DNA of 64,000 nt from Pelomyxa schiedti (Eukaryota > Protista > Evosea). Below, in pieces: positions 1-64,000 of the stretch; position 1 is the first letter of the stretch; each line of letters begins with the position of its first letter. The stretch lies in the NCBI GenBank assembly GCA_020536535.1, contig JAHLWZ010000838.1, forward strand, positions 1 through 64,000, given 5' to 3'. The position numbers and the translations under genes were made by a program. The notes below the pieces were generated by a model. It was not told the origin of the DNA and did no database searches. It worked only from the letters and a program-made list of their open reading frames with translations.

Positions 1-170
1 ATTCCCTCGCAGCCTCTGCCCCCTGTGCCCAAGAGACCCCTCCCTCCCCCCTCTTCCAAATCCTAAGTCCCCCTGTATTTTCCTCCTACTGCATTCGATT
101 TATTCAATTGACTATTTTCCTTCCGATAGCAGATTTCGTAATAACTATCGTATCATCCACCACCACTACG

Positions 171-3100
171 ATGGCATCACGCAGGCCGCCGCCCCCTGCA
201 CATGCCACCGTCATTTCCGTCGACGACAGCGACGATGACGAATGCGTGGTAATTAGTGGCGGTCGGGCGCCCCCTCCTCCGCCGCAGCAGCACCCGGTGG
301 GCCCCCCTGCCCCTGCCCCTGTCCCAGCTGCGACCTCTCCCTCTTCTACCATCACCATCACCATCACTGCTAGAAGCACAGAGCATGCCCCCGCTCGGTC
401 GGGGTCGCCACCCCCCCTGTGCCCACCTCGTTCCACTGCCCCCAGCCCGCCCATAGGTCCTTCTTTGACCCCCCATCCTGTCTCTACCCCTTCTTCCTCG
501 TCCTCGTCCTCGCCCACCTCGTTCGCTACCTGCACCACCGCCACAACCACAACTACAACAATGTCATCATCAGCATCATCCACTCCAAACAGCGGCAGTG
601 ACATCACCACTACCAACACCAACAACAGTAAAACATCCGCGTGCACAAGCAGTTGCACCAATGCGAGTTCCAATCCAACTGCTTCTGCTACTGCCAATTC
701 CGGTCCTGGTACCAGCCATGACCCAACTCAGCCGACGGCTGTGTCTAACGGGCACACTGATAGTATCAGCAGCAGAACAACTGGGTGTGGTAGTGGTGAC
801 GGTGGTGGAGGCGGCAGCAACGGGGGCACGTCTGGTTACCTAATCAATGGCCACAGGGTGATGTTCCCTTACAAGCCATACCCCGCGCAGATGGCCCTGG
901 TTTCGAATGCTCTATCGGCAATCAAAAACAGCACTCACGCTGCACTGGAATCGCCCACTGGCACCGGTAAGACCTTAGCTCTGCTGTGTGCATCACTGGC
1001 TGCTCAGAAGTCACATAACGAGGCCGTGAGGACGGCTGCAGAGAAAGAGAGACAGCTGAGACTCTCAAAAATTTTAGCCGAAAGGGCTCAACAGAGAGGA
1101 GTTGGGGACTGCGGGACAAATAATGCGGACTTTGGAGTTTCTGATGACGATGACTTTGAACCTAACTTGACAAGCGTGGTTGAAAACGAGACATGGGATA
1201 GGAGGAACATTAAAATTATTTTTAGTACAAGAACACATGGTCAAGTGGCACAAATTGTACGAGAACTGAGGAAAACACCTTACAAACCTCGAATGTGTGA
1301 AAAACCCTTCCCCACTACAGAAATAATTTTTATCAGGTGTGTTCTTGGTTCCAGAAAGATGTATTGCATCAATTCCGCCATTCGGACAAAGCCAAATAAG
1401 AATGCAGAGTGTAAAAGACTCAACGCCAGAGGTGGCTGTCAGTATAAGGCAAGGAGTAAGTTCATATCCCAATCACATATATTTCAACCTGGCGGAGCCA
1501 AAGCCGTATGTGCCAATGTCATACCTGGATTCTCACCCAGTGTAGATTTGGGATGTCGAAGATCTAGTTAAATTTGGGATGGCTAGCGTTGCTTGCCCAT
1601 ATTATGCTGCCAAAGAAATGGCTGAACTCGCTGAATTAGTGGTAAAATAGTTTGTGATAATTGGAGCTTATTCAGTCTAGGTTTGTCCCTACAATTACGT
1701 TCTGGACCCTGGAATACGGGGATCGCTGGGACTTAGCCTCAAAAACACCGTGGTGTGTGCAAGTCACACCCTATGACAGTGACTAACTTATGTAAGGTAA
1801 TTATTGATGAGGCCCACAATATCGAAGATCGCCTGACTGAGGTATCAAGCTGTGAAATGCCCGCTTCGTTACTACAAGAAGCTCGTGATCAACTTGAAAA
1901 ACTTTCTCGTGCAGGCACAACAACCCAGAGAGAAGACGCTCAAAAAGTTTTGCCAGTGGTGGAGTTATTTCAGAAGTTAGCTTCACAATCAGCTGTTTCA
2001 TGTACTCACGAAAATCCAAACGTGGTTTTGCCTGGGAGTGCCCTTCTTTCTCTGCTGTCAGATGGTAAAGTGGATGAAGCTTATGTCACTGACACGTCTA
2101 TGGCATTTGGAAGGCTTTCAATGGACGTTGATGATGTAGAAGATGAAGAATCTATTCAAATCACTCTCTCCTTTGCAGTCCTTACTCTTGTAGAAGAACT
2201 CCTGAAGGTCTGTCATTAATTACTATAAAATGACAGGCGTTAGTTCCTTTCTCTTCAAATTCCAAACAGCGAGTAGGTTCTTACATTCTTCTTCTCAGAG
2301 AATGGAGCTTTTACCAATGACTATAAGCTTGTGTATCAGCAAGAGGGTTCTCGTTCTCAACTGCAACCACAAGAACAGTAATTTACCCTACGATAAAATT
2401 CTCCCCACAATGCCTAAGACAAACCAACAAAGAAATAGTAAATGTAATGTTGTAGGCAAGACTCAATTTCTATGTGGTGCTTGCTGGCAGGAGTTGCCTT
2501 CACTCCAGTTGCGAAAAACTCTCGTTGTGTCATTTTAGCATCAGGCACTTTAGCACCCATCCCACCAATGTGTGCAGAACTGGGACAACTGTTCCCAATA
2601 CAGACAGAACTACCTCATTTTGTAGTCCCACAACAAGTAGTTCCACTCCTTCGCGATATTCGTATAACCCCATAAGGTTTTCATTTGCTCTTTGTGCAGA
2701 TCTATGGGACTGGACCTTGAATTGACGTTTAACAATGTACAAAGAACTGAAATTCTCGATGCCCTTGGTAAAGCGGTTATATCACTAACTGGGGCAGTTC
2801 CTGCTGGAGTTCTTTGTTTCTTCCCCTCATATTCACTCATGAACCGGGTTCTGCAAAGATGGGAAACAACTGGCACGTTGGATCAAATTGCATCCCTAAA
2901 AACTGGGGGAATATTTGTGGAAAATAATGAAGGGGAAGAGTTTGCTGACAGCCTTCGGGCGTACTGTCAGGCAGTTACTGTAGGGTCAGGGTCTATTTTC
3001 TTTGGTGTATGCAGGGGAAAACTCTCTGAGGGATTGGACTTTGCTGATGATACAGCTAGAGCTGTGATTGTTATTGGGTGTGTTCTCTTCAAGAGCTTGC

Positions 3101-3962
3101 CCTCTCATTTACTTTTTTTTTTTTCTGTTATAGGATACCGTATCCCTCAATCAAAGATCTCCGAGTGAATCTTAAGCGCGAGTACAACGACACCAAGCAA
3201 ATCTGTCCCTCCAAATCGCGTCATTGTCCTACAACTGCCATAGCAACACAACGCCTCCCAAGTGAACCGAAGACCCACTTTGCCTCCCAAGCACAAACAC
3301 AGATACAGAAACAATTATCACCTCCCTCATCGTCCTCTCCATCACCCCCAATGTCACAATCCATTCCCGGCACTAATTCTGGTGCTAGCACACAGAAACA
3401 ATCTTGCACTTCCCCCTCAGTTGTACCACCTCCAAACTCCCAGCTCACACAGCAAGCTGCTCCGCTTGTTGCCAAAACCCAAACACAGAGTTCTGCATCA
3501 AATCCCCCAACCTCCAACCTCCCAAATGGCAGTGCCTGGTACCTCCAGCAAGCTCTCCGCGCCGTGAATCAAGCCGTTGGTAGAATTATCCGGCACAAAA
3601 ATGACTATGGAGCAGTGATACTCATCGATGCCCGCTTCCGAGAACCCAGAACTGCCGGTCTTCTCTCCAAGTGGCTGAGGTCCAACATGAAAATCGAACT
3701 TTCAGCTGATTCCGTGGCCCAGCAGCTATCACCATTCTTCCAAGCAGCACACATTGCATACCCTCACCAACAAGTTATGTTACCCAGCAACAACAGCATC
3801 GGCATCAACAATAGCACTACCCTCCCACCACCTCCTCTTGTATCCACTCAGAATCAAGCCCACACACCTTGTGCATCACTGTTATCCAATTCTCGCAACA
3901 GACGTGGGCCAGTGCACAAGAGGCCACGCCGATACCTGACACTTTCCAAGACGCATGAATAA
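171..3962 (+). CDS. BRIP1: FANCJ/BRIP1-like Fe-S DEAH helicase (XPD/RTEL1 family), multi-exon
   Basis: FPYKPYPAQ Q-motif, Walker A ESPTGTGKT, STRTHGQ, Cys-rich Fe-S region, spliced VCPYNYVLD and IIDEAHNIED, SGTLAP, VCRGKLSEGLDF, and QALRAVNQAVGRIIRHKNDYGAVILIDARF (motif VI). First ATG at 171; S/T-rich N-terminus. Confidence 0.9.
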
Positions 3963-4323
3963 TGACGCTCTTGACAAAGAGTGGGTGTTGCCATGTGTCC
4001 TAAGACTGGGGATTTTTTTCATTTTCCTCGGATGTTGATGGCTTCGCCCATGTTACCAGACTTGTTTTTGCTTTTGTCCTAAATATAAATGTCGAACCAA
4101 TCTTTCCGGGAAGGGGAAACAAAGAAATAAAAACAAAATCCAGCCAGCTTCGACACTGTTTGTGCCGTAGCCCCAATACACCAACCAACCAAACAACACT
4201 GCACAGATCTCGGCGACAGGCAATAGGCAGGCATTTGTTGCCGGACAACTTGTCATATATAACGCGGTAGGAGCCGCATCACCACAGAAACACAAACAAC
4301 AACCGATCTGCACGTAATTGGCA

Positions 4324-6452
4324 ATGTCTGCTGCTGTTCGCAAGGGATCTACGGCGGGCGTAACGGAGCCGGCGCCTCCGACCGCTGACAAAGGCAACAC
4401 CATTCAAAACATGATCCAATTCCTGAGTATTTTCAAGAACGGTCTCTTTGAACTCACAAGTACTCACTCTCTTTCTCCCATTCCAAACAAACCCATATTT
4501 GGTTAGTTCTTGGGGGTCAAAATCTGTATACAAAATCCGGCAAGAAGCCGAGACCCTTCTGCGCCGTGTTTCTTATCGATTCGAGTGGTGGTGCTACTCC
4601 TGCGGACGCACAGGGGGCTCAAGGTCACCTCGTCGACAAGACAGACGTTGCAGATTCTTCCCCCGTGAACCCGACTTGGTGAGCCTTGCTTTTTGAGTTG
4701 TAAAGTAACTTCTAACCATTTACAGGGGAAAAACTTTTGCAATGTATCGCAATCCAGTATCATTTTTTCTCTAACAGTACATAGAGAGATTCCACCAGGC
4801 ACTAAGAAGATTCAAATCCATGTTATAAGCTTCCACAGGCTTGGGAAAAACCGATTGATTGGTGTATGTGAAATTGAGTTAGCTTCCGTGACTCAAAATT
4901 ACTGGTACATTTCTCTTGGGGTACCTCTTGCCTTGGAGTGTGGAACTCATTTAAATAGGGAGGTTGAACCAACTCTCTTCGACCTCGTTCAGGATAAAGC
5001 TGTAAAAGAAAAAGGGAAGCTTCAATTGAAGTGGAGCTGGACTTCAGCTTTTGCTCGAAACGATGACTTCCGTTTGGCTTTCATGAATTACAAGAAAATT
5101 ACACCGGTGTGTGATTCAGCCAAGTCTTCACGTGCAACATTAATTCGCATGAAGATCCTTTTTGCAAATGGCTTTCATGTCTCTCTCGCAATTTGCAATG
5201 CATTACAATCAGAAGACATGGTTGCTGTTGCTCTTATTCGTATATTTAATAGCCAGAGGCTGGCAGCGCCTCTTGTACTTCGCCTTCTGCAGATTGATAT
5301 CGATACTAATTTGAGAGGTTTTTTGCGAGAATATTTGTGAAGCTCCCCAAGTAATCTAACTGCTTCAGCAACCGCTGCTGGCAACACTCTCTTCAGGAGA
5401 GATTCCATGGCAACAAGGATGTGCTCACATTATTTCAAGCTCATTGGCTTCCTGTATTTGCACAATACACTTTCTGCGGGAATTAACACATTGCTTGCTG
5501 ATACTACACGGTACGAGGTTGATCCCCACAGAATAAGGTATTCCATTTTAGTGGTTGGTGACAAAGAGAAATGAATTTGGCACTCAGGTCTGGTGAAGAT
5601 ATTCATGTAAATTCAGAGAGGCTTGTGGCTGCCGTTAATGAGATTCTTTCTGCCATTTTTGCTTCAACTGGACGCATACCTTTGTAAGTTTTGTGCCCGA
5701 GACTCAAAATACTGATAGACAAAGGAACATGAGATTATTGCTGCTTCAAGTTAAAAATTATTTGGAGGAACGAGGAAAACCAAATTTGACCCCTGTGGTC
5801 ATAGTGAACTTATTTTTTTTGCGGTACTTATGCCCTGCAATTTTCTTGCCGGAAGGGTGCTACCTTGTTGAGAGTGAGTCTTTTGGGAAGTTTCTCTATC
5901 TAATTTTCATAGAACCTGTGGAAGTTACTCCAGAAGGAAGGCGAGTGCTTACTTTGATGACCAAAATTATTCAAACTCTTGCTACTGGCGTGAGACAAGA
6001 GTAGACAACCTTCTCAATGAATTGCACTCATTAGTTCCTTTTCCCTAGAGATTCTACACTTGAACCTTTTATGCACCCATTACTTCCAATGTTACAGCCA
6101 ATGCGTGCGGCAACTGAGACATTTGTTACTGCCCTTCTTGTGCGTTTCTTCCTCATTCATATAATTACCTAATATCACAAGGAACCTATCACCAGTGGAC
6201 CACCTGATGAATTCCATTCCAGGTTGGAGGAGGATGACTACCCTAAGCTACTCTCTGTTGTGGTATGCGGCCTTATTCTCCTGTAGTACTCAACCTTAAC
6301 TTGAACACCAGGTCAACAAAATGCACGGTAAATGGGAGAAGATTGAAAAAGAGCTAGCAACTGTACACGAGGCAAGTGGCACTGCCCCCGACATCAAGGC
6401 CAACGTAGATGGTGAATTTGGTGTACTCAAGGGTATCTTGAAGACCACTTGA
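4324..6452 (+). CDS. C2-domain Ras GTPase-activating protein, multi-exon
   Basis: Spliced N-terminal C2-like segment (VLGGQNL...PFCAVFL...SPVNPTW). RasGAP motifs FRRDSMATRM, YEVDP and FFLRYLCPAIFLPE. Stop TGA at 6450-6452. Confidence 0.85.
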
Positions 6453-6548
6453 GGTAAATTGCAGCGTTTGCAGCACCAAAGACCACCAAAAAAAAGAGGA
6501 GATTTTTAAAAAAACAGAGAATTTGTCTTCATTTACGATTTTTATCTT

Positions 6549-7516
6549 CTATTTCCTCGTCGGGCAATTTTTGGTGGGGGCGCTCCTAGCTAGAATAATT
6601 TTCATTAGTGTGTACCAAACGAGAGGCGATACCGGCTTCAGCTTCTCCCGGATTTCCAGTATAGTTTTGCTCATTGAGGGTGTTGTTTCAGGTATTGTTG
6701 GGAAAGTTGTTACTGTACGGCCCACATTGTGTGAACGTGTTTCTGGAACTTCCCAATCCAAACCTTTAGCTGTAGGCTGTTCTGTCGTAGGTTTTCTTTT
6801 TAGGGGAACCATGGGTGAAAGTGCCTGAGAAGGAATGTGACTGGTAGTGTATGTTGTTGTTGAACTGTGGCTTATTGGAGCTGTAGGATTTGCATTACAA
6901 GTAGAATTTGGGCCAGAATTATGCTGCGCAGTGGCGTCAAAGCTATTTACAAATGCCCGGCGACTGTCGAGTTTTTGCTTGGTTTCTTCCACGCTTTCAA
7001 ATTCAGGTGCATAGGTAACCTCGTTACATCGTTAGAAAGCCTTTCTTGTTGTTCAGAATGGTGTGGTTTGATTTAATTTGGTTGTTTCTCCGGAGAAAAA
7101 GGGGAATACACACATGTAGTAGAGTTCCATAGAACTCGTAATCGTCAAGGTCTCGCTTTGCATTATGGGCTTCCTCCACCGAAGAATACTTTATCCAATA
7201 AACATCAGTGAATTGATCGGCCGTCTTATAATCATCCAGCAGCCGATACCTACAGTGAACCACACACGCGTTTATAATCGGAATCGACGCACTCACTCAC
7301 ACACTCCAATATTGGACCATGCAGCGCAAACAATGACAGCAAGTCTCCCCTCGCGCCCACTGCCGGCACATTGGACACCATCACGTACCGCGACTCGTGC
7401 AGTATGGTGTACACCTTCACAGCTGTCTCCTTGCCGCCGGACCGCCACCCTGGTCTCGTCGTGCACACTTCCCCCTGCTCGTGCAGCTCGGCAACAACAC
7501 CCGGGTCCTGGCTCAT
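6549..7516 (-). CDS. RBM48: RBM48, RRM protein of the activated minor spliceosome
   Basis: AVKVYTILHESRYVMVSNVPAVG...LFALHGPI, DQFTDVYWIKY...AKRDLDDYEFYGTLLH|VTYAPEFESVEETKQKL match the RBM48 N-terminal signature as I recall it. Confidence 0.85.
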
Positions 7517-7632
7517 GTGTGTGTTTCTACAATGTTTTGTCGAAATTGGTCTTTTGAAGCTTTTCCGATTTCTGTTTAGAGCATTGCTTTCGACTCGAAC
7601 CTGGTAAACTGGGATGCCACAGTGCATTCAGT

Positions 7633-8820
7633 TCAAATGAAACCTGTTACGTGCCACTGCATTGGCCGAGAGGGTAATTTGAGTGTTACAGTAAGGTGAC
7701 CCTCTAAATCAGTTACTTCGACTGCATGGTTTGGGATGTCACATTGGTGGAACAGGAACCCTGACTCAGCAACCACAGGAGAGCAAACCCCTGCCCTGGC
7801 CTCAATACTCCTCAGTGGTGCAATGGAGTTACAGTCCCAAATTTCCACAGAATAATTCTTCGTGGAGATACAAAACAGGGAGGAGGTGAGCTGAGATATT
7901 CCACGCGTGCCACGGGAAATGGGAACCAGGTTAGCGCCATCAAAGTCATTAAGTTTACAACCCTCCTCAAATTTGTACACACAGCCAAGAATACGAGCAT
8001 CATGGACCTCCACAAAAAGCAGGCGTTTTCCACTTTCTGAGTTCCACATTGCCACGCCTGATGCAAAGTGATTGTCACACGGCGGTACCCACTGTATCAA
8101 GCACACCACGGCCAGCTTCTTGACGGCGTAGCTCTTTTCCAAATCAACCACCGCCAAGAACTGCCCATGTCCCTCTAGCACCCCCACAATCACAGCTTCC
8201 CCAACCACACACTTGTTGCAGAACACAGCGTGGCACTCGTACGCCCACTCGCACCGAACCCCACAGGGTCCCCCAGGCGCCCTCAGGTTGCACACAGTCA
8301 CGTGCCCCTCGTCCCCGCAGTGCACCCACCACCCGCCTGGCGCCACCCCCTGCGCCGTCGTTGTAGTGTCCGCCGAGGCCACCACCTTCCTCCCGCGAGT
8401 GTCGTCCTCCCTCGCCCCGCCGCTGCTCGCCGCGGCAGCCGCCGGGCCAAACGAGTACTCCCAGTCCCACGACCTGATGCGCTTTGTCACTACCACATGG
8501 TCGATGTCCAGGGCCCCTTCGTAGGTCACGAGGGGCGACGCTGATGCGCCGCCGGCGCCCCGGCACAGCAGGGTTGGCATGTTCCTCGTGAGACCACAGA
8601 GGGCCCGGGAGAGCCCGAAGCGGATGTACACGGCGTAATGGGGGTTGGGAATCGCCACACAGAGGCCGAAGCACACCTCGGTGTCGCGGAGGCACCACTG
8701 ACGCAGCCACGCGGTCAGCGGGGGCAGCGACGTGAAATGGCGTGCCGAGCTGTTCCGGCCACACCGAACGTGGGATGACATCCCAAATGCGTGGAGCTGT
8801 TGGTGACACCTCAATGCCAT
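7633..8820 (-). CDS. Intronless hypothetical protein of a lineage-specific family (N-terminal H-x-R-C-G motif, beta-rich body)
   Basis: 395-aa single-exon GC-rich ORF. Shares QxxA...HxRCGR, W-C and GxWWV motifs with the disrupted locus at 16.5-18.2 kb. Confidence 0.7.
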   Translation of the reverse strand: MALRCHQQLHAFGMSSHVRCGRNSSARHFTSLPPLTAWLRQWCLRDTEVCFGLCVAIPNPHYAVYIRFGLSRALCGLTRNMPTLLCRGAGGASASPLVTYEGALDIDHVVVTKRIRSWDWEYSFGPAAAAASSGGAREDDTRGRKVVASADTTTTAQGVAPGGWWVHCGDEGHVTVCNLRAPGGPCGVRCEWAYECHAVFCNKCVVGEAVIVGVLEGHGQFLAVVDLEKSYAVKKLAVVCLIQWVPPCDNHFASGVAMWNSESGKRLLFVEVHDARILGCVYKFEEGCKLNDFDGANLVPISRGTRGISQLTSSLFCISTKNYSVEIWDCNSIAPLRSIEARAGVCSPVVAESGFLFHQCDIPNHAVEVTDLEGHLTVTLKLPSRPMQWHVTGFI

Positions 8821-8878
8821 AGAATTCTTTCCTAGAGTACAGGAAACATTGATTTCACCGAAGGGGAAAACTTGTGCG

Positions 8879-8886
8879 TCCCATAA
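8879..8886 (+). promoter_or_regulatory. DUSE-like upstream element TCCCATAA of U5 snRNA
   Basis: Matches Dictyostelium DUSE WCCCAYAA. Lies about 63 nt before the inferred U5 start; a near-identical motif precedes U6. Confidence 0.65.
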
Positions 8887-8941
8887 GCGTCACAACTGTG
8901 GGGGGTGTCAAAAGGCGACTGGGGAACAAAAATCTACACTT

Positions 8942-9065
8942 ACCGGCGCAGGGCCAGGCGCATAACGTTTTTGTCATTCGCCTTTTACTAATGAGCAACC
9001 GTGCTCCTGGTCGTCATAAATGCGCTTTGATCACGTATTTTTGTGAGGAGAGAGGCTCTCCTCTC
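8942..9065 (+). ncRNA. U5: U5 spliceosomal snRNA
   Basis: Invariant loop I GCCTTTTAC (8980-8988) closed by TCATT/AATGA, flanked by CGCATAA and CCGTG. Stems GGCCAGG/CCTGGTC and GCGCA/TGCGC, Sm site ATTTTTG (9037-9043), 3' hairpin GAGGAGAG..TCTCCTC. Ends are approximate. Confidence 0.9.
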
Positions 9066-9275
9066 TCTTTCCAACTTAAAAAAAATTCTTGTTGTTTGTT
9101 TATGCTTGGAAGTTCTCATTATTTCCCTTTCCACAGTGTTTAGAGTCAGACCATAAAACGGTCAGCCCGCTAGTATTAACTTCACCTCATTTCAACCAAA
9201 ATTTTCGTTGTTGGAGAAGAACACCAACGCTCCCTCCGGCAAAAAGACTCTAAAATTTTTGGCAAAAAGACCAAG

Positions 9276-12200
9276 TTAGAACTTGGGTTTTTTCTTGGAT
9301 TCAACAAGCTTCACAGTTCGGTTGAATACGGGCTTGCCGGGCTTGCTATCGAGGTCGGTGCAGAAGAATCCCACTCTCTCAAATTGGAAGCAATCCCACG
9401 GCTTGGCGGCTATGGATGAGGGTTAAGGCAAAGAGGGAATTCAATCTGAAGGGGAAAAAAACCTTTGAGTGATTCATCGATGTAGGCATTGGGGATCACG
9501 ATAAGGGAGTTGGGATTTATATCGTTTTCCCAATCTTTAAGTGCATCGGGCTGTTTCGACTTGAAAAGAACATCGTACAATCTGACTTCAGCTGTACAAG
9601 GTTCCTAAAAACCGTGGTGAGAGACAAGGAAACTGCTATAACTAAAAAAAAACCTCATTTGGACGGGGCTGAGCAACCCAGTGAATGTGACCTTTAGGTG
9701 TTCTAGCGTGGGTGGGGTCATACGTTGCTGTCAAGGACACTATTTTGCCTGTTGTGTCACGTACAACACCCGTGCACGTGATATTGTGCTTAGAGTGTCT
9801 CAGACCAACTTCTTTTCCAACAGCCAACCCCCAGAAGCTCTTTAAAGTGGTTACTAACAGGAAAATGAAGCAGGAAGTGAACCTTGACATCTTTCTCAGA
9901 GAAATCGGCCCTCTCTATGTAAATCACCCTTGAGAAGGGAACCTCATTTCGGCCCCTAGATTCATCACTTGGGTGGTTTGGTCTGCTGACCATTTCCACT
10001 CTATCAGCCTCCCAGTTTACAATTTCCACACGAAGAGGGTCCAAAACCGCCATCCCACGTAGGCACCGATTTTCCATATCCTGGCGGCAGTGAGTTTCTA
10101 CAGATAGGTTAGAGGAAAAGAAAAACGGGACCAGCGTACCCAAGAAAGTGTAGTGAATCCACACGGTGTCATTGGTTGTCACGCCAACAGCATCGCAAAA
10201 ATTATTAATTGCTGTTGGACTGTAACCTTTTCTTCTGAGACCATTTATGGTAGGAAGACGGGGATCATCCCAGCCGTTCACCAGTTCTATGAGCAGTTGG
10301 ACTTGGGGAAAAAAAAAGGAAAAATACGCACTCTTGGTCACCAGAATGAGTAATTTGCGCTTTGACATCACTGTGTGGGTGATGTTAAGACGGCTGAACT
10401 CCCACACGACGGGTTTATACATTTCTAGGGCATCCAGCAGCCAGAAATATGACTCCCTCCTTGGCTATTGATGTGTAAAAAGACTAAAAAGACGAAGAAA
10501 CAGTTGAACTCACTCACCAAAAATTCCAAAGTACACATGGAGTGTGTAATGTCTTCGAGCGAATCATTAATGCAGTGGGTGTAATCGTAGCTTGGATAAA
10601 CACAGTACTTGTTGCCAGTCATAGGGTGAGGCACGTACTTGATCCTGTAGGCAATCAAGTCTCTCATACATGGATTTGGGGAGTCCACAGTCATTTTCAT
10701 TCTCAAAGTTGCTTCTCCCTCCTTAAACCTGCATTGGGATTTAAAAAAAAGCTGGAAAATAATGCTTAGAGTGTACCTGCCCTGGCGCATTTGCTCAAAC
10801 AGGTCCAAGCTTTCCTGAATGGGTCTATCTCTCCAAGGACTTGCAATGCATTTCAGCCGGGACTCCTTGATTTCTGCTGGAGATTGGTGGCAGACATAAG
10901 CCTTCCCTCTCTTAAAGGTATTAGACGAGTTTTTCTTTTTTTCTTCTTTAACCTTAATGAGGGCAATAGCACACTCGATGAGTTGATCAAAGTAACTCGA
11001 GGCATATGTTATTGCACAGGGTGTATGCCCCAGCCATTTGACATTCTAAAAAGATTGTTACCTTATGAGCAACGACGGGAGATTGTACGTCAAGTATCGA
11101 CTCTATGTAAGTGTGATTTTCCTTCTCGGGGTTAGTGTCGTCGTATCTGAGGAAGCACTTGCCGCCATATTTTTCGGCGGTTCCGAAGTTGAGGAACATT
11201 GATTTGGCATGCCCTATGTGAAGGAAACCCTGACAAACTTGTTACTATTAAACGAGGAGAGTAAGGTTACATTTGGCTCTGGAGGAAAACGAGTAACAAC
11301 TTTTCCACCTGTGCGAGCCAAATGTGCTGCGAGTATGGCCGGATTAAGTTGCTTGTTGTCAGATGGAAGAGACAACCCGTGATGCATAGGTTCTGGGGGT
11401 CTTGGTCCTGGGGGAGTAGGAGAAGTCTCAGTTACGGTTGCTGAGGTGGTTGCAGTTGCAGTTGCAGTTGGGGCTGCGGTTGTGGTCACTACTGATGGAG
11501 ATTCTTTTGTAGGCGCTTTATTTTTACCCTTTCCTGCCGCTATATCACTTTCTGTCTTTGGACCCAAAATGGCCAATAGTTGAGCGTCTACTTCATCTTT
11601 CACCGTTTTTCCATCTGCCCACTTAAGTTGCCCCGCTCTAAAAAAAAAAGGTAAGCACCCCATCACAGAGAACCCAGTGCAACTGTGGACACACCTCACA
11701 TTTCTGAGGAATGCAAAAACATCAAACTGGTATCTTTTTGTAGTAACCTCTTCACGAACCGCGGCGAAAGCACGAGCAACTTCAGATTTTACCACAGCAG
11801 GACTGACATCAACGCCAATACCACACTCTCGTTCCAGTACGGTGGCATCAAATCTCTCCCCCAAAATGCCACCACCAACAATGCACCCACTTGGGTCAAT
11901 GCGTGTGAGAAGCTTGATTGCAGCATCCAGTTGTGGCTGCAAGTTCATTTTGTGGTCGGCAATGTACCTGGCAATAAGAGGGCGATGAATATGAGTATGT
12001 GCAGGCAATTTGGCAGAAGCAAGGTTGTATAGTAATACACCAAGGGACTTGTCACAGCCTCCAGTGAGCTTAAGCTAGGACAAATTAGATAGGGAAACAA
12101 AAAGGGGAAAATAGAGACCCACCTCAGTTAGAAGGCCAAACAAACACTCCGTCAACTCTGGATTCCTTACTGTTTCGCGTGCCTTGGCAGGGACAATGCC

Positions 12201-12559
12201 TATTCTCTGAAAAACGGCCAACGCTTCCACCAAATGGTCAACATGAGCGAGTGCGCGCTCCTCGGTCTCTCCCGTCCAAACAACCAGACCTCCCGTAACA
12301 ATTACGCGGTAGTCGTGTGCTGTTTGGCTGGTAACTCGACCACCTTTTTTGGAAGTTGCATAGTTAGTTTTGCGGAGTGAGAAAAAAAGTTCATTAAAGA
12401 AACGCTTAGTGGGAGCGATTGCTTAATAAAAATTGGGAGGGCCGAACTTTTGGATACGCGGTTTCCCTCAATTTTTTGAGCCTGGAAAATATCGACTGTC
12501 TTTATTGTCGCCCATGTAGTAGTAGGTGTGGCCGTAGTTGTGGCTGTAGTTGTAGCCAT
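9276..12559 (-). CDS. QARS1: Glutaminyl-tRNA synthetase, multi-exon, with an extra N-terminal segment
   Basis: TRFPPEPN|[11 protein letters not shown] (HIGH motif), [53 protein letters not shown]. Eukaryotic N-terminal domain ([22 protein letters not shown]). Confidence 0.95.
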
Positions 12560-12930
12560 TTTTCGTTATAAAAAAAAAGCACCGCACGCACCGCCTCTTC
12601 TTTGACTTTCTTATTGTTTTTTCTTTTTTTTTCCTCTTTTCCTTTGTTGCTTGCTTCCAAATTTCAGGGACTTTCCTGCTTCCAGATCCGCAACTGAGAT
12701 GAAAAGCACTGATTCTGGCCCTGGAATGGCTCCGAATGAGGAACCACACGCTCCTCTCATAACAAAATTGAAGGCTTGGGACTTGTTCTGACGGGGGTTC
12801 CTCATCTCTCACCCCTTGCGCGGCGGGCAACTGGCCAGCAGATATCCAGGAAGTTGTCTGATCTTTGTGCACGTAGGTGCACCATTCGTTGCACACAAAC
12901 TTCCATTCCTTCCGATCCAATCAACGCGAA

Positions 12931-14075
12931 ATGGCCGCCACGTCCGTACACACCGAGTCCAGTACAGATCTGCCTGAGACCACCTTGGCGTATTTGGCTG
13001 ACACATTTGTTTCGTCGGGTGAGGCTACAGTTTTGGCAGTAATCCCCGGCGAAGGCCTCGAGGCAACTGTAATTCTCGACAAGACGTGGTTTTACCCTGG
13101 TGGCGGTACATATTTTCCCCCTTTTTCTATGTCGTTTTGAAATCCTAATAAGACTTGTTGTAGGTGGCCAGCCATGCGATGTTGGGAAAATTGTGAGGGC
13201 TACTGACCCCACACACTGCTTCACAGTAAGTAAGGTTACAGGGGGCAAAAACGCGCACCACATTGGCACATTCAGCAGCACCCCGGCGCGTTTTGCTCCC
13301 GGCGATCGCGTAACAATGCAAATTGACTCTGATAAAAGGCTATTGCACGCCAAATTACACACTGGAGGCACTTCCCTCTATCGAGTTTCTATCTGGTTCT
13401 CATTGTGCGAATTAGGGCATTTGCTGGATACATGCATGAATGCTATTGGATACGATTTCCCTCCCACAAAGGGGTATTCTCTTAATGCACTTATTCGTCT
13501 TTTCTTTACCACAGCTAATTTTTCAGTAACCACTATCCCTCGGGAGCTTACGTTGGTTATGCCGGCAATGTACCGACCGAACTTCGACAAGGTTCTCCGC
13601 TCAACTCTGCATGCCTTGATGCAACCACTAAATATGTTCATTTAGAAACTATTCAAAAACTGAATGAAGAAGTGAAAAAGCAGATTACTGAGGCCGCACC
13701 AGTGTGCTACACTCGAATATCCATACGGTTCTCGCTTACCACCGGGTATAGGTTGTTGTGGAATATCTTTCTGCTGAGGAAGTTATAGCAAGAATGGGCA
13801 CCTTCCCAGAGTACCTTTCCAGAGAGAAACCTAGCAGGTATTCTCCAGGTTGCGGTTGCTCGGGCTTACTGGCTACCAACAGGTTTGTCACTCTGCCACA
13901 CCAACGTGTGGGGTACCCATGTGCTGGTACTCATCTCCAAAATCTTGGTCAATTGAACTCCCTCACAGTAACAAAAATCACAAGAAAGTCTGGTGAAACT
14001 CATGTCTCGTATGTATCAAAAACAAAAACCAATCTCAGCTCTGCTCACCTCCACACCAGATACAAAGTGACCTAA
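12931..14075 (+). CDS. Free-standing alanyl-tRNA editing protein (AlaX/AlaXp), multi-exon
   Basis: LDKTWFYPGG|GGQPCDVG, Zn-binding HxxxH (LHTGG|HLLD) and CxxxH (PCAGTH). Confidence 0.9.
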
Positions 14076-14205
14076 ACCATCCTTTGTTATGTACAATCTT
14101 AGCTTGCCATGACCATGAAAAACCAAAAAAAAATACCCGAAACACTTTTCGTGTCCCTTGAAACTTTCTTTGTTTCCAAGGAGTTTCGTTTTCTCATCGA
14201 CGCAC

Positions 14206-16655
14206 ATGCACCCCGACACAACCACAACACCGACGTCCCTGCAACTTTCGCCCAACGCCTCGCTCCTCGGCGTAACCCTCGCCGCGAACAACTTCTCCCC
14301 GGCGGTACTATCTCAGTCCCAGCCCCAGCCGTCGTTGGGCCTGGGGATGGTTGGTGGTGGTGGTGGCATCCCACAATTGCAACTTCCGCCGCCGCCGGCG
14401 TCGCCTCCCATAAGCGCGTGGGGCAGTGGGGACTTTGGGTCGGCGAGGGGTGGGAGGCCTGGAGACCACAAGGCGAGACTGGCAGCCCTGTTTAAGGAAA
14501 TTGAGAGGGAATTTGATGCCCTCTACGAGGAGAATCAAATATGTGTGTTGGTGCATGGCCTACTGGTTTTTTGTGCTTTTACTTTTTTTTCCCCCTGGTT
14601 TATGCCAAATTGGGTTGAATGCTGCGTCCAACTCCCCCATTTTGTGCTTATCACATTCTGGTTTGTGAATTAGTGAGACATAGGCTTGGTCTTTCAGATA
14701 ATGCACCTCTTCCATCATATTCACAAACTATTGCACATAGAAACAGTATGTATCTCGTTTATTTGTAGAGAATTTTGGATTTCTCTTATTGCCTCTTTTA
14801 GCTCTTGATAATTTGAAAAAGAAAATTAATTTGAAGTCCCGCCTACCTACACAAAAGGTATAGCTTCTTTTTGAAATAACCTTCATTATCGCTGTCTTTT
14901 CCCCGCAGGTATCATGCACCTGGAGTGTTCTCCACAGATACCCTTCACACAGGGATGGAATTTGGGAAATTAGTAGTTGTCCATGGGACCCTGTTGTCTT
15001 TGCCACGGCATCTGTTGGTGAGTTTTGATGGTCTTAATTTTTACCAACAAAAAATCCAAAGACAGAACTGTGAGAATTCGTAATGCAGAAACGGGGCAAA
15101 GCATGGTATATTATGGACACAAAGGCTCAGGTCACATATCATATTTTTTCCCCCGATCCTCCCATACTTACTTTCTTATAGTTAACTCTATCCGTTTCAG
15201 ACCAGGGGAACGACTTGCCTGTACTGGTACACTCCTTTTTTTGGTGTCTTTCTGCTCAAGATCTTCAAAGCCTCTGGGGACTGCCAATGCCACATTATTC
15301 GTGTTCCTTTATCGTTTGAAGTGAAACCCCACGTTCGGTCATCTTTTTCAGTTGTTTCACCACCCACACCACAGCGCCGGCAGAGGACTGCAACTCTACC
15401 ACTAGTATGTGAGATATTCGCTAAGCAGCTATAACAATAACGCAGGGTAAAAACTATGATGATGGTTTCCCTCATCCAGAAGCCAGCCTAACTCCATCAC
15501 TTACCACCTCCCCTCTGCAACAGCCAACGGAGTTGGATGATGCAGAGCAGCTTCCTCCCCTCCAGCAATCACCAGAAACAAGTGACATGGTTGCTAGATC
15601 ACCACAGCAAGAACTAAAAGGGCACACTGGTAATGAACCTTTTTTTCCCCAAAATTTACCACCCTCTAAAGGTCCAGTTATTGCCTGCGATTTTGTTGGT
15701 GATAATAAATTGATTTCAGCATCATGGGATAACACAATCCGGCTGTGGTCCATCACAGGCGAGTGTCTTCACACAACCTCAAATTTAGGTAGGCCTACAT
15801 TTCAGTCCAAATACTTTTCCCTCAAACCGAACCAAAGAGGGGCTTGATGAATACATACACATAACCAACATCACTACACTACCTGGTTCACAACTTGTAA
15901 TTGCCACATCTTCTGATGGATACTGCCGAATATTTGACATCCGTTTGCCATCGCCTTCAATTTCTCAGCACGCACCGTATGCCTCAGCGGTGGAATTTTT
16001 TCAGGCCCACTCTGAGTAAGTCCCCAAACTCGCAATCCATTTCATCCCACTCATATTTTCCCAAAGTACATGCACTTCCGGAGTTCTCACAACCGATGCA
16101 GTGACTCTAGTTACAAGTGGTTTTGATAAGTCATTCAAGGTATTTTAAGCAAAATCGAAAGTGAAATACTAATCAATTTCTTGCAATGTTCAGATATGGG
16201 ACTTGAGAAATACCAAATCCCCGCGAAACACCTTCAGGGGATCGACTGCTGTGAGCAGGTCATCATTGCTGCCAACATTCCCTAATTGTAAACTTATATC
16301 CTAAAAGGTTCACTGTTTCCCCAAACGGCCGGTTTATCGTTCCCCGTGACGAGAAGTCTGCCACCATTTTCGACATAAATTCTGTCAGCAGTGCCCGGTT
16401 GGCCAAAGCAAGCACAAACTTTGCTGCTTACTCTGGACTGGTAACTTAACCCAAAACTCTAGTTCTCTGTCTGTTCCTTTCAACTAACTCCATTTATAGG
16501 TCAACTCAGTTACCTGGGCATCTGACAGGGAAGAAAGCGTGGTGTACACTGTAAGTGGATTTGACACCACCGTGCTGGCATGGGGACCAGACGACCAGCA
16601 ACAGCAACAACAAATAGCCACTCCTCGTAAACTTCCCTCCAGTGGAAGTCTCTAA
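14206..16655 (+). CDS. WDR37: WDR37-like WD40 protein, multi-exon
   Basis: N-terminal LFKEIEREFDALYEEN coil. RDGIWEI...FATASV|DRT, GHKGS|VNSIRF, ISASWDNT, VTSGFDKSFK WD repeats. Stop TAA at 16653-16655. Confidence 0.8.
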
Positions 16656-17653
16656 GCAAAACGGGACCAAATCCAAACAAACATCTGTATTGATAGGAAT
16701 AGAGCCAAACGGAAAAAAAACACTTTTTCCCGTACACTCGGTGTTCTATGCAATTGAGCCTCCAACTCCATTGCACGATGTGAATTCTCTCCCCCTTGGT
16801 CTGGTACTCAGGAAATCTCACTGTGAAAACGGCACCACCAGGCATGGATTCTGTCACTCTGATCTCAGAGGGTAGTACAGGAATCAAGAAACCACCCACG
16901 TCGGCAATGACTTGAGCGCAATCGAGCATGTTGCTTACAGTCTGAAGGGGGACTATGTCTTCTGCGTCTCGCTTCCAGATCACTTAGATATATGATTCCA
17001 ACATCAACAACCAAAAACAACGGCACATAGTCAGGGAAACCATGTACCTTAGGCTTACTTGGTTCCATTTTCGATTCCCCAGCCAATAAACTTGACGGCA
17101 TGCCCTGGCTCAGCTGTGACAAGGTGGTTGTTGGAAGCACAATGCCTGATTGGGGCAGGATGCGGATCCTTCTCGCCTTCCCAGTAGATTCGTCAAGCTG
17201 CCAAATCTTGGGTGAGGGTAGCTCAGAAACAAAGGGAAGTGACATTGTGCCGGCGTGGATGACGAAGGAACGCTTTCCTACAGAATTCTTGAACACCAGG
17301 GCTGAGGTGAAGTTACTCACTTCGGGAAGGAAACACTTTGTGCTGCTTAGCATTCGTGATTTTGTAATGTGAATGTGGTTGTGGAAGCTGGGTTTTGCAC
17401 TCCAGCATCCATATAGATTATGCCCAGCTCATCAGTATCAGTCCGGTTGAAGAACATCAGAAAGACGCAGAGGAAATGGATTCACTGGGGAAGCAGCGGA
17501 AGCGCCGTGAGCGGTGCGTCCACGCCGGAAAGCCTGGCGACGAGTATCTTGCTGGGCATCATCATACAGAACCCACCACTTCCCGTTGGTCACAGAGCGC
17601 GACCTCGCATTCAAGAAATCCAGCGGGTCCTCCCTGGCCACGCAGCTCTCAGC

Positions 17654-17710
<57 letters not shown>

Positions 17711-18224
17711 CCCCCCCCCCCCCCCCCCCCCCCCCGCTGTCCGACCAGGCTCCTCCTGCTGTAGCACAGCTTCCCCCACTCAAACGAGCGGCTCCGCAGC
17801 ATGACCTCCCCGTTCCGCGCCATGGCACTCTTCATGGACTAGCAGCCGCACCACCACCCCCTCGCCGCCTCCACCACCCCGAGCGTCGCCGCGGACACCG
17901 ACACTGCCACCAGGGCGTCGCCGCGGATCCCCCCCAGACCCACCACCCAGTCGAATACCCTGGTGGCGCCCACGCACCACGGCCACAGCACACTCCACGC
18001 GGCGTCGAGATCCCCTGGGGCACAGGAGCCGCCCGGGCCGCGGCGCCCGCACCTGGGCCTGGGGTGGGCAAGCATGGCGACCGCGAGGAATTGGTCTGGG
18101 ACGGTGGGAACGTCGACGACCCCGTCGTGGCGGTGGTCGCCGGGCTTGGGCTTGGGGCCCGGGTCCACCGGCGCGGCTTCACGGTCTTCAGCTTGGACAT
18201 CAGAGTTTCCATCATCTCCTCCAT
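16510..18224 (-). pseudogene. Disrupted (or mis-assembled) member of the H-x-R-C-G family
   Basis: Family-like frame DQFLAVAMLAHPRPRCG...SAATLGVV...GWWCGC has no in-frame ATG near the likely start and an in-frame TAG at 17839-17841. The frame changes across a poly-G run before NGKWWVLYD. The 3' ORF overlaps the WDR37 end. Confidence 0.5.
17657..17735. repeat. Poly-C/poly-G tract (C53-G-C25)
   Basis: Counted directly. Confidence 0.95.
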
Positions 18225-18365
18225 TTGTGTTGGCTACTGCCTTGGTTTTCTCGGTATTGTGGAGCTGGAAGAAAGTTGTTTTGAAGGCATGGCCCCTGCA
18301 CGGTTTGGAGTCGGCGGTTGGTTTTCGAAGAAATGATCGTTTAGAGTCTCCAAAAATTGCGGGAA

Positions 18366-19761
18366 ATGTGGCGGTCCTGGCTTGGGGTTGGAAGAGAAGA
18401 TAAAGGTTCAACAGCGTTGAGGTGGGAGGAGTTGCCCTCGCACTGCGTGGGGGTTATTTTGGGACTGCTGGACCTGGACTCGCGTCGGTGTGCTTCTTGC
18501 TGTTGCCGAAGTTGGTATAATGCAGCGAGGGGGCTTTGTGTCGCTGAAGGCCTGTTGTAAGTTGTTATAATGTTGTAGTATTGAAAAATGAGAAAATGCA
18601 GTACGCATGGAATGGGGGAGAAAATAACGAATTCCCCAGTGGCTTCTAATATATCTGGGTCTTAGTGTGAGGCCTGGTATTGAATGGACAAATGTGGCGT
18701 GGAAACAGATATGTGACAAAACAGATAAGTGGAGAATCGCCCTACGGGAGTACGGGCAGCTCCTGGATGAAACATCACGGGCTCGGATTCTGAAACTAAT
18801 TGCTGGCAATGGGGGTATTCCAAATCCTCTCAGGCATAGAGTGTGGCCTCTTTTGGCGGATTCCACTCTTCCTCCTTACTCACCTACTTATTACACCGTA
18901 CGGACACTAGTTTTCTGCAATAACAACAACAACTCATACCTTTTGTAGAGCTTGAAATCACCTACCGATGAAGACATTACCTTCCTGGAACGACAAATTG
19001 ATGCGGATATTCCCCGTTGTATGCATTTTTTCCGTCAATCTCAAGGCAGATGTGGTCCATCTTTGCGAGAAGTTATGCTGAAAATTTGTTACCACGATCC
19101 AAAGGAATATAAGAATAAATCGATCGATTTAGCCTTGACTGGCACATAGTTCGGCGTCAGAGATGGATTCATCCATTTCGTAGCATTTTTACTCCATTAC
19201 ATGGACGAGGAAACTACTTTCTTCGTCACTTGTCAGCTCTTGGACAGTCCTAGATACTGCGTGAAAGACGTTTTCGAATTGCTGTTTCCCTGGCTCCAGT
19301 ACAATGACACTGTACTGCAAAAACTGGCACCAAATCTGGCCTCACATTTTCGGAAGCTGGATATTCCTCTCAATATTATTTTTCCCTCCTGGTTACCGCT
19401 TCTCTCTCTTACCTTATCCTCAGTTTCTATTTAACAGGATACTTACTGGCTTCACTCGAGTTCTGTCCCACTACTGTTGCGCTCGAATATGGGATTATTA
19501 CCTATGTATTGGGATTGATTTCTTCCACTGTGTACCGTACACCATACTACAACTTAATACAGGTTCCAACAGCCATGTATTCCCTTATGTTAACAATACA
19601 AAGAGGCAATTCTAAGAATGCGCTCTTTTGAGGAGATTGTCACCCACATCCACCAATTCCGCGTTCAAGGTGACGACGAAAACTTTGCCAGGGCTTGCAT
19701 GATTACCTACCGAAAGTTTCATCACCTGTTTCCTTGTGGAAATGTCCCTAACAAAACCTAG
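18366..19761 (+). CDS. F-box-like motif + TBC (RabGAP) domain protein, multi-exon
   Basis: N-terminal LPSHCVGVILGLLDLDSRRCASCCCRSW is F-box-like. TBC motifs GIPNPLRHRVWPLL, IDADIPR, HDPK|FGVRDGF, ARIWDYYL. The F-box join relies on an inferred intron at 18538-18601. Confidence 0.7.
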
Positions 19762-19803
19762 TATGGGAAAAACAAATTGTTGTTCATAAATGAAACTGTG
19801 AGC

Positions 19804-22037
19804 TTAGTGCTCATAACACCACTCGTGGTATGAGGTTTTTCCTGCTTTGTTGGTGGCTGATATGCATACCCAGGAGTCAGAGGTGCACGTGGAAAATGGG
19901 ATTGTAGCTTGCTGAAGAAGGTGGCTGCGGTTGTTTTGCTCCCCATAAGTTGGATTTGTTTTGGTGGCTGAAACAGAGTACTGGGCTCCAGATGAACAGG
20001 TTATCTTTGTAAACGTGGGTGATAAGATTTAAATTGGTAAAGTTTGAGTACATTGAAAACAACTCCAGCGGTAGCGATATTAAACCCTAAAACGTTGGAA
20101 CTCCCGTCAAAGAGACTGATAATAGGTCTATCCCAATCTTGCTATCAGTACGATATTAAGTTTTGAGGCTTCTGTAAGGAAAAAAAAGTGAACCTTCATT
20201 TCATCAGACAAACTCATGGCGAAGCCACCATCTGTGCAAAGATAGTCAGCATCCCAGGCAAATGAAATAATCGTTGTTGGACGTGCCCCAGCAACAGTGA
20301 GTCCCCAATCAATCCTCTGCTTTTCTGTGCGGTCAAGTAGCTCAGCCATACCATTGCCACCAACATCCACAGGAAGACAAGGGGCATCTTTGGAGTTACA
20401 ATTTCAGAAAGATGTTGAAAGATAAAATTTTACCTCGAAGGTACTCGAATGCTTCAAGATTCAACCAGAGTTCTGTCTTTACCCCCTCTTCTTGGTAAAG
20501 TTCGTCCACGGCATCCTCAAAAGCCCTGGAGGTGCATTTCAGATGAGATAATTTAGTACCAGGTGCCATGCTTAAAGAGTTGTTGATTTGAGCCACTGAA
20601 CCCCTCATCAAAGGTGAAATGAGGTCTTTCTATTCTTGCAAGATAATCCACAATCTCGGCCAAAACGGGATCTACATCTTCTACCTGTTTCACAGTCAGT
20701 AAGAAAATAACGAACAAGTCGCAACGGGTGTGTTCTTTTGGAAGTTCCAGAAATAAGCCCCCTTGGCACAGCCACGCCCTTCTTGAACAGCAATAACATC
20801 ACACCCAGACCTGCATTAACTAAGCTTTGGTTGAAGTGACCAAATAAACCTTGCCATGGCTTTAAAACCCTCCTTTTGAGCAGCAACGGAGGCATTTCCA
20901 ACTTGGTCTCTGTTGACATCTTTCATGATATTTGAGTCAAATTTTATTTATTTGCACGGCACAAACCAACATAAGGACTGATAACAAATTGTCTTCCGAA
21001 TGCCCGAATTTGGACTGATAGAACACTGTACACATCTACCAAATATTGATACCAATCCCCAAGCCAGGCCTACAAAACAAGATGGGGGGTAAAGAGGACA
21101 AGAACCTTACGGATAAACCTCATTAGTTTGGTAAACACCAGCATAGCTAGGATTGGTTCCATATCTAGTTTCATAGTTTTGCATCACTCGGGAATTGAAT
21201 TCGTAAAATGCCGGTAGCTAGAGAGTGCTCATTAGTAGTTCTTTAATCAAGTATGCTTACTTGATCAGAAACTCCGGGAATGCAGGGTTGGGGCATATAC
21301 ACTGTCATTCCTCTTTCTTGGGCGACCTCGAGAACGAGAGCATGTGGATCAATTCCGTTGAAAAGAGTGAATATAATATCAACCTTGGGATATTAGTAAA
21401 GATAAAGCCTGAGAAAAAAGACTACAGTTTGTCCTTTGGTGAAACTGCAATCCCAATCCTCGGAATATGTGTCGTGTGGAACAATCAAACGGTGGTAAAC
21501 TCTACTAGATTCGATGACAATGTCCATAGGACATTTTAATAGCACCTGCAACCTGTTACAGAATTGCCATCAAGGAGTCTGGAGTACAGAATCATCGTAA
21601 ATTTCATTGTTTGCGTAAGTAAACCAATTTCCTACAACTAAACCAGCCGTTTCTATCTCCAAAATAGCTTTACTTGTGCATTGTTCCAGTGCTGTGCACC
21701 ACACATAATCCTACATAGTTTTACTTACATGTCAAAACTAAATGTTGTACCGGGTCATTTTCTATTTCCAGTGCACCCCCAGGCCGAAGTCTGAAGTTGG
21801 CACCACGTTGCCATACAATGGAACCCCCTTGCTCCTACAACGCCATAACAAACATACCACAAGAAAAAAGAAGAATTAATCAAGCAAGCAAACCTGGAAC
21901 TGTGCCAAAGCAGCATCCCAGTCGTCGTGGGTCCATCTGTCAGCAAACCACGATGCATCCACGGGGTATTCCTGGCACACAACAGACACCAAAAGAGAGA
22001 TCCCAACAAAAAGGACCGATGATGAGAGCGAGTTCAT
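19804..22037 (-). CDS. Secreted DUF4434-like putative glycoside hydrolase, multi-exon
   Basis: Signal peptide MNSLSSSVLFVGISLLVSVVC. WTHDDWDAALAQFQ|EQGGSIVWQRG, AGVYQTNE, FVISPY, DVIAVQEGRG, LWLNLEAFE, IISFAWD resemble bacterial DUF4434 TIM-barrel proteins (recalled motifs). Confidence 0.6.
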
Positions 22038-22126
22038 ACTCGTTTATTTTTGATTTGTTATGTTTTTCTGTTGATCTTTGAAATCGGGAGGTTTTTGTGC
22101 CGGTTTTTCAATTATGTCAAATGCCA

Positions 22127-24251
22127 TTATGTCTTGGTATCAGCAGGGGGAGGGCAGCAGGCATTATTTGTGATTTTCTCAGCTCGCTCAACTGCTTCTC
22201 GCACGCGGGAGGTGAATAGATCTCTAAGAGCGCTGGATCTGAATGCATCTGTGTTTGTTGGTGGTGGTGATGTGGCTCCACAAAGACGGGCTTGTTTTTC
22301 CTGCTTCTTGAATGTGACATACAAATCTAGTTGCTGTAGGACTCTCTGTTTCGTGGGCAGGCAGTTTGGATCCGCGTCAAGTGGCGATTCTTGCTGTTGC
22401 GGCTCATCAGGCAGACTATTCAATATAGACTCAAGATCTACGATGAGCGGGGACTTGATACAAAACTGGTTCCATGTTTGTAACCACCAGCTTAACAGAG
22501 GTTCAACTGTTTGCCAGCCACCATCGCTCACGATTACGTTGCGGACGAATTCAAACAGCTTGTTTTCAAACTCTCTGGTCGGGATTGCATACTCGTCAAC
22601 TGTGCTCGAAGTTGGAGACTTTGTTTCTTGCAGTTTCTTTGGTTTGGTAAGGAAATCATTCCAGAGAAAGGTATATAACCTGAGAAACTGCCAGGTAGCG
22701 CTTGAGCAATGTAAATACCCCTGACGTGAGTCCTGGAATGCCGCCTCGAGAGAGAAGCTGCAATGAATTGTGAGGATACGTTGACAGGAGAACTTTACAT
22801 CATGCAGCGGTTTGTAAATTGAAGGCAAAACTTCTTTGTAGAGTTTAATCATTTCCGCACTTCCGATGAGTTCGATGAATTGTATCTATTTAAAAAATTA
22901 CTGGAACTCCATTCTTGCCTTAACTTACCTTATCAGCCAGTCTTGCCTCAAGAAGAAGGAATTTGTATAGCTGAAGCACTTTGTCATGTTCCAGAGAATC
23001 AATTTCGGTGGTGGCAAGGCTAGGTGGGATCCGCGAGTCACACAGCACCATCTTGAGGTGTGTTTTCATCTCTTCTTCTTTGGGTAATGGCCCATCACTT
23101 GGAGTATTTAGGTCATACGGAAATTGGCTTGCAACACTGTCATACAACAGAGAAAACCACTGGGACATTTTCTCTACAATAGGTATGCCAAAACTTTTGG
23201 AGATATCAATTCTGAGTGAAGCCACTTCGCTTTCAGTCCGTCGCACTTCGGTACTTCCTTCTATAAGTCTCTGCATCACGCTCCTTGTTCCCAATGGTCT
23301 AGATAAGAGCAATGAAACTACTCCTTTCACGATCAATGAAGGTGACGCCAGAGCAGTCGCACCAACAATTGCAGATTTAGGAAGCATCTTCATAGTATGA
23401 GAGAACTTGGCTACTTTGGCTGGCGTTGTCATTTCGCGAAGAGTTGCTTGGCGAATAAGAGAGCAAAAGGATGTCAGACTGTTCTCATACACTGGAGGGA
23501 GAGAAGATGCAGAGGGGCAATGTTGCCAAGTGGCGCGGAAGGTCTCAGGACTGATTGTGGTAAGATGCATTGATAAGCATATGACAGCATTCAGGAAATC
23601 GGTGCGCGATTCTTGGTGAACCTGCGAGTGAGAGGAACCTTGTGTGACGGCTGTATTCTGGCACCTTGTAGACTCCCCACCGAGATCCTGATACCTAGCC
23701 ATATCTCCATCGCGTTCTTTCTTCGTGCGCACAAATAAGTCAAGCAAAGCACTGCAAGTTGCATTTGTGGCCTGTTGATCTCGTTTGGTTGCCCGCTTTG
23801 CGTGAGCGTTGATGCGAGGTAGAGCAGTCAAAAATAAATCCAGGCTGGAGGATGCCTCGGAATGCTGCGGGCTGGCATGCAGAATGTGGGATGGTGATGA
23901 TGCACTATGCAAATGAGAACGGTGCGTTTCAGCATAGCTACCTGCAAACAAAGGCACTTTCGAAGAGAGGTGCTTGTGCAAGAATGACAACAACACGGTT
24001 TGGCTATCCACGAAGTGCACCAGTTCAGCAACCCTTTCCGGCTGGCACAAACACGATCTATCCCGCATGGCAACAGAACTGCCGCCACCGCCACCTACTG
24101 AGGAAGTCGTACTGCTTACCGCTGCCGATGCCGGCTGCGTCGCACAACACATCCCCAGCTCATGCGCGATTGCGTTCTCGACAAGCAATTTCTTCAAGTA
24201 TGTCTCTTGCTCGTAACTCAGACTCGCACCACCGCCACACGTATCGGCCAT
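22127..24251 (-). CDS. Lec1/YPR097W-like protein (PXB-like N-terminus + DUF3818-like domain)
   Basis: LSYEQETYLKKLLVENAIAHEL resembles the PX-associated N-terminus. LPPVY...SPSLIVKGVVSLLLSRPLGTRSVMQRL resembles DUF3818. One clear intron near 22.9 kb. Confidence 0.6.
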
Positions 24252-24361
24252 CTCCACACAGAACGCACACAACCACGACTGTTAACTACTTCATTATGCT
24301 CCACACACGGCGTCGTTACTCAGCACGCCACCTCAAACATGTTTTTCGAAACCCAAAAGGA

Positions 24362-25644
24362 ATGGACTTGAGCACGACGATAATCGGGACTGTTAGTGGG
24401 GTCGTGGCCGGTGTGATGGCTACTATGGCTACTGTTGTCATTGAAAAATGCGGAGGTGCCGTTGGGGGCATAGTTGCAACCGGTAACTGGTCAGCTGAGT
24501 TCCTTTTTGTTTTTTTAAATATGTGCAAGTGCCTAGCACTATTGTGCCAGCTTCTATTGGTATAAGCCTCACTGCAAAGAATCGTGGTACAGTTTTTTTT
24601 TTTTTTTTTTTTTTTTTGCCTTTATTTTTCCCCTTTTTCTTAACAAGGGTTGTTGCGCACAGAGGAAGTTTTGGATGCACTGTGGTCTGCTCCTTTTGGT
24701 ATGCTTCTCAGTGCATGCTTTTTACTCCTATGGCGAGTGTTACCTCCTCTTATGATGAAGGGTGCTTTGCGGTTCAAAGTATTGTCGCCTCTTATTCACT
24801 CAGTGCCCGTACCTGTTAAACTGGAAGAGTTCTCGGAAAGTGAGCTTCCTGTTGAGAGTGAGAGTACCCCTGATCAGGAACCAAAGCTGCCCCAATTTGA
24901 GTTTAACAAGCTCCCATCCTTGACATTATTGATGGTGGTTTCTTTGTCCTTATGGTTTATTGGAGCTGTCTGCTTTATATTTCTTGAGGACGTATTGAGT
25001 AGATTAGGAGTACCTACAAGGGCCTCCGGGGGGACCTGCTTGGCAATTCAAAGTATACCTTCTACTTGTAAGGAAAGATCACTATACGAACTAAACGGAA
25101 GCTCAAAGCTACTCTTGGACTGATTGGCACTATTAAAGCCCTACCAGCACCCAAAGGAACCAACAAAGTCTCCTCATGGATCATCTTCTTCCGCGGGCTC
25201 TTTGCTGGAGTAGCCGTGTGCGTAGCTATATACCTATCTGCCGTAAGCCCTGTGGTAGCGGGAATTGCCAGCACATTTCCGGCAATATTTCTCACCACAA
25301 TGGTTGCATTATGGGCAAGCCATGGCAGTGGTGTCTCACGCGGTGCTATTGGTGTGTCAAATTCACCCATTCATTGAACTTTAATGTTACTCACGCTGCA
25401 ACTCCCTTCCCTGTTCATTTCCCAAATCACAGGTCCCATGGTGCTGGGAGCCATCAGTGTTGGGGCATTTGCAATTATTTTTGCGGAAAGCTACACAGGG
25501 GTATACTACCTCCTCCAGTGGAACCAATACCTCTCTTTGGTTTGCACAGCCCTATGGTCCTGGTTTGGTGCCATTATTTTCACAACCTTACCAGCATTTG
25601 GCCTCATAACACTCCTCAAGAGAAGAAGAAATTCCGCTACTTGA
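24362..25644 (+). CDS. Multi-pass membrane protein with two internal repeats (DUF3147-like)
   Basis: Hydrophobic helices. Repeat 1 AGVMATMATVVIEKCGGAVGGIVAT|VPST, repeat 2 AGVAVCVAIYLSAVSPVVAGIASTFPAIF. Confidence 0.55.
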
Positions 25645-25666
25645 GAAAAAGAACTTTCCGAAAAAA

Positions 25667-27740
25667 ATGGCTAGCCGGGAATGTGTTTTTGATCGGCTTG
25701 ATGACGGTACCCTTGGGGTGGTGTTCGGGATTGTGGGATGTGACCCTACGTGGGGTAGCCTGTGGCTGGTGAAATCTGTTACATGTGTTTGTCGACGTTG
25801 GCGCCAAGTTGGTTGGTCTCGATGTGACGCCCTTTGGTTGTCATTTAATCGCGTTCATGTTGTCATAACCGACCGCGTATGTACAGTTTCGTTTCTTTTG
25901 ATTTTTCGTTTTGGTCTTTTGGTATATGATTGGTGCTGTGGAATGACACGAGCGTGGTGTTGAGATTGGTGAGTTCAGGTTCTTGAGGGGATATTGAACA
26001 AGTGCAATCGAGATATGTTGAAGAAACTGGATTTGCATGGGCAGTCCATGTTAACTGACGTCTCCTTCACTGCAATATCTCGTCTTTCCAATTTGCGTTG
26101 TTTGGGTTTGTTATGACATTTTATGCTACTATCTCATTGGCTTCCAGACCTTCGAAATTGCAAAAGTATTCGTGGAGAAAATGAATACCGAAATATCAAG
26201 CTCCTTTCTAGCTTGGAAGTTCTTAGGGCTCGCGCTGTCATCCTACAGTGAGGTGTTATCTTATTGCTCTTTTTCAAACCAACAAACAAATTTACTTTCA
26301 TATTCCAACTATTCACCAATCTATCCTCAGAAAAGATTGTCTTGCACCTGTATGCTCCCTCTTGTCCCTTCGTCAGCTTGACATAAGAGGGAGCAAGGCT
26401 TCAGAAGAAGAGCTCGGAAGCCTCAAGTATCTAACGAATCTCACATCTCTATCTCTTTATGGGAAACGGTATTTTTTTTCCATTTTATACTAACACCTTT
26501 TTAATCTCACACTCCCTTTTCCAGTGTGACTGACAACGTCATCCATAATATATCTCTGCTACCAAAGCTGATATCTCTAAATCTCGTTGCCTGTAGAAGC
26601 CTCACAAAACAATCTCTAGCTGCAATTGGGCAGAATTTACGGGGACTTCAACGATTAGAAATCCTGGGTATAAGCAACATTCCGGAAAAGGCATTGCATC
26701 TTTTACGAAATCTGTTGTTTCTTACACGGTATAACATTGAACTCAATCTCCCACTTACCTTCTGCAACTAGCCTCAATGTGAGTGGTTTAGACATTACCG
26801 ATTTTGGGTTAAAGTTCTTGCACCAAATCCCTAATATTACATCTCTCAACCTTGGCTCACCTGGCATATCGCATGTTGGCTTGTCAAATATACAATCAAA
26901 CTCCCTCTTGTACCTTGCTATTCGCGGACTGGATGTTGACAATCAGATGCTACTCCAAGTAAATATATCCGAGGAGGAGTTGCCAATAATCCATATCTAG
27001 ATTTCCCATTTCCGAAGTCTTCAGGTGTTAGATATGTATGGAGCATCCATTCAACCCAACTCACCTGACCTTGTTGTACTGTCGTGCCTCACACATTTAA
27101 AAAAGTACGATGCCCAATCTCTAAGGTATGTACTCAAAGAACTAGACTCTGCCTTTGGACCAGAATGCTAGATTTCCAAGTGTCGGAATCTTTCCGCAGC
27201 TCTTTACAGAATCTTATTGAACTCAGTATTCCTATTTGTGCTGTAACCGAACATGTGCTTTATGTTCTATCCAAAATTCGAAGTCTACAATCAGTGACCA
27301 TTGATTGTTCCGGTTGTGTCATTCACTTTCCTTGTTTGCTTTGTAACATTATGCAAGAGTTGCCACGGGGAGCCTACAGTCTGTTTTGTAATACGCACCT
27401 TATCTCTTTGACCTGCAGGAATTGCCAATCTATGTCAATTAGAGATGCCGCTTCACTCTGCTCAATCTCGACCTTAAAGGCACTATCTATATCTGGATCA
27501 GATGCCCTTACAATATCATGGTTCAGTCCCCTGTATGCTCGGGCTGGCACTTTGGGTCCTACTGTGGATACGAGCGACTCTGACTTGCCAATTTGGAGTC
27601 TACCTTCCATCCCAAGGTTCAACTTTTTGGAGCTGATTGGTTGTGAGCAAATCACCAAGAAAGACCTACCAAACCTCAACACATTATCCACAGAGCTCAT
27701 TGTCAAAAATTCTCACACCCACTTCACCATAGGCATCTAG
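25667..27740 (+). CDS. F-box/LRR protein (FBXL-like), multi-exon
   Basis: N-terminal FDRLDDGTLGVVF...VTCVCRRWRQV followed by LxxLxLxxC-type repeats (LISLNLVACRSLT, LRGLQRLEILG, ITSLNLGSPGIS). Confidence 0.75.
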
Positions 27741-27776
27741 GATCAAAAAACAAATTCGTATCACTTTTTTACTGGA

Positions 27777-28482
27777 ATGGATGCAATAACCGCGATCAAG
27801 ACACGCCGGTCGATACGGGGTTTTCAGCCTCAGCCCGTAGACAAGGTATAACCAATTACATAGTCAGTGCGAAATTGTAATTGGAGTGTGCAGGGTTTGG
27901 TTGAAGAAGTCCTTAATTGTGGCATCATGGCACCCTCTGCAATGGGAAGAAAGTAACTGCCACTTTCCACAATGACGTTGGCAACACTGCAATAATTAAT
28001 TAGTCCTTGGAAGTTCTACATTGTGAGCAATTCTGATGTCAGGAACACCATACTCCAAAGGACTGGCAAGAACCAATGGGGTGCTCCTGTACTGGTGTTT
28101 ACTACTTTGGGTAACTTTCAAGCACTCCTTCTACCTTCCACTGTTGTTAATTTCACATTGAAGAAAGTGATTAAATATTTACAGTGAATCCATTCCCTGG
28201 TTACAATGAGTATGACTGTGCTGTCTGTCACCAAAATATGATGGTTGCAGCTCAATCTCTGGGTCTGGGCAGTTTGATTCTATCTTACAACTATCCAACA
28301 AGTATCTTTCCCCTTTCTCTTTTCAACAACCAAGCACAATCCCAGATCAACTACCAGCAGTCAAAGACATTCTCCAGATACCAGATGGGGAGGCCCTCAT
28401 GACTGAGTGCATCGCACTCGGCTATGCAGCAAAAACACCCCCTCAACCATCTCGTTCCCTTAATGCCCAATGGATGGAATGA
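27777..28482 (+). CDS. Nitroreductase (FMN-dependent NfsB/Nox-like), multi-exon
   Basis: MDAITAIKTRRSIRGF, APSAMGR..PWKFYIV, DCAVCHQNMMVAAQSLGLGS, IALGY. Confidence 0.9.
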
Positions 28483-28601
28483 CGTCACTTGGTGTCCAAC
28501 AGTTTCACTACTGATGCCGACTAGCACCTCACATTCCCAAATAGCGCAACAAAACCCCCCACAGCTCCTCGCTGCTCAGGATAAAAAAAATCCCAAACAC
28601 A

Positions 28602-30122
28602 ATGAATCACTCGACACCCCCTTTGGTCATTGTGTTTCTTGCAGTTGGTGTGTTATTCACTGCAAGTTGTGGTGGTTATTCCTGCTACGAGCCCATTGAC
28701 ACGTTCCTCAGCCTGTTCTGGAGCACGTCCGACGCGTACATCAACAAATACAGCCCAAACACTGGCCAGTTGTCAGAGTACTGGAACTACGCTGAATGCC
28801 TAGACACTGTCATTGATGGAGTGGTGTTGGCAAGGGCTGGGTTGTGGTGGGTATTATCCTATGTAATATGTGTCAAAATGCTTTAGTTTACATCGCAGTT
28901 AATGCCAACATTGTGAAAAATAGATATTAATAACTAACTGACACTGAACTAGTGATGGAACGGGTCCGGAATTGCCGTTTGATTATGAGGAGTATGTGGA
29001 TATTATGTACACTACACAGGCAGCTAAAGGCTGGTTCAGGGATTACTATGACGGTAATGAGAATGATATGCTCAACTTGACTTAGTTATGTGGCTAGACA
29101 TGAATTGGATGGGGATGGCCCTGATGCGGGCCTATATTCTTCTGGGAGATAATAAATATCTCACCACTGCACAATCACTCTATTCCAAAATAGAGGCACA
29201 GTGGGACACAACGTGCTGTGGTTCCCATAAGGGTGGTGTATCAATTTTCCTGAATTAGTGCATTATTGTGACATGTTTCCTTTATCCTTTTAAGATATGG
29301 TGGGATTCAGCCCACTCTCAGAAAGCTTCTGCCTCCAATGCTGGTCCTGTGGTTCGTTTACCGTCCGTGATGATGGCCTTATTATTTTTCAGATATTTGC
29401 CATGATGTTATACAATATTTCTGGGGACTCTAACACTCTCAATTTTGCCAAACAGGTCTACCAATTTTGGTATTCCTCACTCCCAAGGGGGCATTCTCTC
29501 ATTGCTTTATAAACCAGGTGGGACAACATGGTCAATCAGGAAACCGGTCAAGTGGCTGATCACTTTGACAAGTCGGGGTCAATAACATGGTGGAAGTTCA
29601 CGTACAATGAAGTGGGTACTCATCACTTTTTTGCCCATTCAATATTCGAAATAGGGGCTGATGATTGGAGCTTCTGTTTCTCTATATAATGCAACTGGGG
29701 ATTCAACCTACCTGAGCAACGCCCATAAAATTGCCACTTTCATGGTAACACAAAATAGTCAATTCGCGATACTACACTAATCTACGGACTTCTAGATCAG
29801 CAATGAAGTTATTTCCTCCTCCTGCGGCAATGTTCTCTATGACGGATCTTCATGCAGTGACACGGACTGTGCACAATTCAAGGGGCCGGGGTACCGGCAC
29901 CTCTCCAGGCTGAATGAATTCCCACCCACAAATAGCTATTCTGACATTCTTGACGCTTGCAGCTGCTCCCTTACAGTTAATGCAAGGCAATCATCAACGG
30001 GAGCCTATGGGCATTCGTGGGAAGGACCAGCACCATCTGATGGGGACACCATCAACAACGCTGAGGAATCAGCTGCAGTCATGGCTTTAGCAATAAATGC
30101 AAGGAACAAAAATCGTTTGTGA
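28602..30122 (+). CDS. Secreted GH76 alpha-1,6-mannanase-like protein, multi-exon
   Basis: Signal peptide, YWNYAE, spliced DYYD|DMNW with the adjacent catalytic Asp pair, GG|IWW, KASASNA, WWKFTYNE|GLMIG, DCAQFKG. Confidence 0.85.
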
Positions 30123-30159
30123 AATTGCTCTCGTTGGTTTTTAAAAAAGTTTTTGGGAC

Positions 30160-31823
30160 TCAAAGCCCACTCTGAGTGAGAAGGGTTATCAGTCTCTCAG
30201 TCAGGGCTTCCAGTCGTGGAACTGTGTCTGGGGGTGCATACCCTATAAGAGTACACGACAGCTTTCCTGCAGCTGTGGCGCTGTAAAGCAGAGGATCCTC
30301 TGGAGTAACACTATTTCCCCCTGAGGCCATAAAGTCTGACAGAAAGTAGGAAGCAGTGGGTGATTCGCCAATTGCGTCAATACCAAAAGTCCTACCAATA
30401 TCCCCAAGATTTGACACCTTAAAATGTCATGGAGGGAGAAAAGAAGGAAGCCCGCATACCAGAAGGAAAGTCTCATCAGGAAATCCTGGCCGTAGTGGTC
30501 TGTCTCGAAGCATCTCTGTTGTAAATTCAATCTGCGGGCGAAGTAACTGCCCACCAGGCCGTCGCTCTCTTGGAAGAGATTCCACAAGCAGGTTGTGCCA
30601 ATCACGTGCCATCTCCCAAAGAAGGTTGATATCCTCAGATTGACCACTTGAAGAACCTGTGCATAATCGGCGCGAATATGGACCTAACGGAAGGCCAGCT
30701 GTGTTTACAGAAAATAATTCATTTCCTGGCTGTCTCAAATTCACTGGCACATAGGCTGTAATTTTCTTACACGATTCCCCTAGCATCATAGCAGCAAGTA
30801 AAAGAGAAGTAACGGTTACTCCATGACGCCTGCACGCCTGTCGATATTTAACAAATAATATGCATAACTATTTCCCGGCACCTGGGCAAGGGCACTTGTT
30901 TCTTCTTTACTCAAGCTGAAAGTGTGTATGGAAGGGTGTGCAGTTCCGACCATTGATTCAAGAATTGGACGTATTTCTAAATAGTACTTTTCCCACGACT
31001 GTGGTTCTACGAATTCAGAACCTGCCATTTTTCAGTTAGCAACGTAAGTATGTACAGTTGAAAGTGATACCCGGAACACGTTCTCCATGTGGAGGGGGGA
31101 TTGGTTGCGGGGGATCAAGCGGCACGCAGTTCAAAGCTTTAAGGATATCCCGTGCGAAGATTGCCATTGAAAGTCCATCCTAACCAGACTGAGAAATAGT
31201 GACCAGCCAAGGTGAGCACACCATGACACAATGCGCAAATTGTGCAACAACGAAAAACTTAGGTATCGCGTCGACTACAACGAGAGTGCATTTCCAAGTA
31301 TTGGTGCTCTGCCAAAACCCACTGGAAAAGCTTAATGCAATGTCTCAGCAAGTGGAAGTTATACAGTACAGTTTCTTTCCAAAATTCCCATGCCGCTTCC
31401 ACGGTGTTCACATGAATTACAGTCATTGGTAACCTCGCAATAAGCTGAGACGGGGATTCAGGCTCAGCAGGTACATGAACGTACCTGGGAAAATTGCAAT
31501 AAGGATCTATACTCAATACAATCTTGTATTACTACAACAAGAGCAAAACGAACCTATCACTTGGAGGGCCCAACTTTGCTCTCAGAAAGGGGTACCGTAA
31601 AGCTGCCATAGCAACAGCGTTCGAGATAAAGTCGTCTTCCAGTCTTATTGGCTCATGTTTCTTCTCAAACCCCATCATAATAACTGGGTTCCATATGCCC
31701 AAGCAATGTGTGAAATACTTTGCAAAAAAAGATGAGAAATGATCTCACACGGCAACTAATTATGTTCAACAATTACACCACTAAATGGTGTACCTCCATT
31801 GGTGACATCCAGTAGTCGCCCAT
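30160..31823 (-). CDS. CoA-dependent acyltransferase (condensation/AATase/PapA5-like fold), multi-exon
   Basis: AALRYPFLRAKL, catalytic HxxxDG (AHCVM|DGLS), YVPVNLR, SNLG. Confidence 0.75.
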
Positions 31824-31924
31824 TTTCGTGATGTAGTTTTTATGAGGTATTAATTATCAGATCTTTATCGTCCCGATCTCGAAAAAGAAAAGAAAAGGCG
31901 TTCTCTTCTTGGAATGTGATGGTG

Positions 31925-33463
31925 TCATGGCGAAACAAGGTCGCAGGTAGAAGCAGTGTTGAGTTCACTGAATTGTACTCCCCAGTTGGTGACTGTGGTG
32001 CCATTGAGTTGCAGGAGTTGGCCTCTGAGTAGTGGTGCTATGGTGGTTCCTTGTTTGTAGGCTTCGAGTGCAAGCCTCGATTTGACATAATAAGCAGCTG
32101 CCCGGTTATTTGTCAGATATTCAACGGCATCTTGGCCTGAAGAAATGGCAGTGTGAGTTTTTGACTCGTTATATTAGATGGGAAAAAACCTACCTTGAAC
32201 TGGGGGAAGTGCCGCTCTCGAGTCTCTCCACGACTTGTAACCATCAATAACAGACTGCGGAATAGTGGAATGTAGGCGTGACACAAGTTCCCAAAACCAA
32301 AGAATAATTTCATAAACAAACCCTGGGGGGAATGTGCTCTCGATCGCGTGCATGAATTCCAGCTGAGAAGAACAGGCCCCGAATCTTTTTTTTTTTTTTT
32401 GTTTGTGAGTCAGAGGAAATTGCAGTTGGGTGGCAATATACTCCTTTATCCACATATTCTCTGCCGATGTAGGTCCAATTGTGGAATATTGCATGCAATG
32501 AACCATTTCATGGAGTGGAGAGTAGCTGCAAGAAAATAGAAAATCTCGCAAGATTCTTCCTTGAGGTCTGTTGAGGAAAAAGGATAGAAAAATGTGAACT
32601 ACTGCTTGTATACCCGGTCTTGGTGCAGTTATTTCCCAGATCTGTTTATGATCCTCATTGAACAAATTGGCGTCGGGGAACAATAAAATTCTGGTCCCAG
32701 CAGCTTGAAATGTTATTTCATCTGCCGGCATCCCAATTGGAAAGATTGGTGAAGCTTCAAGCTTGTTTTGTTTTGTTTTGATTGGTTCGTTTTTATTCCT
32801 AGTTGCCAGCAGTATTTCATTTCATTCAAAATAGACATAGTGATAATTGGCAATAGCTGTATCGATTTCATTTCGTACCCTGGGATCTAGAATTCCCCTT
32901 GCCACAATCTCAGGAAGCTCCCTTTTTATGAATTCTGTTCCGGCAGCCAAAACCCTCCCCACCCACTCCACATAGTTCATGCTACCCACGACTGAGATTC
33001 TTCCCTCCAGCCACCTCCTCAAGCACCCCACTCTCCTCCCGCACAACCACGCCGCGCCCCTCCCCGTGCCCATGGCCATCCCCGCGCATCCCCGGCAGCA
33101 GCGGCAGCCCCCCCCGGCCTCGCTCTCCCCCCACCCACACGCCCCCTCGCCCTCGCCCTCGCCCTGGCCCAAACACCCACCTTTCAGTCCAAACACCCCT
33201 GGGGCGACTCCTTCTAGGGTCAGGCCCAGGTGCTCGAGGAGGGCGTCCACTCGGCCCCTGGCCACTTCCATGAACCTACGCTCGAGGGCACAGGCACCCC
33301 CGTCGCCGTTCAGGTCCCACAAGCACGGAGTGCCGCATATTCCTACGACTATAGCAGCCTGCGTCGACGAGGGGTTAACCTCGTGGAACCTGTCCACCAA
33401 CGTCAACAACGTAGAGGCATCCACGAATGTCAAATTGCTCTGCGTGGCCGCCGACATTGTCAT
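31925..33463 (-). CDS. Hypothetical protein with gluzincin metallopeptidase motif
   Basis: HEMVH (32498-32512) followed by exactly 18 residues then E (WIKE). Exons join in frame. Confidence 0.55.
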
Positions 33464-33635
33464 CAACACCCAACCGCCTCGGCACACGGAATTCGACACA
33501 AGAAACCAAAATGCCAATTGGCTTTACCGTTTGAGAAAAACCATCAACAACCACCGTTCCGAACACCAAAAACTGAACAAACAAAAAAGAAAAGCACACG
33601 AAGGCAAGGAGTCAGAAGAGAAGGAAAAAAAAAGC

Positions 33636-36600
33636 ATGGCGACCTCCGAGTAGTACGTGCCTCCATCCCATAATTCCCGATGTATAAATACGAGGCACTC
33701 ATGCACTCAAACTGACCCACTCAATATACTTCAACACAACAAACAACAGTATCACTGTGTTGATATCACGAGAGGGGGAGAGACACACCACGCCGGTTGG
33801 AATCGGCACGCACGACACCCTCTCGTCACTGGCCCTTTTGGTCCAGGACCGTTTCAATGTGCCCATGGCCTCGCAGCGCCTCGTGTTCCACGGCAAAGTA
33901 CTCCGCAGCGACGACGACGTGACCAACATGTCCGACGTCGGCATCGCAAACGAATCTGTAGTATATCTCATGAAGCCCAGGACGCCCCCTCCTCCTTCTA
34001 GTGCCACTACAAGCACTACTACAACCACTTCGAGCAGCCATGATGAATCGTCACATGCCGCCAGTCGTAATTCTGCGAGGGAAAAGGAGGGCGATGATGA
34101 TGATGACGACGACGACGGAGCTGATGACGCCGATGGGGAAGGGGAAGAGGTGCAAAGCGGGTTGAGATCGAGGAAGGGAAAATCAATGTTTGACGATTCG
34201 GGTGATAATGATAACGATGTTGGCCAAGGACTACTGGAATACGAGAGGGAGGAAGAGTTTGATGATGTACAGAGAGACCGGGTTCCACATGGTGATGATG
34301 TGGAATTTGAAATTTACATCAAATGTTCTGGGTGAGTTAGAGAGTGCTCCCCGCTTACCACCACCTTTTTTTTCCCTTTCTTTTGAGCAGTGGGGTGATA
34401 CGTACTCTCTGACTAACATTTTTTGTTTCCTTAAGGTGTGCCACTTTCCCACTTCAAGTTTCCTCTTCAACAACAGTAGCATCACTTAAGCGGGAAATTC
34501 AAGATAACGTGAAGGCTCATCCATCAGAGATGACTATGGTTTTATTATTTATATGTTGTCTTCCTAACAGGAAAAAAGATGTATGCCGGTAAACCACTTT
34601 CTGACCTATCAAGCCTATCCCAGTACAATGTACCCATTTTCTATGTCGCCATCCTCTAAAAACTTTTCTTCTCCACAAGGTCTCGAAGGAAAGTGTTATT
34701 TCTGTTGTAGTTAAACAAGCGACTTCGATAACCTTGATTGTTAAATTTTCAACTGGAAAGGTACCTTATACACTAAAACAATCCGTTTTGAATGTGAATT
34801 TTCAGGTTGTGTCAATAGCTATGGAGAGTACAGATACAGTGGAAGACTTGAAACTAAGACTGTCGGACACACCTGGAGTTGAAATGCCTTCACAAGGGAT
34901 TCGGCTATTTTTCAAGCAAACGGAACTTGTAGAGGATACTAACACCCTTAGTCAGTATGGGTTGTCTAATGAGTGTGTTATTAATGTAGTCTTCCGCAAA
35001 ACTCCAAGTATTTTTCTGGCTTCAAATGGTAAAAACAGCTCTTAGTATTACGTTTTCTGAGATATATTTTTAAGATACTTGGTGGAGCTTACTGCTTCAA
35101 TCTGCTTGGGGTGCCCTTCGCGCGTTGATCACTCCTGTACTGGTAAATGTTATGTAACATGTCTACATCTATTTAACACTCCGTTGTAGAATACGTTGTA
35201 TCAAATAGTTAGATTTTTTGGACGATTCCTGCACCCTCTGGTTCAAATTAAGCGCTTGTTCATTAGTTTTGTTTGGCGTCTCGGGTCTCATCTAAAACTT
35301 TGTGTGTAACGTATTCGAGAATCTTGCAGGCATCTTCTAATGCAATTTCAGGTTTTTCGTGGCTTCAGAACACTGTCAGGCCCATTATTCACTTGTATGA
35401 GTCCACTTTTTCCTCTCATGAAGTTAACCCTACCTAGGCTGGCAACTATCTACCATACAACATGGGACAGGATTGTATCTGTTGCTAGACTTGTGCAAGG
35501 TTAATCCTCCCTATCCTTAAACCTTCTAATCTAGTTCAGTTGTTCTACGGTCAGTATTCAATAAAGTATCAACACCGTGTCGCTTCCTATACAGGATAGT
35601 CTCTTCAGTTGTCAGGTGGATATGGAATAACCCTGTGTCCTTTGTAAAAACAAGTGTGGACCCTTAATAACCTTGACTTTTTCCCTAACAAAATATACAA
35701 ATCACCAGAACTCGGACAGGTAATGACCCTGTGCACTACGGTAATGAAACGTGGTTGGAATCTCCTAACGGCAATTCTTTCATCACTTCAACGTGTGACT
35801 TCGTCAATTTTTGCCATAGTACGACGAAAGGTATCTGATGTAGCCCATACACTGTGGGGATATACTACATCCCTGGCTTCAAATGTTTGGCGGTTCACCA
35901 CATCTGTTGCATCGAATGCTTGGCGACTTACAACTTCAGTTTCTTCTGCTGTCTGGAGGCACACTTCAGCTGTTGCCTCTACTCTGTGGCGTTATACCAG
36001 TTCTACGGCATCCACCTTGTGGCGATATTCATCGACCGTAGCGTCAGCGCTATGGAACAAAGTAACCACTGTCTCTTCTGCGGTCTGGCGTTGCACTTCT
36101 TCGACATTGCGACACGTATCCTCAGCTGCCAAATGGATGTGGGACCGTAGTGTTGGTGTCTGCTCTGTGTTGAGACGTTACTCGTCCCGCTGTGTTTCTG
36201 CTCTATGGCATCAAACCTGCCTAGGGGCTTCTAGACTAAAACGACTTGTTCACAATACAACGCACGCGGTTATCAATTTCATCTCACCGATATTCTCTTC
36301 TATTTGGACTTTCTCCAAGTCTGTCGTGCATACAATCTGGGATCACACTTGTTCCATCTTAACCAGAGTCTGGCGAAGTTTCTCTTCCGTATGCTGCACA
36401 GTAGGTAGGGCAGCGGAATCTCTTTGGAAAAGAGTCTTGTACCCCATTATATCTTCAGTCTGCCGAAATTCCTATAATCTTTTGTACCGACTTTTATCCT
36501 TTGTATTTACTAGTGTGTACCACAGTAGTTAACGTTAAGTGACACTTGACAGAAACTAAAAATATTATTCACGCAGTATTTTCACATATAAGTCGCGTCG

Positions 36601-38031
36601 CTTCCAAACTCTGGACCTGGGTGACCACATTCATTCGCTACTGCCACTCTCGAATTTCTGCATTTTCACGCTTTGTTTGGAACTTTACTTGGCCCCGTTT
36701 CTGTACCGTACTCTCTCGGTCCTATGCTCTTGTCAAACGTATCGTTCTTGGAATCCGTGATGCCCTTCGATACTTATTCCGAAGTTGCTTCTCTAACCCC
36801 TTCTAATTTTACTCACAATCTCAGAAACTGGTGATGCGATGTATTATATTTATCAGATGCTCCGTCCCCATGTTGCCTCTTTGATGAATGGCTGTGGCAG
36901 GGTGTTGAGATGGGTAGGAACAAAACTGAGAGCGGGTTTAAGAGCTGTAGATAGAGTGGTTGATGCAATTTGCAGAGCAGGTTGCTAATTGCTTTTCTCA
37001 AAGGGGTTAATGTCTTGTAGGATTTGACTTTTTCCTGGCACACCTGTGGCCTTATATCAGGCCAATACTGCTTGGGGTTCGCAGTGGTTTAAGATTTTTC
37101 TTCAGAACAATTTTCCGAGTCCTGACTTTTGTCTTCCGCGTCATTCTGTACCTTTCTATGACAAATGTCCTTCTCTAAGACAGGCAAAAACAGGTTCCCA
37201 TACAGGTTTTTCTGCGAGAGAATCTCACCATACCGTGGGTACCACAGACAAGGGTACACATTGGATATTCGGCCAAGCGTAAGGCGAAATTACACTCCCC
37301 ACGGAGTTTTGTATGTTTTGTGACTGCAAATGGCAGCTCACGAACCCTTTCCCAGATATGAGATGCAGGATCAAACAGAATATGGCATCTTCATTAGGAA
37401 CTCCAGTAATCCCCCTTCAGTCTGCCATCTGAAAGTTGATGGCTCTCGCGTTGGATCCTTCTTATTGCCTCCAAATGCCGGTGCTTATTCTACCACTCCC
37501 TCTCAATTAGTCTAATTTCCTCCTTTTAGCTTGTATCATCACACATCCTTCAGAGGATATGAGGCGGTTTAAATTTGTTGCCCCAGAAGAGCACGCTCCC
37601 ACAGGCCCAGTACTTGCAGCAGATGGCGGTGTAATTGCTGCCACGGATCCCAATATCGGCTGTATAGAAGGTACCCGAACTCTTACACTGAGGTTGCCCT
37701 CACATAAACAAAAAACCTAGCCACCTTTGAACCCACTGGTGACACACACCGCCCATCCCGAAGAGCCCAGCGTAGAGCAAGGAAGGCTCTCTCCTCATTC
37801 AGCTCACCTTTTGCCGCATCCTCAGCAGCCTCAGTAGCGGATGATGAATGGGAATACAACCAACCGGCACAGGAACAACAGCAACAGCAAGCTGCACCCG
37901 CGGCCGCGTTCTTGGCTGGAGAAACTGTACTTGGATCGTTAAGTGACCAGCGGTTCACTGGTATTCCGGCACCTGCAACTGATACCACCAGACAGGTCGT
38001 TCTTTCTGTCAGGCTTGTGACACGTGTTTAG
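33636..38031 (+). CDS. Multidomain protein: 3 ubiquitin-like domains, long Trp-rich amphipathic helical region, C-terminal beta domain
   Basis: UBL1 (QRLVFHGKVL), acidic linker, UBL2 (SSTTVASLKREI...GKPLSD), UBL3 (DTVEDLKLRL...RLFFKQTELVED), then W-periodic exons, then YGIFIRN...KVDGSRVGSF...GETVLGSLSDQRF...VVLSVRLV. The join near 37.1-37.2 kb is the least certain. Confidence 0.65.
35855..36118 (+). repeat. Eight coding 33-bp/11-aa repeats, consensus W-R-x-T-[TS]-x-V-A-S-x-[VL]
   Basis: WGYTTSLASNV WRFTTSVASNA WRLTTSVSSAV WRHTSAVASTL WRYTSSTASTL WRYSSTVASAL WNKVTTVSSAV WRCTSSTLRHV. Confidence 0.9.
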
Positions 38032-38096
38032 TGTGGCACGCCTGGTTATGTGTGTTTTTTCTAAAAAGAAGTGGAAGATAAGTATTTGGGTTTTTT

Positions 38097-41000
38097 TTAG
38101 TTTGCTAGACGCGCACGGAATGTACGGAGTTGCATAGGGTTGAGAGTAATAATGCGGTCTTGAAGGAGGATTGAGCGGGAGGATGTGGGGGATGGTGATT
38201 GTGTTGATTTGGTGGTGGTTGCTGCTGTATTCCAAGATAACCGCTTCACACTGGATAGGGCTTGATTCCCAGTGATTTGTGTTTCAGTGAGCTGGACTAG
38301 GGAAGGGTTAGAAAGCCAATGATTTCGTTGTTTGGGTACCAAAAACAAGGTCGGTGAAAAGGGTATCCAAGTTGATGGAGACAGTCTTGGATAATTCACT
38401 ATCTTCATTCAAGCCGAAAGTGTTTTGCAGTCTAAAAACCACTTCACCAGAATCTGGAATAAGGTAAGCAAATTGAACAGCAGCACAAATTCTTTACCAA
38501 GGGGAAGAATTCCTTCAATGAGTGCATTGTCTGGGAGGGAGTACCTCAATGGTGTGAAGGAAGTTTTGTACTTGGACACAAACTGGTGAATAGTTAATTG
38601 GGGATAGAAAACCGGAAGGGGATTACCGTTGATGGATTGGCTTCCAGACCAAACATGGCAGTGAATGGATTGTTAATTATATGTTGAAGTCTACGCATTT
38701 GTCTTGCAGAAACAGAAGTATCATTTATAACAAGATAGTGAGTTGCCCTAATAACTGTATTTTCGTTCAGTGCTTCATCAACACCGCGCGAGTCGTCCTT
38801 GAGTAATCGTCTATGTAACATTATTTCAAGCTCTCCACTGCTAAGGCTGCTTGTTCCTTCGGCCCGATCAACGATAACACTGAGAGTTGTTGGACGTGGG
38901 AAGTGGCAAGAGCTACAGACGTTAATTGGGTCGTAGCGTCCTTGATTGCTGCAGCAGATACGATCGGGTAATAATTACCTGCCACAGGCTAGGAGACTTA
39001 GTGGGGTTCGAAATTGGGGACACAATTGGTACCTCTTCTAAAGTTAAGTCCCATGTTGGCCTATAGTCCAAAATCCTTTCCTAGGAAACTAGAAGAATTG
39101 TTGATAATAAAGACTTGGGAGCTACCTGCATTTCCATTCCGTTAGAGTCGGTATAGAATTTATTGCTTGTATCAAGATTCGTAGTATACTTTGTAATGAC
39201 TTCTTTACCATCCAAGTCAGCAATTTCAATTGGGCCCACAGTAGAAAACACTATACAATGAGTCGTCAATTGTTTTAAAAGGTTGAGTTTCATAGAACCT
39301 TCTACATGAGGTTGACCAGTATAAATGCGGTAGGTTTGCTGGATAAAGGTATTGAAAGTCTAAAAAGAATCTTCTGTCATTTCTTTGAAAAATGAACAAA
39401 GGGATTCGACCTGTCTCACTTCCGTAACCAGAGAACCGGATACTATTGAAACAGTTGCAGTCGATGTAAAAATATTGGGAGTCTGCGCTGTTGGGCGGAA
39501 AATGTATGCTCCAGAGGCCTGAGAGGATTCCAGGTTCCCGATACTGCCCTTGTACCACATGAAATTTTGTGCCACCTTAAAAGAGGAAGTAAAAGTAATA
39601 TAATTGAACCACGTTAGAAACCTGTGTGATGACCTGTGTCTTCATATTACGAACTTGTTTCAGCATACCAGAAGTGCCATCAAAAGTGAGTTCTATGTAT
39701 TCATTTTTCACAACATAATCAGCCTGTTTTTCCTTAGTTGGCTACGTGGTAGGTGGCGTTTTTTCTCAAACCTCTGGAGATAGAGTGCGAATTGGTGTAT
39801 ATTCAGCAGTTGAAACAGAGCTACTCAAGAAGTAGGTAGCATAACCCATTGGAGGTACTGTGACCTTGAACACCACTGTGTACTTGTTTGAATCATCCGT
39901 GAGAACATCTTTACGTGGTCACCAAAAAGGGAACAGGATATTAGGATTACCGCTTGGCTCTGTTAGGAATACTTGTGCTGAGACACTCTGAAGGGAGGAA
40001 TCCAGAACTAGTACCCTTAAGACATTGAACAACATAGACTAAATCCTACCTTGGACAACTGAAGATGGGACAGGGAATCTAACATATTCTGTGCGTGACC
40101 AAGACAGGGTATTATAAAGTACAACTGGTATGAAGTTTCCGGCTGAAGTGGTTTTTGATGTTGCAGGACAGACACTGACATTTAGCAACGGGCAGAAACT
40201 CAGATACGTTGTTTGCCCTGTGGCATTTGCCACCATAATGCCAGCAATGTTTGAAATGGCGTCATATGCAGCATTCGTCCCTATATCAAGACGGAGACAA
40301 TAGTCATCGCAAACGTGCTAGGGAGCGAATGAGCCCATTAAAGCAAAGAACCAAGTAACCAACCTGCTTTTCAGTTCCCGTAATGCCATCACTAAATTAT
40401 TCGTTTAAAGAAGGAACAAAGGGAAAGAAAAAAATACTGGTGTAAGCCAACTCCAAGGGCCTAGACATATTGAAAAGTAACTAAGTCAGAAATAAACAAG
40501 TTTTGCCAGAATTATACCGCTTCCAGGGTTTTTATATTCTTCATAGCAGTAGTAACCTGTGAGGAAGCCCAAGGTGCCAAGGTATATAAATTGTGGGCTG
40601 TGTGCAGAATTGATGTTCTTGATTGCGTGAAACCCTGTTTATGTTAAAAGTTACGCAGTTAGGAAAAATGAAGCTACCTTTTGTGCTGGTCGACTTGTAA
40701 AGTACCCAGTCCAGAAAGAGTGCGCACTATCTAAATGAAAAGAGAAGTAAACTAGTAATATAAAAACAAGAGACAAACCAGCGTAGGGGAAGAAGTCGTC
40801 AGTCTTGACTGACCAAGTAGTTCCATAAGTATTCTGATAAGCATTGACAGCCTTGGGAAATGAGGGGTGTTGACAAGCTTAATTACAGTACCTCAACATA
40901 ACGGGAGGGAGTGGAATAAAAGATATTGATATTAGGGTACCGACTAGGAAAGCCCTTCGTTACTAGACAAGGAATGACAGGATAATAGGAAAAAATACCT

Positions 41001-42421
41001 CGGATTGGCTTGGATATAAGTCATCAGTTTTTCCATGTTCTGAAAGTTTTAATAGGCGAAAAGGCAATTTAGCTTGAATACCTTGTACTCCATGTCAGCA
41101 TTTTGGAAAAGGAAGTCAGAGCCGAATGGTACAAGAACTGACAGTAGTTAAAAAATACAATACGGTGCAGATGAATTACGATTGTTAGTTTTGTATGATG
41201 TAGACCAACTCATCATCTCATTGTAGAAATTGTCTGCGAGTATGTCAACATTATAGCTGAGCATCTTGGGGTCATCAGCAACAGGGTCGTCGCCGCTCTC
41301 ATACCACATGCCTGAGGGAGAGCCATAGCCACCTGGGAGCAATGAAAAGGAGCTCATGAAATGGGGTATCTCGTTACTGTGGAATATGGAAGTAAAAAGA
41401 TCAGTTGTTGGAGCTGTATAAGCATTAGTCCCGCGCCAAATGAATTCCAAGTTTTGTTCGTCATGTCGCTTTGCATAGTCTTGATAATCAAGCCTTAAAA
41501 TCCTCACTCTAGGGAAAAAAGTAGGTAAAAAAATACCTAGCAAAGAATAGGGCATCAAAGCCCATCAAAGCAAAAAGGCCGGCAAGGTTTACACTGTGCC
41601 CAAATGGGTCTGGGAACTTAATAAATTGAAGTGAATGGAGGAGGAATTTACCAATTTGCCAAGCAATCCTTGGCGTTACACCGAAAGTTTCTAACAACCA
41701 TCTATGGCCTAAAAACTGTTAGTTCCACCAAGCAGAGAACTCAATAAAACGACCAAGAGTCATTTGATCTAGAATCGCGATATAATGGGCAGTGGCCTTG
41801 GCAATTTCATTACTGGAATAGTGAAGAGAATTGCCTACCTCATCGTTCATACACCAACCACCACTAATAAATTCAAGCTGCCCGCTTGTTACAAGCTCCT
41901 GGACCAATTCTTGGGTCGAGGCTGTTTGTTCAGACCACCACCTGGAAAAATTATTAGAAATGTTTGATGCATAACAAAAGAACCTGGCAAAGAACGCCGT
42001 CTCAACATAGATAAACGTTCTGTCGGGATTTTGAGCCAATGCAGAAACAACCTTTCTCATTATATAAGCTAGGTGATAAAACAAGACCAATGAAAAATCT
42101 CACATTGTCAATGATGTACTGCATTGAAGAAAAGATATTAGAAAGCAATCAAACAGGGGGTAAAAAACCTGTACACCAGCATATTGAATGGAATTGTTGA
42201 GCCCATAATAATACTAACCACTGGGTTAGTCACCAAAAACAGCACCTTCCTATCGTACCTGATCAACGGTCTTGAGCCACCCCACGTCGTCCTACGTAAC
42301 GTCAGAGAAGACTCACGTCACGGTAAAAGTAACATACGTGGGTGTGAGGCACGATGTGAACATTGAGAACAGCACCCGATACTCCCACTGCAAGAGCAAC
42401 CAATAACCACCACCGTGTCAT
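38097..42421 (-). CDS. MAN2B1: GH38 lysosomal-type alpha-mannosidase, many introns
   Basis: Signal peptide, [42 protein letters not shown]|[64 protein letters not shown]. Confidence 0.95.
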
Positions 42422-42498
42422 TTTGAACCGTTATTCACCTAAAAAAAAAAGATGGCCAAACCCACGTTGTTGAAGAGCTGAAGACGAAGGGGATAACC

Positions 42499-43074
42499 CT
42501 ACATCTTCCTATCCTCGACAAGCAGGATGTGCCATCCGTGTGTTGTTTTAAAAGGCTCTGTGTATTTGCCAATGGGTTGTGCGAAGGCTCTGTCTTGAAA
42601 TGGTCCTACCATGGATCCTGTGGTTTGTTGTGTTGTATAAGTTTGTTGATAATTTTTCATTCACAAAAAAGGTGGTTAGTCCGTACCTCGTGCTAGCCAT
42701 CCGAGATTGCCACCATCTCTGGCCTTGTCCTCAGAATATGTAGAAGCTACGGTTGCGAAAGCCATGCCCTCCTTGAGATACAGTTAGTTCTTCAGGTTAA
42801 TGTCATACATAAATAACCTGCAACTTAGCATACGCCTCCATGATTTTTCCTTGCTTCTCGCACAAAACGTGTCTGCATTTGCAGTGGTTCGCTGGTTTCA
42901 CCTTACGATTGGTTACACAGTTTGTTTTTGGTGCATCACAAATCAGCGGCGTACTTTATCAGCACTCGACGAAGCAGTCGTAGTCGCGGCAGCAGATTTC
43001 CCTTTACCCGATGTAGACTTGCTCGCCGCCGACTTTGGCTTTGGTGCTGCTGCATATGCCTTTGCCTTGGGCAT
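42499..43074 (-). CDS. PIN4: Parvulin Par14/PIN4 peptidyl-prolyl isomerase
   Basis: Spliced product: basic N-tail, [56 protein letters not shown]. Confidence 0.93.
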
Positions 43075-43239
43075 TTTATTGAATTGTGATCAGTTTGATG
43101 AGAAAGAGATTTCCTCAGCACTGCAGGGGAATTACTGTGAAACCATTGCACGGCGTTGTTGAATCTCGGTTGTTTGCCAGTTTGGCATTCTCAAGGAGAG
43201 ACTCCCCTCAACAGATCTTCCAGTAAATTATAAAAACAA

Positions 43240-45537
43240 ATGTCGAACGAGAAGGCAGGGGGGCCGGAGACGGCGAAGGACGAAGATCTACCAGATATAA
43301 GTGGTGTTGACTGCAGTGACAGTGACGCCACCGACGATGACGACGGCTACGTTGTAGCCGACGACAGCAGCGAAAACAGCGAGGAGCCCCTCACGCAAGC
43401 CCCAGTTCGTCACACAACCCCGCAACTTGCTCGCAGCACGCAACTGGCTCGTATCCTCAAAAACGCTCAAATCGCCAAATCCAAGGCACCCAAAGACGAA
43501 GACGGCGATGGCGTCGTTGTTGTTGGCAGCGGCGGCGGCGGCGGCGACGGCTCGGCGGCGGCTAGTGCCGCAAAAACTTCATCGATGCCAGCAGACCCCT
43601 CGCTGCAGACATCTGCAGAAAGTGCAAAGGCGTCATCTGTGACCGATGACGGTGATGGAGTCGGAAGCGGCGGAGATGGAGATGGAAGTGGAGGTGGAGA
43701 CGCAGGAGGCAGCAGTGGGAGCGAAACGGCTTCTAGTGAGAATGGTGATGGCGAAGAGAATACCGACGGCGCCAACAGCGACGGGGACGACGGCGGGAGT
43801 GGGACTGAGAGTGGGAAGAGCACGGGTGATGGTCACGAGTTCGATAGTGACCAAGAATTTGTGCCACCGTCATCGAATGTAGGCAAACAGACAGTACCGA
43901 TCGCTGTTGAGCTGCACCATCCCCGCGTCCTTAAAAAAGTTCGAAGCAACTACACTGCAGAAGAGGATGTGGCAATTTTACAGTTCGTCCACGACAATCC
44001 AAGTTATGGTGTTCAAGGCAATGCAATTTGGCGATTGCTGGCAGGAAGGGTACCATTCACCTTTTAGACATCCTCTCTCCCCTTAGTTGATTTTTTTTTT
44101 AGTCTGCACAAGGTACCAAACCACACCTGGCAAAGTTTGAGGACTCACTACCGTTACATTAGCAAGAAGTCTATTCCGCAATTGCAAAATGCGGTGCAGA
44201 AGGCGAAGGGAAAGACCAAGCCTACACTTGTCTTGGATAAATCCCCTGTTGCCCAACAGTCCCCAGCTGTTACCAAAAGTGACACTGGTTCATTAACTAC
44301 AACAAGTACTACCACTACAGTAGGCAAGAAAATCAGTAATGCTGTTCCCGACATCACTGACGACTTGGATATGTTTGATTTTGGGAATGACGCACCACCA
44401 GCCAAAAACAGTTCCTTGCCCCGTCCTTCTGGTGGCCACCGTACAGCACCTGTGACTTTTCAAAGCACTGACCAACCAGCTCCAACATCCCCTCAACCAA
44501 TTCAGTGGGTACAAAGAAAACGCTCATTAGGTCTAAAACTCAGCACACCCCAGTCTTTAAATCAAAGCTCACTGGATCAAAGTGCAAACCTGCAGCAAAC
44601 CAATCCCATCGATGTTGCCCAGATTGTTCAGGCTACAACAGGTCAAAGTGAGCTTTCAGACTCCATGCGAAAATCACAAGAAAATGCAATGGAACTTCCA
44701 CCAACACACACAAAATCAAAAGTGCAACCGTCCACAGTTGAAGGTGGGAAGCAAGCAACCAAATCCACAGCGGTTTGTTCGAATCAAAAGAAACAGCCTG
44801 CAGCCGCCATTCCACAATCAGAAAGCTCTGGAACAATCCTTGTGGGACAAGATATTCCTATGCAACAAGTTCATCACATTCAAAGAACTGAGGTGCCGAA
44901 AGCACCGCAATCACTACCACAAGCTCAGCACACACATAAACAAGTACACAGACCACAAGAAAGTCTTCCACAAATACAACAGCCACTTCACCAGTCACCA
45001 GAACTAACAGATGTCAGCAAAACATCTGAATTTGACATAATCAAACCGGAACCAAGTGATGACCCTACCGACACATGTGCGTTGCATGAAGCAGCACATA
45101 GAAATGCCGGCCACATACAGCAGGCAATAAAGAGATCACGTACTTCAATCGATGAGGGTGCTATTGAGCAAGTCGTTGTTGCTGCGCAGACATCTGCTGA
45201 TCGCGCAGCTAGTGGTCTAGTTATAACCGGGTCTATTGAGGCTGCCATAAAACTACTTTCTGGGCAAGGTGTGTTTCTTTCAAAAGATTCCAATTATTTA
45301 CTGATACCTAAAAGACCCTGAAGTGAAGCTCTGGACCCAAGCAGAAAATGTACAAAATTTTTTGATCATAAAATCGGTGGCAAGTGTCAAATCTAATCTA
45401 CAATACAGAAGGCACTTATTCACCAAGACTATACTCTATGTAAGACTATTATGTCTGAGTGTGGATTCCAGGCTTTCTGCAGTCGATTAGAATTCCTTGG
45501 ACTCAAAGCAGATGACTACCCTTTCCTACAGAGCTAG
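43240..45537 (+). CDS. TERF2IP: RAP1/TERF2IP-like telomere protein (single Myb + RCT-like C-terminus)
   Basis: Myb segment RSNYTAEEDVAILQFV...VQGNAIWRLL...HTWQSLRTHY. C-terminus GSIEAAIKLL..LWTQAEN..CGFQAFCSRLEFL resembles the RCT domain. Confidence 0.7.
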
Positions 45538-45808
45538 TGAACATGCAATTCACCTACCACCTGTACTCCATTCAACAAGCAAACAAAAATGTTGAGGCTA
45601 TAAAGAGGTGACACAACCTGCCAACCAGTTGTCCACAGGCAAAAGCCAACCAAAATTTCACAAGCATTGGAAATGGGACAACACAAAGGATGTCCCACTT
45701 TTTTCTCACCTGTGAAATGCTGGCCCGGGAAAAAAAAGAACTCGGGAGGCAAGGGAAGAAAAAAGATATTATGGGTTTGTTATTTTTGATTTTGTTTGTC
45801 CCAAAAAG

Positions 45809-47206
45809 TTAAAGAACGGATGGTAAGACTGTTACAAGAATGAGTACTATGATAGCTCCACATACGGCTGCTGTGATTGCCAGGATTATCCACAGTTTAT
45901 TACGGGACTTCTTCTGTAGTGTAACTGCTTTTTCAAGTTGCTCAACACCTTGCTCAACTTGTGTGTCGGCGGATTCTATGTTGGCTTCGATGTTATCTGT
46001 GGAAGTGAGACAATGAAGGCTCTTGGCAATGGAAATACCGATCATGTGCCCTTGTTCTTTTACAATGGAAGCTAGGTCTCGGAACATTTCGTTCACTTGA
46101 ACGACCTTAGTTTCAAGCTCCTGGATGCCAGCTTCTCGATCGCGGATCAGTTGTTCATTCCACTCTCTTTCCTGCTCCGTTTGTTGGAACTCTGCCCTGA
46201 GTTTAGTTTTAGATTGATTTGTGAATTTGGAACTACCACAATTCCTTATTTAAAAGAACAGAAAGGGAAAAACCTTTCCGCTTCAATCAATCGTAGGTCC
46301 TCAGCAGCTTTAGTGGCAGTTCTAAAAAGAAGTTAGAAAAAGTGACAAATTCGCAATTCAGACGTACTCCTCTCTGAATACTGTACTCTGAGGAGTAGCA
46401 GTTTGAAATTGCTTCTGTGGTATTGGTAGGTGTTCCTTCTCTGACGCTATGGTAGAGAGATATTTGAATTTTTCGGCATAATCCACAAAACTCTTTATGG
46501 TTCTTCCTTGCTCTCGTTTTTGAGGAGTCTGTTGAGCAGAAGGTGACTGAATGGGAGAAAAAAAAAGTGCGTGGAGTGAAGTCACACATCAACACTCTTA
46601 TCCGTGTTCCCAAGCTGCTTGATAACAGCAGTTATGCTACGCATCTGCTCACTCGTTGAAGCAACGCAAGCATTTCTATCAAGGGAGCATTCAACAAATT
46701 GGTATTGAAATGCAGGATAGCAAACAATTTTGTTCTGTGAGCTTGGGAGTCTTTTGGTGTGCCAACGATTTGTATCATCTCTTGCACTCGAGTGACATTC
46801 TGTACAAAGTCTGTTTCAACAATGAGCCACAATTAAAGGCCAGACGTTACAATAACAGCAATAGTAACAATATCAATAAAAAAAGGCCAACCAAGCACAA
46901 AAACCACAACTCGGGAGTAGCGGTGGTGCATTGATTATATGACTTTTAATTATGGGATTTAGAAGGAATATGGCGCGCACCAGTGACCATATTTGGCAAC
47001 TGAGCAGGGTTTACGCCCCCGGGGGCACCAGCACCCCCGCCACGTGACCCACCACCACCCCCCCCGTATGTGGACGACGCCGTCACTACCACAACAGGGG
47101 GCGACGAGTACACGGGCGTCATGGGGGTGCTCAACGACGTGGCCCCTCCTGATGGCCTCAGCCCGAACCCCACGCCCCCAGACACCGCCACTTCATCAAA
47201 ACTCAT
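45809..47206 (-). CDS. Endosomal Qa-SNARE syntaxin (STX7/12-like)
   Basis: Habc (IQIVGTPKDS), SNARE motif VNEMFRDLASIVKEQGHMI|DNIEANIE, C-terminal transmembrane anchor. Confidence 0.9.
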
Positions 47207-47528
47207 TTTTTGTTTGGAGTTTTGATAACTGAAATAAAATTGGTGCAAGAATGCAGCTGCCTCTCGGACTGTCTTCATCTGAAGTGTCACAACAAGGAGG
47301 TCATTGCTGCTGGGTGAGCAGGAATGATTCTTGTTCAGTCCTTGGACAAACCTCGGAGGTAAAAATACCCAACTGTTAGAAATTCTAACCCCAGCAATTG
47401 CGGTCTGACGTGCTGTTTAGATTCGGCAGCCCCGACGACAAATTACAATAAAAAGAAAACAAAAGGCCAAACCCGCCAGAGGGGATTCACATCGCGTCCT
47501 TCGCGCTTTCAGAGTGGTAGAGAGGAAA

Positions 47529-47939
47529 ATGGTGCGTCCATTGGGACTCGTTTTCGTTTCATTTTTGTTTTTCGTCTCGTGGGGTTTTTTTCCTCCTCCA
47601 GAACGGTGCCGTGGTTTTTGACTTTGTTGCAGCCGTCCCACAAGACCTTCAAAATCAAGCGCATTTTGGGAAAGAAACAACGCCAAAACCGACCCATCCC
47701 TCAGTGGATCCGCCTTCGCACTGGCAACAAAATCAGGTTTGTGTTTCACCCTTAATACCAACGATACATTAAATATTGCTCTAACAAACCAAACACGAAA
47801 ACGAGTATTAATTAAAGGTTCATTTCCGTGAACCTCGCATACACATGTCTCACAATACTACTGCTTGCACACGCTTAATTTTCTTTGCAGATACAACAAC
47901 AAGAGAAGGCACTGGAGACGCACTAAGCTCAATCTGTGA
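47529..47939 (+). CDS. RPL39: 60S ribosomal protein eL39
   Basis: ATG|[35 protein letters not shown]|[15 protein letters not shown]; two introns. Confidence 0.98.
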
Positions 47940-48293
47940 TCACACTCACTGTTTTCACTTGAATAAAGAAATGTGCCTTTAAGACTGTTGCTTATTGGCC
48001 CTTTGTTTCAATTCAACACTATACAAACAAGAAACGACCGCAATTTGTCCCACGGCTCTCCTCCTGTTTTCATTGGTTTCCATTGGCACCCCTTTTGGCA
48101 GCCCCTCGATGATTGTCACCCTCTGCCAAGTATCCATGGTTAGAACCAAAAGGGTTTTCTAGGCACTTTGCCTCGGTCAGACTGTCCCTTTCCGGGTGTT
48201 CTTTAGCTCGGTTACCACACATTGAGGGCTTCCCAGCAGCCTGTACTGTGATCATCAAACAAACGAAAAAAAAAACAAATCACCGGTTCAGTC

Positions 48294-64000: not shown

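Follow-up and report, generated by a model that had tools for sequence, protein, structure and literature searches.

A Pelomyxa schiedti gene joining three ubiquitin-like domains without terminal Gly-Gly to a 600-residue region of predicted 11/3 amphipathic helix, a candidate lipid-surface coat

What a protein may do with three ubiquitin-like domains, a very long tryptophan-marked helix and a further domain at its C-terminus, and whether one gene encodes them all, are the questions raised by a locus of Pelomyxa schiedti, an anaerobic amoeba. Positions 33636-38031 (+) of the window (the whole stretch of DNA analysed, 64,000 nt) comprised a single 19-exon gene with 18 short GT..AG introns, running from the start ATG at 33636 to the stop codon at 38029-38031, exactly the coordinates of the original prediction. 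The gene model built here encoded 1154 aa and the public model KAH3755936.1 (named "ubiquitin 4", hereafter P0001) 1155 aa. The two were the same from residue 7 onward and differed only at the first splice junction, where the donor site is ambiguous (protein N-terminus MATSD or MATSEY). No paralogue was found within the window by tblastn, and the protein possessed neither a signal peptide nor a transmembrane segment.

Ten of the 18 introns were backed by spliced RNA contigs (Table 1); in three of the seven introns in 36513-37718, the GT..AG cut lay 1-2 bases further right than the RNA joint coordinates. One RNA contig connected the repeat exons with the C-terminal exons in frame. A separate gene starting from ATG 37330 was rejected, as the spliced contig placed this ATG inside an intron; there is therefore no gene break near 37.1 kb, the point at which the single-gene claim had been declared vulnerable. 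In-frame splicing, also claimed at the outset, was seen in RNA contigs across 35240-35589 and 36457-37981, whereas no RNA contigs were found over 33300-35240 (the ubiquitin-like exons) or 35590-36281, so that no contig directly links the ubiquitin-like exons to those of the helix. That link is constrained from the other side, as KAH3755936.1 has no Met between its residues 305 and 491 although RNA-confirmed coding exons fall there: the open frame of the RNA stretch at 35302-35537 needs a start codon upstream, in ubiquitin-like domain 3 or earlier. These gaps in RNA coverage and the ambiguous first donor are what could favour a gene-model artefact (two merged genes, or a decaying pseudogene), which is nevertheless extremely unlikely: the reading frame was open through all 18 junctions, including the 10 with RNA confirmation, ubiquitin-like domain 3 was only 46 bases from the next exon with no Met for 186 residues beyond, the hendecad register carried on across exon joints, and the repeat pattern is evidently under selection (see below). 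The locus is a single expressed, intron-rich nuclear gene, and the predicted order of three ubiquitin-like domains, helix and C-terminal domain holds.

Table 1. Positions of the gene, its domains, repeat runs and RNA-confirmed introns (P0001 residues in brackets).
Feature	Position	Strand	Basis or detail
Whole coding region	33636..38031	+	Own model, match to KAH3755936.1, RNA joints
Ubiquitin-like domain 1	33751..33981 (P0001 7-83)	+	Pfam PF00240 E 5e-9 on exon; PDB ubiquitin matches
Linker, Ser/Thr-rich then Asp/Glu-rich	33982..34299 (P0001 84-189)	+	Net charge -23
Ubiquitin-like domain 2	34300..34721 (P0001 190-265)	+	Pfam, PDB alignment; split by three predicted introns
Ubiquitin-like domain 3	34731..35003 (P0001 269-344)	+	Pfam E 4e-12; di-ubiquitin alignment
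11/3 (hendecad) amphipathic helical region (predicted)	35022..37287 (P0001 351-956)	+	Periodicity, phase, hydrophobic moment, fold prediction
Three RNA-confirmed introns, first part of helical region	35302-35351, 35395-35437, 35498-35537 (span 35302..35537)	+	
Core: eight 11-residue units, Trp at position 1	35855..36118	+	Consensus W-R-x-T-T/S-S-V-A-S-x-L
Second run: three Trp spaced by 11	36305..36373	+	Model positions 684, 695, 706
Span with seven RNA-confirmed introns	36513..37718	+	One spliced RNA contig; single open frame through all joints
RNA-confirmed introns, span 36513..37718	36513-36552, 36784-36824, 36979-37018, 37148-37193, 37311-37355, 37480-37528, 37669-37718	+	
RNA-confirmed intron containing ATG 37330	37311..37355	+	Joint 37310/37356 in 1238-nt spliced contig, frame kept
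C-terminal orphan domain	37288..38028 (P0001 957-1155)	+	Predicted beta-rich first ~100 aa

The ubiquitin family profile (PF00240) matched the protein in three stretches with 133.4 bits (E 2.4e-39), above the family cut-off of 25.4, and also matched each of the three domains in an exon-by-exon search. They ended in KPRTP (domain 1), KQATS (domain 2) and RKTPS (domain 3), so that none of the three carried the Gly-Gly that ends each unit of a conjugatable ubiquitin or polyubiquitin precursor, in agreement with the three ubiquitin-like domains without terminal GG expected from the sequence. Domain 1 matched mono-ubiquitin in the PDB (E about 1e-4) and was separated from domain 2 by 106 residues. 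Domains 2 and 3 aligned with linear (M1-linked) di-ubiquitin without a gap over their junction (E 3e-25), domain 3 following domain 2 head to tail at polyubiquitin spacing, and domain 2 retained Lys at the K6, K27, K48 and K63 positions. They differed from ubiquitin by Ser in place of Leu8 in both domains and by the loss of Ile44, exchanged for Met in one of the domains and for Phe in the other, and from polyubiquitin by being embedded in a 1155-residue protein and by the replacement of RLRGG by KQATS and RKTPS, which would make the units neither releasable nor conjugatable. Going by this alignment, domains 2-3 are arranged like a putatively uncleavable linear di-ubiquitin.

The helical region, encoded by ten exons, proved real but longer than the ~500 aa initially estimated, with 606 aa. 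Its hydrophobicity gave a Fourier peak at 98.0 degrees, confirming the predicted 11-aa period (11/3), with a power of 61 where 300 shuffles gave no more than 14; the peak reached 4-7 times the highest shuffled value. The hydrophobic phase was roughly held over 600 residues, with bounded drift. Within the 11-mer, hydrophobic residues occupied columns 1, 4, 7, 8 and 11 and Arg/Ser/Thr columns 2, 6 and 10; the hydrophobic residues (half of the total) formed one continuous face, with Trp at the edge of the hydrophobic side and Arg/Ser/Thr over the opposite side. The hydrophobic moment in 33-residue windows, proposed earlier as a check, was 0.39 compared to 0.16 in shuffled sequences. The region had a net charge of +70 (Arg 10.7%, Arg+Lys 13.7%), almost no acidic residues (Glu 0.3%), 20% Ser+Thr, 3% Gly, 5% Trp, about 11-14% large aromatics (Trp/Phe/Tyr) and a mean H of 0.60.

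Counting the Trp pairs that lie 11, 22 or 33 residues apart gave 25, compared to 4.2 ± 1.9 in shuffles. Exact 11-residue Trp spacing was confined to runs of eight and three (Table 1), to which the supposed strict Trp period is accordingly limited; elsewhere the hydrophobic pattern was periodic but Trp was not. Compared with one another, the eight core units were 29% identical at the third codon position and 61% identical at the first two; synonymous sites are saturated yet the amino-acid pattern is kept, which indicates old repeats with a pattern under selection. Tandem Repeats Finder detected no array at the DNA level because the units are just 50% identical. Fold prediction was almost wholly helical over the region, with low confidence (pTM 0.25) and without confident packing, the longest predicted helices reaching 105 residues; the region holds fourteen prolines. 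No transmembrane-type segment was found in it, the best 19-residue window containing three Arg, and a transmembrane protein was rejected for want of an uncharged hydrophobic run of transmembrane quality.

The C-terminal domain contained the motifs quoted in the original prediction (YGIFIRN..VDG..VGSF..GxTxLGxxSDQRF..VVLSVRL) and opened with ~100 beta-rich residues, followed by a low-complexity insert that passes from basic through Ala/Ser to acidic/Gln-rich composition, and by a tail that looks conserved. It had no match in Pfam, PHROGs, the PDB, the word search or viral contigs, and an exhaustive phmmer search with the last exon, covering 1.84 billion representatives, returned only the protein itself. 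Its single-sequence fold had a pLDDT of 42, and the fold search with this query (atlas, BFVD) gave TM values below 0.3, so that fold matches are meaningless at this level. Language-model neighbours included viral clusters (0.94; unnamed, ~200-aa) and a cluster with DUF7918 (PF25534) in 10% of its members (0.83), neither of them with a sequence or fold match. The suggested kinship of this domain with viral and fungal proteins was not upheld by sequence and fold searches, and remains a language-model lead. More broadly, no relatives of the protein turned up in searches of databases holding 1.8-5.8 billion proteins: the largest repeat exon had no match in the word search among proteins of 147-467 aa and nothing above chance in the protein atlas, the helix and C-terminal parts retrieved nothing meaningful from Pfam up to E 10, and scans of viral and metagenome contigs gave no match.

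Giant amphipathic helices built on an 11-mer are rare, with perilipin 4 as the textbook case. As predicted, the region is related in kind to 3-11 lipid-binding helices: it shares with perilipin 4 and its 11-mer class (apolipoprotein A-I, alpha-synuclein, CCT-alpha; PMC5889406) an amphipathic 11-residue periodicity over hundreds of residues and a richness in Ser/Thr, and its moment of 0.39 falls within the range listed for such helices, being equal to that of apolipoprotein A-I (0.39; Table 1 in PMC5889406). Membership in the perilipin, apolipoprotein or synuclein families was rejected, as the corresponding Pfam profiles did not match the protein up to E 10. An ALPS-type lipid-packing sensor, which joins a bulky hydrophobic face to a Ser/Thr/Gly polar face bearing few charges, did not fit the Arg+Lys and Gly contents given above. 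The perilipin 4 helix is weakly hydrophobic, a weakness linked to its lipid-droplet selectivity, and carries about +1 per near-identical 33-mer (PMC5889406), whereas the helix described here is far more hydrophobic, richer in Trp/Phe/Tyr, purely cationic (+70) and built from degenerate repeats. It is also fused to ubiquitin-like domains, in place of the PAT domain and four-helix bundle of perilipins. Owing to this greater hydrophobicity and charge, anionic bilayers in general would be a more likely target than lipid droplets, to which nothing specific points.

Our tentative preference is for a cationic helix that coats a membrane or lipid surface and displays non-conjugatable ubiquitin folds, as suggested by the 11/3 peak, the hydrophobic arc, the moment, the Ser/Thr content, the charge and the lack of a membrane-spanning segment. 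The long region would act as a giant cationic 3-11 amphipathic helix lying flat in the lipid-surface interface, most likely that of an anionic membrane, and could cover up to ~90 nm of surface if fully extended. It would tether the three ubiquitin folds, along with the end domain, to this surface, where the fixed folds may be read as a permanent signal by proteins that bind ubiquitin; that these would include proteasome or p97-type binders is pure inference. A mean H of 0.60 over 600 residues would render the free monomer aggregation-prone, so that, on this count, bundles or coiled coils of self-associated chains are as plausible as lipid coating. HERP/Usa1 and TMUB1 are membrane-anchored adaptors with one ubiquitin-like domain and transmembrane or hairpin anchors. 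The protein would resemble them in presenting ubiquitin-like domains at a membrane as docking sites, and differs in having three such domains and a predicted 600-residue in-plane helix, with no membrane-spanning or hairpin segment. A lipid coat of this sort would be a natural counter-example to perilipin 4, equally coherent over 600 residues while strongly hydrophobic, Trp-marked and purely cationic, and would allow a direct test of hydrophobicity, charge and length as determinants of the coated surface.

The likeness to phage tape-measure repeats, also part of the original prediction, was substantiated at several levels. The helical region matched 24 PHROG families, nearly all of them tape-measure (best E 1.5e-18), and 192 phage records, every one in a tape-measure gene; among proteins of 635-2021 aa, the word search retrieved only the protein itself and one phage tape-measure protein (E 1.2e-3). 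The C-terminal halves of tape-measure proteins showed the same period of 98-99 degrees and a similar Trp content, and the repeat region of siphophages shares the hydrophobic columns of the helical region and likewise carries one aromatic marker per 11 residues (PMC3271669). The published search pattern for these proteins, [FW]-x10 repeated seven times (PMC3271669), matched twice, with overlap, at P0001 535 and 546. When block-wise column-preserving shuffles were scored against three tape-measure proteins, they obtained 41-49, 34-39 and 20-21 bits compared to 49.5, 36.0 and 16.9 for the real sequence. As these shuffles keep the full score, the match can be put down to the repeat pattern and is no demonstration of homology; a reading of proven tape-measure homology was thus rejected, and the Pfam tape-measure domain had no match in the protein. 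The block-wise shuffles replaced a whole-region column shuffle and a row shuffle, dropped as unfair controls in view of the drifting register of the region.

The same matches sustain the main rival of the lipid coat, in which the 600-residue region would be a straight hendecad coiled-coil rod, homo-oligomeric and tape-measure-like rather than lipid-binding, and would serve as a spacer, ruler or tether of up to ~90 nm, carrying the ubiquitin folds and the beta domain at opposite ends. Predicted helices of up to 105 residues would also suit a rod. We nevertheless consider it unlikely, as the net charge of +70 with scarce acidic residues leaves no inter-chain salt bridges and would strongly repel parallel chains, the fourteen prolines break the region, the polar face is Arg/Ser/Thr-rich, unlike the Gly/Ala-rich and near-neutral one of tape-measure proteins, and block-wise column shuffles account for the whole similarity, the pattern being its sole information. 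Against the lipid coat, in turn, speaks the presence of the 1, 4, 7, 8, 11 pattern with Trp/Phe markers in phage tape-measure proteins, which to our knowledge have not been described as lipid coats.

Shared ancestry with tape-measure genes is a distinct matter. Descent of the helical region from the tape-measure gene of a phage or prophage, for instance via a bacterial endosymbiont, with introns gained later and a polyubiquitin remnant fused to it, would account for the PHROG, phage-record and word-search matches; Pelomyxa schiedti hosts bacteria in its cytosol and vesicles (PMC10579272), and viral clusters, taken as a lead, prevail among the language-model neighbours found for the C-terminal domain. 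We regard this origin as very improbable, since shuffles preserving the local 11-column pattern scored as high as the real sequence, the Pfam tape-measure domain was unmatched, the composition differs, the C-terminal domain had no PHROG or viral-contig match, and the ten exons of the helical region are interrupted by ordinary host introns. In contrast to tape-measure genes, the gene is eukaryotic, carries spliceosomal introns and lies among eukaryotic neighbours, outside any tail module, and the N-terminal and lytic domains of tape-measure proteins are absent. A pattern long regarded as a phage tape-measure hallmark is also present in a cytosolic protein of a eukaryote, which calls for caution when profile matches are used for annotation and offers a possible clue to the physical role of the pattern.

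The charge of the helix (+70, Arg 10.7%) would also be compatible with binding to another polyanion (RNA, DNA, polyphosphate or a cell-wall polymer), and the low-confidence fold leaves room for packing as a soluble solenoid or bundle. Both appear improbable: a polyanion would not bury the continuous hydrophobic face formed by half of the residues, and nucleic-acid-binding families were unmatched in Pfam, while an exact 11/3 coherence over 600 residues would be unexpected for a solenoid of helical hairpins, to which the low-confidence fold brings no support.

Returning to the preferred lipid-surface coat, the fused non-cleavable di-ubiquitin suggests a ligase-independent route to a ubiquitin signal on a surface. 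In a more specific version, which we hold to be quite improbable, the helix would bind the anionic envelopes of prokaryotes living free in the cytosol of this amoeba, or the vesicles enclosing them, and plant there an uncleavable linear di-ubiquitin mimic, a ready-made ubiquitin coat recruiting autophagy or sorting receptors without a ligase. The helix resembles tape-measure proteins in pattern and antimicrobial peptides in composition (Trp/Arg-rich, cationic), and in this version it might derive from a captured phage tape-measure gene. Such a ligase-independent signal would be relevant to Pelomyxa schiedti, in which cytosolic bacteria and archaea are residents.

P0001, the public protein of the gene at 33636-38031 (KAH3755936.1, "ubiquitin 4 [Pelomyxa schiedti]" at NCBI, 1155 aa, singleton cluster), is best filed as a giant 11-mer amphipathic helix, fused in an unprecedented arrangement to ubiquitin folds and to an orphan end domain. 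Three ubiquitin-like domains (residues 7-83, 190-265 and 269-344) precede the helical region (351-956) and the C-terminal domain (957-1155). No relatives of the protein and no description of it were found, and its domain order was not found in any other protein.

The gene is expressed and spliced. The region was translated in three frames, and RNA contigs from four single-cell RNA runs, all belonging to one study and one sample, were aligned to 33300-38400. This gave ten GT..AG joints, 40-50 bases long. One contig of 1238 nt, spliced seven times, spanned about 36457 to 37981, and once the exons were joined at the RNA joints one frame was open between 35648 and the stop codon (38029-38031), so that a single coding transcript holds the repeat exons together with the three that encode the C-terminal domain. 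The break into separate genes near 37.1 kb, originally named as a refutation of the single gene, was not borne out, as this contig bridges the region in frame. The ATG at 37330 was discarded as a start codon, as it lies inside the RNA-confirmed intron 37311-37355. A second RNA contig (35240-35589) had three joints and left just one of the frames open.

The other junctions were picked by enumeration of in-frame GT..AG introns, yielding introns of 40-55 bases (donors GTAAA, GTACC, GTGTG or GTTTT) plus two of ~100 bases towards the 5' end. With these junctions in place the model has 19 exons, encodes 1154 aa and is the same as P0001 from residue 7 onward, the sole discrepancy being the first donor (MATSD or MATSEY start). 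No RNA contig from the four runs covered the ubiquitin-like exons within 33300-38400; these exons are tied to the rest because the gap from domain 3 to the next exon is 46 bases only, because P0001 lacks Met between residues 305 and 491, a stretch that includes RNA-confirmed coding exons, and because the 11-residue register is unbroken across exon joints. That the fusion is a gene-model artefact is hardly credible. The introns of this gene (33650-37720) were very short and uniform, the sole ~100-base ones being the two predicted in the ubiquitin-like 5' part.

Three stretches matched PF00240 in Pfam (133 bits, E 2.4e-39), and the nearest solved structures in the PDB were ubiquitin itself. Domains 2 and 3 aligned with linear di-ubiquitin (E 3e-25) without gaps across the junction, where polyubiquitin has RLRGG-M and P0001 has KQATS-I; they look like a fossilised fragment of a polyubiquitin gene. 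Domain 1 was more divergent, and the linker after it is 106 residues long and has a net charge of -23. The terminal GG is missing from all three domains, which makes them built-in, non-conjugatable ubiquitin folds. The automatic name 'ubiquitin 4' conceals that 70% of P0001 is not ubiquitin-like.

Residues 351-956 form a coherent cationic helix of hendecads (11-residue units), with 11.6% Ser, 10.7% Arg, 10.7% Val, 10.4% Leu, 8.4% Thr, 5% Trp and 0.3% Glu, and a net charge of +70. The Fourier spectrum of hydrophobicity had a single sharp peak at 98.0 degrees (98.18 for 11/3). Its power was 61 on the Eisenberg scale, where the strongest peaks of 300 shuffles averaged 8.6 and reached 14.2 at most, and 484 on the Kyte-Doolittle scale (next angle, 62). 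Local phase in 44-residue windows was confined to about 150 degrees along all 600 residues. When the region was set in a fixed register of 11 columns, hydrophobic residues made up 62-79% of columns 1, 4, 7, 8 and 11 and 25-30% of columns 2, 6 and 10, which are occupied by Arg, Ser and Thr; the hydrophobic columns form one contiguous arc that spans roughly 165 degrees and has Trp at the edge. Exact 11-residue Trp spacing occurred in a run of eight and in another of three, and 25 Trp pairs were counted at lags of 11, 22 and 33 (4.2 +/- 1.9 expected). The hydrophobic moment was 0.39 compared to 0.16 when shuffled (Fauchere-Pliska, 33-residue windows), at a mean hydrophobicity of 0.60 and with no membrane-spanning segment in the region. 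Fourteen prolines were present, the longest stretch free of them being 199 residues, and a low-confidence single-sequence AlphaFold model (pLDDT 52, pTM 0.25) was nearly all helix, in helices of up to 105 residues. Eight core units shared 29% identity at third codon positions, about random, and 61% at first and second positions, indicating old repeats whose amino-acid pattern was kept by selection.

A word search with the helix returned two matches: P0001 and a phage tape-measure protein (TMP) of 1390 aa, the latter at E 1.2e-3. Among the PHROGs (phage protein families), 24 families matched, nearly all tail TMPs (best E 1.5e-18), and tblastn matched 192 phage records, always in the tape-measure gene, at ~20% identity across 80-90% of the query. 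The C-terminal halves of three TMPs had the period of the P0001 helix (98-99 degrees) and 3-7% Trp, and P0001 satisfied a published search pattern for TMP repeats (PMC3271669); those halves were, however, Gly/Ala-rich and near neutral, whereas the P0001 helix is strongly cationic. As a control, real and shuffled helix sequences were scored with phmmer against three TMPs. The real sequence reached 49.5 bits with the Genki TMP, 36.0 with the TMP P0002 and 16.9 with a Lactococcus TMP, values that fell to about -3, -4 and -6 after full shuffling. A block-wise shuffle, in which residues stayed in their own column of the 11 and in their own 33-66 residue block, scored like the real sequence (41-49, 34-39 and 20-21 bits, respectively), so the matches are fully explained by local positional pattern. 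They show that the helix and the TMP repeat are sequences of one kind and give no evidence of common descent; a phage origin of the helix appears quite improbable. PHROG-based annotation would label the region tail tape-measure protein which, like 'ubiquitin 4', is a misleading name for P0001. In the TMP genes of phage records L001 (629-4477) and L002 (1163-3799), the sharp 98-99 degree period was restricted to the C-terminal half and the N-terminal half peaked near 102-104 degrees, heptad-like; from these two periods, such TMPs seem to pass from one coiled-coil register to another along the chain.

The tentatively favoured reading is that the helix would lie in plane as a coat on an anionic membrane or lipid surface, on which the ubiquitin folds would be permanently displayed. 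It is favoured because Trp takes the interface position on a broad, aromatic hydrophobic face, because the opposite face is Ser/Thr/Arg and offers no acidic residues for coiled-coil salt bridges, and because the helix is punctuated by prolines, as in apolipoproteins. The main rival, a hendecad coiled-coil rod like that of TMPs, has the shared repeat pattern on its side and is rather unlikely. Binding of another polyanion, or a soluble bundle, would be an improbable use of this helix. For the surface coat, specificity for lipid droplets is unlikely by analogy with perilipin 4, where droplet selectivity accompanies low hydrophobicity (PMC5889406). Bacteria and an archaeon live free in the cytosol of P. 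schiedti, and its vesicles hold a clostridial bacterium (PMC10579272); given these residents, a membrane-binding protein that displays ubiquitin could conceivably mark surfaces, although this is speculative.

The C-terminal domain had no match in Pfam (up to E 10), PHROGs, PDB sequences, the word search or scans of viral and metagenome contigs, and an exhaustive search with the last exon returned only P0001 itself. In a language-model search, the nearest neighbours (0.94) were unnamed, mostly viral clusters of about 200-284 aa, and a neighbour at 0.83 was a cluster with DUF7918 in 10% of members. The single-sequence fold was unreliable (pLDDT 42), and using it in fold searches brought no match. 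The viral kinship originally proposed for this domain survives only as a lead from the language-model neighbours, with sequence and fold searches giving nothing in its favour.

The window is eukaryotic, with many short introns.

Features of the window around the gene for P0001
Feature	Position	Strand	Basis
Gene for P0001	33636-38031	+	
Five open frames: DEAD_2/Helicase_C_2 (XPD/RTEL-type helicase); glutaminyl-tRNA synthetase N-terminal domains; DUF3818 (PX-associated); Rap1-type Myb domain; three WW domains	108-3962; 11214-12008; 22920-24272; 43240-44067; 55722-56516	+; -; -; +; -	Domain matches
GH38 alpha-mannosidase-like gene, convergent neighbour	38072-39575	-	Weak Pfam Glyco_hydro_38C match, 39360-39575

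Based on RNA contigs, the poly(A) site of the GH38-like gene was placed at ~38072, only ~40 bases from the stop of the P0001 gene, and a CT..AC intron (minus-strand GT..AG) at 38297-38339. One RNA contig carried an extra T after 38090 and lacked 6 bases at 38195, in the 3' untranslated region of this neighbour; these mismatches probably reflect allelic or strain variation among the sequenced cells.
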